Shown here: piece after piece, positions 1 to 64,000 of the stretch | How positions within the stretch are numbered: the first letter of the stretch is position 1 | How the letters are laid out: each line of letters begins with the position of its first letter | IMG/VR virus record: IMGVR_UViG_3300032327_000792 | DNA length: 64,000 nt | Direction: 5' to 3' (one strand) | Origin: a virus | Taxonomy: Duplodnaviria > Caudoviricetes | Notes under the pieces: model-generated | Databases searched by the model: none | What the model was told of the DNA's origin: nothing | The model's input: only the letters and a program-made list of their open reading frames with translations | Made by a program: the position numbers and the translations under genes

Positions 1-43
1 GAGTAGCAATGTCATCAACATCCCAACGTTTGATAAAACTCAT

Positions 44-427
44 TTATTGTTGTGCAACTACGTAGACAGCATCACTCATGGTGTCGTCCTGTGGTGGATG
101 GTCTGAAACCAGCAGTATATCTTTTGGGTCAATTTTTCGGAGAGTTTTTTCTCCTGATTCGTCTTCAACTTCGACCCCGCGAGTCCAACGTCCGTGTGCT
201 ACACAGATCCATTGTCCTGTGCAAACATCTTGTTGATCCGGGCCAGTGGCATACACACAACCCCATCGTGGCCTGATGCCCAATCCGGTTCCGTCGTCAT
301 TCAACAAAATAAGCCCAGAACTGGTTGTGCGTTGTTCAAATGTCATTTCGGTAACAACAACCCAATCTCTGATGGGTTGTAATTGATCTCTTTTGATTTG
401 ATGTGGTGCAAATGCTGCTTTGTTCAT
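44..427 (-). CDS. Divergent GroES-like co-chaperonin
   Basis: LQPIRDWVVV...TTSSGLILLND...VYATGP...DILLV follows the GroES pattern (LxPLxDRVVV, TxSGI, V.AVG). Confidence 0.7.
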   Translation of the reverse strand: MNKAAFAPHQIKRDQLQPIRDWVVVTEMTFEQRTTSSGLILLNDDGTGLGIRPRWGCVYATGPDQQDVCTGQWICVAHGRWTRGVEVEDESGEKTLRKIDPKDILLVSDHPPQDDTMSDAVYVVAQQ

Positions 428-435
428 AGTTCCTC

Positions 436-948
436 TTAGAGTTTTCTAACGCCGGGTGTTTGTCGTGCAAGTTGGCGCGGGGTTTTTTCAAGTTCTTGTT
501 GCACAGTTCTACTACGGGCAATGGCACCAGCTAAGCCGCCTAGTACTGGGCTTTCTGGTGTAGCGGCCACCGGTTCTGTAGTTGCAACGGTTTCGGTAGC
601 TTCGGTAGTTGCAAGGTTTTCAACAACATCGTTGGCAACAACGTCGTTGTCCTCGGGTAAATCAGCAAATGTATCTTCGCTGAACACCGGTGACAATTCT
701 TCGGCCCGTACCTTGTTCATGGCTGCTGTACTGGTTGATACTGGAGTGTTGGTTACATTGGTTGTACGACGATTTTGTCGTTGAACTTGTCGAGATTTGC
801 GTTCAATAACTCGGTTATTGCTATTGATCACATCACCTCTGGCATTGACTCCCATGTTGCCAACCGCTCTTACGCTTTCATTCTGTAACAACAGTGAGCC
901 CATGTCAACAGTTTTGCCCATGGCTGATCGGTATTGTTTTTTGGTCAT
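436..948 (-). CDS. Hypothetical phage protein
   Basis: 170-aa ORF in operon, late-type TAAATA upstream (~970). Confidence 0.6.
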   Translation of the reverse strand: MTKKQYRSAMGKTVDMGSLLLQNESVRAVGNMGVNARGDVINSNNRVIERKSRQVQRQNRRTTNVTNTPVSTSTAAMNKVRAEELSPVFSEDTFADLPEDNDVVANDVVENLATTEATETVATTEPVAATPESPVLGGLAGAIARSRTVQQELEKTPRQLARQTPGVRKL

Positions 949-974
949 TTTAATTTCCTTAGTAATACTGGTAT

Positions 975-1505
975 TTAACGCAGAAATTCTTCCACATCTA
1001 ATTCATAGAACATGGAATCAATTTTATGAACTCCTAATTTGTACAACACATAACTGGCCACACTTGATCCACGACCCACGCCCCAGATCACACTGTTAGC
1101 AGTCATCACATCCACTAGATATTTCAAAAAACGCAACAGGTCAAACAAGTTGCGTTCTTGATACAACAACAACTCCTGTCCACACCGTTGTAATTCTGCG
1201 TCAGTGGTACATAAATTCAGTATGTGTTGTGCTATGTCTAATTGCTGATACTGTTCGGGCATGTGCCAAGTGTTTTGGAGTCTGCGATCAAACTCTTCCA
1301 TGCTTTCAGTTGACGTATTGTGTTTGATCATTGTAGGAATATCATCCAACAACATTGATACTTTTTCTAGATCAACACTGGCGTCAACTATCATGTTTCG
1401 AAAAGACGCAATTTCACGACTTTGCATGATCAAGTCACACACATCGTCTTGGTCAAAAATCATTTCACCGTAGTTATTTTGTTTCATCTTTGGCAAAATC
1501 TGCAA
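975..1505 (-). CDS. DNA polymerase III alpha (DnaE)-like fragment, split polymerase
   Basis: WGVGRGSSVASYVLYKLGVHKIDSMFYELDVEEFLR matches the DnaE GRGS...LGIT.IDP...L.FERFL motif; only 176 aa. Confidence 0.75.
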   Translation of the reverse strand: MQILPKMKQNNYGEMIFDQDDVCDLIMQSREIASFRNMIVDASVDLEKVSMLLDDIPTMIKHNTSTESMEEFDRRLQNTWHMPEQYQQLDIAQHILNLCTTDAELQRCGQELLLYQERNLFDLLRFLKYLVDVMTANSVIWGVGRGSSVASYVLYKLGVHKIDSMFYELDVEEFLR

Positions 1506-2085
1506 ACACTACCTTGTTATCATCGTTGACATTGATCAGTATACTTTCGTCCCAACACAATCCCAGCTCTCTCCAGCCTGCACCAATGTGAGGCAACTCA
1601 ACGGTTTTTTCATTGTCAACCAAAGTTAAATCGCAATGCACAGCCTCTGGCTCCGACCACCACCCTGTGTCAGCAAATGGACCTTGGGCATCTCGATCAT
1701 TGTGCAAATACACAATATTTTCTCCAAGCTCACTGCAAATTTCTATTTCGTCAATGATCATCCTAGATTCCAGTATGGCATTGAGTTTACAGTATAACAT
1801 TATTCCGATCACTTGGTCTAGAGGATCTTCGGGCAATGTGGTTATGTTGATTCCGGCTGCGGCATATGCTTGACACTGTGCCCACTCATCACTGTTTATA
1901 AACACAGTGCTGTTGAGTTGATTGTGTAGGAAGTATTTGATTCGATCCAGCGCAATGTTGTGATCTTCACCTTCTTCGCTGTTGGTAGTAATGTGTAATT
2001 TTACTTGATAGTTGTTCATACGCATTTGATCATCGTAGAATATACCAGCAGTAAACACAGTTGAGTAACGCAGTCTTACGTTCAT
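1474..2085 (-). CDS. Hypothetical phage protein
   Basis: 203-aa ORF overlapping its neighbours, co-oriented. Confidence 0.6.
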   Translation of the reverse strand: MNVRLRYSTVFTAGIFYDDQMRMNNYQVKLHITTNSEEGEDHNIALDRIKYFLHNQLNSTVFINSDEWAQCQAYAAAGINITTLPEDPLDQVIGIMLYCKLNAILESRMIIDEIEICSELGENIVYLHNDRDAQGPFADTGWWSEPEAVHCDLTLVDNEKTVELPHIGAGWRELGLCWDESILINVNDDNKVVFADFAKDETK

Positions 2086-2318
2086 GAGATATCTATCTTG
2101 TCTTCAAAGTTATCGCCAGGTTTGCCTTTGTTGAACATGGCTTGAGTTTTTTCTTGATACTTGACCTGATGACTTTCTATGGCCATCCTGATTTGATTGC
2201 AAAGATAAGCATTGCCTGTTCGATGAGCAATGCCTAATTTTTTATTGAGTTCCGATATTTTAGAACCCAGCTCTTCCACGGTCATGTGGTCTAAGCTGGG
2301 TAGTAAAGGATGTTCCAT
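2082..2318 (-). CDS. Hypothetical protein
   Basis: 78-aa ORF, 4-bp overlap with the downstream gene. Confidence 0.55.
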   Translation of the reverse strand: MEHPLLPSLDHMTVEELGSKISELNKKLGIAHRTGNAYLCNQIRMAIESHQVKYQEKTQAMFNKGKPGDNFEDKIDIS

Positions 2319-2362
2319 GTGTGTATTTTACAGCACTGTGAACACAAAGTCAATGATTTTGG

Positions 2363-3259
2363 TCAGGCAAATGTGCAACCGTTGTTGCCAATCACAAACC
2401 ATTTTGAGTTGATGTATTGCAAAATACAACCTTCACCGATGGCGTCGAATGTTATGGTGCCTGTACCTGATGTTTTCCATCCTGCATTGGTCACAGTAAT
2501 AACCATATTGCCCACACGAGCATACATTGCAAAAGTTTTGATTTGTCCGTTGACACCTGCTGCTAGTGTTGCTGTTTCAGCAGCCGCAGTTGAGAAATAG
2601 CTCACTGGCAATCTCAAACTTGCAGCACCAGATGCGGCCAAATCTTCAGATCCAGTTAAAAACAATGGATTGGTATAAACATTCAGTGGGCGATTTAAAT
2701 CGTATACAGTGACGGTTGTGCCACCATTGTTGGTTGTGAATCTAAAATTGTATGTACCTGTGGCACCAAATGTGATAATTTGTCCACTGATACCTTGAAT
2801 ACCGGTCAATCCTTGACTAACCACGGCTGGCAATGTTAGAGTATGAGCTAGATTATTTACTGTAACCTGTAAGTATACTTCTCCAGCAACACCAGCCGCT
2901 GGAAAGTTACTAAAGCCAAAAGTAGCAGCAACATTAAGAGTTACTGTTTGATATGTTCCAAGAGCGTAATTAACAGTAAATGAAGATCCCGGCGAGGCAC
3001 CAAGGTCTAGGAGTTTGTAGCCCATGTCATTTAATACAGCATTGCTCAGCCCACTGCCCAACATGTCGTTGTCTAAAGTGGTACCAGACAGCGCAGATTT
3101 TAATACTGCATTGTTTTGTAGATCTGTAATCTCATCTTCCGCATACTGGAAGTTGGTTTTGATATTCGTAAAGTTATCACGAAAACCTTGTGAATTGTTA
3201 TCTTGTCCGGCTACTGGGTAAGTACCGTCGATGTTGTTTGGGTTAATTGCACTTGTCAT
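2363..3259 (-). CDS. Virion structural protein (baseplate/fibre-like)
   Basis: N-terminal GQDNNSQGFRDNFTNIKTNF coiled-coil-like segment; Thr/Gly-rich beta character; lies in the structural cluster. Confidence 0.6.
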   Translation of the reverse strand: MTSAINPNNIDGTYPVAGQDNNSQGFRDNFTNIKTNFQYAEDEITDLQNNAVLKSALSGTTLDNDMLGSGLSNAVLNDMGYKLLDLGASPGSSFTVNYALGTYQTVTLNVAATFGFSNFPAAGVAGEVYLQVTVNNLAHTLTLPAVVSQGLTGIQGISGQIITFGATGTYNFRFTTNNGGTTVTVYDLNRPLNVYTNPLFLTGSEDLAASGAASLRLPVSYFSTAAAETATLAAGVNGQIKTFAMYARVGNMVITVTNAGWKTSGTGTITFDAIGEGCILQYINSKWFVIGNNGCTFA

Positions 3260-3262
3260 AAG

Positions 3263-6124
3263 TTATCCTAAAATTGTCCTCTTGGGGAATACAAGGTATT
3301 TATCGTACTCTTGTGTGTTGCTGTACATATCTACAGGTGCGATAAATCTTACACTTGATCCATCAAATGTAGTAGCATCTGCGCCCACTACCTCAATATC
3401 CCAAGTGGCTCCTGTTCCAGAGCCAGTGATGTTTGTACCTATTACATTTGTATATGTATCGCCTGTGCTAAACAGGGGTGCAAATCCAGTGCCTTGAGCT
3501 TGTTCGATAGTGCCATTGATATCCACCTGTTCTACAGTGATTGTTATGTTGTTGGTAACATCAACTCCACCAACTTGACTGCCTAAAATAAGGATACGAT
3601 CACCTACTGCATATCCAGTTCCTCCCACAAAAACAAAACTTGAATCGTCGAGGGCAGGCAACTGATAATGATTGTCTAGGTCAAATGTGGTTTCGGCAGC
3701 AACAGGTTCCCATGCACCAGTGGTTGAATCGCCAGCTGGATCCCAGTTGTGACTCAACAATCTGTCAAGTTCGTAACGATCAACTTCAAAATCAATCAAA
3801 TTCAATCGTTCACCAAACTTGGTGCGTACATAATAAGCAATCTGATCACCGTGTCCAGGTTTGACATAGGCCAGAACCCATGACGGTATGAATCCTAGCA
3901 CACGGCCATTGGCCTGTTTTGAAGTCATCCACAATGGTAATACATTGGCAATTTGACCCACTGTGTCTATCACTTGATCACGCATGTTGATCAAACTGTT
4001 TGGGTACACTGTGCTTATTTCGGTAGAATCTGCTTCATTGATAGGATAAGGTAAAGTAACTTGTTTGCTGACGCTCAGTCCTTGGTTGTTTAGCAGATTA
4101 TCTTGTATGGCACTGTAAACTACTTCGTAGATAACCACACCGTTGGCATCCACTGCTTGAGCTACCCGTATTTCTCCCAGAGTAAGATTTTTCCAGTAAT
4201 GATTTTCGTACAAACTACTGTAGTAGTCTTCTATGGTGCTGGCTGTCAATCCAAACGCATGTTCATAGATCACTTGTGTAGCACGACCAAAGTTTGGATC
4301 GGTGGGTCTATACAATAGATCCGGCTGGAATATGTCTTGATTTTGTATCAAACTGTCAATAAATTCTCGATCAGCCAGTGGCGGCATAGCTTGAATATAT
4401 AAATTCTCATATGGCTCGTTGTATTCTCGAATCACAGTGATTGTAAACGTTTTGAATACACTTACCAATCCATCTGTACTGTAAGCGTTTACGGTAAATG
4501 TATGACTCATGTCAAATGTAGTTTCTGTATTTTGACCAGTTACCGCAAGATCATTTGATGTAACATCAAATGTTGTGGTTCCTAAATCCAATGCAAATGT
4601 ATCAAAACTCACTCGGCCAGCAATTTCACCTGATGGCAATAATTGTAGTCCTTGTGGAAGACTACTGGTGCTCCCAGATTCTAATTGATATTGTACTGGT
4701 ATACCGGCTATGTTGGTTGCCAATACATACAGTGTACTGGTAGCGCCATTGACAATTGTGCCTAAATCACTGTTGGTGAGCCAGGTTACCTCTGTGTCAA
4801 TCGGTCCAACTATAGTCAACGAATAATTGTATTCGTTACTGATAATTGCCGGATTGTCTTTTTTATAAACTCGTATGTAAAAGTTATAGGTATTGTCGGT
4901 TAGCCCCAACGAAGGAATGTAACCGTATAACCATCCAGTGCCAGGATCCAATGTAAGTCCCGGAATTGTGGTTGAATCTCCAATGTCGTATCCAAGGTCA
5001 TATTCAACTTGGTCGCCGTCGAGGTCAAGACCCACAAATTGCACAGCAAAGAAGTTGTTGTTACGCACTGTTCCAATACTGCCAACTGCTGGACTCACAA
5101 TGAATGGCACACGCACTGGACTGACATCGGCTGTGATAAATGTATTGTCAGCTGTGATAGTTGTGGTATCCGCTGTTAATGAATCCTTGCTGTAAACAAA
5201 AATACTAAAAGTTCTCAAATTGCTACTTTTACCATCTGATAGCTCCAGTACAAATTCGTAGTTAGCATCAACGCTTTGTGTTGAGAAATCAAATGGATAT
5301 TCGGCATAGCCTTGTCCATCACGACTGAACCCAGCTGTGGCTTCCACCGGACTCAACGGAGTAATAAATCCCGAAATCAATCCGTCAGCACTGACAGTCA
5401 ATCCAGGTGGCAACAATCCTGCTTTGAGAGACACAATCACAGTGTCTGATGGGTCAACGTCGGTGTATTCAACTTGTATTGGAACAATCTGTTGACCGTC
5501 GTATTCCTGGGCAATTTGTCCAGCCGGAGTAATCCACTCTGGGGCATCCTGTCCTGTAATTGTTAATGTGAACGTTCTATCGTTGATGCGATCCAGAGTT
5601 CCTACTCTGGATCGAGTGTATGCTCTCACAGTAAATTTACTGGTAACGTCTTCTGACACCTGTGAAGGAACTCCTTGAATACTGGCCACAGCCTTGGGTA
5701 TACCTTCAATTAGACCATTGTCGGCAATTTGTATTCCGGATGGTAGTGCTCCAGCCTGTATAGTAAACAACACATGCTGAGTAAAGGTAGCGGTCATTGA
5801 TCCTGAGCCCGTGGTCAGTGCAATTGGAACCGTAGAGTATTCAAATGGTGCAATCGAAAAATGTGTGCTATCAACCACCGCCAACACAAAATATCTGACA
5901 GCAGGACTTACTCCGCCAAACAATCCACCTGAAAATATTACATTGAGTCCTGGCCAAATATTGGCAGTGCTGTCACAGGTAATAAGATTGGTAGAGGATG
6001 ATGTTGCTGTGCAAGTGTTGATAGCCACTGTGGCAGTGTCAGCCAACATATTGGTTTGATAGAATATACCTTCGGGTATGGTTCCTAAACTACCAGCAGG
6101 AGTAATCCAAATAGGTTGAGCCAT
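3263..6124 (-). CDS. Large virion/baseplate protein with repeated Ig-like (He_PIG-like) modules
   Basis: 953 aa; recurrent WITPAG and LPxGLxLxxxGxIxG motifs (three or more copies). Confidence 0.7.
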   Translation of the reverse strand: MAQPIWITPAGSLGTIPEGIFYQTNMLADTATVAINTCTATSSSTNLITCDSTANIWPGLNVIFSGGLFGGVSPAVRYFVLAVVDSTHFSIAPFEYSTVPIALTTGSGSMTATFTQHVLFTIQAGALPSGIQIADNGLIEGIPKAVASIQGVPSQVSEDVTSKFTVRAYTRSRVGTLDRINDRTFTLTITGQDAPEWITPAGQIAQEYDGQQIVPIQVEYTDVDPSDTVIVSLKAGLLPPGLTVSADGLISGFITPLSPVEATAGFSRDGQGYAEYPFDFSTQSVDANYEFVLELSDGKSSNLRTFSIFVYSKDSLTADTTTITADNTFITADVSPVRVPFIVSPAVGSIGTVRNNNFFAVQFVGLDLDGDQVEYDLGYDIGDSTTIPGLTLDPGTGWLYGYIPSLGLTDNTYNFYIRVYKKDNPAIISNEYNYSLTIVGPIDTEVTWLTNSDLGTIVNGATSTLYVLATNIAGIPVQYQLESGSTSSLPQGLQLLPSGEIAGRVSFDTFALDLGTTTFDVTSNDLAVTGQNTETTFDMSHTFTVNAYSTDGLVSVFKTFTITVIREYNEPYENLYIQAMPPLADREFIDSLIQNQDIFQPDLLYRPTDPNFGRATQVIYEHAFGLTASTIEDYYSSLYENHYWKNLTLGEIRVAQAVDANGVVIYEVVYSAIQDNLLNNQGLSVSKQVTLPYPINEADSTEISTVYPNSLINMRDQVIDTVGQIANVLPLWMTSKQANGRVLGFIPSWVLAYVKPGHGDQIAYYVRTKFGERLNLIDFEVDRYELDRLLSHNWDPAGDSTTGAWEPVAAETTFDLDNHYQLPALDDSSFVFVGGTGYAVGDRILILGSQVGGVDVTNNITITVEQVDINGTIEQAQGTGFAPLFSTGDTYTNVIGTNITGSGTGATWDIEVVGADATTFDGSSVRFIAPVDMYSNTQEYDKYLVFPKRTILG

Positions 6125-6128
6125 TTAC

Positions 6129-6392
6129 TTACCAGGTAGGGTCAAACGCTACACGGCGCCAGATTTCTGTGGTTTCGTCAAAATCGGCTACGCAGACGTA
6201 AAAATAAATGTTGTCATATGCAATCATTCCAGCACTGTCACCAATAGTTCCAGTAGGCGTTGCTGGTGGAGTTGTTTGCACACGACTGAATAGTTCGCTA
6301 AAATTGGTGTTGCATTTGATAAAAGAAGTACGTATAGGATCGCCCAGTCCATCATTGGGTGCTGTTCCTACATTGATTATTTGTTGAGCCAT
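6129..6392 (-). CDS. Small structural protein with T4 gp9/gp10-like N-terminus
   Basis: MAQQIINVGTAPNDGLGDPIRTSFIKCNTNFSELF resembles the gp10 N-terminus (INIG..DDGTGD.LR....N.NF.EL). Confidence 0.65.
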   Translation of the reverse strand: MAQQIINVGTAPNDGLGDPIRTSFIKCNTNFSELFSRVQTTPPATPTGTIGDSAGMIAYDNIYFYVCVADFDETTEIWRRVAFDPTW

Positions 6393-6448
6393 AGATTAGA
6401 GTCCTCTGGCAAGTATTTACCAGAGTTTGCTATAGCTGTGACTTGAAA

Positions 6449-6991
6449 TTACAGGCGTTGGTTGCAAACGTCCCAGTCAATAATCTTCCAGATATTGTCT
6501 AAGTAACGTTCTTTGTCCCACTGATAGTCAGTGGCCCATACATGTTCCCACCAATCAATAAGCACGCATATATCTGTACGAACCTGATGATTGGGTATGG
6601 TTTTAATTGTTCCTGATGTACTCAAATATACCCATCCAGAACCTTGAATTTTCATGGCTGTTTCTTTGACTGCTTGTTTGAAATCTTCATAGGTCTTGAA
6701 GTTAGATTCAATCAGTTCCAGTACAGCTCCACGTGGTTTGTTTGCACCTTTTGGAGCACGTAGTTGTGGGAAAAATTTGTTGTGCAAAAAACTACCAGCA
6801 CGGTTGAAATCAGCATTGCCTTCACCGGCATTGTAGCGTTTGGCATAGCCTTTGGCCAAATGTCCATAATGATACTCTAGGCTTTCTTTGCTGAGCACTG
6901 GCTCTAGGTCCTGTTCTCCGTAGGGCAATGGTGTTGTTTCCAGTTTGGCTGGACGAGTGCTGGCTTCAATTAGGTTGATTTCTTCTCTCAT
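6449..6991 (-). CDS. sod: Fe/Mn superoxide dismutase
   Basis: LPYGEQDLEPVLSKESLEYH, FN...LHN.FF, GSGWV.L, DWWEH; four metal-ligand positions appear retained. Confidence 0.88.
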   Translation of the reverse strand: MREEINLIEASTRPAKLETTPLPYGEQDLEPVLSKESLEYHYGHLAKGYAKRYNAGEGNADFNRAGSFLHNKFFPQLRAPKGANKPRGAVLELIESNFKTYEDFKQAVKETAMKIQGSGWVYLSTSGTIKTIPNHQVRTDICVLIDWWEHVWATDYQWDKERYLDNIWKIIDWDVCNQRL

Positions 6992-7001
6992 GATCTAGTA
7001 C

Positions 7002-7220
7002 TTATCTTCTGCGAGTGATTCGTCCACGAGTTAGATCGTATGGACTGAATTCTATTTCTACTGTGTCACCCAACAATATTTTGATATTGTGTTGACGCAT
7101 TTTACCCGATATAACTCCAGTTACGGGTTGATCAAGATTTTCTATTTTGACTCTAAACATAGCATTGGGCAATACGTCAATTATTTGCCCATCCATCCGA
7201 AATCCTTCTTCTTTGGCCAT
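7002..7220 (-). CDS. infA: Translation initiation factor IF-1
   Basis: [24 protein letters not shown]...[35 protein letters not shown]. Confidence 0.95.
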
Positions 7221-7263
7221 TGTTACTGTTGTGTACTTTCTGCGGTCATTGTTTTCCTTTGTA

Positions 7264-7686
7264 TTAGCGTCGCATTGTACTTATTTCAATTGCCTCTTCA
7301 TCTGAGAAAATAGGCACAGCATTTGACTTGTGCATGGTACCGATACCTTTGACTTTGGTACCTGTGTACTCTTTGTCAGTGGGTTTGCTACAAGTTACCC
7401 AACCTGTGTCTACGCTGTTAATTTTGGGAGTTTCTCTACCAGGAGGTATTTTGGGCCCAGAACTGACCAATGGAGTGGTGTGCTTTGGCTCCAAAGGTTT
7501 ATTAGACCGAGCAGTGTTGTTTCTTGTGCTGAATTTGGGTGCTAGTTTTTTCCACTCTGCTTCACGATCACGCCACTCACGTGCCAAACGTTCTGCATGT
7601 GCTTTGGCCTCAGAGCTGGCCCATTTCTTTGGACCTTTCTTCTTGCCTGTGGTGCTTAACCATGGACCTTCAAGATGAAAAGACAT
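7264..7686 (-). CDS. Conserved-looking basic hypothetical phage protein
   Basis: 140 aa ending [22 protein letters not shown]; has its own early promoter. Confidence 0.65.
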
Positions 7687-7714
7687 ATAGATAACTCCTA
7701 TTTACTATACTAAT

Positions 7715-7743
7715 ATTATAGCAAAATAGGAGTTTTTGGTCAA
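7715..7743 (-). promoter_or_regulatory. Sigma70-type early promoter
   Basis: TTGACC-N17-TATAAT on minus strand. Confidence 0.8.
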
Positions 7744-8066
7744 CCTCTGTCCAACAGATGTAGTTTGCTGATAACAGTAGCCCAGTGTTCTGCATCTGCA
7801 GGCGCTGGCACCCGTTTGCTCAACACAGGCCACAACTCACTGAGTTCGGCATTGAGCTCAATAAAGTGTTGTTGATCGTCGGGCACAGCATCCTCTGCGT
7901 AAATTGCATCCACAGGACACTCTGGCACACACACTGCACAATCAATACATTCTGTGGGATCAATCACTAAAAAATTTGGACCTGCTTTGAAGCAATCCAC
8001 AGGACACACATCCACACAGTCAGTGTGCTTGCACATGATACAGGATTCAGTTACTACATAAGTCAT
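7740..8066 (-). CDS. fdxA: 7Fe/8Fe ferredoxin (FdxA family)
   Basis: [26 protein letters not shown]...[17 protein letters not shown]. Confidence 0.93.
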
Positions 8067-8093
8067 AGAATTTCTTTTAAAGTTGGATCAAAA

Positions 8094-8396
8094 TTATTTG
8101 AACAAGATCATGGCCATTATCACAGCCTGAACAATAAAGCCTGTTCCAATTGTGATAATGTTTAGAGTATCTTTCATGACCACTGATCTGACAAACAGCA
8201 GGACCAATCCAGCCCACATAAACAGCACAATGTCCAAGTTGGGTACATTGTCACTGAGTCCTGTGAGCAAGGCCAACAAGGTAGGTATTGTGGCACAATG
8301 AATCAAAATCACTGCCAACCAGCCCAATGTATCTGCACCTACTTTTGGTAAATTTTCAGCTAACCAAGCATTAGCCCGTTCTTTGAATGAAATCAT
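8094..8396 (-). CDS. Small multi-pass membrane protein
   Basis: Three hydrophobic segments; overlaps the hydrolase stop. Confidence 0.65.
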   Translation of the reverse strand: MISFKERANAWLAENLPKVGADTLGWLAVILIHCATIPTLLALLTGLSDNVPNLDIVLFMWAGLVLLFVRSVVMKDTLNIITIGTGFIVQAVIMAMILFK

Positions 8397-8974
8397 ATGC
8401 GTGCACCTTTTTCACTGTAAAATATATGTCTGCCAATTTTGTCGATCTTTGGCTTGCCCCATTGAGGATTTATGTAGTCTGCGTGATAGTACAGAGCTTT
8501 CTTCATTGAGGGTAAACGAAATCCTTCCATCATGACTTTTTTGGCCACTTCCTCTGACTCACGCCATAAAGCCTGATGTATAGGACGGACTCTGTGAGTA
8601 CCTTCACAATACCATGAAAATTGACAAACTACTCGGTCGTAAAATACATTCTTTTGATAAACCACACCGCATACATCATTGGCAAAACGCCCGTCTGCTA
8701 CGCGATTCATGGTTACCTGTGCCACTGCTACTTTGCCTTCAAACGGCTCACTAGCGGCTTCCCAGTAAATGTTCTGGGTCATACATTTCAACTGCCGTGT
8801 ACGGTCTTCTGCTGAAACAAATCCTTGACGCCATGCATCATTTTTGCTGGCCAATTCATCTAATTTGATAGTGGTTACTATGACCACTGCAAACATCACA
8901 CAGAAAAAACCAAAAGTTTTAACTGCCCATATTTTTAAATCTACTGCTGGTTGTTTACTTGACTTTGAAGTCAT
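8393..8974 (-). CDS. Cell wall hydrolase, SleB/Hydrolase_2 family
   Basis: N-terminal TM; IYWEAASEPFEGKVAVAQVTMNRV, VCGVVYQ, CQFSW, ALYYHADYINPQW, IGRHIFY. Confidence 0.9.
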   Translation of the reverse strand: MTSKSSKQPAVDLKIWAVKTFGFFCVMFAVVIVTTIKLDELASKNDAWRQGFVSAEDRTRQLKCMTQNIYWEAASEPFEGKVAVAQVTMNRVADGRFANDVCGVVYQKNVFYDRVVCQFSWYCEGTHRVRPIHQALWRESEEVAKKVMMEGFRLPSMKKALYYHADYINPQWGKPKIDKIGRHIFYSEKGARI

Positions 8975-9325
8975 GTCATTCTCCTTTGAACCATACTGGG
9001 CTCTTCAGCGGAGGTGCTCAGGATGAGCGCATTGACAATGAGAGATATAGATAGCGAGACTCGGTGGCCTTCTTTGGCATACTCTCTTGGACTGTGCTCT
9101 TTGTCCTAAATGCTACAAGCACAATCAATACTAGTTGTCAACGAAGAGACGTTCCGACGGTCTCTTTCGAAACAGCAATTAAAGTTTGGACAAACCCCAA
9201 CCACTGTACCTATGTTTACTTTTTTGCTCGGTATAAACAGCCGAGGTGCTGTGGTTCTAAGATTGTGATCTTCTGCTGTATCCTAAAGATCAGCTAGATT
9301 GTTTTTACCACATGCACAAATACTT
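8975..9325 (-). ncRNA. Candidate structured RNA / long 5' leader of the cell wall hydrolase
   Basis: About 350 nt with no convincing minus-strand ORF, many stems and a possible H-type pseudoknot; family unknown. Confidence 0.4.
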
Positions 9326-9411
9326 AGTACCCACTGCACTCTTGAGCTAAAAATCGCTCTTTTTCTACTACTTTTTGCCATTATATAGGTGTTTAACGAC
9401 AATATACTGCT

Positions 9412-9440
9412 ATTATACACTAAACACCTATAATGGTCAA
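9412..9440 (-). promoter_or_regulatory. Sigma70-type promoter overlapped by an inverted repeat
   Basis: TTGACC-N17-TATAAT; TAGGTGTTTA (9386-9395) / TAAACACCTA (9421-9430). Confidence 0.7.
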
Positions 9441-9441
9441 T

Positions 9442-9825
9442 CTATTTGGCTATAGCATTCCAGGTTTTCATCTTGGCTTCAATATCGGCTTCCAATGCTC
9501 GATATTGATCACCCAATGCTCGAAGTTCTGCCCATTCTAATTCTAACGCTGAATTTGGTTTCAAAATGTTTAGACGTTGCTCAATGGCGTTGATCATGCC
9601 CATCAAACTTTTGCCGTTGACTTCGATATCAGCATTATCGCCCTCAAGTTTGATCTTGCCCGATGTTCCAGTATTCCAACCAGTATTTAGAGTAACGGTA
9701 TTGCTACTGGTGTCGGTCCACGGAACTGAAATACCAGTGGCTCCGTTGAATGCGTAAGGACCGCCAGTACTACTGACAGTTATAGTATCAGTGACACTGG
9801 CAGTTGGGTTGAGCACCACTGACAT
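9442..9825 (-). CDS. Hypothetical protein (C-terminal coiled coil)
   Basis: 127-aa ORF in operon. Confidence 0.6.
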   Translation of the reverse strand: MSVVLNPTASVTDTITVSSTGGPYAFNGATGISVPWTDTSSNTVTLNTGWNTGTSGKIKLEGDNADIEVNGKSLMGMINAIEQRLNILKPNSALELEWAELRALGDQYRALEADIEAKMKTWNAIAK

Positions 9826-9826
9826 A

Positions 9827-10018
9827 TTACTTGGCGACAGTCAATGCTTCTTTTTCTGCTGTGATTTCTTTGCGACGCTCTTTGATTGCTTTTGACATTT
9901 CTTGTAGAGCTTTTCTAGCACGGGCCGCTGCGGCTTTTACACCTTTGCCTGTGAACTTTTCGTTCTCAGAAATGTATGTTTCGAATGCTGTTTTGATTGC
10001 GTCATGATTTTGTGACAT
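9827..10018 (-). CDS. Histone H1-like (Hc1-family) small basic protein
   Basis: ENEKFTGKGVKAAAARARKALQEMSKAIKERRKEI. Confidence 0.75.
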   Translation of the reverse strand: MSQNHDAIKTAFETYISENEKFTGKGVKAAAARARKALQEMSKAIKERRKEITAEKEALTVAK

Positions 10019-10094
10019 GTTGTTTCCTTTTCTAATGTGTGTGTCTATTTAGACACTTTACTAGTATACAGGAAAATTTCTGCGTGTCAACGAT

Positions 10095-10334
10095 TTAGAT
10101 GTAGATATGTCGTCGATTCCAACAATCCCAGATCACCAAGTTGGTCCATTCGGTCCAGGTGACCATGAACGTGTTTAGACTGTGTTGGTCGTAAAGGTAC
10201 ATTTTGTTTTCGGTGATTTGGCAGTTTTTGATACGGTTATCGGCAATCCAGGACTTGAACAGCTCAGAGGCTTTTGGGTCTCGCATGATCACTAGGTACA
10301 AAGGTTCGCCGTGGCGTTGGGTGCTGATGGACAT
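10095..10334 (-). CDS. Hypothetical protein
   Basis: 79-aa ORF with TAAGTA late-like motif upstream. Confidence 0.5.
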   Translation of the reverse strand: MSISTQRHGEPLYLVIMRDPKASELFKSWIADNRIKNCQITENKMYLYDQHSLNTFMVTWTEWTNLVIWDCWNRRHIYI

Positions 10335-10369
10335 AAGGTTGTTGGGTTACAATACTTATTCCGATCAAG

Positions 10370-10394
10370 AAAAAGCGGCACCCTCGGATGCCGC
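10370..10394 (-). terminator. Intrinsic terminator
   Basis: GCGGCATCCGAGGGTGCCGC hairpin followed by TTTTT on minus strand. Confidence 0.75.
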
Positions 10395-10414
10395 TGTTGC
10401 TGTCACGTAGTTGA

Positions 10415-10726
10415 TTACGCTTCGTCAGCTACCTTTGTCTTGGAACCGATCTTGACTTGATCACGCTTGGCAATCTTTGTTTTCTCGGCCAACTTGTTGG
10501 CTACTGCATAACCTGCATCACCAGTTACACCCTGTGACTGGATATACTGTAGAGCCTCTAACTTGGTCATTGCTGTTGGCAATTCCATTAGGTTGATATC
10601 AGTACAACCTGCTTTGTTCAAAATCTTGATACGTGCTACCAAGTCATTGGCAAAACGAGCTTTTACTGTGCCGTCTGCGTTGGTTGCTGTACCTGCCACT
10701 GTGAATGTTTTTTCTACTGTTGCCAT
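10415..10726 (-). CDS. Hypothetical early protein, paralogue of 26602..27057
   Basis: VAGT...G..K.RFA...R..L.K.G.TDI similarity; own early promoter (10814-10842). Confidence 0.65.
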   Translation of the reverse strand: MATVEKTFTVAGTATNADGTVKARFANDLVARIKILNKAGCTDINLMELPTAMTKLEALQYIQSQGVTGDAGYAVANKLAEKTKIAKRDQVKIGSKTKVADEA

Positions 10727-10870
10727 TTTGTGTTGCCTTTCTAGTGTTTAAAATAAAGTTTGTTGCCTACTTGCTGTGTTGCCAATATGCTCAATTTCCA
10801 AGCATATACATATATTATAGCTGATTTGACTATTGTAGTCAACCATAACATATCCTTTTGGTTCGCCAAA

Positions 10871-11035
10871 TTACTTGGTAGAGCCACCTATTTTTTCCTG
10901 AGTCCATTCTGATGCTCGGGTAATGTCCTTGCCTGCACCAGCTATGGTGCCACAGCCTGACAGTGCCGCAATGATCACCATCGCTACAATGACCACTGCC
11001 CAAAGAGCTGATTTTTCTGGATATTGAATTTTCAT
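10871..11035 (-). CDS. Entericidin EcnA/B-like lipoprotein (not in ORF track)
   Basis: Hand translation MKIQYPEKSALWAVVIVAMVIIAALSGCGTIAGAGKDITRASEWTQEKIGGSTK; lipobox LSGC plus GAGKDI motif. Confidence 0.75.
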   Translation of the reverse strand: MKIQYPEKSALWAVVIVAMVIIAALSGCGTIAGAGKDITRASEWTQEKIGGSTK

Positions 11036-11160
11036 TTTGATGCTTCCTTTGTGATTTCTTGAACTTTGTTTACACCGTTGTCCAACATGCGAGCCATACC
11101 CGAGAAGCCCACGGTACAGATTGCAATACCAACTACTACACCTGCCACAAACTTAATCAT
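11032..11160 (-). CDS. Small membrane protein (42 aa, not in ORF track)
   Basis: MIKFVAGVVVGIAICTVGFSGMARMLDNGVNKVQEITKEASK; overlaps both neighbours. Confidence 0.55.
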   Translation of the reverse strand: MIKFVAGVVVGIAICTVGFSGMARMLDNGVNKVQEITKEASK

Positions 11161-11344
11161 TTGCCAATTCCTTTGATTTGTTGTTTTTGTCAACCGTGCT
11201 TTGTTTGTAAAAATACATCACTGCCTTGCTACCTTCATCGTAGCCTCGGGTCCAGCCAACACAATAGCCTAAAAATGTGCTACCACATAAAAACAATACT
11301 GATACCAACACCACAAGGATTGTGTTTCTGTTAATTCCAAACAT
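11153..11344 (-). CDS. Small membrane protein
   Basis: 63 aa with N-terminal TM, downstream of early promoter 11376-11404. Confidence 0.55.
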   Translation of the reverse strand: MFGINRNTILVVLVSVLFLCGSTFLGYCVGWTRGYDEGSKAVMYFYKQSTVDKNNKSKELAND

Positions 11345-11375
11345 TGTATTTTTCCTATTTCTTGACTATAGTAAT

Positions 11376-11404
11376 ATTATAGCAAAAGGCAGGTTTTTGG
11401 TCAA
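11376..11404 (-). promoter_or_regulatory. Sigma70-type early promoter
   Basis: TTGACC-N17-TATAAT. Confidence 0.8.
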
Positions 11405-11436
11405 CCATTTTGTATGGGTTGCTAAGTCATTGATTG

Positions 11437-12501
11437 TTAAGGAGATTTTTTACCAATGTATTCGTGGCTGTAGCAAACACGGGCAGCATCGCGGGCAGTG
11501 GTAGTGCCACCATAGCCGGGCATTCGGCGTACTGAGCCATCTTTGTTTAGATAACTGCCTTTGCGTGACTGTCGATTGGTTGAGGTAGGCCGCCATAGAT
11601 CAGATTTCTCACGATGCTCTCCAAAACTTGGGTGAGCAGTTTTGCTAAAGTAACGCAGTCCACGATCAACATAGATTTGGGCTATGGCATCGGAAAATGC
11701 TGTACCTATGCCCATGCCCTGAAACTCTGGTAGTATTACAGTTCTATGGCCCCGCCAGTATGAGTGAATGTCACGATTGGTACTGTGAATAGCAGCATGA
11801 AACCCAATGGGTTTGTTGCCCAAGAGTAAAACGTAGTAATGAGCTGATTTACTAATGGCACTATCTAAATAGTGAAAACGGCTAAAATATTTCCAATAGT
11901 TCGAACTTGTGCTTCGGATGGTGAATGTAAGTTCTGGTCGGGTCCCCAATCGAAAAAGTGACCTCCTGGCTTCTAAGACACAGAGATCCGTGTCATATAC
12001 GTAGTCCGGGTCTAACCATTCTACTATGTCTCTGTGACATGAAGCAATATACAATGGTTCTGTATTGCCGCGTCGATCATAAAACTTTCTAACACTTAGC
12101 GCAAGACTTTTGGCAGTGTCTCGATCCACCACTGACGTAAACTCATCAATGATTGAATGACCTTGATCCAGTCCTACGGCAATTTCAAATCTGTGATACT
12201 CACCGTTGCTCAGTGTTGTTGGTGCACGGAACCAAGCGGGTATGGTTCGTAATCCGCAGGCCAGCAATAACTCTTCGCCACGTTCGGCTGTGCTAAAGTT
12301 TTCAATCACTGTCTTGGTGTTATCAATCACCACTGGCTTTGGGTTGTCCACAGTTCGAAGAATTGTGGTTTTACCCGAACCTGATGTGCCCACAATCAGC
12401 ACAATGCCTTCTGTGGGCAACTTGGGGATGGACACAGGTGTTTCTACGTGGTCCTTGATATCGTACTTGGTACGTATGGTTTCTAGGTAATTATCGGTCA
12501 T
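11437..12501 (-). CDS. ABC-type ATPase fused to GNAT acetyltransferase
   Basis: Walker A GTSGSGKTT, signature-like LSNGE, Walker B IIDEF, H-loop SCH; C-terminal RTVILPEFQGMGIG acetyl-CoA motif. Confidence 0.85.
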   Translation of the reverse strand: MTDNYLETIRTKYDIKDHVETPVSIPKLPTEGIVLIVGTSGSGKTTILRTVDNPKPVVIDNTKTVIENFSTAERGEELLLACGLRTIPAWFRAPTTLSNGEYHRFEIAVGLDQGHSIIDEFTSVVDRDTAKSLALSVRKFYDRRGNTEPLYIASCHRDIVEWLDPDYVYDTDLCVLEARRSLFRLGTRPELTFTIRSTSSNYWKYFSRFHYLDSAISKSAHYYVLLLGNKPIGFHAAIHSTNRDIHSYWRGHRTVILPEFQGMGIGTAFSDAIAQIYVDRGLRYFSKTAHPSFGEHREKSDLWRPTSTNRQSRKGSYLNKDGSVRRMPGYGGTTTARDAARVCYSHEYIGKKSP

Positions 12502-13042
12502 TTTGAAAATAATTATAATGTTTTTCCAAGGTCCAAGTCAACGGATTTATTGGTGTGCCATCGTGTGTGGCAAATTGCGAATCCAACACTGCATAGCGTT
12601 GAAAAAATAACCAGTAATCGGGGCTAGACTGAGACAGTCCCGATTCACGCAGAATTTGATCGTTATCTTTGTTAATCAAACAAGTAGGGATATTCATAGC
12701 CTGGCTCACAGTCATAATTCCTTGCAACAACATATCCAAAGCATCTCGGGCCGGGATAATATGTTCAAAAATACAAGATTTGAGATTTACCCCAACTTCA
12801 ACATAGTGACTGCCGATACCGCCGCCAATTACATAGCTGTGATATCGACGCAACCAATGGTCGATCGCATCTCGTACCAGTCGTTTTTCTTGAAGTGTTT
12901 GCTGATGTTGGTATAAGCTCAACAACCTGGAAATTTCTTGTTCGGCAAGTTCTGCACTTTCCCGGTGAGTTTGTTCGCTACGTTTTACTCGCGTATAGGT
13001 TGTAGGTTGATAATTTTCTATCAATAGTTTTAATTGAGTCAT
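12491..13042 (-). CDS. Hypothetical protein, possible HNH-like (EHIIP)
   Basis: 183-aa ORF with FEHIIP motif. Confidence 0.5.
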   Translation of the reverse strand: MTQLKLLIENYQPTTYTRVKRSEQTHRESAELAEQEISRLLSLYQHQQTLQEKRLVRDAIDHWLRRYHSYVIGGGIGSHYVEVGVNLKSCIFEHIIPARDALDMLLQGIMTVSQAMNIPTCLINKDNDQILRESGLSQSSPDYWLFFQRYAVLDSQFATHDGTPINPLTWTLEKHYNYFQNDR

Positions 13043-13671
13043 ACTAGGGTAAAAGTTCTTGTGTAATAATCGTAACGAAGTCGGTCGTTTATGGACGGAT
13101 AATGTATATGACTTAGATGATCAATAAATTCTTCATATTTAACTCCATTGAGATCATAATCGCCACAAAAGTCGTTATAATTTTTTTTAGATTGTAATAC
13201 CCATGGCCAATATTCTTTTTTAAAATTTGTCAAAGTAATGTCACCTTTGGCACTGTCTTGGCTGATATAACTATGATACTCAGTGGATATTGGCATGATG
13301 GTCATAAACTCAAAAAGATATCTTAAGTCATTGTCAAATCTAGTTTCTCTAAAAATTCCGCTAGGAACTCTTGAGCCTTTATCAACGGAATGGCCTGCAT
13401 GTCTATTTTCGCTGGCACGTTGTCTAATATGATTAAAATCCAATCTAAACCTTGTTTTTTGACGTCCGGTTACAAAATCATTTACTGCTATAAACCCAGG
13501 AGTCTTTGTAATAAGACATTCCAATGGAGTTTCACAATTACCCATGTACATGTATTGTAAAATTGGTAAATTGTAATTTTTAATTTCAGCTTTTCTATCT
13601 TCTTGATAGGCGCCAGGTTTTGTCGAAACAAACTGATAGTTCACTGTAGTGGATCTCCGTCTAGGCCCCAA
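13039..13671 (-). CDS. AT-rich hypothetical protein
   Basis: 210-aa ORF, visibly AT-richer than flanks. Confidence 0.5.
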   Translation of the reverse strand: MGPRRRSTTVNYQFVSTKPGAYQEDRKAEIKNYNLPILQYMYMGNCETPLECLITKTPGFIAVNDFVTGRQKTRFRLDFNHIRQRASENRHAGHSVDKGSRVPSGIFRETRFDNDLRYLFEFMTIMPISTEYHSYISQDSAKGDITLTNFKKEYWPWVLQSKKNYNDFCGDYDLNGVKYEEFIDHLSHIHYPSINDRLRYDYYTRTFTLV

Positions 13672-13835
13672 AACACTGCTTTGCCTGCCAGCATGGCTTC
13701 TTCTAACTGACGTTCCATGGCAGCATCAAATACCAACAATTCAAGACCTTCTACTTCCGCCACAGTCAAATAGTCAGCGGCCAACGCACCTTCCAACACT
13801 GCTTGCACAATCATTTCGCGTTCTTCTGTGATCAT
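13641..13835 (-). CDS. Small hypothetical protein
   Basis: Likely start MITEERE within ORF 13641..13922. Confidence 0.45.
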   Translation of the reverse strand: MITEEREMIVQAVLEGALAADYLTVAEVEGLELLVFDAAMERQLEEAMLAGKAVFWGLDGDPLQ

Positions 13836-14010
13836 TTTTCTACCTTTGTAAAACGTTCGTCGAATGCACCAATCAAACAACTGTATTCCTGGTCTGTGCC
13901 CATGGCTTGATAGTGTACCCATGACCCTGTGGCAGTATGGTTCACTATTTTTACTACGAATTTTTTCCCATTGTAATCTCTGTAAACTGCGTCTTGCATC
14001 TTGATATTCC

Positions 14011-14382
14011 TTAATACTGTGCTCTGGCCAATCGTGACTCTCTCACACGATCCCATGATTCGTCCAAACTGGTCCTAAAGATTTGATCAAATATTTTGTC
14101 TGTGAATGTATAACCTTCAGATTCGCTACCTACACTGAAAAAATCATAATCAATGGTCCAGCGAGGAATAACACTCATTGAAGCTGCACCATCGTGCAAG
14201 GCCGGCAATGATTTCCACTGAAACAACAGTCGATCAACAACCTGTTGCCAATGCTTCTGAGCCCACTCGGATTGAGAATTTTCCAATGCCAATCTAGCCG
14301 AATCTAATCTGGTTCCAAGAGCTTCGGCTTCTTCTCCAATGAATCGATAGTTTCTTAGGTCTTGTGGTATGTATTCGTTCAT
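14011..14382 (-). CDS. Hypothetical early protein
   Basis: 123 aa, downstream of promoter 14413-14441. Confidence 0.6.
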   Translation of the reverse strand: MNEYIPQDLRNYRFIGEEAEALGTRLDSARLALENSQSEWAQKHWQQVVDRLLFQWKSLPALHDGAASMSVIPRWTIDYDFFSVGSESEGYTFTDKIFDQIFRTSLDESWDRVRESRLARAQY

Positions 14383-14412
14383 GCTTGACCTTGAGTTAAT
14401 TAATGTTCAATA

Positions 14413-14441
14413 ATTATAACAAACCGGCAATTTTTGGTCAA
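14413..14441 (-). promoter_or_regulatory. Sigma70-type early promoter
   Basis: TTGACC-N17-TATAAT. Confidence 0.75.
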
Positions 14442-14442
14442 C

Positions 14443-15189
14443 CTATGCTGGATCAGCCAAAATAGTTATAGTGCCTTGTTTTTCTTTGGGCACACACAGC
14501 ATATTTTGGTAGTCCACTACGAAAAACTCATAGTTGTCGATGTCAGCCAGGACCTGTTTGATTGGGTCTACTCCGGTAATAAAATATTCAACCCAGATCC
14601 AAGGACGATGTTGTCGAATAGTTTCGAGTGCTCCTGTGAGTGCTGGGATTTCATAGCCTTCTACGTCTAATTTAAAAAAATCCAATCTGGGCAATGCCAT
14701 TGCATCGATGCTGGTAATGTTTACCACACGATCTGCCATCCACCCATGTTCATCCTCTGTGGTTTGATCACTAAGAGACACAGTACCAAAGTCTTGAGCT
14801 ATGCTGTAGTCTACTGCGGGTAGTTGTGCAATGCCAGGCTCTGCACCCAGTCCACGGTTGTGGAGATACACATGACGGTATCCGTTGACAGCTAGGCTTC
14901 CGCCCAAGGCCTGGAATAGTTGACGCTGTGGTTCAAAGCTGATGATTCTTGTTCCACGGTCCTGCGTTCTATTGGCCACTGGCACAGTAAAAAATCCAAT
15001 GTTGGCTCCGCCATCCACTATAACTGCATCTGGGGGCAAGGTATCAACAATAGCAAAGATATTGTTCAATTCACTTTCAATGTGAGTGCGGCCTGTTTTG
15101 ACCAAAGCCTCTGCTTGAAACAAACAGGTCCTGGGCACAATAAATTTACCATACACACTGTCTAATACTACAAAATTATCTACAGTCAC
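14443..15189 (-). CDS. FkbM-family SAM-dependent methyltransferase
   Basis: VDGGANIGFFT, SFEPQ, LDFFKLDVEGYE. Confidence 0.88.
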   Translation of the reverse strand: MTVDNFVVLDSVYGKFIVPRTCLFQAEALVKTGRTHIESELNNIFAIVDTLPPDAVIVDGGANIGFFTVPVANRTQDRGTRIISFEPQRQLFQALGGSLAVNGYRHVYLHNRGLGAEPGIAQLPAVDYSIAQDFGTVSLSDQTTEDEHGWMADRVVNITSIDAMALPRLDFFKLDVEGYEIPALTGALETIRQHRPWIWVEYFITGVDPIKQVLADIDNYEFFVVDYQNMLCVPKEKQGTITILADPA

Positions 15190-15190
15190 A

Positions 15191-15421
15191 CTATCTCCAT
15201 TTCATTACAAAGGCCAAATAATCACGCTCGTCGTCAAAGTAGAATATATAACGTCCGGGTTTGATATCCGAACTGGTTTGTACCAGTTGCCAACGCCAGT
15301 CATCTTGTAGTTCACTCTTGCACCAGTCTAACACTGATTCCAACATGCCAAAAGGTTTGACTATCTCAGTGGCATGATTGAAACTGGTTTTTTCTCGGGT
15401 TAGAGGTTTATCTTGTATCAT
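15191..15421 (-). CDS. Small phage protein (WC..W..FYF.DE.D..F family)
   Basis: Similar C-terminus to 15864..16121. Confidence 0.6.
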   Translation of the reverse strand: MIQDKPLTREKTSFNHATEIVKPFGMLESVLDWCKSELQDDWRWQLVQTSSDIKPGRYIFYFDDERDYLAFVMKWR

Positions 15422-15867
15422 TAGCCGCTGATGTATTCTCGATTGCCACGCCGTGTGTCATAGGTTCTGTCAAGAGCATCCTTTAACTTTGCTTGCGGCA
15501 GCCGCCACTGGTCATATCCCTGAGCTATTCCACCTATGTATCCCGGTGAAGGAGTTCCTGATTTGGGATCAGTCATTTCATAGAAGAAAAACCGCTGGCC
15601 GCCTTGATTCCAAGTACGTTTGGTATAGTAGCTAGGATACCCTTCAAAACGATCCAATGCTTGTTCACATTCGCGTGTGAGTTGCCAAAGTACTCCGTGT
15701 ACGCTGGTATTTTGTTTTGGTTCAATGGTAGCATGACAGTACAGTTCTAATTGCCAGTGGTACAGTTCAAATGCGCCAACAGGCTCGGCGAGTGGACAAC
15801 GTCTGGCCATGTCGTCTGAGTTGATATTAGCGCCATAGGCAAAATACAGTGATGTAGGATGTTTCAT
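15421..15867 (-). CDS. Gamma-glutamylcyclotransferase (AIG2-like)
   Basis: LYFAYGANIN, VHGVLW, LDRFEGYPSYY. Confidence 0.85.
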   Translation of the reverse strand: MKHPTSLYFAYGANINSDDMARRCPLAEPVGAFELYHWQLELYCHATIEPKQNTSVHGVLWQLTRECEQALDRFEGYPSYYTKRTWNQGGQRFFFYEMTDPKSGTPSPGYIGGIAQGYDQWRLPQAKLKDALDRTYDTRRGNREYISG

Positions 15868-16121
15868 GTCAATACCTCTGAAAATTTAAGTGTCATTAAG
15901 AGTGCATCTTGTGGATCTCGAAAATACCAAGTTATGTCTGTGATATTGGCATCTGTAATGTAACGTCCGCCTGGCAAGCCAAACATTTCCATGCCTTGAG
16001 CACATATTTCGTTCCAGGCCGACACAGTGTCTAACCGAGCACTCCAAGGAACCACAACAGGATATTTAAACGCATCATCTTGCAATGTACTGTTTCCTGA
16101 TATAGTCGTTGGCCCACTCAA
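15864..16121 (-). CDS. Small phage protein, paralogue-like to 15191..15421
   Basis: WYFRDPQDALLMTLKF C-terminus. Confidence 0.55.
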   Translation of the reverse strand: MSGPTTISGNSTLQDDAFKYPVVVPWSARLDTVSAWNEICAQGMEMFGLPGGRYITDANITDITWYFRDPQDALLMTLKFSEVLT

Positions 16122-16335
16122 TGCTGCCAGTGTTGTAATACAAGTGATTGTCTGTTATGCCAAAGTGGTTGCAAAAACTTTGTCCATATCGTATGCCGTG
16201 CAAGGCTTCCCAAATAAAATCTTTGCGCCACTGTTCGTAATCATCTTGATTGATAGTTTTATGCGTTTTTCCTGCTTGGGCCAGGGCCTGGTCATGAAAG
16301 TCTACCAGTTGTTTAAACACTTGTTTTCCGGGCAT
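16075..16335 (-). CDS. Hypothetical protein
   Basis: 86-aa ORF in operon. Confidence 0.55.
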   Translation of the reverse strand: MPGKQVFKQLVDFHDQALAQAGKTHKTINQDDYEQWRKDFIWEALHGIRYGQSFCNHFGITDNHLYYNTGSIEWANDYIRKQYIAR

Positions 16336-16336
16336 T

Positions 16337-16627
16337 CTATAATACCTTTATTAAACCATAACCGTAAACTGCCAACAAGGCAGCATTGACCACAATCAAA
16401 CTCCATTCACGCCACAAGATGCTGGTAATCAACCAGCTCACACTGCCTGCGTTCAACAACCAGATAGTGTAGGGCTTCCAATCGTTGACAATGGCCACGG
16501 CTGCAGTCAGCATAATTGCTGTGCTGATCCACTTCATTAAAAAAGTCATGCTGTTGATGTTGATCCAACGTCTGCGTATCTTCAGCGGTATTGGATAACC
16601 CATGTTGTCGTCAATCTCGTTGTACAT
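16337..16627 (-). CDS. Small membrane protein
   Basis: Start reassigned to MYNEIDDN because an early promoter lies at 16655-16684; three hydrophobic segments. Confidence 0.55.
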   Translation of the reverse strand: MYNEIDDNMGYPIPLKIRRRWININSMTFLMKWISTAIMLTAAVAIVNDWKPYTIWLLNAGSVSWLITSILWREWSLIVVNAALLAVYGYGLIKVL

Positions 16628-16655
16628 ATCTACCTTGTTGTTATTGGATATGCTA

Positions 16656-17195
16656 TTATAGCACACTATTGCCATTGTGGTCAACTTCAATCCAGGTGTA
16701 GTCACCCAACCATTTGACCTGGCAAATATAGTCGTATTCCTCAGGAGCACCAGTGGTCCAATCCTCGGGTCCATTATGAGTCAATCTGGTTCCGCCTCGT
16801 CGGGTGTCGTTGACCAACCAATAGGTTTGGCCATGGTAGATTTGGAACTCATAACGGGCTGCATGTACCATGTCTGTGATGTCCAATCTACGTTTGAGGT
16901 CAGCGGCCTGTCGTTGTAGAACTTCAACCAATTCGGTAATTCTGTTGTATTCTTGTTGAGCATGCATACGGGCAACATTGACCATGATGTCCTTTTGTTT
17001 TTCCACAGGAATTAGGTCAAACTTGGGACCACCTACCTCGATAGGATATGGTGTAACGTTTTTGTTGAAGAACTCAACTACTACATTGCCAACCGCAACG
17101 TCAAAACTGTTGCGACCGTCGGCGAGATTGCTTTTTTTCTTGGTCAAATCAATTCCATAATGCTTGGTAGTATTTTCCAAACAAACGGAAGCCAT
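16656..17195 (-). CDS. DUF2452-like conserved protein
   Basis: VTPYPIEVGGPKF...ARYEFQIYHGQTYWL...GPEDW...DYTW pattern. Confidence 0.55.
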   Translation of the reverse strand: MASVCLENTTKHYGIDLTKKKSNLADGRNSFDVAVGNVVVEFFNKNVTPYPIEVGGPKFDLIPVEKQKDIMVNVARMHAQQEYNRITELVEVLQRQAADLKRRLDITDMVHAARYEFQIYHGQTYWLVNDTRRGGTRLTHNGPEDWTTGAPEEYDYICQVKWLGDYTWIEVDHNGNSVL

Positions 17196-17775
17196 TTTGT
17201 TTGCGTTCTTGATGCTGTTTCAATCCGTCCCAATCAACTCGGCTTTTGTCAAGGTAACTGTTGGGATCCTTGACAAAGTCCGTAATGTCACCACACTCAC
17301 TGTGATCAAAGAATTTGCTTTCATCATCGTCCGCAACTTTTTGTTCAAATGCCCAAATCATCTCGGCCAACACCCAATCCCAACGTAGAAAGTGATTGGC
17401 ATCTGTGTCCCACTCATTTTCTGTAGCGGGTGCAGATGTACTGCGTAGTTCTTCTGGAACATCTTCATCATCCACCATGGGCGCACCGTGTTTGGTTGCC
17501 TGTAGTTGTTGAAGCATGGGCACAATGATTGTGGCCAGGGTTGAGTCCATTGACCAAGTGTCCCAGCGATCAAGTTTTACATATTCAAATCTTGGACGCA
17601 CTCGCTCACTGATCCACTGTAGCACTTTACACGCAGGTTCCAACCGATTGGCCCAACGCTTGACCCAGGGTTCATCATAATCAATCTTGTCCCAATCCAG
17701 CCAGAACAACACACGTTCCAATATGGTGTAGGGACTCAACCAGTGATTACGATAGTTTGATATCCATACTTTCAT
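17149..17775 (-). CDS. Conserved hypothetical phage protein
   Basis: 208 aa; DRWDTWSMDSTLA...WDWVLAEMIWAFE...GFRLFGKYY. Confidence 0.65.
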   Translation of the reverse strand: MKVWISNYRNHWLSPYTILERVLFWLDWDKIDYDEPWVKRWANRLEPACKVLQWISERVRPRFEYVKLDRWDTWSMDSTLATIIVPMLQQLQATKHGAPMVDDEDVPEELRSTSAPATENEWDTDANHFLRWDWVLAEMIWAFEQKVADDDESKFFDHSECGDITDFVKDPNSYLDKSRVDWDGLKQHQERKQNGFRLFGKYYQALWN

Positions 17776-17960
17776 TGTTCAACTCCAAAATGTTTCTTGA
17801 TCAATTCAGTACCAAAGTCAGAGCCACACGCATTGATACATTCCTGCACAACTAACTCAGCAAACCGTTGTTCAAATTCATCAGCCAGGGCATAACGTGT
17901 TTGTCCGTTGACAGTAATAAGTCTAGCTTCCTCAGCAAGTTGTTGAATCAGTTGGTTCAT
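17772..17960 (-). CDS. Small phage protein (MN..I..LA...FAEL..EC family)
   Basis: Start at MNQLIQQLAEEA, overlapping the upstream stop (ATGA). Confidence 0.6.
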   Translation of the reverse strand: MNQLIQQLAEEARLITVNGQTRYALADEFEQRFAELVVQECINACGSDFGTELIKKHFGVEQ

Positions 17961-18133
17961 TGTTCTATTCCAAAGGTTTGTTTTATTACTTGTGCCGCGG
18001 CAGGAGCCAGCCCTGTTTGAGCTATTGTAGCACATTCTTCCGCAATGAGTCTAGCAAAAAGATCCAGGCCTTTTTGATCTGGGTTGTGATCAATACCCGC
18101 ATGTTGTTTGAGTTCATGAATCTTTGAGTTCAT
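17957..18133 (-). CDS. Small phage protein of the same family (not in ORF track)
   Basis: MNSKIHELKQHAGIDHNPDQKGLDLFARLIAEECATIAQTGLAPAAAQVIKQTFGIEQ. Confidence 0.6.
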   Translation of the reverse strand: MNSKIHELKQHAGIDHNPDQKGLDLFARLIAEECATIAQTGLAPAAAQVIKQTFGIEQ

Positions 18134-18426
18134 TTTACAATTCCCATTGCTTCTCTGGTGTAATCCAAAATGTCGCCGTGTTCACTGCGGATCAGTTCAG
18201 CACTGGAATCTACAATTTCAATTTCACAATCATAGTGTGTGATATCATAGTCCACAAAGTCATGATTGTCATCATACTGGCGAAACCATATCTGGCCATT
18301 CATGCCACGAATCAGCAGGCCACGTTGACCTTGAGCAGGTCTACGACTATTCATAGGTCTTGAAATACTGATGCAACACTTCGGCGGCATCATCGTAGCC
18401 GTTGTCCTGCAAACTGCGCACAGCAT
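18130..18426 (-). CDS. Hypothetical protein
   Basis: ORF in operon; true start probably internal. Confidence 0.5.
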   Translation of the reverse strand: MLCAVCRTTATMMPPKCCISISRPMNSRRPAQGQRGLLIRGMNGQIWFRQYDDNHDFVDYDITHYDCEIEIVDSSAELIRSEHGDILDYTREAMGIVK

Positions 18427-18727
18427 CCTCTGCCACTAATTTTATAGTCAATGGCAAATAGCCACGACTCACTGCCGGGTAGTGACTGCCGCCTACTTGT
18501 AGTGCTAAATCTGTTAATTTTTTATTCATTACCAACTCCCATCATCCAAATACAATAATACCGTGAGGAATAACCACCCTGTTCTCCACTGGCGCCAGGG
18601 CGAACCCCATTCATTGTTGTGCTCTCGGCGAGCAAATGGCATCACATACCAATGGCACGGGTTTAGGTTCAAGTTGATGCTGACGCCAGAATATTTTATC
18701 CATTTACGCATTACGTTACTCCGCAGG

Positions 18728-19546
18728 TCAATGTAGGTCAATGTATTTGATTTCAAATTCTTGTGCTCGTTGCTCATATTGAATGTAGCCTCTTGGATTG
18801 CACACCACTCTAGTACCGCCAATGCCATAGTCAAATGGATCATGCATGTGTCCATGTACCCATAGTTGAATCTGTGGATTGTCCAAGATGAACTGATCCA
18901 TATTGGAGTAAAAGTTGCCATTCATCAAGCGATCACTGGCATACTTTTCATGTACACTCAACGGGCTTGGTGCATGATGTGTGATCACAACAATTTTGTT
19001 ATCTGTACGACCACTCTCTTTATAATTCTCCATACATACTTGCAAATAGTCACGCATCTGTGTGTGATCACTTAGAGCATGCTTGGGCAAAAATTTCCAA
19101 CTCACTCGATCATTGGTATTCTTCACTGCTTGGTAGTCATTCATGGCACGTTCAGCATTGTACATGGTGAATGAGTCCTGGTCATTGAAGTCTGTCCACA
19201 AGGTTCCACCAATGAACTCGTAGCCATTGATTGTCACTGTGGATTTGTCCAACAACGTGATGTTGGCAATCTCATGGTCATCACAGAATGCGTGAAAACG
19301 TTCTGCACCTTTGGCAAAGTCACCGGAGTAATGTTCGTGGTTGCCCATCACATACAAGCTCTGCGGAAAGTCACGACTCACACGCAGAAAAAAATTTCTT
19401 GCACGCTCACCACGTTCACTTTGTTTGTCCAAATCTTTGAGCATGACAATATCGCCAGCCAGAATCAAGAGATCAGCATTGTCTTCATTTTTAAGAACAA
19501 TATCTCCAAATTCTACATGTAAATCACTGGCTAGGGCTAGTTTCAT
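18728..19546 (-). CDS. Calcineurin-like metallophosphoesterase
   Basis: SDLH, LAGDI, GNHEHY, GTLWTDF, THHAP, HGHMH. Confidence 0.88.
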   Translation of the reverse strand: MKLALASDLHVEFGDIVLKNEDNADLLILAGDIVMLKDLDKQSERGERARNFFLRVSRDFPQSLYVMGNHEHYSGDFAKGAERFHAFCDDHEIANITLLDKSTVTINGYEFIGGTLWTDFNDQDSFTMYNAERAMNDYQAVKNTNDRVSWKFLPKHALSDHTQMRDYLQVCMENYKESGRTDNKIVVITHHAPSPLSVHEKYASDRLMNGNFYSNMDQFILDNPQIQLWVHGHMHDPFDYGIGGTRVVCNPRGYIQYEQRAQEFEIKYIDLH

Positions 19547-19904
19547 CTTTTAACTTTATCAACTGTTCTACCAAATTTTGTATTACCGGATCTTCTGGTT
19601 CTCCAGCAAGATACGCTATCTTGTTGGGATAGCGTATTTGAAATCTATCAATGATTTCGCGAGCATCAGTACCTTGACAAATAAACTGTTTGTCTCGACT
19701 ATTGTAGCAGAAATACACGCCGTTGTCAATGACAATTTCCAGTCCAATCATTTGATCTTCCAGTTGCTCCACCAATTCGGTCAGAGCTTGTTCCATTCGA
19801 TCATTGAAATGCCTCAACCAAATATGTAGTCCCACTAGCCCCACAATCAAAACAACACCCACAATCATCATGGCATTGCCCACCCATATCAATGTATCGC
19901 TCAT
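19524..19904 (-). CDS. Hypothetical membrane-anchored protein
   Basis: N-terminal TM, 126 aa. Confidence 0.55.
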   Translation of the reverse strand: MSDTLIWVGNAMMIVGVVLIVGLVGLHIWLRHFNDRMEQALTELVEQLEDQMIGLEIVIDNGVYFCYNSRDKQFICQGTDAREIIDRFQIRYPNKIAYLAGEPEDPVIQNLVEQLIKLKDETSPSQ

Positions 19905-20050
19905 CGTCCGTCCGATCTTGTGGTTGAATCTGGAGTCGGGTTAGTAGGTGCCACTGGTTCTACACGACGCGGCACTGTGATTGGTCGTGTGTGCAGTCGA
20001 GGAAGATTGGTGATTGGTATCATTGCGGTTTCTCCAAATTTATAGTAAGT

Positions 20051-20575
20051 TCACTTATCTTTAATTAGTCCTCGAGCCTTGGCTCCTTCCACGTACCATT
20101 CAGTCAAGGGCTCTTCGTCTTCGTATTCGGCCATGCATTCCGAAATACCAAATTCTGTATCCAGTTCGGTGGGCAACATGTCAGCTACTTCTGAACTGTT
20201 GTGTCCGGAAAATTCATAGTAATCGTCATTGCCATTGTCGTATACGCCGGCAAAACACATGCCTGATTCATAGTACATACCATAGACCCTAAATCCTTGC
20301 TCTACCAGGCTGTCATAGGCCGCACATGGAGGAGCCCAGGCTGAATCAAAGTGGAATGCGGCTGCTGTGTCACTTTCAATCATGGGATCTGAATCTCCAC
20401 CTACGTCCCATTTGGTACCCCAGTTGCTCACGCACCAATCGTAGTCCCAGGTGTTGTCAGGGTTTGGTACCAGAGTTTGAAAAAACTCACCCTTCTTGAA
20501 TCCTTCTACTGCTCTAGTGATTTGGGCAGGATCTTCATGTTCAAGTCTTACAGTATTTGAGCACCAATTGGGCAT
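20051..20575 (-). CDS. DUF1281/YubB ferredoxin-like-domain protein
   Basis: MPNWCSN, WCVSNWGTKWD, FDSAWAPP; start moved to MPNWC, downstream of promoter 20606-20634. Confidence 0.7.
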   Translation of the reverse strand: MPNWCSNTVRLEHEDPAQITRAVEGFKKGEFFQTLVPNPDNTWDYDWCVSNWGTKWDVGGDSDPMIESDTAAAFHFDSAWAPPCAAYDSLVEQGFRVYGMYYESGMCFAGVYDNGNDDYYEFSGHNSSEVADMLPTELDTEFGISECMAEYEDEEPLTEWYVEGAKARGLIKDK

Positions 20576-20605
20576 AGAATTCTCCAAATTTCTTAATATA
20601 CATAT

Positions 20606-20634
20606 ATTATAGCAAAAGGCGAGATTCTGGTCAA
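20606..20634 (-). promoter_or_regulatory. Sigma70-type early promoter
   Basis: TTGACC-N17-TATAAT. Confidence 0.8.
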
Positions 20635-20641
20635 CCAAGAG

Positions 20642-20663
20642 AAAAGGACCCGAAGGTCCTTTT
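20642..20663. terminator. Bidirectional-type intrinsic terminator
   Basis: AAAAGGACC-CGAA-GGTCCTTTT. Confidence 0.8.
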
Positions 20664-20715
20664 GTGCGAAGTGTTCAGTTTGAATTGAACAGCGATTCCG
20701 ACTCTTCAAAGAATA

Positions 20716-20985
20716 TTAAAGAGTGATGCCCATTGCTTGAGCTTTGTAGCCTAGGGCCACTAATTTACGGCTTGGTTTGCCCAAAACGTACTCAGTTACT
20801 TGAACACCGTTGCCAGCTTTGCGTGAGTTTGTGTAAACTGCAAAACCATTGCTACGGATACGTGATACTTCTGCTGACAAATTCTTAACGCCTAATTTAG
20901 ACGCTTGGCTAGCTGTCAATGCTTTGCCTGCTTGTAATGCTTGGAAAACTTTAAAAGTTTTTGTTTCTGGATTAAAATGTTTCAT
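20716..20985 (-). CDS. Small basic winged-HTH-like DNA-binding protein
   Basis: LTASQASKLGVKNLSAEVSRIRSNGFAVY helix-turn-helix-like pattern. Confidence 0.55.
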   Translation of the reverse strand: MKHFNPETKTFKVFQALQAGKALTASQASKLGVKNLSAEVSRIRSNGFAVYTNSRKAGNGVQVTEYVLGKPSRKLVALGYKAQAMGITL

Positions 20986-21112
20986 GTTTTTACCTTTCTA
21001 AAATAGCTGTTTACTAACAGCATGAAGTAAGTATACAGTAGTTTTGGCCGATACACAACGATGTTTGGATAGCAGTTTAGCCATAAATAATGAAAAAGGC
21101 TAAACTCTACCC

Positions 21113-24100
21113 ATGGCAAATCAAATTATTATCGATATTGGAGCAGTTGCTAACGATGGCACTGGTGATCCCTTACGTACCGCATTTAATTACGTAAACA
21201 ACAACTTCTCAAATGTATGGGCCACAGGTGTTGCCAACTCAAACATACAGTTTGATGGGAATCGAATTTTAACAACCAACACCAATGGAAACTTGGTCCT
21301 GGCGCCCAACGGCATAGGCAAAGTGCAGAGCAATGTGGACATTGTGCCCAATGCCAATAATACTGTAAGTTTGGGCAGTTTGACTCGCCAATGGAACACA
21401 GTTTATGCTCGAAATTTGACAGTTGGTGGTGATACCACATTCAATAATCTAACAGTCAGTGGTAATTTAACAGTTCAAGGCAATACCATACAGATTGGTA
21501 ACATTGTTACAGATACCAAAACCATACAGTTGGCCAACACAGCTGCCACTGCCAATGCTGCCAATGGATCAGGCATCACAGTGGGTGCCAATGACAACAT
21601 TGCCACAATGCTGTATAGCAGTACCAGCAACACTTGGGTCATGAACATTGGCGCCAACATCACAGGCAATGTTACAGCACCATATTTCTTTGGCAATGGT
21701 AGCCAACTCACCGGATTGCCAGTACAATATGGCAATGCCAATGTAGTTACATTGTTGGCTGGGTTTGGGTCAAACACCATTTCAACCACTGGTAATATCA
21801 CAGGTGGATTTATTTTTGGCAACATTAGCCAAGCAAATGGATTCCCAGCAACCTATGGCAACAGTAATGTCACAACTTTGTTGAGTAATTTAGGCAGCAA
21901 CATTATTAGTGGAACAGGCAACATCACAACCACTGGCAATATCACAGGTGGATTTATTTTAGGTAACGTGAGATTTGCCAATGGATTACCGGCAACCTAC
22001 AGCAATGCCAATGCGGTGGCCTATGGTGAATCAGGTTGGGCCGGCAATATTATTCCAAGTGGCAATGCTGTTTACAGTTTGGGCAATAGTACAAATCAAT
22101 GGAATGATTTGTATGTGAGTAACACCACTATTTTCATGAACAATGTACCGCTCAGCTTGACTGCTGGCAACGTGCTCACAGTCAACGGCAATGCTGTGCT
22201 ACAAAACAATTCCAATACCACAATCTCAACCACGGGCAACGTCACTTCGGGCAATCTGATTTCACCCACGCTGAACAACAGTGGCAACATAAGTGTTGTG
22301 GCCAGTGGCAATTCCTGGTTATTTGGCTCAACTGGTAATCTAGTACTACCAAGAGGTGGTGTTGTTTACGAAACCAGCATTCCTTCTGGTGGTCTTGATG
22401 GCAATACTATTGCTCTAAAACCATCAGGCGGTACCAACCCTAATCAACAGTTGTTGATATATCCCACCGGCGGTGCTGATGACAATCATTTGCATTTAAC
22501 CACAGGTAACTTGTACAACACTGAACTGTTCCTGGGTAATGACAATCTCTATGTCAAGCTGGCCAACACCGGCAATGTCGTGATCAACAGCAATGACGAT
22601 ACTGGCAACTCAGCACAGTGGACATTTGGCACCACTGGTACCACAATATTTCCTACACTTACAGTGACACGAGGTGACCGCACAGGCAGCCTCACAGGAC
22701 AGGCCTTAGTATTTGGCGACAGCACACAAGAAGCCTTGATCTCAACTCCTAACGGCACCAATGCCATTGCTGATTCACAACGAATTGTGATCAATCCTGG
22801 AGCAGGTTATGCCAATACCACAGGCGAAGGTGGTGACATCTATCTCTACGCCGGACGCGGTGGTGACGCAGGCGGCACAGGCGGTGACATCAAGATCCGC
22901 GGTGGCCTTGGCCCTATGGATGGTGCCGGTGGCTATTTGGACATCATGGGTGGCGAAGCCGCTGGCAACGGTGTTGGTGGACGCATTGATATCCAAGGTG
23001 GCGAAAGTGGCAACAGCAACGGTGGCGACATAAACATCACTGGCGGCCAAGGTCGCAATGGTGGCGATATAAACATTCTAGGCGGGACGGGCACAGCAGG
23101 ACCAGGTGGCGATCTCACACTGCAAGGTGGTGTCAGCTCCAATGGTCTGGCTGCATATGGTAATGTGGTTGTCAACGCAGGCGCAAGTCAATGGCAATTT
23201 GACAACACAGGTAATCTGAGACTACCCAGCAACACTTTTGCGGTAAACTATGCCAACGGCACAGCAGTCGCATTAGGTGGTAGTTATGGCAATGCCAATG
23301 TGGCCACATTCTTGACCGCATATGGTAGCAATACAATCACAACCACAGGCAACATCACAGGTGGCAATTTGATTAGTTCTACTGGCATTGTTGGCAACAT
23401 AGAGCTCATAATGGGCAACGTTGCCAATGCTTCTGCTACCAGAACACGCATATTAAGTGATGGAGCATTTAGTTATATTCAAACAGGCAATGGAACTGCT
23501 GGCACCACGGGTAACATTGTGTTTTCTCCCTATCAATCACCCACACAACGGGTGGTGATCAATACTGCCAGCGGCAACATTACGGCCACAGGCAACGTCA
23601 CAGCACAAAACTTTACGGGCAACATTTCAATCACAGGCAATGTTCAAGGAACCACGGCCAATGTGACCTTGGTTGCCGGTTCATACTCCACTGTGTTTGA
23701 CAACACTGGTAACTTGACTTTACCTGGCAACACATTTGCTGTAAACTATGCCAACAACACACCAGTAGATGTGGTCACAAGATTTGAGAGTTTCTGGACA
23801 GTGCCTGTGGGCAACAGCACCCAGAGTTTCACTGTGTCTGCCAGCAATACCTACTACATGTGGGTTGATTGCAGTATCCCCAATGGTATCTTGACTTGGA
23901 ACGCTACTGGCACTGTTACTAACACCAACGTACCTGTCGTAGGTGCTCAGTATGCCTGGGTCTACACAGGTGGTGGAACCCCAATTGATTTTACCAGCAT
24001 ACCCGATCAGTTCGTAGGCACTGCCAACACCATAGTTCGTAGCAATGTAGCTCCCAGTGCAACTACCAACAGATTTGACTTTGGTATCAACAACGCCAGC

Positions 24101-24145
24101 GGCAACGCTGTAACTGTTCGTTACGGTTGGATCCAAATCAGTTAA
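21113..24145 (+). CDS. Tail fibre / receptor-binding-like protein
   Basis: gp10-like N-terminus (IDIGAVANDGTGDPLRTAF), Asn/Gly/Thr-rich internal repeats, TAAATA late motif at 21084-21089. Confidence 0.8.
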   Translation: MANQIIIDIGAVANDGTGDPLRTAFNYVNNNFSNVWATGVANSNIQFDGNRILTTNTNGNLVLAPNGIGKVQSNVDIVPNANNTVSLGSLTRQWNTVYARNLTVGGDTTFNNLTVSGNLTVQGNTIQIGNIVTDTKTIQLANTAATANAANGSGITVGANDNIATMLYSSTSNTWVMNIGANITGNVTAPYFFGNGSQLTGLPVQYGNANVVTLLAGFGSNTISTTGNITGGFIFGNISQANGFPATYGNSNVTTLLSNLGSNIISGTGNITTTGNITGGFILGNVRFANGLPATYSNANAVAYGESGWAGNIIPSGNAVYSLGNSTNQWNDLYVSNTTIFMNNVPLSLTAGNVLTVNGNAVLQNNSNTTISTTGNVTSGNLISPTLNNSGNISVVASGNSWLFGSTGNLVLPRGGVVYETSIPSGGLDGNTIALKPSGGTNPNQQLLIYPTGGADDNHLHLTTGNLYNTELFLGNDNLYVKLANTGNVVINSNDDTGNSAQWTFGTTGTTIFPTLTVTRGDRTGSLTGQALVFGDSTQEALISTPNGTNAIADSQRIVINPGAGYANTTGEGGDIYLYAGRGGDAGGTGGDIKIRGGLGPMDGAGGYLDIMGGEAAGNGVGGRIDIQGGESGNSNGGDINITGGQGRNGGDINILGGTGTAGPGGDLTLQGGVSSNGLAAYGNVVVNAGASQWQFDNTGNLRLPSNTFAVNYANGTAVALGGSYGNANVATFLTAYGSNTITTTGNITGGNLISSTGIVGNIELIMGNVANASATRTRILSDGAFSYIQTGNGTAGTTGNIVFSPYQSPTQRVVINTASGNITATGNVTAQNFTGNISITGNVQGTTANVTLVAGSYSTVFDNTGNLTLPGNTFAVNYANNTPVDVVTRFESFWTVPVGNSTQSFTVSASNTYYMWVDCSIPNGILTWNATGTVTNTNVPVVGAQYAWVYTGGGTPIDFTSIPDQFVGTANTIVRSNVAPSATTNRFDFGINNASGNAVTVRYGWIQIS

Positions 24146-24155
24146 TGGATCAACC

Positions 24156-24860
24156 ATGATTATATCGGGTGTAACACTCCGTGGCACAAGAGTATTGGAT
24201 GGTGGCGTCATGCCCACCAACTTGATACTGTATCTTGATGCCAACAATTCCGCCAGTTATTCCGGCTCAGGAACTACCTTGAACGACCTATCAGGCAATG
24301 GCTATACTCATACTCTAAGCAACAGTAATCTTTATACTGTCCTAAGTGGGGTGAAATGTTTTAACTGTAGCGCCATTGGACAGGTTATTACTGCTGTTTC
24401 GACCACTATACAAATACCCACAAATTTTACCTATATTACCTGGACGCGAGTGCGGACAAGCACCACACCTTTTAGAACGCTACTTAGAACATTCGGCAAC
24501 GGCGGTCATCCTATAATCGTCAACGCAGGAACCAATCTACTGGGCATGTGGGATAATCTTCCCGACAACACTGGATTTAACAGTTCAGGTTACGACATGG
24601 CGGCCTATGGCGATGTCTGGGCACAATTTGCCACTGTAGGTGATTTGTCAGGACAAACATTTTACATCAACGGGCAACAGGTTGGATCCGGTGTGGCAAA
24701 GTCAGTGGCAGAACGATATCACTTTGCCTGGGGCAATATCCAGTCGGCCAATGATCAACCTTGGGGCTATGTGGCCAACTTGGAATTGTACAATATCAAA
24801 CTTTCCCCTGAACAGCTACAACAAAACTACTACGGATTAAAGGGAGTGTTCGGCTTGTAA
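24156..24860 (+). CDS. Concanavalin A-like/LamG lectin-domain virion protein
   Basis: LILYLDANNSASYSGSGTTLNDLSGNG, FYING, YNIKLSPEQLQQNY. Confidence 0.75.
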   Translation: MIISGVTLRGTRVLDGGVMPTNLILYLDANNSASYSGSGTTLNDLSGNGYTHTLSNSNLYTVLSGVKCFNCSAIGQVITAVSTTIQIPTNFTYITWTRVRTSTTPFRTLLRTFGNGGHPIIVNAGTNLLGMWDNLPDNTGFNSSGYDMAAYGDVWAQFATVGDLSGQTFYINGQQVGSGVAKSVAERYHFAWGNIQSANDQPWGYVANLELYNIKLSPEQLQQNYYGLKGVFGL

Positions 24861-25190
24861 TTCTGAAACGTGCTTACACGCACCGCGGAACTTCCAACCG
24901 GCACACGAACAAGCCCACTCACTGTTGTTCTCACTCACTGTATAACTGTCACCTCGACTGCCTGCCACAGTCCAAGTTCGACCTTCGGGCTTGTCATCCA
25001 CAGAGTAGCCCCATGTATTGGGAACTTCCCGAAACTTACGACCCGAAGTTTTGAACTTCATTGGTACTCGGAACCGTTCGACCTCTCCACCACTGGCCTT
25101 GACGTAAGCATAGATCTTGTCCTTTGAATCGTTGGCAAAGTAGGTATGGTTGGGTGTGTCCCAGTCGGTGATCTCTTGTAGTATCTTCAC
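24837..25190 (-). CDS. SWIM zinc-finger protein
   Basis: WACSCAGWKFRGACKHV. Confidence 0.75.
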   Translation of the reverse strand: MKILQEITDWDTPNHTYFANDSKDKIYAYVKASGGEVERFRVPMKFKTSGRKFREVPNTWGYSVDDKPEGRTWTVAGSRGDSYTVSENNSEWACSCAGWKFRGACKHVSELQAEHSL

Positions 25191-25194
25191 GGTG

Positions 25195-25635
25195 TTAGGC
25201 TTCCTGACGCAACGATGCTACAACCAAAGCCGGACTCAACGGTTCAAACGCATCACCCTGAGAGTACAACCATGTGCCCCGATCATACAGGTAATAGAAC
25301 TGTTCGCCTGATTCAAACTCGTCCACAAACTGTTGCTCCGTTTGAAAAGTTCTAAAGCCTGCATCAGATTCTCCACGATCACGAGCATAAAAGGTACACT
25401 GTTCAGCAATGCCATTGTCCAAGTAGTTGGATCTATGAGAGAACTTGACTTTTTCACCGATGGCAGCACCCAAACAGCTCATATCGCCCATGGCAATCAG
25501 TTTATTGACTTTGACGGAGTTGGGATAATACAACAACAATGTACGTCCAACATACTCGGGATAACCATCATAATGGCAGTACACTGCCTTGATAATGTCA
25601 CCGTGTTTGATACCAATGGCTGATCTTGTGCTCAT
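25195..25635 (-). CDS. Conserved hypothetical phage protein
   Basis: MSTRSAIG...YCHYDGYPEYVG...YYLY...W. Confidence 0.7.
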   Translation of the reverse strand: MSTRSAIGIKHGDIIKAVYCHYDGYPEYVGRTLLLYYPNSVKVNKLIAMGDMSCLGAAIGEKVKFSHRSNYLDNGIAEQCTFYARDRGESDAGFRTFQTEQQFVDEFESGEQFYYLYDRGTWLYSQGDAFEPLSPALVVASLRQEA

Positions 25636-25805
25636 TATGCTAGTTCCCAGTTGTAGATTCTGCGTTCAATTTCAGCTTCGTAAAGGTCCAACATTGTTTG
25701 GTAGTTGATACCTCTTGGCTCGAAGCCGGAGTAATATTCAATCTTGTCAAGAACCTCTTTGGTAGACAATGATTTTAGACTGTTCTTGAATTCAGTTGTG
25801 GTCAT
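25635..25805 (-). CDS. Small protein (56 aa, not in ORF track)
   Basis: MTTTEFKNSLKSLSTKEVLDKIEYY...YEAEIERR; GGAG RBS; resembles 26319..26480. Confidence 0.55.
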   Translation of the reverse strand: MTTTEFKNSLKSLSTKEVLDKIEYYSGFEPRGINYQTMLDLYEAEIERRIYNWELA

Positions 25806-25814
25806 ACTTGCTCC

Positions 25815-26081
25815 TTATCTGCTCAAGTTAATTACACGACCTTGAAACTCATTGAAACTGACTTTCCAAGGCACAAATATTTCAATACCCTTACGACCTT
25901 GGTCTGTGGCATCTGACCATGAATCACGAGTAACACGGATCTTATATGCTTGGTAACCTTGGGTAGTGTCACCACAATCCAATACTTCACCTTCAACAAA
26001 ACAGTCCTCACGACCCAGCATTGGTTTGAAATCATATGCACGAATTGTATCACCTTGAACGATTGTAAAATTCATTTCCAA
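25815..26081 (-). CDS. Hypothetical early protein
   Basis: 88 aa, GGAG RBS, promoter 26106-26134. Confidence 0.6.
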   Translation of the reverse strand: MEMNFTIVQGDTIRAYDFKPMLGREDCFVEGEVLDCGDTTQGYQAYKIRVTRDSWSDATDQGRKGIEIFVPWKVSFNEFQGRVINLSR

Positions 26082-26105
26082 CTCCTTATTGTTTACTATG
26101 TTAAT

Positions 26106-26134
26106 AGTATAACAAATTGGCTATTTCTGGTCAA
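26106..26134 (-). promoter_or_regulatory. Sigma70-type early promoter
   Basis: TTGACC-N17-TATACT. Confidence 0.75.
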
Positions 26135-26171
26135 CCAAAACACAGCATTTTGGTCTGTTTTTTAGGTGCTG

Positions 26172-26222
26172 TAAGTCATTGATTTTGTTACAAAAAAAAT
26201 ATCCTTACAAATCAATGACTTA
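26172..26222. repeat. 14-bp inverted repeat, TAAGTCATTGATT family
   Basis: TAAGTCATTGATTT-N23-AAATCAATGACTTA. Confidence 0.85.
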
Positions 26223-26318
26223 GCGATTGCTGACTTTGTTCCTGGATTTAGGACTTACAGTATTGGTTACCGGCCCAAGTCAACACCAGGTTTGGAAATT
26301 CACTATGACGCGAATACT

Positions 26319-26480
26319 TTACATTAGTTCTGTTCTGTTGTACAGTTCGTCTTCCAACAATGTGAACATGATTTCATCACGCACACCCTTGGACTGTAAT
26401 GTACGGTATTGATCGTATTCGGTTTGAACTTCGGATTCTGACATCTGTTGGATGCGGATTCTCAGTTGTTCTATCTTCAT
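26319..26480 (-). CDS. Small protein (53 aa, not in ORF track)
   Basis: MKIEQLRIRIQQMSESEVQTEYDQYRTLQSKGVRDEIMFTLLEDELYNRTELM. Confidence 0.5.
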   Translation of the reverse strand: MKIEQLRIRIQQMSESEVQTEYDQYRTLQSKGVRDEIMFTLLEDELYNRTELM

Positions 26481-26601
26481 TATAAAGCCTCATATAAGTG
26501 AGCAAATTGATCGGGTGTGACATAGTCTTTGACATAGATATAAATGTCTGCCAACGAATAACCGCCACGTTTCATTCTAACAATTTCTGCGTTGACATCC
26601 A

Positions 26602-27057
26602 TTATGCTACCTCTGCTGTTTTACGACTACGACGCTTCTTTGGCTGAGCACGCACCAATAATTCCAAAGCACGGGCTGGAGAAATTTCTTTCACTGTCAG
26701 TGCCACACGAGCATTGGCTTCTGCAATTGACAGTTTCTTTTCAACTGTGACTTTCTTGCCCTGAAGTTCCATGGCAAAACGAGTCGGAACACGTACAATT
26801 ACCTCACGTTTTGGTTTAGAAATTTTACCAGCCACTGCTGTCAACAATTCCAAAATATCAGTACGTCCATTGGCAAAATTACGTGATAGTAATTCTTGAG
26901 CGGCTGCTTCTTTGGTTTCAACATTGACATTGACCATTTCAACATCTGTGTCGCCTAGTTTGCCCAACTGCTGGAAACGAGCCGGACTTGTTGCAGTACG
27001 GAACTTTAGTTCACCTGCTACACGACTAACACCTGCAAAATAAATTGCTTTACTCAT
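26602..27057 (-). CDS. Hypothetical basic early protein, paralogue of 10415..10726
   Basis: FAGVSRVAGELKFRTA...LGKLGDTDV; promoter 27086-27114. Confidence 0.65.
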   Translation of the reverse strand: MSKAIYFAGVSRVAGELKFRTATSPARFQQLGKLGDTDVEMVNVNVETKEAAAQELLSRNFANGRTDILELLTAVAGKISKPKREVIVRVPTRFAMELQGKKVTVEKKLSIAEANARVALTVKEISPARALELLVRAQPKKRRSRKTAEVA

Positions 27058-27085
27058 TTTTGCTCCTTTTGTTAACTATAAAACT

Positions 27086-27114
27086 AGTATAGCAAAAGGC
27101 AGTTTTCTGGTCAA
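27086..27114 (-). promoter_or_regulatory. Sigma70-type early promoter
   Basis: TTGACC-N17-TATACT. Confidence 0.8.
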
Positions 27115-27149
27115 CCGTTTGAGTAGATTTTGGTGTTTTTTATGGTGTT

Positions 27150-27201
27150 GTAAGTCATTGATTCTAAAGAAAAAAAATCTTCAACTAAATCAATGACTTA
27201 C
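27150..27201. repeat. 14-bp inverted repeat, TAAGTCATTGATT family
   Basis: GTAAGTCATTGATT-N24-AATCAATGACTTAC. Confidence 0.85.
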
Positions 27202-27623
27202 GTCAACAACCAGCCTTGCCCACTGTGCTGGTGTAACCAATGGTAAAAAGGACGGTCAAATGTCAGTGTCCACTTACCATTGAACCCTAAATAATTGGTA
27301 GGGTTGTTGTTGTTATGATCGTTTTGATAATCAGCTAGATAATCATATTTAGGAGTTAACTCAATATTATCTACGGATAATTGCTTGATAATTACCGCAG
27401 TTTCATATTCAGTGGTATAATGTTTATTACGCAATTCAATATTAACGGCAAATAAATCAAGTAAATCAACGTGATAATCCAATATAATCGTATTGGATAA
27501 CACAGGATAATGATCTACAACGTCATTAACAGATACTCTAATATCTGGAGTACCCACAGGTTCTAACTCAATATGCAAATGCAACCGAGAATCAATAGCC
27601 TGCAGATCGGAATAAGTCTTCAT
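27198..27623 (-). CDS. Hypothetical protein
   Basis: 141-aa ORF overlapping the radical SAM gene. Confidence 0.55.
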   Translation of the reverse strand: MKTYSDLQAIDSRLHLHIELEPVGTPDIRVSVNDVVDHYPVLSNTIILDYHVDLLDLFAVNIELRNKHYTTEYETAVIIKQLSVDNIELTPKYDYLADYQNDHNNNNPTNYLGFNGKWTLTFDRPFYHWLHQHSGQGWLLT

Positions 27624-28893
27624 ATTGGGGTAGGTAAGTTAAAATACTATTGCCACGACTGGCTTCTAGCTGTTTAAGATAAGTCACAAGATCCGGTAAT
27701 CTTGAGCTTTCATCTTCTACAGATTCAAGATAATTCAAATAGCTCGTTGCATCTTGTACAATCTGTTGTTGGAATCGATTTGGGTCTCGAGTGTTGACAA
27801 TTTGATCACTATCAGCAACCGGGTGAGCAACAATCCAAGATCTTAAAGTTTCTGTTGCAGACTCACGTTGATGTTTGGGCAATACACTGATTCGAAAAAA
27901 TGCAGGGTTATCAATAAAATTGCAACTTTCCACTGCCGTGCCGTGTTGCCAGGCATAGTCATACACTGTGGTCAACTCATGCACAGTCAAACAGGTAGGA
28001 GTAATTCTGATCTGAATTAACCATCCTTGTTTGTGTCCCAATGCTACCCATCGGTCTAACAATTCTCGAGTACGGGCTTGTTTGCCAGGATATCTTACAT
28101 AGTCGTTGACAGCAGTTAGCGTTTCTACGCTCATGCCTAAATTTACCTGTTGAAATTGTGTCAGTAATTCAACCACTGAATCAGACCACACAGTGAGATT
28201 TGTAGTAAAACCAATGCTTATGTTTTTTGCTAGGCCACTATCAACCAAGGCTGACAATATTTTTTTAAAGCCAGGAGTAATTACAGTTTCGCCGCCAAGG
28301 AAATGTAGGTATTGTAAATCGGGACTTTGCGTCAGATCGCGAATGAATTGATCCAGTAATTCTGGGTCGTCGCACCAAGCGGCTGGCGGTATCTGGTCAA
28401 TTAGACCTATACGTTTAAATTCTGTAGCCAGGCTGCTTGAACTTTCTGGACCGCAAAATACACAAGCACCATTACAATAGTTACCTAAGTCTATCTGCCA
28501 ATCAACTACACTTCGAGTAGTACGGCCTTGATTGTTGTTACTGTAATCAAACGCACTCCGCAATGGTGAACCAGCTAGACTTTTTTCAAAATATTTGTCT
28601 TGTACACCAACTTTAAGTAATTGACGTTGTCGACCACTGGGTTTACCGTGTTGTTCCATGCCATGACAATCACTGCAAATTGCAGGTGCTTTGCCTTGCA
28701 ACAAATCTGTTCTGAACTCAGACATCCCCTGTTGAAAATATGTCAATGGTGACATAGTTTTTATATTACGGGTCAAATTAACTCGTGCAGTTCCATTGTG
28801 TGTCATCCACCTACAAGGTTCGTAGGTACCCGAATTAGTGATTCGCATACTTAACCACGGGCTAGAACAAAATGTTTTTTTAAAACTCATCAA
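27592..28893 (-). CDS. Radical SAM protein with N-terminal Cys-rich (twitch/SPASM-like) segment
   Basis: CNGACVFC triad, FLGGET, FTTN; N-terminal CSSPW/PC/CSDC. Confidence 0.88.
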
Positions 28894-29483
28894 TCACGCT
28901 TAGATATAATTCGATCAGCCAGACCATATGCTACAGCTTCTTCTGCACTCATAAAGTTATCACGTTCCATATCTGCAGTGAGTTGTTCAAACGTCTTACC
29001 GGCAGTATTGTGTGTAACATAGATTTCTGTTAGGTATTTTTTCATTTTTAAAATTTCTTGTGCTTGAATCTGAATATCTGTTGCCTGTCCACGGGCGCCA
29101 CCACTGGGTTGATGAATCATGTGACGAGCATTGGGCAAAATTAATCGTTTGCCAGCGGCCCCGGCTTGTGCCAAACAACTGCCCATACTACATGCTTGAC
29201 CCATGACCACAGTTGATATACTGGGTTTGATAAAGTTCATAGTATCGTAAATGGCCATTCCGGCTGTGACCGAGCCGCCAGGAGAGTTGATGTAAAACAA
29301 AATATCACGATCCGGATCTTCCGATTCTAAAAACAACATCTGAGCAACAATCAAGCTGGCAGTGTGTTCGTTGACATCTGTATCCAACATCACAATACGG
29401 TCTTTTAACAGTCTTGAATAGATATCGTAGCTACGTTCACCTTTGCTTGTTTGTTCTACCACAATGGGCACTAGATTTGGCAT
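28890..29483 (-). CDS. clpP: ATP-dependent Clp protease proteolytic subunit
   Basis: [48 protein letters not shown]. Confidence 0.96.
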
Positions 29484-29632
29484 TTGATTCCTTTTTCAAT
29501 AATAAGTTTTTGTTGTTGTACATATTCAGCAAAGTGTTTTTATTATACAATATCTTGTCTTTTAATGCAACAAATTTGGCTTGCCAATATTTAGAATCTT
29601 GGGGCACCATCTGTTGTTGAAGATTTTTATGA

Positions 29633-30541
29633 TCATACAACTGCCCGAGGCATGTCTTTGGGCATGGTAAACTTGTGATACTTTGTTAAATGTGTTCGAT
29701 TGTGTTCGGCAATTTCTGCAGCCAGTTCTACGTTGTATCCATTGCCAATAATACAATCCATTACTTGTCGTATGCCGTTCCAACGATCCAGACCTTGATA
29801 TTTATCGTAGCTTTCGTCCCAACATTCACTGTAGGTTCTAAATCCCAGATTGCGTAGATTGTTTAAAAAATTCAACGGTCCAAATACAACAAATGGCCTC
29901 CTTCCAGTCACAGGTCTAAATGTTTTTTCTGTTGGGAAAAATGTAGTACCAGCACACATTGTTTCTGCCACTATTTCAATTTGAAATCGATGATAAAATT
30001 TTAACAAGCTCAAATTTGTGTCTACTGAATTCTGATATTGATCGTCAATAGACATGTTGTCAATGGATGATATGGCCTGCACCGCCGGGTCCCAAGGAGA
30101 AACAGCACAGTCCTCTTTCATCATACTCATGACCACGTGTGCGTAATAGTTAGTTGCAATGTCTACTGCCATCCGATTTCGATCAGGTGTATGCCGCCCA
30201 ACAAAAAATCCAAATTTGACAGCATCACAATCAATTGGCGGAACTTCGGTGTAATAGTGTCCGCTCAGTTGTAAAAAATGGTTATCGGAATAATTTATAT
30301 TTTGATACTGTGTTTTTTCATAAACGTTGGGACTGTTTATGATCACACGATCTGCAGGATGTTGATTGGCACTGACCCACTGATTAATAAAATTTAAAAT
30401 TCCACTGTGTTCAAGACTGATTCCTTCAGCACCGGTGTCAAAACATACCCAATCTGTTGATTGAGTGTTTTTCAGCTGTTCCTCCACCTGTGTTCGGTTT
30501 ATCCATGTGTCACCACTGGCTCTAACTGTTATGGTTTTCAT
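29633..30541 (-). CDS. Glycosyltransferase-like hypothetical protein
   Basis: ET..FPTEKTFRP...PF...LRNLGFRTY..WDESYD shared with 42270..43541. Confidence 0.5.
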   Translation of the reverse strand: MKTITVRASGDTWINRTQVEEQLKNTQSTDWVCFDTGAEGISLEHSGILNFINQWVSANQHPADRVIINSPNVYEKTQYQNINYSDNHFLQLSGHYYTEVPPIDCDAVKFGFFVGRHTPDRNRMAVDIATNYYAHVVMSMMKEDCAVSPWDPAVQAISSIDNMSIDDQYQNSVDTNLSLLKFYHRFQIEIVAETMCAGTTFFPTEKTFRPVTGRRPFVVFGPLNFLNNLRNLGFRTYSECWDESYDKYQGLDRWNGIRQVMDCIIGNGYNVELAAEIAEHNRTHLTKYHKFTMPKDMPRAVV

Positions 30542-30601
30542 TACTTTTTACTTATTGTCCTGGGCAATCATAAGTAATAAAATAACCAAAGAAAACAAAT
30601 T

Positions 30602-32173
30602 ATGCGCGAACTAATCAATCTAATCAACCATCTTGAAGAAGCACGTGGTTTGAGTGCCCGTAAACCCGGGGAAGTATACAGTCGCGGTGACGCTGATGAT
30701 GACAAAATTACGTTTCAAAACTTGACATTCTATCCCAAAGTTGGCAGTTTTACCAGCACAGCAGAAATGATCACTGCATTTGATGCTGTGCAAAAAAAAG
30801 CCGGGCATCCGATTGAAATGATCAATCAACCTGGACGGAATCTTGCATTTGCTGTGGCAGAGTTTGACACCGCAGTAGGACGTAGATATCTAGTTAAGTT
30901 TGCTCAGCGGATCAATCCTGTGCGTGAAAAAAATACATTTTTTCAAACTGACGACATTCCCGGCAACTTCAGTCAAACAGACGCTCGCGGATCAAAAGAA
31001 AAAGCCGGATACAAGCCCAGTGATGTACTAACAGAATTCAAAAGTCAAACTCCTGAATCAATCTTGAGTCAAATTGAAGCTAAGTTTGGTGCAGAATCAG
31101 CAGAATATCAAGCTGCTGTTATTATCACTTCAGCCCGATCGTTTCCTGTATCAGTGCCAGCTGGCAATATGGACTTTGCTGGGTTTAGAGATTACTTCTG
31201 TGAAATGCTACAACCTATTGTGTTGATCAATGGCCAGCCTGTCAAGGGAAATGCTGCTCAAGCGGCTGCAGTGTTTATGGGCAAAAATGGATTCTCTGGC
31301 AGTGTTGTGAGTTTCAATCAAAGCGTGTCTGGTGGGCTCTATGATTCATTGTTGGTCAGCCCTCAAGGCAAACAGATCAAGTTGAGTTCCAAAGGCGCCA
31401 AAGGTGCCATGGCATCCAGTGTAAATTTATTGACCAGTGTGCGTGAACTAGAAGCAGCCGGTATGACTCAATTTCGTGAGCAATACAAAGACGTCATTGA
31501 TATTTTAGAAACCATTGACAAAGGCAACCATGACTCGGGTCCGCTGGAGTTAGCTGTCCAACTTGACATGATTTCACCCGCAGAAGCACAACAAGTTATG
31601 ACCCTAAAAGAGTACGCAGGGGTGCGAGGCTTTGACATTGACCAAACCAACTTATCCAAGAATCTCAAACAGATATACCGAGATCGCACAGCTGAAAATC
31701 CAGAAAAAGTTATTCCACTGAATCACTTGGTATCAAGTATTGCCTACAAAGTGGTAAACCAAATCAACACCAAAACCAATTTTTCAGAAGCAGCTGCCGA
31801 CATTCTCAATAACTCAGCCTTTGTTCAAATGTACACCGATGCCAAAAAAGGCAAAGATGAATTCATTGTTCAGGGCTTTACCACAGTATGGCCCAGCAAG
31901 TTGTTTACCAATGTGACACTGGAAGCCAGTAAAAGTTATAGTTCCACTGCCAGCTCTGGTGGTAAACTGGTATTCAATATCAACAAAGAACCCAAAAATG
32001 TTGCCAACAAAGAATCAAGCAGTGACAATGAAATTGTGGACTTCAAAGCAGACCCAGAAAAGCTAGATAAATTTGCGCAACAACGCACAGGTATTACTGC
32101 AACCGCCGGCGGTATCGAAGAGCCCAAAAAATTAGGGTCCGAAAAGACCCTTGGGCGCAAACGTCAACGATAA
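30602..32173 (+). CDS. Large hypothetical (possibly virion-internal) protein
   Basis: 523 aa on the opposite strand to its flanks; late-like TAAGTA/TAAAATA upstream. Confidence 0.65.
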   Translation: MRELINLINHLEEARGLSARKPGEVYSRGDADDDKITFQNLTFYPKVGSFTSTAEMITAFDAVQKKAGHPIEMINQPGRNLAFAVAEFDTAVGRRYLVKFAQRINPVREKNTFFQTDDIPGNFSQTDARGSKEKAGYKPSDVLTEFKSQTPESILSQIEAKFGAESAEYQAAVIITSARSFPVSVPAGNMDFAGFRDYFCEMLQPIVLINGQPVKGNAAQAAAVFMGKNGFSGSVVSFNQSVSGGLYDSLLVSPQGKQIKLSSKGAKGAMASSVNLLTSVRELEAAGMTQFREQYKDVIDILETIDKGNHDSGPLELAVQLDMISPAEAQQVMTLKEYAGVRGFDIDQTNLSKNLKQIYRDRTAENPEKVIPLNHLVSSIAYKVVNQINTKTNFSEAAADILNNSAFVQMYTDAKKGKDEFIVQGFTTVWPSKLFTNVTLEASKSYSSTASSGGKLVFNINKEPKNVANKESSSDNEIVDFKADPEKLDKFAQQRTGITATAGGIEEPKKLGSEKTLGRKRQR

Positions 32174-32764
32174 TTATTTTTTCATATCACTGATGTAGTC
32201 GCAGATGCCCAGTTCCAAAGCTTCTTCTGCACTGAGGTAAACATCATTGGCTGGCAACAACTTGGTCTTGATTGTTTCTTCGTTGAGTCCAGTGGTTTGT
32301 TGATAGTGACGAATCATTCGTGTTTGTGCCAACCCAAATTCTTTTGTGATCGCAAAAAGTTCATGATGTTTGCCATCACTGCCCCACGAATACTGATGAC
32401 TCAGAATACTGGTATTGGGTGTGAGAATTCTACGTCCGGGAGCGCCAGCCAAAAATATCAACAAACCGCAACTGGACACAGATCCCAATCCCACTGTTTT
32501 GATTGGGATTGAACTGGCTTTCATCACATCAATCAAGGCAAACGCATCTTCCATTGATCCACCGGCACTGCAGATCATCAGCAGTAGCTCTTTTTTCTTT
32601 TTCTTGGCCACATGATTTTCCACCAAAATCCACTCAATAATGGGCTTGATGGTTTCGCTAGCGACGTTGTCCATGAACACATACATGCCAGCATCTTGAA
32701 GAAGCTCGCTGTGGTCTTTGTCTACAAAGTTAATGTCTTTTTCCAGGGGCATTGGGTGAACCAT
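32174..32764 (-). CDS. Divergent ClpP-like protease
   Basis: ICSAGGS, GSVSSCG (nucleophile Ser position), SHQ, D.YLSAEEALELG. Confidence 0.82.
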   Translation of the reverse strand: MVHPMPLEKDINFVDKDHSELLQDAGMYVFMDNVASETIKPIIEWILVENHVAKKKKKELLLMICSAGGSMEDAFALIDVMKASSIPIKTVGLGSVSSCGLLIFLAGAPGRRILTPNTSILSHQYSWGSDGKHHELFAITKEFGLAQTRMIRHYQQTTGLNEETIKTKLLPANDVYLSAEEALELGICDYISDMKK

Positions 32765-32836
32765 GTTGTTTGTGTCCTTTAAGTATGTATATAATTATAC
32801 TGTATTTTCCGGGCATCAACTAGTACTTATGGCGAA

Positions 32837-33811
32837 CTAGCAGTCTTTTTGTGACAGAATTTTTACCTCAATTCTATCCACTTGCTTCAACCTGTGTGTA
32901 TCCTGCCCAAAATTCAATGAAAGATCGCCACCTACACGATATCCTGTGTCAAAAAACGGTGCTGTTTTGTGCCACATCAACAAGTATCTTGTGGGTTTGA
33001 CGAACCCGGTATTTTCAGGACTGATGGTAAATGCTTTACATTCTTTTTGTAATACTGCGCCATGACTGTCCACTGCGGTCAATCGTATTGTGGGTTGTTG
33101 TGTCGTTGCCTGTTGGTACACCCAGGCATTTTTGGCCGGATCACGAGTGAGTTTTAGCGTGTCATTGATTGCATCAACAAATCTAGAGTCCCATTGTATG
33201 GTTACATCAGTGGAAATTACGGCTCTGCGATATTCATCAAATTTGACTCGACTTTTGCCTACTTGGACATCAAAAGCTCTATGAGGATAGTCTTGCATCA
33301 CAGCATTGACCAGTCGATCACCTTGTTGCCGTTCATCCAACAATGTTTCAATTTGGGTGCCAATTCTATCACCCGGAACCTGTTGACTGTTGTGGCTTTG
33401 TCCCAACAGCCTGTGAGCCAGTTTGCTCTCGGCTACCCAAACACGCATTTTTAGTCTGACTCGGTTGCCCACATCCTGTTGTTCCAAGATTTCAAAGCGA
33501 TCAACAAATCCAGAACTGTAGTTGATGATTTCGTCACGCACCAGGCGTTGATTTTGTGTTTGAGTTTGGGTAGCAACCACTGATCCCACGGCTTGATTTA
33601 CTGCGGTGCGAAATCCTTCTAACCTAGCTTGTTCAACAGTGGCACCTTCTGAAACAACATCAACCTGTGTGTAATTCTGTTTGCCTGATCCTAGATTGAG
33701 TGCAATACGTATCACACTCAGCACCACACTGGCTGTGCTCATTGCAGGCGTTTGTGCTTGTGCTGGCCCAACGAGACTCAGCACAAGCATCAAGGCCACT
33801 AACTTGCGCAC
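32837..33811 (-). CDS. Secreted protein with LPP20/FlgT-N-like domain
   Basis: Signal peptide; ARLEGFRTAVNQAVGSVV...DEIINYSSGFVDRFEIL. Confidence 0.55.
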   Translation of the reverse strand: MRKLVALMLVLSLVGPAQAQTPAMSTASVVLSVIRIALNLGSGKQNYTQVDVVSEGATVEQARLEGFRTAVNQAVGSVVATQTQTQNQRLVRDEIINYSSGFVDRFEILEQQDVGNRVRLKMRVWVAESKLAHRLLGQSHNSQQVPGDRIGTQIETLLDERQQGDRLVNAVMQDYPHRAFDVQVGKSRVKFDEYRRAVISTDVTIQWDSRFVDAINDTLKLTRDPAKNAWVYQQATTQQPTIRLTAVDSHGAVLQKECKAFTISPENTGFVKPTRYLLMWHKTAPFFDTGYRVGGDLSLNFGQDTHRLKQVDRIEVKILSQKDC

Positions 33812-33813
33812 TG

Positions 33814-34491
33814 TTACATTGCCATCAAGTTACGCAATACCGGACGTGCAGCATTGCTCTTGCGATCCCAACGATATACTGCACGCACATTCTTGCCGTC
33901 GTTGATTACTTCACCTTCTACCAAATACAATCCACCCAAAATACCACGATTGTTTACTGTGATAGTGGTTCGAACCTGACTGGCAATACGCAATGCATCG
34001 TTGCGAACAGCAGTGTTTTCTTCGCGATTGAGTTCGCCCTTGACTTCTTCATCTGACGTTTCTTCAGCAACTATGTCGCGACTTTTGTTTGTGGCAAACT
34101 TGTTGGTTTTGTTGTCTTTGGCCTGTTCCAAGTTCTTGGAAATCATGGCCACTGAAGTTGTGCTGGCAATTGACTCTTGGTTGATAAAGTCATTCAAACT
34201 TTTCTTTGCTTCAAGTTCAGCCACACGGAATGCTTCGCGAGAGGCATTTTGACTGTTGCCCCACACAGGCGCATAGCCAGTGGTTTCAATTGATTCTACT
34301 TCGCCGCCCAAGGTGTAAGTAACTCTCACACCAAGACGTTTAAAGTCATTGCTGAGTCTTTGTTCCGAGATTGCTTGTTGTGTGCCTGTGGGCAAAGAGG
34401 TACCCGGGCCCATGTTGGATACTTTGGTTGAACTACACGCACCCAATCCTAACGTAGCCAAAATAGCTACTGCCAATACAGTTTGTTTCAT
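33814..34491 (-). CDS. LPP20-like lipoprotein
   Basis: Lipobox LGAC; A...AELEAKKSL..FI. Confidence 0.6.
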   Translation of the reverse strand: MKQTVLAVAILATLGLGACSSTKVSNMGPGTSLPTGTQQAISEQRLSNDFKRLGVRVTYTLGGEVESIETTGYAPVWGNSQNASREAFRVAELEAKKSLNDFINQESIASTTSVAMISKNLEQAKDNKTNKFATNKSRDIVAEETSDEEVKGELNREENTAVRNDALRIASQVRTTITVNNRGILGGLYLVEGEVINDGKNVRAVYRWDRKSNAARPVLRNLMAM

Positions 34492-34579
34492 TTTGATTCC
34501 TTCATTAAAAAATCCAGTATGTGTAATTTAACACAATACTGGATTCTAGTCAACCGGGTCAAAACCCGTTCAAAATCAA

Positions 34580-34834
34580 TTACTTGCTTGTTGTTGCTTT
34601 TTTCAAGTTTGATTGAGCTTGTTCGGCGGCTGTTTGGAAAGCCTTGCCAAATGACTTGGCAGCAACCAAATTAGCACGAGCAAAGTTTGCGTTTGCGGCG
34701 TTCAATGTCAACAATGTTTCTTTGATCTCTGCCTGTGGCAAATATGTCAATACTGATGCCACTGACTTTTCTGTTTGGTCTACGATTGCGTCTACGTTGA
34801 ACATCTGTTCGATTTGTTTTGTAAATTGTTCCAT
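34580..34834 (-). CDS. Small amphipathic helical protein, phasin-like
   Basis: Start MEQFTKQ after AAGGAG; Ala/Gln-rich helical composition. Confidence 0.5.
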   Translation of the reverse strand: MEQFTKQIEQMFNVDAIVDQTEKSVASVLTYLPQAEIKETLLTLNAANANFARANLVAAKSFGKAFQTAAEQAQSNLKKATTSK

Positions 34835-34919
34835 TTTGCTTCTCCTTGAGTTTAAGCGAGTTTTAAAGTTGCTACTGCCCGACCTATTCGGCACAGTATT
34901 TCTTTAACAACTTTATTTA
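34835..34919 (-). promoter_or_regulatory. Late promoter plus ROSE-like leader
   Basis: TAAATA, hairpin with TGCC..GGTCGGGC, then CTCGCT-N7-AGGAG. Confidence 0.55.
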
Positions 34920-34973
34920 TCAAGTTTAACAGACTTTATGTTGCTTTGCAACATAAATTTACACCTTTTTTGA

Positions 34974-35690
34974 CTATTTTGGCAAAACTGCTCTGGGTTT
35001 TGCAAGCCCTAAAGTTTCAAGTATGCGTATATACATCCAACCAATATCAAACTCCCACCAACGCTGACTAAACTTTGGATTTGCACCATCTGCATGGTGT
35101 CCATTGTGTAACTCCTCACCGCCGATCCAGAACGCCCAGGGAATCAAATTGGTTGAAGTATCTGGTGTATTGGTATTTCTATATCCCCACCAATGTGCTA
35201 GACCGTTGATAACTCCGGCTGCCCAAAATGGTACCCAAATCATCTGAATACCCCAAATTACAAACCCCCACCAACCAAACAAAGCTAGATTGATCAACAA
35301 CATAATCGAGATACCCAGACGGCTATGCTTGCTGTAGATGTTGCGTTCCGCCCAATCATCAGGAGTACCAATGCCTAGTCGTTCAACCATGTCACGGTCT
35401 TTGCTGGCTTCGTGATACAAAAACGCACCACTAAACAACACACGCTTGATACCGTGTATTTGTGGTGAGTGCGGATCTCCTTCTTGATCACTGCGTTGAT
35501 GGTGCCGGCGGTGTATAGCTACCCACTGTTTTGTCACCATGCCTGTGGTTAGCCAAAGCCAAGCTCGCATAAAATGATTAACTGCTGGGTGAAATGTCAC
35601 TGCCTTGTGAGTTTGTGATCTATGTAAGTATAGAGTAACACAGGCTATAGTGATTTGTACCATCACCAAGGTATAGATTAGTTCAGTCAT
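34974..35690 (-). CDS. Fatty acid (delta-9-type) desaturase
   Basis: His boxes HRSQTH, HRRHH, HNGHH; TM segments. Confidence 0.92.
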   Translation of the reverse strand: MTELIYTLVMVQITIACVTLYLHRSQTHKAVTFHPAVNHFMRAWLWLTTGMVTKQWVAIHRRHHQRSDQEGDPHSPQIHGIKRVLFSGAFLYHEASKDRDMVERLGIGTPDDWAERNIYSKHSRLGISIMLLINLALFGWWGFVIWGIQMIWVPFWAAGVINGLAHWWGYRNTNTPDTSTNLIPWAFWIGGEELHNGHHADGANPKFSQRWWEFDIGWMYIRILETLGLAKPRAVLPK

Positions 35691-35693
35691 ATG

Positions 35694-36239
35694 TTACTTA
35701 GCAACTGGCCAGCTGTTTTCCAATAACTTGGTAAAGATATTGCGGTTTATTGAAGCAAACTCTTTGCCCACTGAAATCATGCTAGGCGGAGGTAATTCCA
35801 CATTGACATCGCCGTCGCCGTCTTGATTGTGTATTGCCAACTGATATTTTTTGCACAAATGCTGTATGGGCTGGTTCCAGCTCAAACAATGCAGACACAG
35901 TCTTGAGTATCTGCGATTCTGTGCCCAGGTAATGCCTTCATCCATCAAGCGATCAGCAATGCCTTGACCACGATGTTCAGGGTCAACAATAAACCCAAAC
36001 TCAACGTCTGAAGCAGATTGTGTGGCCATATGCAATACTCCCAACCAACTTTCGTGATCAAACGCCACCAAAAAATGATGTTGGTCTGAATTTTTACAGA
36101 TGCGACTCACTAGATTGTTAACGAATTCTGGTTTTACAGGAATTCCAAAGTAAGTTTTCAACGTTTCTGAATCTTGGCGCAACAACCACTCTTTGTACAA
36201 AGGATAGTCTTGTTGCGGCAGAAACATTGTGGTAATCAT
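35694..36239 (-). CDS. GNAT acetyltransferase
   Basis: VDPEHRGQGIADRLM; N...L..K. Confidence 0.85.
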   Translation of the reverse strand: MITTMFLPQQDYPLYKEWLLRQDSETLKTYFGIPVKPEFVNNLVSRICKNSDQHHFLVAFDHESWLGVLHMATQSASDVEFGFIVDPEHRGQGIADRLMDEGITWAQNRRYSRLCLHCLSWNQPIQHLCKKYQLAIHNQDGDGDVNVELPPPSMISVGKEFASINRNIFTKLLENSWPVAK

Positions 36240-36441
36240 TTTTGTTTTTTGTCTTTGTATGCCAAGTATGCGTTACGACCTTCAATCCATGCTTCCAGCA
36301 TGTCTACTAGATATTTTTGTACGGCTTTCATTTTGCGAATTCCTTTGGGTAATGTATAAACTCGTGGTTTATACTGATATATTTATCGTAAAATGTGCAG
36401 ATGCACAAATTATGACTTGATTCTGTCCTCTTTTAGCCCAT

Positions 36442-36705
36442 TTGGATAATATAGGGTTAAATACATGCAAGGAGATTTATATGTTAAACTTTATCAAGAA
36501 ACTTTTTGGCACAGAAAAATCAGCAGAAACAACAACCGAAGTCAAAGGTGTTGAAGCCAAAACTACGTTGGAATTTCATGAAGAAATCAAGCAACAGGTA
36601 GAAGCTCAGCCTTTTCCGATAGCCAAAGAAAAACCGGCAGCTAAAAAAGCCCCGGCCAAAGCTACGGCTAAAAAAGCACCAGCTCGTAAATCAAAAAAAC
36701 AGTAA
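36442..36705 (+). CDS. Small protein with Lys/Ala-rich tail
   Basis: MLNFIKKLFG...KPAAKKAPAKATAKKAPARK; AGGAG RBS and TAAATA upstream. Confidence 0.6.
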   Translation: MDNIGLNTCKEIYMLNFIKKLFGTEKSAETTTEVKGVEAKTTLEFHEEIKQQVEAQPFPIAKEKPAAKKAPAKATAKKAPARKSKKQ

Positions 36706-36990
36706 TTTAATCAAGGCCACTGTGTCCACTGCCACTAGGAAGGCATAGTTGGCCAACCCCCCTAGACTGTTGCGAGTCCATAATGCCCAGGCAAATATGG
36801 CACTGCTGGCCACAGTCAAACTCAAGAACCAAATAAACGGTACGTTGGGTACTGTCCACATAAACATGATGTTGGCTGCTACGCTCATAGTCCAGCCTAG
36901 GATTTCCACAACACACCGAACAGGATGTTCGCGATAGTCTCGAGCTATCCACCCAAAGATATCGTTAAGCACGTTGCTTCCACTGATCAT
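36691..36990 (-). CDS. Small membrane protein
   Basis: Three hydrophobic segments. Confidence 0.6.
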   Translation of the reverse strand: MISGSNVLNDIFGWIARDYREHPVRCVVEILGWTMSVAANIMFMWTVPNVPFIWFLSLTVASSAIFAWALWTRNSLGGLANYAFLVAVDTVALIKLLFF

Positions 36991-37996
36991 ACAACATTTG
37001 AGATGCTAAATTTTTACCCTTAGCTTCGCATTGAATATCAAAGTCCGGGGAGAAAGTCAATGCCCAATCATTCACAGCAGAGTTCCACATAAAGTCAGAA
37101 TGTGCTCGGATTTTTTGTTTTTTCAAGCCTTGAGCAAGAAGTGATTCAAGATCTGGCCTAGTTCGGGTACAATGATCAACAAGAACATCTTCGCGACTAA
37201 CACTGTAATGCATAGCAGGGCGCACACCACGCCAACTGTCAATAACCCTCCGAACACGATCATCCTGCGGATCGATATATTCGCCCGTGTGGACCCAGTG
37301 ATGATGTATATCCAATACAAGAGCGACATGCTCGCCCACAGCAAGAGTAGTGTCCAGACCATTTGTTATTTCGTCATTTTCTATAGTTATGAGATTGCGA
37401 GCCTCGGGTGACAGTTTTTGTAATGTACGCAAGAACTTTTCGGCACCGCCTTTGCCACTCAGGTGCACATTGATCTTGAATCCATGATCATGCCATGATG
37501 CACCATAGCCCATCCAACGTGCCATATCTGCGTGATATTCAAATTCTGCAATACTGCGTTCCACAATACCGTCATTGGCCGAAGCCAACACACAAAATTG
37601 TCCCGGATGAAAGCTCAGTCTAACGTCCAGTCTGCGTGCAGTTTCACCTATGGGTGCAAAAATCTTCTCTAGATGATCCTGTATTGCTCTATCTTGCCAC
37701 CAATCAATCCAGCTGGCTTCGGTATAACCTTGTAGCATTTCACTACCCAGTCGAACCATTCTACGCTCAGGCGGCAATGTGGCCACACGCTCAATCATTT
37801 TGACAGCCGCTGTGGCATTGTGGTTCATAATGTCCCACTGACGTTGTTCAGCCTCTAGTGGATGTTCGCGTAACCAACGCATGGTAGTTGAACGCCCGTT
37901 AAGGTCTCGATCCACGGCATTGACTTTCATACCACCGCATTCAGAAGGGTCATTGAGCCATTTGCAACAGAAGCCAAATCGATTAAGTGTAGTCAT
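36965..37996 (-). CDS. uvsE: UV-damage endonuclease
   Basis: RLSFHPGQFCVLAS, INVHLSG, ITIEND, LDIHHH, RAHSD, CEAKGKNLA. Confidence 0.92.
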   Translation of the reverse strand: MTTLNRFGFCCKWLNDPSECGGMKVNAVDRDLNGRSTTMRWLREHPLEAEQRQWDIMNHNATAAVKMIERVATLPPERRMVRLGSEMLQGYTEASWIDWWQDRAIQDHLEKIFAPIGETARRLDVRLSFHPGQFCVLASANDGIVERSIAEFEYHADMARWMGYGASWHDHGFKINVHLSGKGGAEKFLRTLQKLSPEARNLITIENDEITNGLDTTLAVGEHVALVLDIHHHWVHTGEYIDPQDDRVRRVIDSWRGVRPAMHYSVSREDVLVDHCTRTRPDLESLLAQGLKKQKIRAHSDFMWNSAVNDWALTFSPDFDIQCEAKGKNLASQMLYDQWKQRA

Positions 37997-38002
37997 ACAA
38001 GC

Positions 38003-38031
38003 ATTATATACACAATGCCTTTATGTGTCAA
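38003..38031 (-). promoter_or_regulatory. Sigma70-type promoter for uvsE
   Basis: TTGACA-N17-TATAAT. Confidence 0.8.
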
Positions 38032-38585
38032 CTGACCAGGAGTTTCAGCACACTGGCCAGTGAATCTTGTGTGATATTTGGTAAATCTTTGAGTTCTAGC
38101 ATGAGTTCGGGCGTGTGATCAATCAGAACCCATTGTACCTGACTGTTTTCTGCTATGGCTTGCTTGATCAACGTTCTATAATTTTGAGCACGGTGTTCTT
38201 GTAACCGATCTGGATTTTTTGGTCGAGGTTGCCAATCAAAACCCAACAACAACACAAGATCACTTTGACTGCCTGCTAAGTGCATGGCAATGATTTCTTC
38301 TTTGTTTTCTAAATCTAGTTCGGTGGTTCCGTCATACAATTTTACTGCGGTTGGATGATCCAGTCGTTGATATATGGTGTTAGGTATATAAAAATTACAG
38401 CCTTCATTGAATTTTCTAACCAGCAATGATTGAGCACGATCAAAGTCATTGCAGATCACATTGTCGGTGCCACAACTACGCCATGTTTGCCACCCACCCC
38501 AAAACGGGCCAATTTCTTTGAGTTTGGCAAGATCAAGTTCTGGATCTGGAATCAGTCCATTGGCCAGTATCCAACTGATGTTCAT
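38028..38585 (-). CDS. Hypothetical protein (AMHLA...LLLGFD motif)
   Basis: 185 aa in operon. Confidence 0.55.
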   Translation of the reverse strand: MNISWILANGLIPDPELDLAKLKEIGPFWGGWQTWRSCGTDNVICNDFDRAQSLLVRKFNEGCNFYIPNTIYQRLDHPTAVKLYDGTTELDLENKEEIIAMHLAGSQSDLVLLLGFDWQPRPKNPDRLQEHRAQNYRTLIKQAIAENSQVQWVLIDHTPELMLELKDLPNITQDSLASVLKLLVS

Positions 38586-39625
38586 TCAACCGCCCGGATT
38601 ATCTTCCACTTGAATCCACCCAGACACTGCCATGCAAACACATTGTCGTTTATGCTGGGATTGGCGTTGAATACCACATCGCCCTTGGTGCCAGCATAGT
38701 TTGGTACTTCTGTACCATGACTGATTCTGTGTACTCCTACCCGCAATTTTTTAACAGCAGTGACACCATCAATGTCAATTTCCACTGCCGGGGTACGGTT
38801 AACACCTAGCACAAGATTTTGTGATCGTCCTGTGCCAATGTAGGCTGACCGGTCTTTGAACTTGCCTGCTAGGATGGAAACTTCTTCGTCCCACACACTC
38901 AAGGCCATTTCTGGTTCTTGAGTATTGATTCCTACTCGCTTGTTGAGCACACTCACAGTGTTGTAGATATGTGCTTCTCCGGCAACTGTTAATTCTTTGA
39001 GTTCGCCCACTGACTGTAAATTGCTGTTGGTAATTTTTCTTGACAGTGTGTCTCCGACCACTACACGTACCCCGTCAATCTGAACCTGGGCAAAATCAAT
39101 ACCATTTTCACGTATTTTATTTTCTACATCCGTAACCAATGATTCTCGCCATTCTGTGTTTAAACGATCAAGAGTTTTTTTGCTAATATCTTCGCTGAGT
39201 GTTTGCCATGCATGGTTGTCAGTGTTGATTGATCCTGTGACAGTGAGTTCTTTGATTCGAGCCGACGTGACCACTTCTATTCTGTTGGCGGTCAAACAAT
39301 GCTCAACCACAACGTTTTCATCTAACACAGTTAACTCAGGATTGTGAGCATGATCTTGTATGCCGGGCGTATGCAATCTTGCAGCAACTCGGCTGTCCAA
39401 ATCACTCATGTTTTCGTCTACACGTTGCTGAATCAATCCTCCAACATCAACAGAGCTTAACCCAGCAACAACTCGGCGAACCATTGCTTGATTGACCAGT
39501 TGTTCAATTTTTTCTACCCACGCTGGATCTGTGCCAAGATGTTGAATGGTGTTTACTACTTGATCATTGATGGATTTTTCAATCTGTTCTTCGACTAATT
39601 TATTTAGAGCTGTTTGGTCAAGCAT
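38582..39625 (-). CDS. Hypothetical, possibly virion-associated protein
   Basis: 347 aa; coiled-coil N-terminus, beta-rich C-terminus. Confidence 0.6.
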   Translation of the reverse strand: MLDQTALNKLVEEQIEKSINDQVVNTIQHLGTDPAWVEKIEQLVNQAMVRRVVAGLSSVDVGGLIQQRVDENMSDLDSRVAARLHTPGIQDHAHNPELTVLDENVVVEHCLTANRIEVVTSARIKELTVTGSINTDNHAWQTLSEDISKKTLDRLNTEWRESLVTDVENKIRENGIDFAQVQIDGVRVVVGDTLSRKITNSNLQSVGELKELTVAGEAHIYNTVSVLNKRVGINTQEPEMALSVWDEEVSILAGKFKDRSAYIGTGRSQNLVLGVNRTPAVEIDIDGVTAVKKLRVGVHRISHGTEVPNYAGTKGDVVFNANPSINDNVFAWQCLGGFKWKIIRAVE

Positions 39626-40610
39626 GTTTTCTCCGGGTATCTAATGTCACACAATGAAATCCACCGCCCAGTGTACGACTGTGCCTGAGTTCCAACGGAA
39701 TGACTGCAAATTTGTGTTGTTCCAACAATTGAATCAACTGTGTCTGATGTCGATCTACTATCACTGTGTGCGGATCTAGTACCAACATATTTAAGGCAAT
39801 CCATTTTGATGCATAAGGATATTGATAGAATCCTTGAGGCACTACTTCATCGACATAAATTTTTGTCCAACTATCAAACGCTCTAGGGCAATTTGATTCA
39901 TTGACTCGGTGTCCATTCAACAACACCAGTCCTTCTCGTAAAGGAACAATGGTTGAATCAATGTGTACACCGGCATAAAAATTGCATAATTCAATGTTGA
40001 TCTCTGGAAACTGTTCACGCAGCCAATCATAAGCCGTACGATTGCCCGAATAACTTTCTAGGAACAACCAAGTATCACCAAGCCTACAAATGTTGGCGGC
40101 ATCTAGTATCATGCCTGAATTTTTGGGCATGATCACGGGTTCGTACCCAACCCAGGCATGTTCCAACGATCCAAATTCTTGATTCCGGCACGGATACATC
40201 ATTGATACATCAACTATCTTTTTGCCAGCAATCAACACCCGGTCACGTGGGCAATAGCCGTACATACCGTTGCGTTTGACATAATTGTAGGGTTGTGGTC
40301 TGTGTACCACTGCACCATAATCTCGGCAGACTTTTGCCAAGGCATTAAGGTCTTCATTGGCTTCGTCCACAATCCATTGTGGCACCGGCCCACTGGGCAC
40401 AGGAGTTTCTGTCCAAAGAGTTTTTTTTGATTCTTCAGCAAACACAGGGTCAGTTGTGGGCCAATTGGCATAGTCAGCACGGCCAACCACTACTTCCTCC
40501 AATGGATCCCATTCGTTTCTGCTGTCAATCATAGATGTCCTGTGATTTGCAAAGTATATCTTGGTTGTAATCCAATGTTGGCTGCCATGTGCGGAGTGTC
40601 GTGGATCCAC
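39618..40610 (-). CDS. Amidinotransferase (glycine/inosamine-phosphate amidinotransferase family)
   Basis: NEWDPLEEVVVG, CPRD, DAAN, HIDST, GGGFHCVTLD. Confidence 0.88.
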   Translation of the reverse strand: MDPRHSAHGSQHWITTKIYFANHRTSMIDSRNEWDPLEEVVVGRADYANWPTTDPVFAEESKKTLWTETPVPSGPVPQWIVDEANEDLNALAKVCRDYGAVVHRPQPYNYVKRNGMYGYCPRDRVLIAGKKIVDVSMMYPCRNQEFGSLEHAWVGYEPVIMPKNSGMILDAANICRLGDTWLFLESYSGNRTAYDWLREQFPEINIELCNFYAGVHIDSTIVPLREGLVLLNGHRVNESNCPRAFDSWTKIYVDEVVPQGFYQYPYASKWIALNMLVLDPHTVIVDRHQTQLIQLLEQHKFAVIPLELRHSRTLGGGFHCVTLDTRRKHA

Positions 40611-41047
40611 TCAACCACTTGCCCTGCTTGCCAGTCAACTATCGGACGATCCATGACTTCAAGATAATGACCAGATTTCCAATCCTCCAACAATACCAGA
40701 GCACGACGTATGAGATGCTCCTGGCCAGCAAGATCAAATAGCTCAATGTAACGTCGATATAGGTCGCTGTGAACTGGCATTACTGTTCCAGTATCCATAC
40801 GATAATAAGAAACGCCAATGTCTTTCCATCCTAGATCAGCATAGTATTCAACAAAATGATGATTCCAACTAGGTAGTCTGTGGCGCATGTCTGCCATGGC
40901 TCCGCATATCTTGGATTGATATCCTTGGCTGATCCACTGGTTGACACTAACAGGATCATTAAAAGGCTCATAGATATAATTGAGCCCTTTGAACTCATCA
41001 TCCCAAAATACTTCTAGGTTATATTCACTGATTGCGTGTGTTACCAT
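40529..41047 (-). CDS. Cupin/2OG-Fe(II)-oxygenase-like protein
   Basis: PVHSD (HxD) and distal H (PHMAAN). Confidence 0.6.
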   Translation of the reverse strand: MVTHAISEYNLEVFWDDEFKGLNYIYEPFNDPVSVNQWISQGYQSKICGAMADMRHRLPSWNHHFVEYYADLGWKDIGVSYYRMDTGTVMPVHSDLYRRYIELFDLAGQEHLIRRALVLLEDWKSGHYLEVMDRPIVDWQAGQVVEWIHDTPHMAANIGLQPRYTLQITGHL

Positions 41048-42266
41048 AGTGTACTACGTTGATGTTGGGCATGTCCACGGGCAACTGGCGCCACGGATCC
41101 ACAATAACTGAACCTGATTTGATTTCGCAATACGGCTTGGTGGCTTCCTGTTCGCCTGTGTATTCGTAAGTTATTCGGCGATTGTGTGCCCATAAAAATA
41201 CAGCTGGCAAGTCCACACTTGCGACCACATTGGTTGCATCATCTGCCAACGGATCAACATAGGTCACACGATGACCGGCCTGTTCAACATAGTGCCCAAC
41301 CAAAGTTGAATAGCTTCCAATACAATAAGGAACATCTGGCTTGTATGCTTTGCCGTGAATCACAATTGGTAAGTTGTTTTTTTGTGCTTGTACCACCAAG
41401 AACAATGCCAAGTTTTTGGCCTGGATTTCTCTGGCATGCATGATTGTGTCAAATAAATCATATCCAACTTCGTATTCCTGTGCTAACCAACGTAAGGCAA
41501 TATTATCACGCGGATGACAGGCACCTGCATCGCCCATGCCTGCTGTCATGTACTTGGGTCCCATGATACGCATAGTTGATCTTGCTAGAGCATTGGTTAC
41601 AACATCAACGTTGATGTTGCCAATTTTAAGTGCAAAGTCTTGAATCATGTTGGCCAGTCCAACTTTGGCACTAATAAATGTGTTGTAAAAAATTTTGATT
41701 GCTTCGCATTCGTCCCACGTACCAATTTCGTAACGTGGATTGTTTTGCATGATAGTCTTGTAGATATCAATCAACTCACCAGCCAATGTATTTGGGTTAC
41801 CGTCCTCTGTGCCAATCATGATCATTTCTGGATTGACCATGTCCCATTTGACTGATCCCATGGCAATCAAATATGGATTGTACAGGAACTGATGTTTTTT
41901 ATCCAACAAGGTAATAAAGTGTCGACGTGTTGTTCCCGGCAATACAGTAGAAATCAGTACGACTTTTTTGGGAGTGGTAGCGTATTGGTTGACTTTTTGC
42001 AGTGCATCTTTGACTGCATCATGTCCAAAATCTTTGGGTGCCATGTGACTTGATGGAACCGACCCATCATAGCCTTCTTCGTGCGGTGTTGGTACCGCAA
42101 TAAAAATCCATTCGCTTTCGTTGACAGTTTCTTCAATGCTGCAAACTTTTACCTGGTCACTGGTTCTTGGGTAAATATCAAAGCCGCGTACAGTGTGTTT
42201 TTCTGCCATTACTTCAGCACAGTCCAGGCCAAGTTTTCCTAAACCAATAAATCCTATATTTTTCAT
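41025..42266 (-). CDS. UDP-glucose/GDP-mannose dehydrogenase family
   Basis: GFIGLGKLG, IAVPTP, STVLPGT, IKIFYNTF, GAC.P.D, GKAYKP. Confidence 0.88.
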   Translation of the reverse strand: MKNIGFIGLGKLGLDCAEVMAEKHTVRGFDIYPRTSDQVKVCSIEETVNESEWIFIAVPTPHEEGYDGSVPSSHMAPKDFGHDAVKDALQKVNQYATTPKKVVLISTVLPGTTRRHFITLLDKKHQFLYNPYLIAMGSVKWDMVNPEMIMIGTEDGNPNTLAGELIDIYKTIMQNNPRYEIGTWDECEAIKIFYNTFISAKVGLANMIQDFALKIGNINVDVVTNALARSTMRIMGPKYMTAGMGDAGACHPRDNIALRWLAQEYEVGYDLFDTIMHAREIQAKNLALFLVVQAQKNNLPIVIHGKAYKPDVPYCIGSYSTLVGHYVEQAGHRVTYVDPLADDATNVVASVDLPAVFLWAHNRRITYEYTGEQEATKPYCEIKSGSVIVDPWRQLPVDMPNINVVHYGNTRNQ

Positions 42267-42269
42267 ATT

Positions 42270-43541
42270 ATGAGTGTCCCTTTAGATCGTTTATATCACT
42301 ACATTGAAAGCATCGCCCAAGAAGTCTACGGCGACGTATTAATTTATCGCTTTTATCCTCATGGGTCAAAAAAAATAGAAGATTTAACATGCCCCAAAAA
42401 AAAGCACACACCTTATCATGGTGCATACTGCCCTCAGTTGATATGCTACGATCAGGAACCGTTAAATTATGATCTATACAAACATACTCCTGTTCGATTA
42501 GATAAAAAATTTTATTCGTGTGATCCTAGCGACTTGCCAAAACGAAATCTTAGAGTTAAAGTTGGAAATATCTACGATAAATGCTTGTTGTTGCATAGTG
42601 AACTAAACAGTAACGAAGTTAATCGTTATCAACAAGATCAATTTGTGCCTGTGTACTACTGGAGTCACGCTATTATATCAAGAGACTGGTTTAGATATGC
42701 TGTACATGTTGACTTTAAAAAAGATATCAACAAAACTTTTTTAATTTATAATCGTGCATGGACCGGAACTAGAGAATATAGATTAAAATTTATTGAAATG
42801 CTGGGTGAGAACAATTTAGTCAATCATTGCCAAAGCAATTTTAATCCATCCGACGGCGAGAGCTATTATAAAACATATAAATTTGCCAACCCGGTTTGGA
42901 AACCCAACTCCGACTTAGAGCAATATTTTGATCCAACAACAGCGTCGAGTGCCAGCAGTGCAGATTTTGATATTGATGATTACAATAGCACAGAGATTGA
43001 AGTTGTACTTGAAACATTGTTTGATGATCAGCGTCAACAGTTAACTGAAAAGATACTGCGACCAATTGCTTGTAAACAGCCGTTTATTTTGGCATCTACG
43101 GCTGGCAGTTTGACATATTTACGTACATATGGATTTAAAACATTTGAAGAAATCTGGGACGAAAGCTATGATTCCATTGATGATCCAATCGAACGTATGC
43201 AAAGAATTATTAAAACAATGCGTGATATTGCATCATGGTCACCAGAATACAAAAAAACCCAGATGCAAAAACTTAGAGAAATTGTTGAACATAATCATCA
43301 ATATTTTTTTAGTGATAAATTTTTTCAGAGTGTAATCTTGGAACTTAAAAAAAATCTATCCACGGCATTTGACCACATAGAAAATACCACAGTTGGAAAA
43401 CACTACCTTGACGTTTCTATGAAGAATATACCCGGGATACGCGAACCCAGAAAAACTTCTAGTTACAATAGACAGTTTAAACACGACGTACTTAAAAAAT
43501 TAAAAGAGTACAGAAAAAGAAATCGTAAAGGGGTTAAATAA
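42270..43541 (+). CDS. AT-rich glycosyltransferase-like hypothetical protein
   Basis: LTEKILRPI...PF...GFKTF..WDESYD shared with 29633..30541. Confidence 0.55.
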   Translation: MSVPLDRLYHYIESIAQEVYGDVLIYRFYPHGSKKIEDLTCPKKKHTPYHGAYCPQLICYDQEPLNYDLYKHTPVRLDKKFYSCDPSDLPKRNLRVKVGNIYDKCLLLHSELNSNEVNRYQQDQFVPVYYWSHAIISRDWFRYAVHVDFKKDINKTFLIYNRAWTGTREYRLKFIEMLGENNLVNHCQSNFNPSDGESYYKTYKFANPVWKPNSDLEQYFDPTTASSASSADFDIDDYNSTEIEVVLETLFDDQRQQLTEKILRPIACKQPFILASTAGSLTYLRTYGFKTFEEIWDESYDSIDDPIERMQRIIKTMRDIASWSPEYKKTQMQKLREIVEHNHQYFFSDKFFQSVILELKKNLSTAFDHIENTTVGKHYLDVSMKNIPGIREPRKTSSYNRQFKHDVLKKLKEYRKRNRKGVK

Positions 43542-45596
43542 TTGATGTTCAAAAAAGTTCTACTTAGCTCCTGGACTGCTCTATTAACCCTTGTGTTGAT
43601 AGTGGGCATACGTGTAGCAGATCCCTCATTTGTCGAAAGCGTAAGACTACGGTATTTTGACACGCTGATTACTGCCAAAGCTCCAACTGAGAATAACATC
43701 TATACTGTCAACATAGATGAAGCCGCGCTAGACAAATATGGCCAGTGGCCTTTACCGAGAGATCAATATGCTAAAATCATTCAAGATTTGTATCAGCGTG
43801 GTGCTGGTGTTGTGGTTCTTAATGTGCTTATGGCTGAGTCTGATCGCACCGGTGGAGACGTTGTACTAGCCAACGCACTAAAACAATACCCTGTGGTGCT
43901 TCCTAGTGTGCCCGGTGACAAAACAAAGAACAATCCACGACAACCCGGGTCAGCTGTTATTGGTGCCGAGTACACTGATCTAATTGTACAGTATCCGGGA
44001 TTAATTGCCAACGTTCGAGCTCTGGAAACCGGTGCAGTCGGAGTTGGTATTGTAAACACCTTGCCCGAAGTAGATGGTGTTAATCGTAGACTACCCATGG
44101 TAGTTGCTGTCAACGGACGAGTATATCCCAGCATGGCCATGGAGACTCTGCGTGTAGCCGCAGGTGATTCAACGTTTCAAGTCAAACTATCAGAAATTGG
44201 CGTAGAAAAGATGCGCATTCCGGCCGTTGGAGCTATCACCACAGACAACCTAGGACGTGTATGGGTTGATCTAAGTCAGCAATCAAAGTCGGCGAGTTTA
44301 ATGAACTTACCCAAAGACTTTGGTGGGGCTATTGTCATAGTCGGAGCAACGGCTGCTGGTATCGCCAACCCTGTTCCTACTGCCAAAGGTGCTGTATGGC
44401 CGCAGGAGTTTCAGGCCATGGCCATTGGCACAATGATCAATGGTGTGGTCATTGCCAGACCAGCATGGGCCAACGGTGCTGAACTTTTGACAATGTTGGC
44501 TGTTGGTGTTGTACTATTATTTTTAACAAGGTGGACTTATGTTGGTATTGCGTCGGTTATTGGTTTCATTGCTGTATTTGCGTATGGCAGTTACTTTATG
44601 TTTAGCAGTAGTCTTTGGCTATTTGACATTACCGGGCCAATCGCAGGAGTTGTCCTTGTTGCGCTCCATGCTTACGGAGTCAAGTTTGTTTCAGAGTTCT
44701 TACAAAAGCAACAGATAAAGAAACAGTTTGGCACATACCTATCGCCAGCTATGGTAGAAAGGTTACAGCGGAATCCAGAGCTACTACAACTAGGTGGTGA
44801 GTCAAGAGAACTTTCGATTATGTTCACTGACGTTCGTGGATTTACCACAATCTCAGAACACTATGGCAAAGATGTACAAGGCTTGACCCGAATCATGAAT
44901 CGCTACATGACAGCCATGACAGCAAAAATTATAGAGAACCAAGGTACCTTAGACAAGTATATTGGTGACGCACAGATGGCTTTTTGGAACGCACCCCTGG
45001 ATGATGCTGACCATGCCAAGAATGCTGTGCGTACAGGTTTACAAATGATGGGAAGTTTAGATGCATTCAATCAAGAAATTACAGCAGAAGGCATACCAGC
45101 TTTTGGTATGGGTCTTGGGATTAATACTGATACCGTTGTGGTCGGGAACATGGGCAGTGATCAGCGGTTTGACTATACTTGTCTCGGCGATGGCGTCAAC
45201 TTGGCAGCTCGTCTGGAAGGGCAAAGCAAGCCGTACGGTGTCAAAATCGTACTGGGCCCGAAGACGGCGCAACTGGTAAAAGACGAATATTTTGTGCTTG
45301 AGCTAGATTGTATAGCAGTCAAAGGCAAAAAAGAAGGTGTAACAATTTACACAGTGCTGGGTCGTAACAACGAGATCAATCTAGACAAAGGTGACGTGCA
45401 AATGCACGAAGCTATGTTGGTATTGTATCGTCAACAACGGTTTGACCAAGCCATTAAGTTCTGCCAAGACCTCAAGGGCAGATTTGCAGGTGAGATGGAC
45501 CAATACTACGACGCTTGGATAGAGCGTTGTGAGGAGATGAAACATGTTGAATTACCAACAGATTGGGACTCAGTTTACAGAGCAGTTTCAAAATAA
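43542..45596 (+). CDS. CHASE2-domain adenylate/guanylate cyclase
   Basis: TM-CHASE2-3TM; class III motifs FTDVRGFTT, DKYIGDAQMAFW, GINT, DYTCLGDGVNLAARLE, VKGK. Confidence 0.93.
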   Translation: MMFKKVLLSSWTALLTLVLIVGIRVADPSFVESVRLRYFDTLITAKAPTENNIYTVNIDEAALDKYGQWPLPRDQYAKIIQDLYQRGAGVVVLNVLMAESDRTGGDVVLANALKQYPVVLPSVPGDKTKNNPRQPGSAVIGAEYTDLIVQYPGLIANVRALETGAVGVGIVNTLPEVDGVNRRLPMVVAVNGRVYPSMAMETLRVAAGDSTFQVKLSEIGVEKMRIPAVGAITTDNLGRVWVDLSQQSKSASLMNLPKDFGGAIVIVGATAAGIANPVPTAKGAVWPQEFQAMAIGTMINGVVIARPAWANGAELLTMLAVGVVLLFLTRWTYVGIASVIGFIAVFAYGSYFMFSSSLWLFDITGPIAGVVLVALHAYGVKFVSEFLQKQQIKKQFGTYLSPAMVERLQRNPELLQLGGESRELSIMFTDVRGFTTISEHYGKDVQGLTRIMNRYMTAMTAKIIENQGTLDKYIGDAQMAFWNAPLDDADHAKNAVRTGLQMMGSLDAFNQEITAEGIPAFGMGLGINTDTVVVGNMGSDQRFDYTCLGDGVNLAARLEGQSKPYGVKIVLGPKTAQLVKDEYFVLELDCIAVKGKKEGVTIYTVLGRNNEINLDKGDVQMHEAMLVLYRQQRFDQAIKFCQDLKGRFAGEMDQYYDAWIERCEEMKHVELPTDWDSVYRAVSK

Positions 45597-45750
45597 TTAT
45601 TTTTTAAACGAGATATTTGACGGTTGGGCGTGGTTCATGCTCAAGCTAATGTATGCACCTTATGAATTACCTACTCAGTTAGGAGATGCCGAGTCCTGGA
45701 TAAAGAACGCAGGGTTAAACGGTGCTTGTTGGTTTGATATGTTTAATCCA

Positions 45751-45768
45751 AAGTAACACAACTGTAAC
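45751..45768 (+). promoter_or_regulatory. Pho-box-like direct repeat
   Basis: AAGTAAC-ACAA-CTGTAAC, 11-bp period. Confidence 0.4.
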
Positions 45769-45785
45769 ATGTTAAGTTATAAATA

Positions 45786-45858
45786 ATTCTAATCGAGTGC
45801 AATGATCGAGCACAGTTGGAACTCGTAACCAACACTAAAGAGCCTAGGCTCTTTTTTT
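45786..45858 (+). ncRNA. Candidate small RNA
   Basis: Follows TATAAATA (45778-45785), two small hairpins, ends in a terminator. Confidence 0.45.
45837..45858 (+). terminator. Intrinsic terminator
   Basis: AAAGAGCCTAGGCTCTTTTTTT. Confidence 0.75.
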
Positions 45859-45935
45859 AATGACTTGTAATATTGTGTGTAATATTTTGTCCACAACAAT
45901 TTGTTAAATAACTACACTACAAGGAGGAGTAAGCC

Positions 45936-46094
45936 ATGAAACAAGAAAAACTTGTTCAAAAGCTGTATCGGGCCTGCTTCGACCACGACGCCGAGAAGAT
46001 TGCAAAACTTCGCCAAGAAGAATTTGCCAAAATCTTGAAACGCAAGGCCGAAGGCAAGTCTTTTACTGCTGAGTGGACTGTTGTACAGATATAA
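45936..46094 (+). CDS. Small protein (52 aa, not in ORF track)
   Basis: AAGGAGG RBS, TAAATA upstream; [21 protein letters not shown]... Confidence 0.6.
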
Positions 46095-47094
46095 GACTGC
46101 GTTGAAATATGTGCCAACAGGCTTCCCAGGTCCATCGTTGAGAAGCTTGTTGAACTCTGTTGCGATCTAACAACAAGCAGTGTTCCACAGCCGTGATTAG
46201 ATTTTCATCCATCCATCCATTGATACCATTTTCCACAACATCTATGGGTCCTTGCACAGGAAATGCTGCCACTGGAGTGCCTTGTGCCATGGCTTCAATC
46301 ATTACCAAGCCAAAAGTATCAGCTCTGCTGGGAAACACAAACACATCGGCGTTGTAGTATTGATTCACTAGATCTTGTCCTTGCTTGTAACCCAGGAACA
46401 ATGCATTGGGTAACAATCTCTGTGCTTCTTCCCTATAGGGGCCATCACCAACTATGATTAGAAAATAACGATTCTGTATTTCGACCAGTTGATCTAGTCC
46501 TTTTTCGGGACTGACGCGACCCACACACAACACAATGGGCAAGTGTTTGTGGTCGACTCGTAGGATATTGGGTTCAATAGATCTATCTACTCCGCGAGCC
46601 CACACAGTGAGATTTTTAAATCCGTGTGAGTGTAAATCTTTGCGTATGGTTTCAGTTGTGACCAACACTCTGTGACTGTTTTTGTGAAACCAACGCAGAT
46701 AAGCATAGGTCCAGCGAGCAGGAACTCCATACATCACAGATAAGAACTTAGGAAAGTCAGTGTGATAGCTAGTGTTATAACTATAACCATTACGCTCACA
46801 CCACCAGCGAGCAAAAAGGCCCACAGGTCCTTCTGTAGCGATGTGTATAAAGTCCGGCTGTATCTCCTTAATTTTTTTTGAGATACCCCAGGGCCACGAG
46901 AGCTTAACTTCAGGATAGCCAGGGCAATCACAATGAGGGAACTGCCCGGGATCAAGATAAACAACGTCATAGCCGTTGCCAACAGCATGACTTTCCAAGT
47001 TTTTGAAAGTTGTGACCACGCCATTGATCTGCTCCTGTGTGTTGTCCGTGACAATTAATATTTTAGGCATTGCGATATTGTTTGTTAGATTCAA
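46063..47094 (-). CDS. GT4 glycosyltransferase, Agt/SqdX-like glycolipid synthase
   Basis: [53 protein letters not shown]. Confidence 0.88.
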
Positions 47095-47848
47095 TAGCAG
47101 TAGACAACATAGGCATGTGTACCTGTTGACCTTGGGCTAGATAGTTCAATGCTGCGGTATCCTTGGGGAAGCATGCTCCGCCATAGCCATGTTCTCCGTC
47201 AGGCCCGGGTACAGCCCAGTGAGTATTGCCCAAGCGGCTATCTGTTTTGGCAATACTGGACAGTTTGTCCCAATCCAGTTCCAATGCATGAGCCAATACA
47301 TACAACTCATTGTTCACAATAACCTTCATGGCCAGCATACAATTGGCCATGTACTTGAAGTAACTGGCTTCTTCGATGCTACAGTATTCTATTTTTACTC
47401 GATCAAAGTTCACAGCACTGGACATCAATATGTCAGTGACTTCATCACGTAGTTTCTTTCGACATCCTACCACAATCTTGTGTGGGTTTACATAGTCAAA
47501 CTTGGCACGAGCCTGTGTCAAAAACTCTGGTACATGTGCTAGATTTAGATCTAGCTCTTTTTCCAACTGTCTATAAACTGTAGGACTTGCTGTGCTTTTG
47601 GCAACAACTATTCCGTTGTACCCAGATAGGCCTGTCAACACCTGTGTTAATGTTGAGGTATCACACTCGCCTGAGTCAGACTGAGGAGTTGGTACACAAA
47701 CAAATATAGCACGGCATTTGTCACGAAGTTTGTCTATTGAGACCGATTCTGATCCTAGCTTGGGATCATTTATCAAAATCTTGTCGTCAGGATAACTGGC
47801 AGCCACTGCCGAGCCAACATATCCATTGCCTATGATACCTATTTTCAT
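47063..47848 (-). CDS. UDP-glucose 6-dehydrogenase-like (short form)
   Basis: GIIGNGYVG, CVPTP, KST, PEFL, KYMAN..LA.K, GYGGACFPKD; lacks the usual C-terminal domain. Confidence 0.85.
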   Translation of the reverse strand: MKIGIIGNGYVGSAVAASYPDDKILINDPKLGSESVSIDKLRDKCRAIFVCVPTPQSDSGECDTSTLTQVLTGLSGYNGIVVAKSTASPTVYRQLEKELDLNLAHVPEFLTQARAKFDYVNPHKIVVGCRKKLRDEVTDILMSSAVNFDRVKIEYCSIEEASYFKYMANCMLAMKVIVNNELYVLAHALELDWDKLSSIAKTDSRLGNTHWAVPGPDGEHGYGGACFPKDTAALNYLAQGQQVHMPMLSTAIESNKQYRNA

Positions 47849-48606
47849 TTTTCGCTCACAATCTCATTCCAGTATACAATTTCCCAACGACCATCCCAGT
47901 GTTCAACCAATGCTGTACAACTTTCTACCCAGTCGCCGTCGTTCATGTACACAATACCATCAATGTCTCGTATTTCAGCTGTGTGTATGTGTCCACAGAT
48001 GATGCCATCATAGCCTTTGGTCTTGCAATAGTCAGCCAACAATGTTTCAAAGTTTAAGACATACGAAACAGCCTGTTTGGTATTTTGCTTGATCCAGCGA
48101 CTCATGGACCAGTATCTAAGACCCAATCGAGAACGCACAAAGGACCATGCATCGTTCAAACGAATAATGATGTCGTACAACCAATCTCCAATGTGCATCA
48201 GCACTCGCCCTGAACTGATGTGCATCAATGTGTCAAACATATCTCCATGTACCACTAGATACCGACGACCATCCAATCCTGTGTAATCACATCGGTTGAC
48301 AACTTCAACATTGCCCACTGCAGGAATAAAGTTTAGCCATTTACGTAGTACTTCATCGTGATTACCCACAATGTATTTGATTGTAGCACCTCGTTTGGCT
48401 GCTGTCAATATTTTACGGACAACGTTTGAATGTTCTTGGGGCCAAAACCATTTCTTTTGTAGACGCCAACCGTCAATGATATCGCCTACCAGTAATATTG
48501 TTTCGGCTGTGTTGTGTTTTAAAAAGTTACAAAGCAAATCTGCCTTGCATCCTCGGCTGCCCAGATGTATGTCGCTGATACTGATAGTTCTATATTTTGG
48601 TTGCAT
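47845..48606 (-). CDS. PlcP-like metallophosphoesterase (phospholipase C; often annotated UDP-2,3-diacylglucosamine hydrolase)
   Basis: SDIHLG, GDIIDGW, WPQEH, GNHD, HGD, YWS.S, GHIH, NDGDWVESCTA. Confidence 0.82.
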   Translation of the reverse strand: MQPKYRTISISDIHLGSRGCKADLLCNFLKHNTAETILLVGDIIDGWRLQKKWFWPQEHSNVVRKILTAAKRGATIKYIVGNHDEVLRKWLNFIPAVGNVEVVNRCDYTGLDGRRYLVVHGDMFDTLMHISSGRVLMHIGDWLYDIIIRLNDAWSFVRSRLGLRYWSMSRWIKQNTKQAVSYVLNFETLLADYCKTKGYDGIICGHIHTAEIRDIDGIVYMNDGDWVESCTALVEHWDGRWEIVYWNEIVSEK

Positions 48607-48637
48607 ACACTATTTACAGTTTCTGCAACATTGCCCT

Positions 48638-48655
48638 ATTACATTTGTGTTACAT
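48638..48655 (-). promoter_or_regulatory. Pho-box-like direct repeat upstream of the plcP-like gene
   Basis: ATGTAAC-ACAA-ATGTAAT, 11-bp period, about 30 bp upstream of the ATG. Confidence 0.5.
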
Positions 48656-48684
48656 TAGAAGGCTTTGATTATCACAAATAACAT

Positions 48685-49095
48685 TTATTTGATAGGAATA
48701 CGCAATCGTGCCGCAATACATCCAGCAACCATGTCTCCGACTTGTGGGATAATCATTGTGCATACCCAGCCATAACACACTTCGGGCAATGCCACAGGTA
48801 TCACATTCTGTACAGCATAGCCAGTAACTGCGCCAGCGTTGATACCTATGTCCCAGCGATTATTTTTATACAAAGAATATCTAGCATAGGCATACGTGCT
48901 GTAACGATACTCACTGTTTTTATAAGCGCCTGCTGCTGCTGTCCAATTACCACCAATTGTTTGCTCGTAACCAGCGCCCCAGTTTTGTTCGTTGTATCCA
49001 GATTTATTGTGTTTGCTTACACCATTGAAATGTACGTAAGATTCTGCACTAGCAGTTGATGTGATGAATAGTAATAAGAAAAGTAGGCGTTTCAT
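48685..49095 (-). CDS. PagP-like outer-membrane beta-barrel protein
   Basis: Signal peptide; SKH, NEQNWGAGY, YKNS, GAVTGY, IPVALP. Confidence 0.5.
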   Translation of the reverse strand: MKRLLFLLLFITSTASAESYVHFNGVSKHNKSGYNEQNWGAGYEQTIGGNWTAAAGAYKNSEYRYSTYAYARYSLYKNNRWDIGINAGAVTGYAVQNVIPVALPEVCYGWVCTMIIPQVGDMVAGCIAARLRIPIK

Positions 49096-49106
49096 ACACC
49101 TACTTA

Positions 49107-49439
49107 TTATCCTTCTCCGGATCCTGCTGTTTTCTTGTCTTCGTCGTTGACTTTTTTCATAGTTTGTTTGTTGATTTCAGCCTCAGCTTCCACACGCTCA
49201 TATTCAATGGTTTTACCACGTAGGTGTAACACTGTGTTGACTTTCTGATTTAGTCTGATCAAATCGTTGTCCAACATGCGAATACGATCAATAAGTGCAA
49301 TCAGTACAGTGTTGGCTTCTGATATAACCGGCTTGACTTCTTTGGTCGACCATTCCCATACATATTTTATTATATACCCAAGACCGACTGCCATAACAAT
49401 CGGGAATCCATATTTTTGTATTAGTGCTACTACGTCCAT
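49107..49439 (-). CDS. YvrJ/holin-like small membrane protein
   Basis: LIQKYGFPIV TM then coiled coil (LIDRIRMLDNDLIRL). Confidence 0.55.
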   Translation of the reverse strand: MDVVALIQKYGFPIVMAVGLGYIIKYVWEWSTKEVKPVISEANTVLIALIDRIRMLDNDLIRLNQKVNTVLHLRGKTIEYERVEAEAEINKQTMKKVNDEDKKTAGSGEG

Positions 49440-49650
49440 TTTATCTCCTTAATTCCAATATACTTTTTATTGTTTTATTACAAAAGTCTTTTATCTGCTC
49501 TTCGAGTTTGATTATCAACCACACACAATACACACTCGCTGCCAATGTCAGAATGGAAATAAAATAAATTGCTAGGAGTATGTAGTTATTCAAAATGCAA
49601 CGTCCAATAAAACACCAATAGCAGGCAAACTGTCATACCACTGTTGCCAT

Positions 49651-49839
49651 CTACTCATTGCCAATTCCATTACGCAAAAACTTTTCTAACGGGTCTACTT
49701 TAACTAACATAGTACGACCATTGACATTAATAACTTTAAAATAGTCGCCGCTGCGCCAACCCAACTTGTCTGTATTAAGTTCGGCATCTAATACAATTCT
49801 GTTAGGTTCTAAATCCCACTCGTAGTCGTAATATTTCAT
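49651..49839 (-). CDS. Small hypothetical protein
   Basis: 62 aa in operon. Confidence 0.55.
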   Translation of the reverse strand: MKYYDYEWDLEPNRIVLDAELNTDKLGWRSGDYFKVINVNGRTMLVKVDPLEKFLRNGIGNE

Positions 49840-50120
49840 TAGTCACGTCTCGCATCATTCTTGCCGTCGGCACGACTGATACGGTCAACATCAGGACGTA
49901 GACCCAGTGCGTTTGATACCACCGTATCAATACGAATAACATCGTGATTCATTGTTTTGACACGATTGTCCAAAGCAGTAATAATGCCAGCCATGCCTTT
50001 GATAGACGACAATACACCCGCAAGTAAAAGTTTGATAGTCAAGTACACAAAGTATCCGCCTGCCAGCGCCACTGCAACAGGAAATCCTAGATCCCCTATT
50101 AGTTTGAATATTTCGCCCAT
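49839..50120 (-). CDS. YvrJ/holin-like small membrane protein, paralogue of 49107..49439
   Basis: LIGDLGFPVAV...LDNRVKTMNHDVIRI. Confidence 0.55.
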   Translation of the reverse strand: MGEIFKLIGDLGFPVAVALAGGYFVYLTIKLLLAGVLSSIKGMAGIITALDNRVKTMNHDVIRIDTVVSNALGLRPDVDRISRADGKNDARRD

Positions 50121-50178
50121 TTTAGCTCCTGTTAATTATGTAGGTATTTATTCGTTTGTAAATATCCAAGGTCAATGC

Positions 50179-51276
50179 TTACTTTTGTACAATAGTAATC
50201 ACTGTTGATCCGCCACGATTGATTTGCTGAGTTACTGGTGCGCTATCTTGCGAAATATTGAGAGTAACATCGGCTTCCTTGTTGATTGTGACCTGTGCAG
50301 TGTGCATAGTTTGTCTGCGTAAAATCAGTTTTAATTCGTCTTCATTGAAACCGTAGGTCAATCCAGATGCCGCATTGTATCCTGGTAACATGGTTTTTTC
50401 AGTCAATAGATTTTCTTGACTTTGTGCCAACTGTCGATTAGAAAGATCCAGCATATTCATCAACATATCTCCGTCGAGGTAGTTAAGGTCTAGATCGCGG
50501 AATGCTGCTAACGGATCTTCATCCAATGCGTTGTATTTCAAGAAGTCTTGATCCAAAAAGTTTATCAATGGATTGTCTCTGGACAGTGCATTAACAGCTT
50601 CTTCTATTTGCGGAGGTGGTTGAACAATCAGCATGTTGTTGATGTTGGCTTGATCCAACACAATGGTCACAGGAATGCTAGGCATGGCTGACAGACTGGC
50701 AACCATGGTGGCTTGATATGCTTGGTCCAGGGTCACTTCGCCTGCGTCATTTGACACAGTAATGGCACCCGTGACACATCCGCGGTTATCGCAACTGGGC
50801 AACAGAATCACAAGACTGCGGCCTAGTTCGTCCACGGTCATTGAAAAGTCTGTGCCACGTACAGCCACAGTGGCAGTGGGAGTTTTCACATCAACATTCT
50901 GTGGGTTGGTCTTGGCAATCTGTCCTGAGGCATACCGAGCTGTGCCTAACACAACTTTCATGGCAATCTTGCCTGATCCTTTTTTGGGATCATACACAAA
51001 GTCATCAATTATCAGTTTTGATTGTTCTGTGATATTGACTGTGGTGTTGTCTTCGAATGTGAGTTTGGCTTTGGCTCGGGCAGTGACAATGGTGTCATTC
51101 ATTTCCACAGGAGAATTCACTGAGGATGGCAGTGATTTTTTAGCACGTACAATTTCTGTTGGACCAGTTTGCTCTGTAATTTTACCTACAGAAGCCAAAC
51201 TAGTCTGACTGAACAATGCTGACAGTATTGCTGTTGCCAGTAGTATTGACTGTGACAGTTTTTGCGGTAAGACCAC
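50179..51276 (-). CDS. FecR-domain periplasmic protein
   Basis: D.I.T...AKLTFEDNTTV.ITEQS, VKTPTATVAVRGTDF, V.VSNDAGEV.L. Confidence 0.88.
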   Translation of the reverse strand: MVLPQKLSQSILLATAILSALFSQTSLASVGKITEQTGPTEIVRAKKSLPSSVNSPVEMNDTIVTARAKAKLTFEDNTTVNITEQSKLIIDDFVYDPKKGSGKIAMKVVLGTARYASGQIAKTNPQNVDVKTPTATVAVRGTDFSMTVDELGRSLVILLPSCDNRGCVTGAITVSNDAGEVTLDQAYQATMVASLSAMPSIPVTIVLDQANINNMLIVQPPPQIEEAVNALSRDNPLINFLDQDFLKYNALDEDPLAAFRDLDLNYLDGDMLMNMLDLSNRQLAQSQENLLTEKTMLPGYNAASGLTYGFNEDELKLILRRQTMHTAQVTINKEADVTLNISQDSAPVTQQINRGGSTVITIVQK

Positions 51277-51844
51277 TCTGTGTTACTCCAATTGTGTTTA
51301 GATCACCTGTGGCAGTGATAATGGTTGTGCTTGCGCCGCTGTTGGTGCTGGTATGGGTCACTGTGTTGGTGTCTCCGCTAATGTTGACAAAACTTGAGTG
51401 GTTAGCACCTGTGCCCAAGTTCTGTGTGATCACGTTGTTGTCACCGGCAACTTGCTGGTTAATTACACTACCACTACAGCCAGCACTTTGCGTGGTTCCA
51501 CAATTGATCACACTTTGGTTGCCTGAACCAGTAATACTCACTGTTGAACTAGTTGATGCACCATTCAACACCATGGCCAACTTATTGTTGCTGCCAATTT
51601 GTTCAATGATTACTGAGTTAGAACCGCCACCAACAAAAGCATCAAGTCCTGCGCCCGGCTCTCCGACTCGGTTGCCTGTGCCATCTTGTGTGATGGTTAT
51701 GGAGGAATTGTCACCAACTTGTTCAATGTAAATTTCGTTGGCAGAAACACCGCTAGACAACATCACTGTTGCCAGCAGTATGGCGGATATATGTTTGACC
51801 AATTCACCAACATTTGTTAATCTTGTTTTCATTTTATTCAACAA
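51200..51844 (-). CDS. Curlin-like repeat secreted protein
   Basis: Signal peptide; IYIEQVGDNS, ITQDGTGN, IEQIGSNN, QVAGDNN, VTQSG (Q-x-G-x-x-N repeats). Confidence 0.7.
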   Translation of the reverse strand: MLNKMKTRLTNVGELVKHISAILLATVMLSSGVSANEIYIEQVGDNSSITITQDGTGNRVGEPGAGLDAFVGGGSNSVIIEQIGSNNKLAMVLNGASTSSTVSITGSGNQSVINCGTTQSAGCSGSVINQQVAGDNNVITQNLGTGANHSSFVNISGDTNTVTHTSTNSGASTTIITATGDLNTIGVTQSGLTAKTVTVNTTGNSNTVSIVQSD

Positions 51845-51926
51845 ATCGAGTTGGCAAACATATTAGTCTGTACCCCGATCCTCTCCCTGGTCTTTGAGAC
51901 CTTTTTATCATTATATTTACAGGATA

Positions 51927-52991
51927 TCATGGTTTCATTAACCTGTCGCTTTTGACCCAGCCTCGACGACCAACTGAGTCTTGCACTGCCATCCACGAGT
52001 CCGGTCCTGGAGTCACTGTTAACTCTGTGTTTTCTTTCAACATCCATGTACGTTGACTACGTTCGTTGGGTTCTTTGTAGATGTAAGACGCTTCACGAAG
52101 TTTCATAGTTGACACTGACTCTTTGACCACTGCGGGTGGTTTGATTTCTGCCACTGGTTCTACAACCACCGACGTTGCTGTTGTGGTTGCAGGTACAGCA
52201 GATACAACATTGTTGGCTAGTTGTTTGTACTTCCACAGGCCTTTCTTTTCGCCTTCCACAATCATTTCGTAAACGGCCTGTTCAATGGCCACACGTACAG
52301 CATAGGTAGTAGGCTCATTGAGTGCTGCGCCTGATTCAAGTTCCAGACTTCTAGTTCCTTGATCCACAAATCTCAACACACTGACATTGTGCTGAGTACT
52401 GTAGATAGTTTTTGACACTGCCACATTCAACAACACTTCGCCGGAAGATATTGAAATTAGTCTAAGACTGATTACAATTTCATCCACACGATATTGTTGA
52501 CTTCCACCGATACCCAAAAATCTAGCACCATTACCACCTGATCGAATGTTGCTGTCATATCCAATAATGCCGCCTTCCAAGATCAAGCCGGCTACTGTGA
52601 GTGGCTTCAAAGGTTTGGCTTCTTTGCCCTCATAGACTTCACGCTGATTTCTTATGAGTTGACGCTCTTTGATCAAGTTGTCCAGACCCACACGTTCAAC
52701 AACTCGAAACCATTTTTTTGAGTCTTGTAAACTCTTGATCAAAAACACTTCGGATCCTTGTGTGACTGCACTGGAGAACAGAGCTAGATTTGTACTGGAT
52801 TTTTTTTGTCCTGTTAGATCTTTGAATCCATACACTGCCACTGTCATGGGAGCACCATCCAATTCTGGCAGTTTGGTCAACAAGTTCTCTCGAGGGTTCA
52901 ACGCAATAGGATCTTCCTTAGCTAGATCCATGTGAATCTGAGCACACCCCGACAGTGTGATTGCAACAAAAAAGATTAGCAAGTAGCGCAT
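51927..52991 (-). CDS. csgG: CsgG curli secretion channel with C-terminal SH3-like extension
   Basis: Lipobox LSGC; VYGFKDLTGQ.K, SSAVTQG, WFRVVERVGLDNLIKERQLIR, LEGGIIGYD. Confidence 0.9.
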   Translation of the reverse strand: MRYLLIFFVAITLSGCAQIHMDLAKEDPIALNPRENLLTKLPELDGAPMTVAVYGFKDLTGQKKSSTNLALFSSAVTQGSEVFLIKSLQDSKKWFRVVERVGLDNLIKERQLIRNQREVYEGKEAKPLKPLTVAGLILEGGIIGYDSNIRSGGNGARFLGIGGSQQYRVDEIVISLRLISISSGEVLLNVAVSKTIYSTQHNVSVLRFVDQGTRSLELESGAALNEPTTYAVRVAIEQAVYEMIVEGEKKGLWKYKQLANNVVSAVPATTTATSVVVEPVAEIKPPAVVKESVSTMKLREASYIYKEPNERSQRTWMLKENTELTVTPGPDSWMAVQDSVGRRGWVKSDRLMKP

Positions 52992-53434
52992 TAGAATGCA
53001 AAACTCCCTATGGGTACAGTAACCGTGGTAACTCCACCAGCGGCTTCTCTAATAGTCAGCGTAACGTCTGTGCCAGTTTTGATCCAAGAGATGTTGGTGC
53101 CTTGGAACGCCATTTCTCCTGAATTGGCGCCGTCACTGAACATAGCATCTGCCAGTTGCTTTGAGAGTTGAGCATAAATTCTAGACTCTACGTTGACTAA
53201 AAATTTAGCCAGATTGGTATTTTTAGCATCTCGTGCCACCTGATCCGCAGCTGATTTTTCTGCATCTTTGATGGTCTTGCGTCGGTTGGCTTCTAATTGC
53301 TCAATGGTCAACACATGGGTTGAATACCCATTGCCCGGTATAAATGCTGGAGACTGGAAAGAGTGGACCAGCTCTGTGGCCCATGCCGTTGCTGAAAAAA
53401 CAGCGACTATTGTTATTGTTATTATTTTTTTCAT
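52991..53434 (-). CDS. csgF: CsgF-like curli assembly protein
   Basis: ATELVHSFQSPAF..GNG; F...ESRIYAQLS.QL; adjacent to csgG. Confidence 0.8.
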   Translation of the reverse strand: MKKIITITIVAVFSATAWATELVHSFQSPAFIPGNGYSTHVLTIEQLEANRRKTIKDAEKSAADQVARDAKNTNLAKFLVNVESRIYAQLSKQLADAMFSDGANSGEMAFQGTNISWIKTGTDVTLTIREAAGGVTTVTVPIGSFAF

Positions 53435-53493
53435 TCTAGATCCTATTAGTATTTAATAGAATCTAGAGCAAACAATAAACGGCTAGTTTATTG

Positions 53494-53736
53494 TTAGCTG
53501 GGCATTGGCAAACTGGCTAGGACCTTGATCAGTTGATCTGCAAACAGCTTTTGTTCGTGGAATTGTGCTTCGTCTACTATGACTTGTGTTCTAACTAGAT
53601 CTTCAAGTAAGGCCGCTTGTTCATCTGGGGCTATTTGCCCTTGAGCGAATGCTTGATTGATTTCTTGTGCTCTTGTTGCGAGATCAACAATGCCGGCATA
53701 GCCCGGCAACATACCGTACAATGTTTCGTAGCTCAT
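53494..53736 (-). CDS. Small hypothetical protein
   Basis: 80 aa, 4-bp overlap with the upstream gene. Confidence 0.55.
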   Translation of the reverse strand: MSYETLYGMLPGYAGIVDLATRAQEINQAFAQGQIAPDEQAALLEDLVRTQVIVDEAQFHEQKLFADQLIKVLASLPMPS

Positions 53737-54134
53737 CTTGGTCTCCTAGCGTTCGTACGCTGAATAATTTCTATTTGTGTGGCAATATTTTTTAATCGCA
53801 ATTCACAGAACACCTTGCTAGGCGCACGGTCAGAATCTCGATATCGCTTGGCAAAGTCAGCAGTGGTATTTTTCAATTCAACAGCCATCTTTTCTGCTGA
53901 TTCATTGTTGGGTATGTATTGAGTATAGAACAGCAACCATGTTGCATCACTGTCTATGTTTTCAGCACTGTATCTTGCCAACTTTGGGTGGTCACAATGT
54001 TGTTCAGTTTGTGCCACATATACAGTGTGTCGAACATCGACCATACGACTGTGTTCGATTGGGTCAAACTTGACAGCACAAGCTGTCAATGCAATGCTAC
54101 TGACTACGAGCAGTTTTTTCAATAATGCCATCAA
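53733..54134 (-). CDS. Putative lipoprotein
   Basis: Lipobox LTAC. Confidence 0.6.
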   Translation of the reverse strand: MMALLKKLLVVSSIALTACAVKFDPIEHSRMVDVRHTVYVAQTEQHCDHPKLARYSAENIDSDATWLLFYTQYIPNNESAEKMAVELKNTTADFAKRYRDSDRAPSKVFCELRLKNIATQIEIIQRTNARRPR

Positions 54135-54495
54135 ACGATTCTCCTGGATCTTGTTGTGTATACTTAGTTATTCTTTCATTTAGACTGGTATAATAGCTAT
54201 CCATGTCGGCGCCCCAATAGCCAAGTAAGTGCTCAAGAGCTTGAGTACAAAAATTCCAATCACGTTTGCGATAATTGATCAACAGATTTTCGTGTAGATT
54301 TTTCATACTTTCGGCTTTGGGCATGTTTAGAATAGGGATAGACTCTACCAAACAATAAGCAGTGACTACCTGATTTGTTGGTAAAATTCGAACTGTATCC
54401 AATTCCAATATGGTGTATTTTTCTTCTACGTTGTGCAAATTCTCTTTGCCAAATATTATGTTCATCTTAATTCCTTTTAAATATGTATCATGCAA
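54097..54495 (-). CDS. Stand-alone homologue of the cyclase C-terminal helical domain
   Basis: Aligns by eye with the last ~100 aa of 43542..45596 (LELD, H..L..YR, MD.YY, D). Confidence 0.6.
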   Translation of the reverse strand: MHDTYLKGIKMNIIFGKENLHNVEEKYTILELDTVRILPTNQVVTAYCLVESIPILNMPKAESMKNLHENLLINYRKRDWNFCTQALEHLLGYWGADMDSYYTSLNERITKYTQQDPGESFDGIIEKTARSQ

Positions 54496-55278
54496 TTTAA
54501 TTTTGATTTAATTTCTGATCTACACATAGAAACTTGGGACAGCTTTGATTGGTCAGGTCAACCTACCAGTCCTTACTGCGTTGTTGCCGGTGATGTTTGT
54601 AGAGATCGCGACGTATTGCGAGATACCTTGCGCCATTTGGGCACTTGTTATCAAGGTGTGTTTTACATCGACGGCAATGATGAACATCGCAACGACCTTG
54701 ATAATCTTGGAGAAAGTTACCAATATCTTGATCAAACTCTGGACAACATCAAAAACGTAGTATACCTTCAGGACAATGTGGTCATCATCAACGGTGTTGC
54801 TATACTGGCCACCAACGGCTGGTGGAGCTACGACATGGATCCTGAAATTGACTATGAACAAAGTCAGTTTTGGTATCAGGACCGCATGCAAACGTTGCCC
54901 GGAACCACGGACTCTATCACCGGTATTGCGTTCAATGACGCCACATACATGCTCAACAGTGTGAAAAAATTACAAACCCACCAAGATGTTCGTAGCATTG
55001 TAATTGTTACTCATACTGTTCCGGCACCTTGGATTTTGAGTCATGATATTGACCTAGTTGACACCTGGCGGTTTAATTGCATGGGTAATCCACACCTACA
55101 GTTATTGCTCAACGAAGACACCGAAAACAAAATTCATACCTGGTGTTTTGGTCACTATCACAAATCAGTAGACCGTGTACACAACGGTATACGCTATGTC
55201 AACAACTGCCGAGGACGAGGTGATACCAAATGGTCTCAGCCGGCATATTACCCTCGACGTATCACTGTTGAGATTTAA
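54490..55278 (+). CDS. Calcineurin-like metallophosphoesterase
   Basis: SDLH, VAGD, GNDEH, THTVP, FGHYH. Confidence 0.85.
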   Translation: MQFNFDLISDLHIETWDSFDWSGQPTSPYCVVAGDVCRDRDVLRDTLRHLGTCYQGVFYIDGNDEHRNDLDNLGESYQYLDQTLDNIKNVVYLQDNVVIINGVAILATNGWWSYDMDPEIDYEQSQFWYQDRMQTLPGTTDSITGIAFNDATYMLNSVKKLQTHQDVRSIVIVTHTVPAPWILSHDIDLVDTWRFNCMGNPHLQLLLNEDTENKIHTWCFGHYHKSVDRVHNGIRYVNNCRGRGDTKWSQPAYYPRRITVEI

Positions 55279-55583
55279 ACAGTGTCCGGTTCTAGTTTGA
55301 TTTGTAACGGATAGTCTTGACTGCGTGCAGCCACAGTAACTTCAATGCCTTTTTGTTCTGCTACTTCATAAGGCAACACAGCAACCACAGCTGATCCAGC
55401 ATGATGAATATCTTCTGTAATCTTTAGAGCTGTTTGTGCGGTGTAATTAAAAAAATCAATCAAGGTTTCAATAACAAATTCCATTGACGTTTGATTGTCA
55501 TTGATATAGATGACCTTGAACATTGGAGGTTCTTTAAGTGCGGTATTGTTTTTTGTTTTTGTTACTGCATCTGGTTGTGACAT
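55275..55583 (-). CDS. clpS: Clp protease adaptor ClpS
   Basis: PPMFKVIYINDNQTSMEFVI, IHHAGSAVV...EVAEQK, YPLQ. Confidence 0.92.
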   Translation of the reverse strand: MSQPDAVTKTKNNTALKEPPMFKVIYINDNQTSMEFVIETLIDFFNYTAQTALKITEDIHHAGSAVVAVLPYEVAEQKGIEVTVAARSQDYPLQIKLEPDTV

Positions 55584-55642
55584 CCTTGGTCCTTTGTTGG
55601 GTGTGGAGAGCCGATGCCCTCCACAGTATTTACTATATTATA

Positions 55643-56080
55643 TCAGTTTTCGTATGAGATTGCAATAGTCTTTGGCTTGGCTGATTCCGGCACAATGCGT
55701 TCCAACTTCACAGTTAGAATACCGTCACGAGCAATAGCTGTTCTAACTTCAACATAATCTCCCAGGCTAAATGTTCGAATAAACTTACGAGCACTGATAC
55801 CGTGATGTCTGACTACATGTCCTTCGGGCAACACATCAGTTTTTGCTCCAGTGATAATAAGTTCTCCATCTTTGACTGTGATTTCAAGATCTCCTTGACT
55901 GAAACCGGCCACTGCTACCTGTACTTCATAGGTATTCTCGCCAGTTTCCACAATGTTGTATGGTGGGTAATTTGTTGATGCAGCATGATCGATCTGATTC
56001 ACAATACGATCAAACAGTCTATCTACGCCAATGGCGTTGCGATAGAATGGGGTTAGATCAAAAGCAGTAATTTTAGTCAT
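55643..56080 (-). CDS. Small heat shock protein (Hsp20/IbpA-like)
   Basis: GVDRLF, YPPYNI, AVAGF, HGISARKF.R.F.L, GIL.V.L. Confidence 0.95.
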   Translation of the reverse strand: MTKITAFDLTPFYRNAIGVDRLFDRIVNQIDHAASTNYPPYNIVETGENTYEVQVAVAGFSQGDLEITVKDGELIITGAKTDVLPEGHVVRHHGISARKFIRTFSLGDYVEVRTAIARDGILTVKLERIVPESAKPKTIAISYEN

Positions 56081-56152
56081 TTGTTTTCTCCTTTGTTAAG
56101 CAAGTTGACTATACAGTGTGGACCCGACCATCGGCATCCACACATGTATTTA
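56081..56152 (-). promoter_or_regulatory. Late promoter plus ROSE-like RNA thermometer
   Basis: TAAATA, hairpin 56116-56143, CTTGCT-TAACAA-AGGAG anti-SD stem. Confidence 0.65.
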
Positions 56153-56175
56153 TTTAGACAAGTCTATGATGTCAA

Positions 56176-57807
<1,632 letters not shown>

Positions 57808-58104
57808 TTATTCTCCTTTGTTTACAACTGCCATCACATCATCTTCACGCATGATAAGATATTCTTGATCGTCAATCTTGACTTTTTGTCCTGCTGTTTT
57901 GCTAAACAACACCCGGTCGCCTGTTTGGATAACCATGGGCACAATCTTGCCGTCCACGTCAATTTTGCCTGTGCCTGCGGCCAATACATCGCCTTGGCTG
58001 GGTTTTTCTGCGGCTGCATCAGGAATAAAGATTCCAGACTTGGTCACAGTTTCTGATTCTAGTACTTGGACCACTAATCGGTCACGAATTGGTTTTAACT
58101 TCAT
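57808..58104 (-). CDS. groES: Co-chaperonin GroES
   Basis: [12 protein letters not shown]...TKSGIFIP...[12 protein letters not shown]; start at MKLKP after GGAG. Confidence 0.96.
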
Positions 58105-58142
58105 TTTTTCTCCTTGGATAATTAGAATCTGCGTCAACAGAT

Positions 58143-58172
58143 AGTATAGCACACATCATGGATGTGTGTCAA
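58143..58172 (-). promoter_or_regulatory. Sigma70-type groESL promoter with palindromic (CIRCE-like) spacer
   Basis: TTGACA-N18-TATACT; CACACATC-ATG-GATGTGTG. Confidence 0.65.
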
Positions 58173-58188
58173 CGATTATTTTTAGGAT

Positions 58189-58224
58189 TTAAGATGGCCA
58201 GGATGGCCAGAGTGATTTGGTCAT
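58189..58224 (-). other. 11-codon micro-ORF MTKSLWPSWPS
   Basis: AAGGAG RBS, late promoter and ROSE-like leader upstream. Confidence 0.4.
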
Positions 58225-58289
58225 GTTATTCTCCTTTGTTAAGCAAGTTTAATCGTTGTAGCCCATTAGGCACTACAACATTATTTATA
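58225..58289 (-). promoter_or_regulatory. Late promoter plus ROSE-like leader
   Basis: TATAAATA, hairpin 58255-58279, 21 nt identical to the hsp20 leader. Confidence 0.6.
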
Positions 58290-58303
58290 ACACAGATCTG
58301 AGA

Positions 58304-58528
58304 TTAGTACAATTTTTTTGGCAAACTTTGTTTTGCTAGTTCTTTACGATGACGGTTCTTTGCGGCTGCTTTTTTCTTTTTGCGGGCAGTAGTGGGTTTT
58401 TCATAGGTCTCACGTTCGCGAAGATCCTGCAATAGACCTGATTCCATTACCTTTTTCTTGAATTTGCGTAGAGCTTGTTCAACTTTGTCGTCTTTGACCA
58501 GTACTGAATTTCCGTATATGGGTTTCAC
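58304..58528 (-). CDS. rpsU: Ribosomal protein bS21
   Basis: [44 protein letters not shown]. Confidence 0.92.
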
Positions 58529-59727
58529 TTATTTTCCTGTGCGAGTGTGGCAGGAATATTTACCTGATCTTTGTTGATAACTACCTTGATAATGTTTTGC
58601 TTGCGGTACTGCGACAGATCAAACATATGCGGCAACAACACACGCTCTAGCTCACTGTGCAGTCCTCGAGCACCTGTTTTTGTGCTGATTGTACGTTCTG
58701 CTATGAGATCCAAACTTTCTGGATCAAATTCTAATTCTACACCATCTTGATCAAATAACCATTTGTATTGTTCTACAAAGTTGTGTTTTACCCCGGTCAA
58801 TATGTTGATCAATTGTTGTTTGGTCAGTTGTTCCAATGATACTGCAACCGGAAAACGTCCTACAAATTCTGGAATTAGTCCAAACCGCACTAGATCATCT
58901 GCAGTATGTTCAACGTGATCTATATTGGTTGCGACCTCTGCACCAAATCCAATACTGGTTCCTTTGACTCGATTTTTCACAATGTTTTCCAGACCCACAA
59001 ATGCTCCACCTGCCACAAACAAGATACGACTGGTGTCAATTTCCACAGTGTCAGATCCTGAGGATTTTTTGTTGCCTTGTGTGGGTATTTTACATTTAGT
59101 ACCTTCTACCAATTTAAGCAATGCCTGTTGCACTCCTTCGCCTGATACGTCTCTGGCCACTGTGGCATTTTCACTTTTGCGACTGATCTTGTCAATTTCA
59201 TCAACAAATATAATGCCACGCTGAGTACGTTCTATGTCATAGTTGGCAGCCGCATACAATCTAGAGATCAATGTTTCAACATCGTCTCCCACATAACCGG
59301 CTTCGGTCAAACAGGTAGCATCTGCAATCACAAAAGGTACGTCAAGATAACGTGCCACAGTACGAGCCAACAGAGTTTTTCCTGTGCCCGTTGGTCCAAT
59401 TATTAAGATGTTGGATTTTTGTATTTCAATTGAGGGATCTGTGTTGGCAATGCGTTTGTAGTGATTGGCAATGGCCACACTCAGTACACGCTTGGCATTG
59501 CTTTGACCAATCACATACTGATCAAGATATTGGTAAATTTCCCTAGGATCAAGATCAACGGAAGAGATTTTTTTGTTTGTTTTTTTGATCGAAGAATCTT
59601 TGAGCAAACCACTGCACAGTTCCACACACTCATTGCAAATTGAAACTTTGTGACTCACAATCAATTTGCCAACTTGATCTTTGTGTTTGTTACAAAAACT
59701 ACAATGATTGATAGAGTTGTCCGTCAT
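58525..59727 (-). CDS. clpX: Clp protease ATP-binding subunit ClpX
   Basis: CSFC zinc finger, [42 protein letters not shown]. Confidence 0.97.
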
Positions 59728-59728
59728 A

Positions 59729-61312
59729 TTATTTGTGCTTTAGACGATGTTCAATTTGATCTTGTTCTGCTGAGCTCAGTAACTCAGGATCATACTCTCC
59801 GGACTCAATCTTGTCAATCAAATGATCAATATAAGCAGTATCATAGGCATACTGATCGCTCAATGATTTGTCAACTTCGATCCAACGAATACCATTGAAC
59901 TTGTATAAAACACTGGGGATACGATCCACTCTCAAAAATGTATCACCCTTGTTTGCTGGCGCAGGAAATGCTGTGCCAAATCCCAACATAGTTCCTGCAT
60001 GTGGCAATACATTGTCTGGTTGCAGTGTCAAATCTTCCCAAGGTAAATGACTAATCTTGCCGTGCTCCAATAGGTCTCGTTGATGCTTGATTGTATCATT
60101 GGGATTAACTTGTTTCCATTGACGCATGGCTTCTTTATCTGGATCGGTTAAATAATCACCAGGACGATTGTCGCTGATAACAACTGTTGGATCCTCGAAT
60201 AGAGATTCGGTGGCAATAACATTGCCCGTGGGCAAATCATCTTTGACTGTTTCTTTGATTTGTGCGACTTGCTCGTCTGTTAAAGCACCATCATCTGGCT
60301 CGTAATTGGGTTCTTTATCAACAACTTTAGGACTGCCAAACGCCGCCGTCATGGGCCACGGAAATCCAGCAAACCTAATTGGTTTGATTTTGGGTTTGGA
60401 TTGGGATTCTTGTTGTCGATCCCAAAAACGAGCACGTTGCTTGGCACGATTGAACCAATTCATTATGCCCAAATTTTCTTCAAAATCAATGCCACGCTTG
60501 CCTTGACGTTCCCATCGGATCGATTCTGTGGCGGCCAACACCATCATGATGGCCAATGGATCAAACACCAACACCAGTATAATGATAACCCAGCGTACTG
60601 CTTTTTCCAACAAATTAGCATCAGGATTGTCACCATAGATCAAAGCGGCAATGTATTTGATTGGTCCTACTTCTGCTTCAACTTTGCGCAATTCGCTGGC
60701 AATAGGAGCACGTTCTTGATTGAGTGCGGCAATTTTCTTCTGTGCTTGAGCTATATCATTTTGCAATGCGGCACGCTCTCTAGCCTGACTTCTACGAATC
60801 TGCACTGCTTTGTCTGCGCCTTGCTCTGTGGTTGATCGACCCATTGTTTGATCGACTGCATTGTCCATCTGTGCAATGGCTCGTCGAGCAGAGTCTATTG
60901 TGTCGCGTTCAGTTTTGATTTTTTCATCCAGAATCTGTACCTGGGCAGTTACGTCACCTGTGGGCACTGCTTGATCTAAGTGTGCTTTGGATAAAAATCC
61001 AAATATGCCCATTGAAGTGATAAACATCAAAACTATCACACTGACAGTCAGTTGTACCTTCATTGAACGTTTGCAATATTGCCAATATTCGTGTAGCCAT
61101 ATAGTCACAGTTACCTTGGCCACTTCCATGATACCGCCCATCACAATGATAGGAATAGCAGCCGCGGCGAAAATAGCGGTCAAGCCAATAATACTATACC
61201 ATGCAGCAACAAGACTCAAACTCAGTGCTACTGCCAACGTCCAATAACTCAAAATCATAGCTTGATATTTACCGCCATTGTTTGTGCTTTTCTGCAATCC
61301 ATTCAAGACCAT
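59729..61312 (-). CDS. Membrane protein with long coiled coil
   Basis: Three N-terminal TMs, coiled coil, fourth TM (VFDPLA), cytoplasmic tail. Confidence 0.7.
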   Translation of the reverse strand: MVLNGLQKSTNNGGKYQAMILSYWTLAVALSLSLVAAWYSIIGLTAIFAAAAIPIIVMGGIMEVAKVTVTIWLHEYWQYCKRSMKVQLTVSVIVLMFITSMGIFGFLSKAHLDQAVPTGDVTAQVQILDEKIKTERDTIDSARRAIAQMDNAVDQTMGRSTTEQGADKAVQIRRSQARERAALQNDIAQAQKKIAALNQERAPIASELRKVEAEVGPIKYIAALIYGDNPDANLLEKAVRWVIIILVLVFDPLAIMMVLAATESIRWERQGKRGIDFEENLGIMNWFNRAKQRARFWDRQQESQSKPKIKPIRFAGFPWPMTAAFGSPKVVDKEPNYEPDDGALTDEQVAQIKETVKDDLPTGNVIATESLFEDPTVVISDNRPGDYLTDPDKEAMRQWKQVNPNDTIKHQRDLLEHGKISHLPWEDLTLQPDNVLPHAGTMLGFGTAFPAPANKGDTFLRVDRIPSVLYKFNGIRWIEVDKSLSDQYAYDTAYIDHLIDKIESGEYDPELLSSAEQDQIEHRLKHK

Positions 61313-61850
61313 CGTACTCGTTGATGACCCACTCTACGTCTCCGGGAATTTTGACCACTTTTAAACTGGCAAGGTTGCTGTTTACTGCATCCCCCATCTC
61401 ACGCACCAATGCAACAAGTATGGGATCGTCACGAGCAATGTTGTGTCGGTCGTTCCAGTCGTTGCCATTGGACAATTTGATTTTTGAACCAAACCTAACA
61501 GTGTCATCTCTTGACTCCCTGTCTTCTAAACTATAGGCAATACCGGCTCTATCCAAGTATTCAATTTGAGCCTCTCGACTGAGTCCAAATCCGCCATGAT
61601 CACAATTGATCACTATGTGTCGCACACCTTTGAGTGCTTCAAATGTTTCTTCGGCTTCCTCAGAGAGTTCTTCTTCCTCAAACTCCATGTCGCCCACATC
61701 AAGATATTGTTCGGCCATGTCAATCATGCAACTAAAACAAGTTGGACAGAATGCCACAGGCAATATGCCAAAATGCCCATCTACGCCACCTTCGTCTTCG
61801 GTGAATGTGCATGAACACACACTACATTTATAGCTTAGGATTTCTTCCAT
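61269..61850 (-). CDS. Hypothetical protein with Cys-pair N-terminus
   Basis: CSVC/CPTC; VINCDHGGFGLS; IARDDP.LV; EYDGLEW. Confidence 0.6.
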   Translation of the reverse strand: MEEILSYKCSVCSCTFTEDEGGVDGHFGILPVAFCPTCFSCMIDMAEQYLDVGDMEFEEEELSEEAEETFEALKGVRHIVINCDHGGFGLSREAQIEYLDRAGIAYSLEDRESRDDTVRFGSKIKLSNGNDWNDRHNIARDDPILVALVREMGDAVNSNLASLKVVKIPGDVEWVINEYDGLEWIAEKHKQWR

Positions 61851-62065
61851 TGTTCCAACGTTAGGTTATAGTCTCGTTCGGCATGAATCAGTCTGTTTTC
61901 TAGTTGATTGATCCGGTGTTCACATCTGAACAGACGCACTGCTAAAAACACTATTATAGCAATAACCACGCTCATAGTCAAGCCCCAACCAGCCAATAGG
62001 CTATAGATGCTGTACCATAAATTTTCAACGTTGTTTTGTAGAAAGGCGATTGGATTTAGATTCAT
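61835..62065 (-). CDS. Small membrane protein
   Basis: TM plus short coiled coil. Confidence 0.55.
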   Translation of the reverse strand: MNLNPIAFLQNNVENLWYSIYSLLAGWGLTMSVVIAIIVFLAVRLFRCEHRINQLENRLIHAERDYNLTLEQWKKS

Positions 62066-62607
62066 CAGTCGTTGGCCTCATCTTCGATAGTTTTAAACGG
62101 CCATATTCTACCTTGTACTGATTCTAATTTAGTAGGTTTGACTTCTTGACCTTCACTGCCATACACATCTTCATCTACTAATTCAATTTTTACAGGACCC
62201 AAAATAGCCACATGGTCGTCTTCAATTTCCCAATTATGATCTCCATCATACAACCAAGCAGTACCACAGCGTCCGTCATCATCCTCGGATTCCCAACGTA
62301 AGATACTTTCAATCTTCTCTTTCTCTTGGTCGGTAAACCCATCTGAAAAATTTACGTACACTGCACACAAGTCATCTAGTTCACAGCCCCAACCTGTTTC
62401 CGGGCGGCAATATACTCGGTCAGATTCTGACTCCCATACTTCGTTATCTTCTTCTCTGAATCCTTGGCCCCAGCGCCATGTTTCTGTGACGTCAAACCCA
62501 CGCATGGAGCCATCAGGCAAGGTTTCAAATACATCAACAAAATATTCTACGGATTTCTTTTCCAGTGGAGTGATTCTATATAGTTTGGCCATTATACAGT
62601 TTCCCAA
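62065..62607 (-). CDS. Acidic hypothetical protein
   Basis: 180-aa ORF in operon. Confidence 0.6.
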   Translation of the reverse strand: MGNCIMAKLYRITPLEKKSVEYFVDVFETLPDGSMRGFDVTETWRWGQGFREEDNEVWESESDRVYCRPETGWGCELDDLCAVYVNFSDGFTDQEKEKIESILRWESEDDDGRCGTAWLYDGDHNWEIEDDHVAILGPVKIELVDEDVYGSEGQEVKPTKLESVQGRIWPFKTIEDEAND

Positions 62608-62790
62608 CGATCAGTTTCAATAATTTGACGTGCTTTGTGTTCTGCTTCTTGTTGAGTCAATGCCGGAATTTCCACAGTCAATATTCCGTTTTTGACCTTG
62701 ATGTTCCACGGTGCCGGTTGTTTCAAACTGAATGACCCAATACGGGCCTGCACTGTAAAAAGCTCACTGTAGCGAGCTTGATTGATTATG

Positions 62791-62946
62791 TCATTTGCGT
62801 TTAACATTGTGTTCCTTACATTCTTGATTGCATTGGTCTCTACCTTGGCGACAATCGCCCCAACATCCACTTGGTAATTTTTTCACAAGCCATGCCACTG
62901 CAACCACAGTCACAGCAAATATTGATCCCATGGCTATGGCTGTCAT
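62791..62946 (-). CDS. Small Cys-rich membrane protein (not in ORF track)
   Basis: MTAIAMGSIFAVTVVAVAWLVKKLPSGCWGDCRQGRDQCNQECKEHNVKRK; ATGA overlap. Confidence 0.5.
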   Translation of the reverse strand: MTAIAMGSIFAVTVVAVAWLVKKLPSGCWGDCRQGRDQCNQECKEHNVKRK

Positions 62947-63194
62947 TTACGACTCAACTCCCTGGCAATACGGTCTTGTTCGGTACGATACAGATAGTAT
63001 TGAAATTTAACTGTCCACACAACAGCATCAACAAAACTGATCACTATACCTGTGATCAGTATGCCCAACGGCCACGGATCTGGGCAAGACGCTAGCTTGG
63101 CCACAACGGCCAAAATAACTAGCATAAGTGCCCAAAATTGAACACTCTTGTAGCAGTCTTGAAACTGCCATCTTAAAAACCCCAACATTTTCAT
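62943..63194 (-). CDS. Small membrane protein
   Basis: Two hydrophobic segments. Confidence 0.55.
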   Translation of the reverse strand: MKMLGFLRWQFQDCYKSVQFWALMLVILAVVAKLASCPDPWPLGILITGIVISFVDAVVWTVKFQYYLYRTEQDRIARELSRK

Positions 63195-63205
63195 ATTATT
63201 CCTTA

Positions 63206-63988
63206 TTATTTTATTTCTACTGGATCAACAGCAAGTCCTCGCCACGCAACCACGTCCTTGATGGATTGGCCTTCTGCATTTTTCCAAGTACGACCGGACC
63301 ATTCTGCACGAACAATTCTTGCAAACGGCCAGGCAATGTCTTTGCCTAGGTCAATTTCGTATTCGCCTTGGCGCACAGGTTTGATATCCACTGGGTACCA
63401 ATCAGTCATCATGTCTTCGCCGAGTTGATCTAGTTCTGCAATCAAACCATCTTCGATAGTAAACGAACCCGGAGTAGCGAACTCATGTGGAGTCTCGTCC
63501 TCTTCATCTTCGTCTTCATCGTCTTCGTTTCGATATTTGCCTTGATAGACTTCATCTCCGTTGCAAAGAATCCACTTGTTTTCGTTCCACTTGCCAGTGG
63601 TTGAATATCCACCTGTGCCGTCAATTTCTACCCCATCATATTCCACACTGCTGATCAGCCACCAACCATCACAGTTTTCATAGTACACAGTGAGTTTCTT
63701 TGGATCAAACGGCTGTGTAAGTTCAATTTCACCATCAAAGAATGTGCCTTTTTCACCTTGACCGCCCCAGTGTACAATAGTATCTTTTGGTAGGTCATCA
63801 AGCTCACATCCACCCGATTTGTTTACCTCAACACCTGCATCTTCAAGTTCATTGAGTCCTGCAGCACAACACCAGTGCTGGTTGCCGTGCTCATCATTGA
63901 TTTGAATTTCGTTTGAGCTGGATAGTTCTGCACCTGATGCATGAAACAAGTCGTCACAGTCATAGGGACTGCCAGGGCTGAATGGCAT
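63206..63988 (-). CDS. Acidic hypothetical protein, probably 5'-truncated by the window edge
   Basis: 260+ aa ORF running to the window end. Confidence 0.55.
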   Translation of the reverse strand: MPFSPGSPYDCDDLFHASGAELSSSNEIQINDEHGNQHWCCAAGLNELEDAGVEVNKSGGCELDDLPKDTIVHWGGQGEKGTFFDGEIELTQPFDPKKLTVYYENCDGWWLISSVEYDGVEIDGTGGYSTTGKWNENKWILCNGDEVYQGKYRNEDDEDEDEEDETPHEFATPGSFTIEDGLIAELDQLGEDMMTDWYPVDIKPVRQGEYEIDLGKDIAWPFARIVRAEWSGRTWKNAEGQSIKDVVAWRGLAVDPVEIK

Positions 63989-64000
63989 TAACTCACGAGG

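Follow-up and report, generated by a model that had tools for sequence, protein, structure and literature searches.

Within a 64,000-nt stretch of the virus record IMGVR_UViG_3300032327_000792 (the window, that is, the whole of the DNA analyzed), we identified what is probably a phage-borne copy of the operon (PlcP-Agt) by which proteobacteria renovate membrane lipids, under the control of the host's phosphate-starvation (Pho) response. As judged from the sequence, bacterial-type genes of a large T4-like phage probably remove the phosphate head group from host membrane lipids and replace it with a sugar. Phage production is frequently phosphorus-limited, and large phages have a high phosphorus demand; a ∼350-kb genome contains ∼7x10^5 phosphate groups, and a bacterial cell holds millions of phospholipid molecules. 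To our knowledge, the phage Pho-regulon genes described so far (pstS, phoA) only bring in external phosphate. If the reading is true, the phage PlcP-Agt pair mines the host's own membrane yet keeps that membrane sealed, and membrane lipids join the host resources reprogrammed by phages. The reading of phosphorus-stress lipid biomarkers (glycolipid to phospholipid ratios) in lakes and oceans would also be affected.

Gene organization

Three co-oriented genes spanning 48606-46063 on the minus strand were located downstream of the direct repeat ATGTAAC-ACAA-ATGTAAT and were annotated as follows.

47845..48606, minus strand: plcP, PlcP-family metallophosphoesterase of 253 aa, predicted phospholipase C yielding diacylglycerol (Pfam Metallophos, E 2e-14; GNHD motif)
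47063..47848, minus strand: short two-domain UGDH-family dehydrogenase of 261 aa (Pfam N-terminal and central domains)
46063..47070, minus strand: agt, Agt/GTcp-type GT4 of 335 aa from ATG 47070, predicted diacylglycerol glucosyl/glucuronosyl-transferase (Pfam Glycos_transf_1 and Glyco_transf_4)

The genes are translationally coupled. plcP and the dehydrogenase gene overlap in ATGA at 47845-47848, and the dehydrogenase gene and agt overlap in ATGCCTAA at 47063-47070, with the agt start 8 nt before the dehydrogenase stop. agt is therefore placed in the coupled operon of plcP, one gene further downstream. The agt open reading frame as listed covers 46063-47094; the true start is likely to be ATG 47070, which is the start called in a close relative. 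The trio of genes is kept in close relatives (L173-175) with an identical box. The overlapping, co-oriented genes and the repeat ∼30 bp upstream of them were all found where the preliminary description had placed them. Directly upstream of the operon lies a gene for a PagP-like outer-membrane barrel.

Identification of PlcP

By model score, motif and phylogeny, the product of the first gene is PlcP and not LpxH, as had been proposed from its GNHD motif. The two enzymes belong to the common calcineurin-like metallophosphoesterase superfamily and have a similar length and an insertion between the metal motifs. Phage plcP homologues owe their LpxH-like database name to this similarity, and the best NCBIfam match of the window protein by name was likewise LpxH. 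Its score on the LpxH model NF003743 was, however, 36 bits against a cut-off of 134 bits. On the same model, true LpxH of five genomes scored 233-321 bits and the PlcP paralogues 35-58 bits. BLASTP with the plcP product matched no LpxH of E. coli, Pseudomonas or Burkholderia; identity to Burkholderia cepacia-complex orthologues of characterised PlcP was ∼51%. The calcineurin-like motif set (DxH, GD, GNHD, H, GHxH) is complete, and its metal-binding motifs, SDIHLG, VGDIIDGW, VGNHDE, VVHGD and CGHIHT, do not vary among 15 viral homologues. GNHD was read in 162 of 162 PlcP-like proteins and GNRD in all 6 LpxH.

A tree was anchored with Burkholderia cepacia-complex orthologues of the characterised BCAL2364. 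The plcP product clustered with the Burkholderia cepacia-complex PlcP, the viral proteins forming a largely viral clade, and LpxH of the same genomes was split off with a support of 100 on the longest branch of the tree. LpxH identity was rejected on the sub-cut-off score, the GNHD motif and this split. A PDB sequence search with PlcP returned no solved relative. Both plcP and agt (BCAL2364/BCAL2365) are needed in B. cenocepacia for MGDG/GADG synthesis at low phosphate (PMC13691135).

Identification of Agt

The product of the third gene, previously described as an Agt-like GT4, is a member of the plcP-linked Agt family with the diagnostic motifs present, an assignment made from identity, motifs and clustering. 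It is 37-42% identical over the full length to the GT4 whose gene immediately follows plcP in 55 of 80 bacterial loci, Burkholderia included, and ∼40% identical to Burkholderia Agt orthologues (orthologues of BCAL2365). The GTcp/Agt clade is defined by the motifs GRVAxEKN and FPSxTDTFG and by a His + Asp catalytic dyad (PMC8231724). The window protein contains YHTxF, GRVxxEK and FPSxxDTFG, the second GT motif being read as FPSRADTFG; it deviates from the published consensus at two positions, with S for A in motif 1 and A for T in motif 2. E. coli WaaG and WaaB carry Glu in place of the Asp of FPSRADTFG. A tree was built with plcP-linked GT4s as the reference, including Burkholderia orthologues of BCAL2365. 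The agt product was placed in a viral clade (support 95) nested in the plcP-linked Agt family. Outgroup GT4s lay on branches of ∼5 changes per site, with WaaG and WaaB far away.

These assignments bear on a reading in which the trio acts on lipopolysaccharide or another glycan, with an LpxH-like pyrophosphatase, a nucleotide-sugar dehydrogenase and a GT4 modifying lipid A, core or O-antigen. We consider this very unlikely. LpxH is the best NCBIfam match by name, and the plcP homologues of Pelagibacter phage Mosig (an isolate) and Synechococcus phage S-SRM01 are labelled UDP-2,3-diacylglucosamine hydrolase (LpxH-like) in GenBank, but the LpxH score is far under the cut-off and equal to that of bacterial PlcP paralogues, the motif is GNHD and not GNRD, LpxH is separated at 100, and the GT4, which has the Agt-specific Asp, sits among plcP-linked Agt proteins, far from the LPS enzymes WaaG and WaaB.

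The short dehydrogenase

The middle gene had been described as Ugd-like, with its product supplying UDP-glucuronate. The relationship to UGDH and the intact catalytic site were recovered. As in Ugd/UGDH (Klebsiella, 3PHL), a Rossmann NAD domain is followed by a central domain with PEFL, Lys, Asn and the GGxCxPKD catalytic cysteine; GxGxxG, KST, PEFL, K165, N169 and GGACFPKD are invariant in 31 homologues. The phage protein is, however, ∼130 residues shorter. It stops after the central domain, lacking the C-terminal UDP-sugar-binding domain (PF03720) and part of the N domain, and its alignment covers residues 110-317 of Klebsiella Ugd. The score against TIGR03026 was 150 bits (cut-off 189.8 bits). 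An AF2 model (pLDDT 84) matched UGDH/GMD structures with TM 0.6-0.75 (query) and 0.35-0.47 (target), and the match of the model spans only ∼two thirds of UGDH. On account of the absent UDP-binding domain, the sub-cut-off score and the partial structural match, the protein was not taken to be a bona fide Ugd. A 413-aa paralogue is encoded at 41025-42266.

The short form is a conserved two-domain relative of UGDH, with more than 120 metagenomic clusters of 258-279 aa at 60-95% identity, but its tie to the lipid pathway is weak. Related phages carry the short Ugd alone or under its own constitutive-type promoter, one relative (L177) has it without plcP or agt, and it was located ≤6 kb from plcP in only 2 of 80 IMG/VR loci. 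Supply of UDP-glucuronate by this gene is thus unproven, given the domain loss, the stand-alone occurrence and the rarity near plcP.

The Pho-box-like repeat and predicted promoter

Two elements were annotated upstream of plcP.

48638..48655, minus strand: Pho-box-like direct repeat ATGTAAC-ACAA-ATGTAAT, ATGTAACACAAATGTAAT, two 7-nt units with an 11-nt period (read in the sequence)
48611..48616, minus strand: TAAATA box, predicted -10 element, separated by 21 nt from the repeat and by 4 nt from the ATG (position conserved in viral loci)

The 3' end of the repeat is 31 nt from the plcP ATG. TGTMAY-N5-TGTMAY has 1 exact site in the window and shuffles gave 0.51, so one copy is not significant by itself and the case for a real element has to come from conservation. 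The box is identical in the close relatives L173-175 although the flanks differ. Among distinct viral plcP upstream regions, 21 of 63 (33%) carry the box, a match at 11 or more of the 12 core positions no farther than 75 nt from the start being required; among control windows (65 nt, drawn at random from the same loci) the share is 0.46%, a 72-fold enrichment before plcP. Box scores over these regions are bimodal, and two thirds of the regions have no clear box within 75 nt. The box also precedes 8 phage PstS-family genes (PF12849) in related contigs. The preliminary description of the repeat as Pho-box-like was upheld by its conservation before plcP in many phage lineages and before phage pstS, which supports the view that it behaves like a Pho box; the 21-nt gap to TAAATA, where 10-11 nt is canonical, did not fit.

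The architecture of box, TAAATA and ATG is fixed in 21 viral loci, with TAAATA 4-8 nt before the plcP ATG and either 11 or 21-22 nt after the box, giving two spacing classes one helical turn apart. Class I relatives and the phage pstS promoters have the 11-nt geometry. The extra 10-11 nt in the gap of the window promoter keep the same helical face, and no third in-phase half-site was visible by eye in the 21-nt gap. In the phage pstS promoters TAAATA follows the box by 10-11 nt and is itself followed by a leader with AAGGAG; two pstS loci have a TATAGT or TATCAT hexamer in its place. TAAATA was rejected as a substitute for a ribosome-binding site, since the AAGGAG of the pstS promoters is separate from it. 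With TAAATA only 4 nt ahead of the plcP ATG, the mRNA is predicted to be leaderless or nearly so, starting at or within 2 nt of the A of ATG 48606.

The repeat might instead be an operator for a phage or other host regulator, or mark a class of phage promoter, with an operon unresponsive to phosphate. Several features agree with this. The halves are TGTAAY and not classical TGTCAY, each matching 4-5 of 7 consensus positions (CTGTCAT) with the period and TGT-A core kept, and the E. coli 18-mer Pho-box consensus gave no match within 3 mismatches. The 21-nt spacing is non-canonical. TAAATA forms the 3' six bases of the T4 late-promoter consensus and also precedes other genes in the window, and two more such elements, described below, stand before a candidate small RNA and a 52-aa ORF for which no connection to phosphate is known. 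We nevertheless judge this reading to be quite improbable. Across 1.6 Mb of viral sequence the element occurs almost exclusively before plcP and pstS, classical CTGTCAT-type boxes take the same place in closely related bacterial plcP genes, the period is 11 nt, and class I promoters keep a PhoB-like distance of 10-11 nt to the -10 element. Neither the window, the viral loci nor five large plcP phage records yielded a PhoB/OmpR-type (winged-helix) regulator. A phage-encoded PhoB was rejected as none was found in the records searched, and the regulator of the operon would be supplied by the host.

Further box-like elements near the 3' end of agt

Two units of similar design were located on the plus strand.

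45752..45861, plus strand: second Pho-box-like promoter and ∼70-nt hairpin-rich transcript with terminator, candidate small RNA (box, TAAATA spacing, fold)
45866..46094, plus strand: third Pho-box-like promoter (period 12 nt), then AAGGAGG and an ORF of 52 aa at 45936-46094 (sequence)

The second box, AGTAAC-ACAAC-TGTAAC at 45752-45768, agrees with the core at 11 of 12 positions, and exactly 11 nt separate it from a downstream TAAATA (TATAAATA at 45778-45785). This unit faces the 3' end of agt. The candidate small RNA has a fold z-score of -2.6 and a terminator at 45837-45854, and the box, promoter and hairpins are conserved in L173/L174. The third repeat, TGTAAT-ATTGTG-TGTAAT at 45866-45883, is followed by TAAATA at 45905-45910. 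Its 52-aa ORF converges on agt and overlaps the last 32 nt of that gene; in L173, which lacks this promoter and ORF, the terminator marks the end of agt. Repeats of this kind followed by TAAATA after 11 or 21 nt number only 3 in the window, all of them in 45752-48654 (shuffles gave 0.1).

One speculative reading, to which we give little weight, is that the phage owns a small Pho regulon with this module as its core. Leaderless plcP mRNAs would come from a hybrid PhoB-box/T4-late-type TAAATA promoter, the small RNA and the convergent 52-aa gene, both running into the 3' end of agt, could tune the operon by antisense or collision, and the dehydrogenase, deprived of its UDP-binding domain, may oxidise the glucose head of glucosyl-diacylglycerol directly to glucuronosyl-diacylglycerol rather than produce UDP-glucuronate. 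We know of no such activity in the UGDH family.

Occurrence in other phages

plcP was found in at least 126 IMG/VR viral contigs. agt is the next gene after it in about 40 of the 80 viral loci examined, as it is in 55 of 80 bacterial loci; this arrangement corresponds to the plcP context that Sebastian et al. call 'type 2' (PMC4796936). The complete module had been described as not known from a phage. No paper describing a phage plcP-agt module was found, and the announcement of the Mosig genome is silent on phosphate and lipid genes, but the module is not unique to this virus and phage metabolic genes of this kind are widespread in viral contigs. As plcP homologues are already present in public phage genomes under the misleading LpxH name, their re-annotation could be immediate. 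In 14 of 81 viral loci pstS lies no more than 6 kb from plcP, and in Mosig the plcP homologue is divergent from pstS; no pstS was found within the window.

Proposed function

The preferred reading is that of a PlcP-Agt operon under host Pho control, in which the enzyme activities, PhoB binding, transcription start and benefit to the phage are predicted. In a phosphorus-starved host, phosphorylated PhoB would bind the two TGTAAY repeats and recruit RNA polymerase to the weak TAAATA -10 element, which probably doubles as a T4-type late promoter. The output would be a leaderless or near-leaderless tricistronic mRNA with the three genes translationally coupled. PlcP, a cytoplasmic metallophosphoesterase of predicted LpxH fold, would convert host glycerophospholipids to diacylglycerol and a phospho-head group. 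The products of S. meliloti PlcP are phospho-head groups and not free phosphate, so further host enzymes would be needed; host phosphatases would release phosphate from the head group for phage DNA. Agt would glycosylate the diacylglycerol with UDP-glucose (perhaps UDP-glucuronate), leaving the membrane intact until lysis. The short dehydrogenase may feed glucuronate chemistry, which is the least certain step.

Bacterial PlcP-Agt operons (S. meliloti SMc00171; SAR11 HTCC7211 plcP and agt PB7211_960; P. aeruginosa; B. cenocepacia BCAL2364-2365-2366) contain the same two families, with plcP upstream of agt and a Pho-box-type repeat upstream, and the predicted chemistry, from phospholipid through diacylglycerol to glycosyl-diacylglycerol, is identical. 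The phage module differs in its location in a T4-like phage, in the largely viral clades of its PlcP and Agt, in the inserted short dehydrogenase and in having no dagK. Its promoter differs in the TGTAAY halves, the TAAATA 4 nt from the ATG and the box one extra helical turn upstream. Likeness was also noted to pstS and phoA of T4-like cyanophages and pelagiphages, which are phage auxiliary genes in the host Pho regulon, and the box and TAAATA precede pstS of related contigs. Those genes import or scavenge external phosphate, whereas the plcP-agt module would mine the cell's own membrane.

The same enzymes could serve envelope remodelling (superinfection exclusion, receptor masking or membrane stability over a long latent period), with Pho control providing only the timing. 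Lipid-remodelled bacteria are reported to differ in phage attachment and grazing susceptibility (PMC9938194, PMC9457565), pelagimyophage literature takes phage GTs and Ugd as surface modification (PMC7029224), and the PagP-like gene adjoins the operon. Such a purpose is unlikely in our judgment, as the box common to plcP and pstS and the adjacency of these genes (Mosig, 14 loci) point to phosphorus economy, and PlcP and Agt are predicted cytoplasmic-face enzymes in which no signal peptide was found.

Phage origin and host

The window is assigned to a phage on the basis of its matches to phage-only PHROG families, its relatives in IMG/VR and metagenomes, and the T4 Gp23 capsid protein encoded in 4 of 5 large plcP contigs. 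The window itself has no tRNA and no virion hallmark gene, and its 1010-aa ORF gave no phage match. DNA similarity to phages was restricted to Mosig plcP. GroEL is 68% identical to its enterobacterial counterpart, and ribosome sites of the strong AAGGAGG type are present, which gives only a hint that the host may be a proteobacterium with classical translation signals.

Organisation of the operon

Three co-oriented, overlapping genes preceded by a direct repeat were read from the ORFs, Pfam domains, overlaps and coordinates, exactly as the preliminary description had them.

47845-48606, minus strand: plcP-like gene (P0001), 253 aa, Pfam Metallophos
47063-47848, minus strand: dehydrogenase gene (P0002), 261 aa, Pfam UDPG_MGDP_dh_N and UDPG_MGDP_dh
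46063-47094 as an ORF, minus strand: agt-like glycosyltransferase gene (P0003), Pfam GT4 domains
48655-48638, minus strand: repeat ATGTAAC-ACAA-ATGTAAT, 3′ end 31 nt from the plcP start codon

The first two genes overlap by ATGA (47845-47848). The dehydrogenase and GT4 genes overlap by ATGCCTAA (47063-47070) and the same start is called in a 95%-identical relative, so ATG 47070 is most likely the GT4 start.

The window probably carries a PlcP-Agt lipid renovation operon, borne by a phage and preceded by a Pho box. In a phosphate-starved infected cell, phospholipid would be converted to glycolipid and phosphorus freed for phage DNA. Homology, synteny and regulation shared with pstS give this predicted lipid swap good support. 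The core of the operon first proposed is retained, as a PlcP-Agt operon with a Pho-box element; its Ugd part lacks one defining feature.

Assignment of plcP and agt

P0001 scored 36 bits with the curated LpxH model NF003743 (cut-off 134). Five beta-/gammaproteobacterial genomes each encoded one true LpxH (233-321 bits) alongside a paralogue (35-58 bits); P0001 was 50-52% identical to these paralogues and gave no BLASTP match to the true LpxH of the five genomes or to E. coli LpxH. Trees of PlcP against LpxH and of Agt against other GT4 enzymes, as suggested in the preliminary description, were both built. In the former (168 sequences) LpxH was split from all other sequences with a support of 100, and P0001 was placed in a mostly viral sub-clade, its group also including Burkholderia cepacia-complex proteins. 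The use of GNHD and GNRD to discriminate PlcP from LpxH held throughout (GNHD in 162/162 PlcP-like sequences, GNRD in 6/6 LpxH). Bit score, BLASTP, tree and motif together ruled out LpxH as the identity of P0001. The orthologous operon of B. cenocepacia comprises plcP (BCAL2364) together with agt (BCAL2365) and dagK, is induced by phosphate depletion and is needed for glucosyl- and glucuronosyl-diacylglycerol synthesis (PMC13691135).

Among the 80 closest bacterial loci, 55, Burkholderia included, have a full-length P0003 homologue (37-42% identity) directly 3′ of plcP, and a homologue occupies this position in ∼40 of 80 viral loci. Sebastian et al., who obtained MGDG and GADG from SAR11 agt in E. 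coli, class this order as the 'type 2' plcP neighbourhood (PMC4796936). Members of the GTcp/Agt clade, as delimited by Wei et al., have a His/Asp dyad together with the motifs GRVAxEKN and FPSxTDTFG and are <25% identical to other GT4 enzymes (PMC8231724). P0003 has both motif regions; at the Asp position, E. coli WaaG and WaaB carry Glu instead. In the GT4 tree the viral Agt proteins formed one clade (support 95) within the bacterial family linked to plcP; WaaG and WaaB were far off on very long branches. By motifs, synteny and tree, gene 3 is assigned as an Agt-type GT4, as proposed. Membership of P0001 in the PlcP family and of P0003 in the Agt family is highly probable on these comparisons.

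The short dehydrogenase

Of the features of UDP-glucose dehydrogenases, P0002 keeps the Rossmann motif, PEFL, the paired Lys and Asn and the cysteine in GGACFPKD, and its AlphaFold model (pLDDT 84) aligns with UGDH/GDP-mannose dehydrogenase structures over ∼2/3 of their length. The earlier label 'Ugd' was borne out for these catalytic motifs but not for the C-terminal UDP-binding domain, which is absent: the protein ends after the central domain and the next gene leaves no room. The short form is not a wreck: >120 metagenomic clusters of 258-279 aa are 60-95% identical to it.

The plcP-ugd-agt order is kept in three close relatives (L173-175). In a 340-kb contig plcP is followed by two other genes, agt and then the short dehydrogenase gene with its own TTGACA-N17-TATAAT promoter; in a 108-kb relative the short gene occurs by itself, without plcP, agt or box. 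It lies ≤6 kb from plcP in only 2/80 IMG/VR loci, and its tie to the lipid genes is loose. Given this and the missing UDP-binding domain, supply of UDP-glucuronate by P0002 is possible but doubtful, and P0002 should be labelled a short UGDH-family dehydrogenase with no assigned substrate.

A second nucleotide-sugar dehydrogenase (41025-42266, minus strand, 413 aa) is 24% identical to P0002, also under the TIGR03026 cut-off, and is conserved near the short gene in relatives L173, L176 and L177. Elsewhere, phage contigs have a RimK-like ATP-grasp ligase (∼295 aa) between plcP and agt in place of the short dehydrogenase, or after plcP where agt is not nearby (L017:6786-7670, L042:2926-3816, L066:6746-7633; also L005-L007), and in L017 a class-3 lipase gene lies directly 5′ of plcP. 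The ligase and lipase genes hint at further head-group chemistry.

The probable Pho-box-type element

The core pattern TGTMAY-N5-TGTMAY occurs once in the window against 0.51 expected, which is not significant alone. A survey of related phages, also suggested previously, bore out conservation of the repeat: among 63 distinct regions upstream of viral plcP, 21 matched ≥11/12 core positions ≤75 nt from the start, with bimodal scores, versus 0.46% of windows drawn at random from these loci. The TGTAAY halves are constant and the spacers variable across lineages with PlcP only ∼55% identical. The exact pattern was found 31 times in 1.6 Mb of viral flanks, about half before plcP and eight before PstS-family genes (PF12849). 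Classical CTGTCAT-type boxes stand at an equal distance before bacterial plcP genes in this clade.

A conserved TAAATA follows the box by 11 nt or 21-22 nt, classes that differ by one helical turn, and lies 4-8 nt 5′ of the plcP ATG. Phage pstS promoters have TAAATA 10-11 nt after the box (TATAGT or TATCAT in two loci), then a separate leader with AAGGAG, an order which excludes TAAATA as a ribosome site and by which it is the predicted -10 element of a PhoB-type promoter. The plcP genes leave no space for a leader between TAAATA and ATG, and their mRNAs are predicted to be leaderless. The window's box is of the 21-nt class and differs from textbook PhoB promoter geometry. No PhoB/OmpR-type regulator was found in the window, the viral flanks or five large plcP-bearing phage records, which implies a host regulator, most simply PhoB. 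The conserved repeat is likely a Pho-box-type element, with PhoB binding predicted.

Only three window sites have a box (≥11/12) followed by TAAATA after 11 or 21 nt, all within 45752-48654, against 0.1 in shuffles. One of them is the operon promoter; the others both face the 3′ end of the operon.

45752-45861, plus strand: second Pho-box-like promoter (box and TAAATA 45752-45785; AGTAAC-ACAAC-TGTAAC 11 nt before TAAATA) and ∼70-nt hairpin-rich unit, candidate small RNA
45866-46094, plus strand: third Pho-box-like promoter (box to TAAATA 45866-45910; TGTAAT repeat, 12-nt period, 21-nt gap) and 52-aa ORF

The second promoter, with TATAAATA, has canonical 11-nt geometry. The candidate small RNA has a terminator at 45837-45854 and a fold z-score of -2.6, and L173/L174 conserve both box and hairpins. 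In the third, TAAATA and AAGGAGG precede the 52-aa ORF, which converges on agt and overlaps its end by 32 nt; this unit is not present in L173.

TAAATA also lies 4-7 nt 5′ of ATG in several other window genes (e.g. positions 43535, 54478, 61271), the CHASE2 cyclase gene among them. Six of 38 window copies are so placed, versus 6.5% of random positions, a sign that this phage may often make leaderless transcripts.

Phage context and neighbouring genes

The window matches phage-only PHROG families at very high scores (e.g. 817 bits) and has an endolysin; no virion gene was found in it. PlcP relatives are encoded by at least 126 IMG/VR contigs, and T4 Gp23 capsid protein is present in 4/5 large plcP contigs (190-264 kb, CheckV 69-100% complete). 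Two isolates have homologues annotated as LpxH-like: Pelagibacter phage Mosig, where the gene (53% identical) is divergent from pstS, and Synechococcus phage S-SRM01 (37%). In agreement with the preliminary description, no account of a phage plcP-agt module was found in literature searches on plcP, phage AMGs and lipid remodelling; a pelagimyophage survey assigns phage GTs and Ugd to LPS modification (PMC7029224).

Other genes of the window were as follows.

18728-19546, minus strand: second, unrelated metallophosphoesterase (PHROG 1649, 2e-51)
36965-37996, minus strand: UvdE UV-damage endonuclease
43542-45596, plus strand: class III adenylate/guanylate cyclase with a fused CHASE2 sensor domain, 684 aa
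48685-49095, minus strand: PagP-like protein, 136 aa, signal peptide, directly 5′ of the operon
56176-57804, minus strand: GroEL, 68% identical to enterobacterial GroEL
58525-59727, minus strand: ClpX/AAA-like ATPase

The CHASE2 cyclase is conserved beside the lipid module or short dehydrogenase in L173, L177 and L017. A gene with a FecR domain occupies 50179-51276, and CsgF and CsgG are adjacent in L177. The 136-aa protein, absent at the corresponding position in L173, belongs to a largely viral family with a predicted fold resembling PagP-type outer-membrane beta-barrels (TM 0.81; PHROG 3600 'PagP'), and would be a second lipid-related gene beside the operon.
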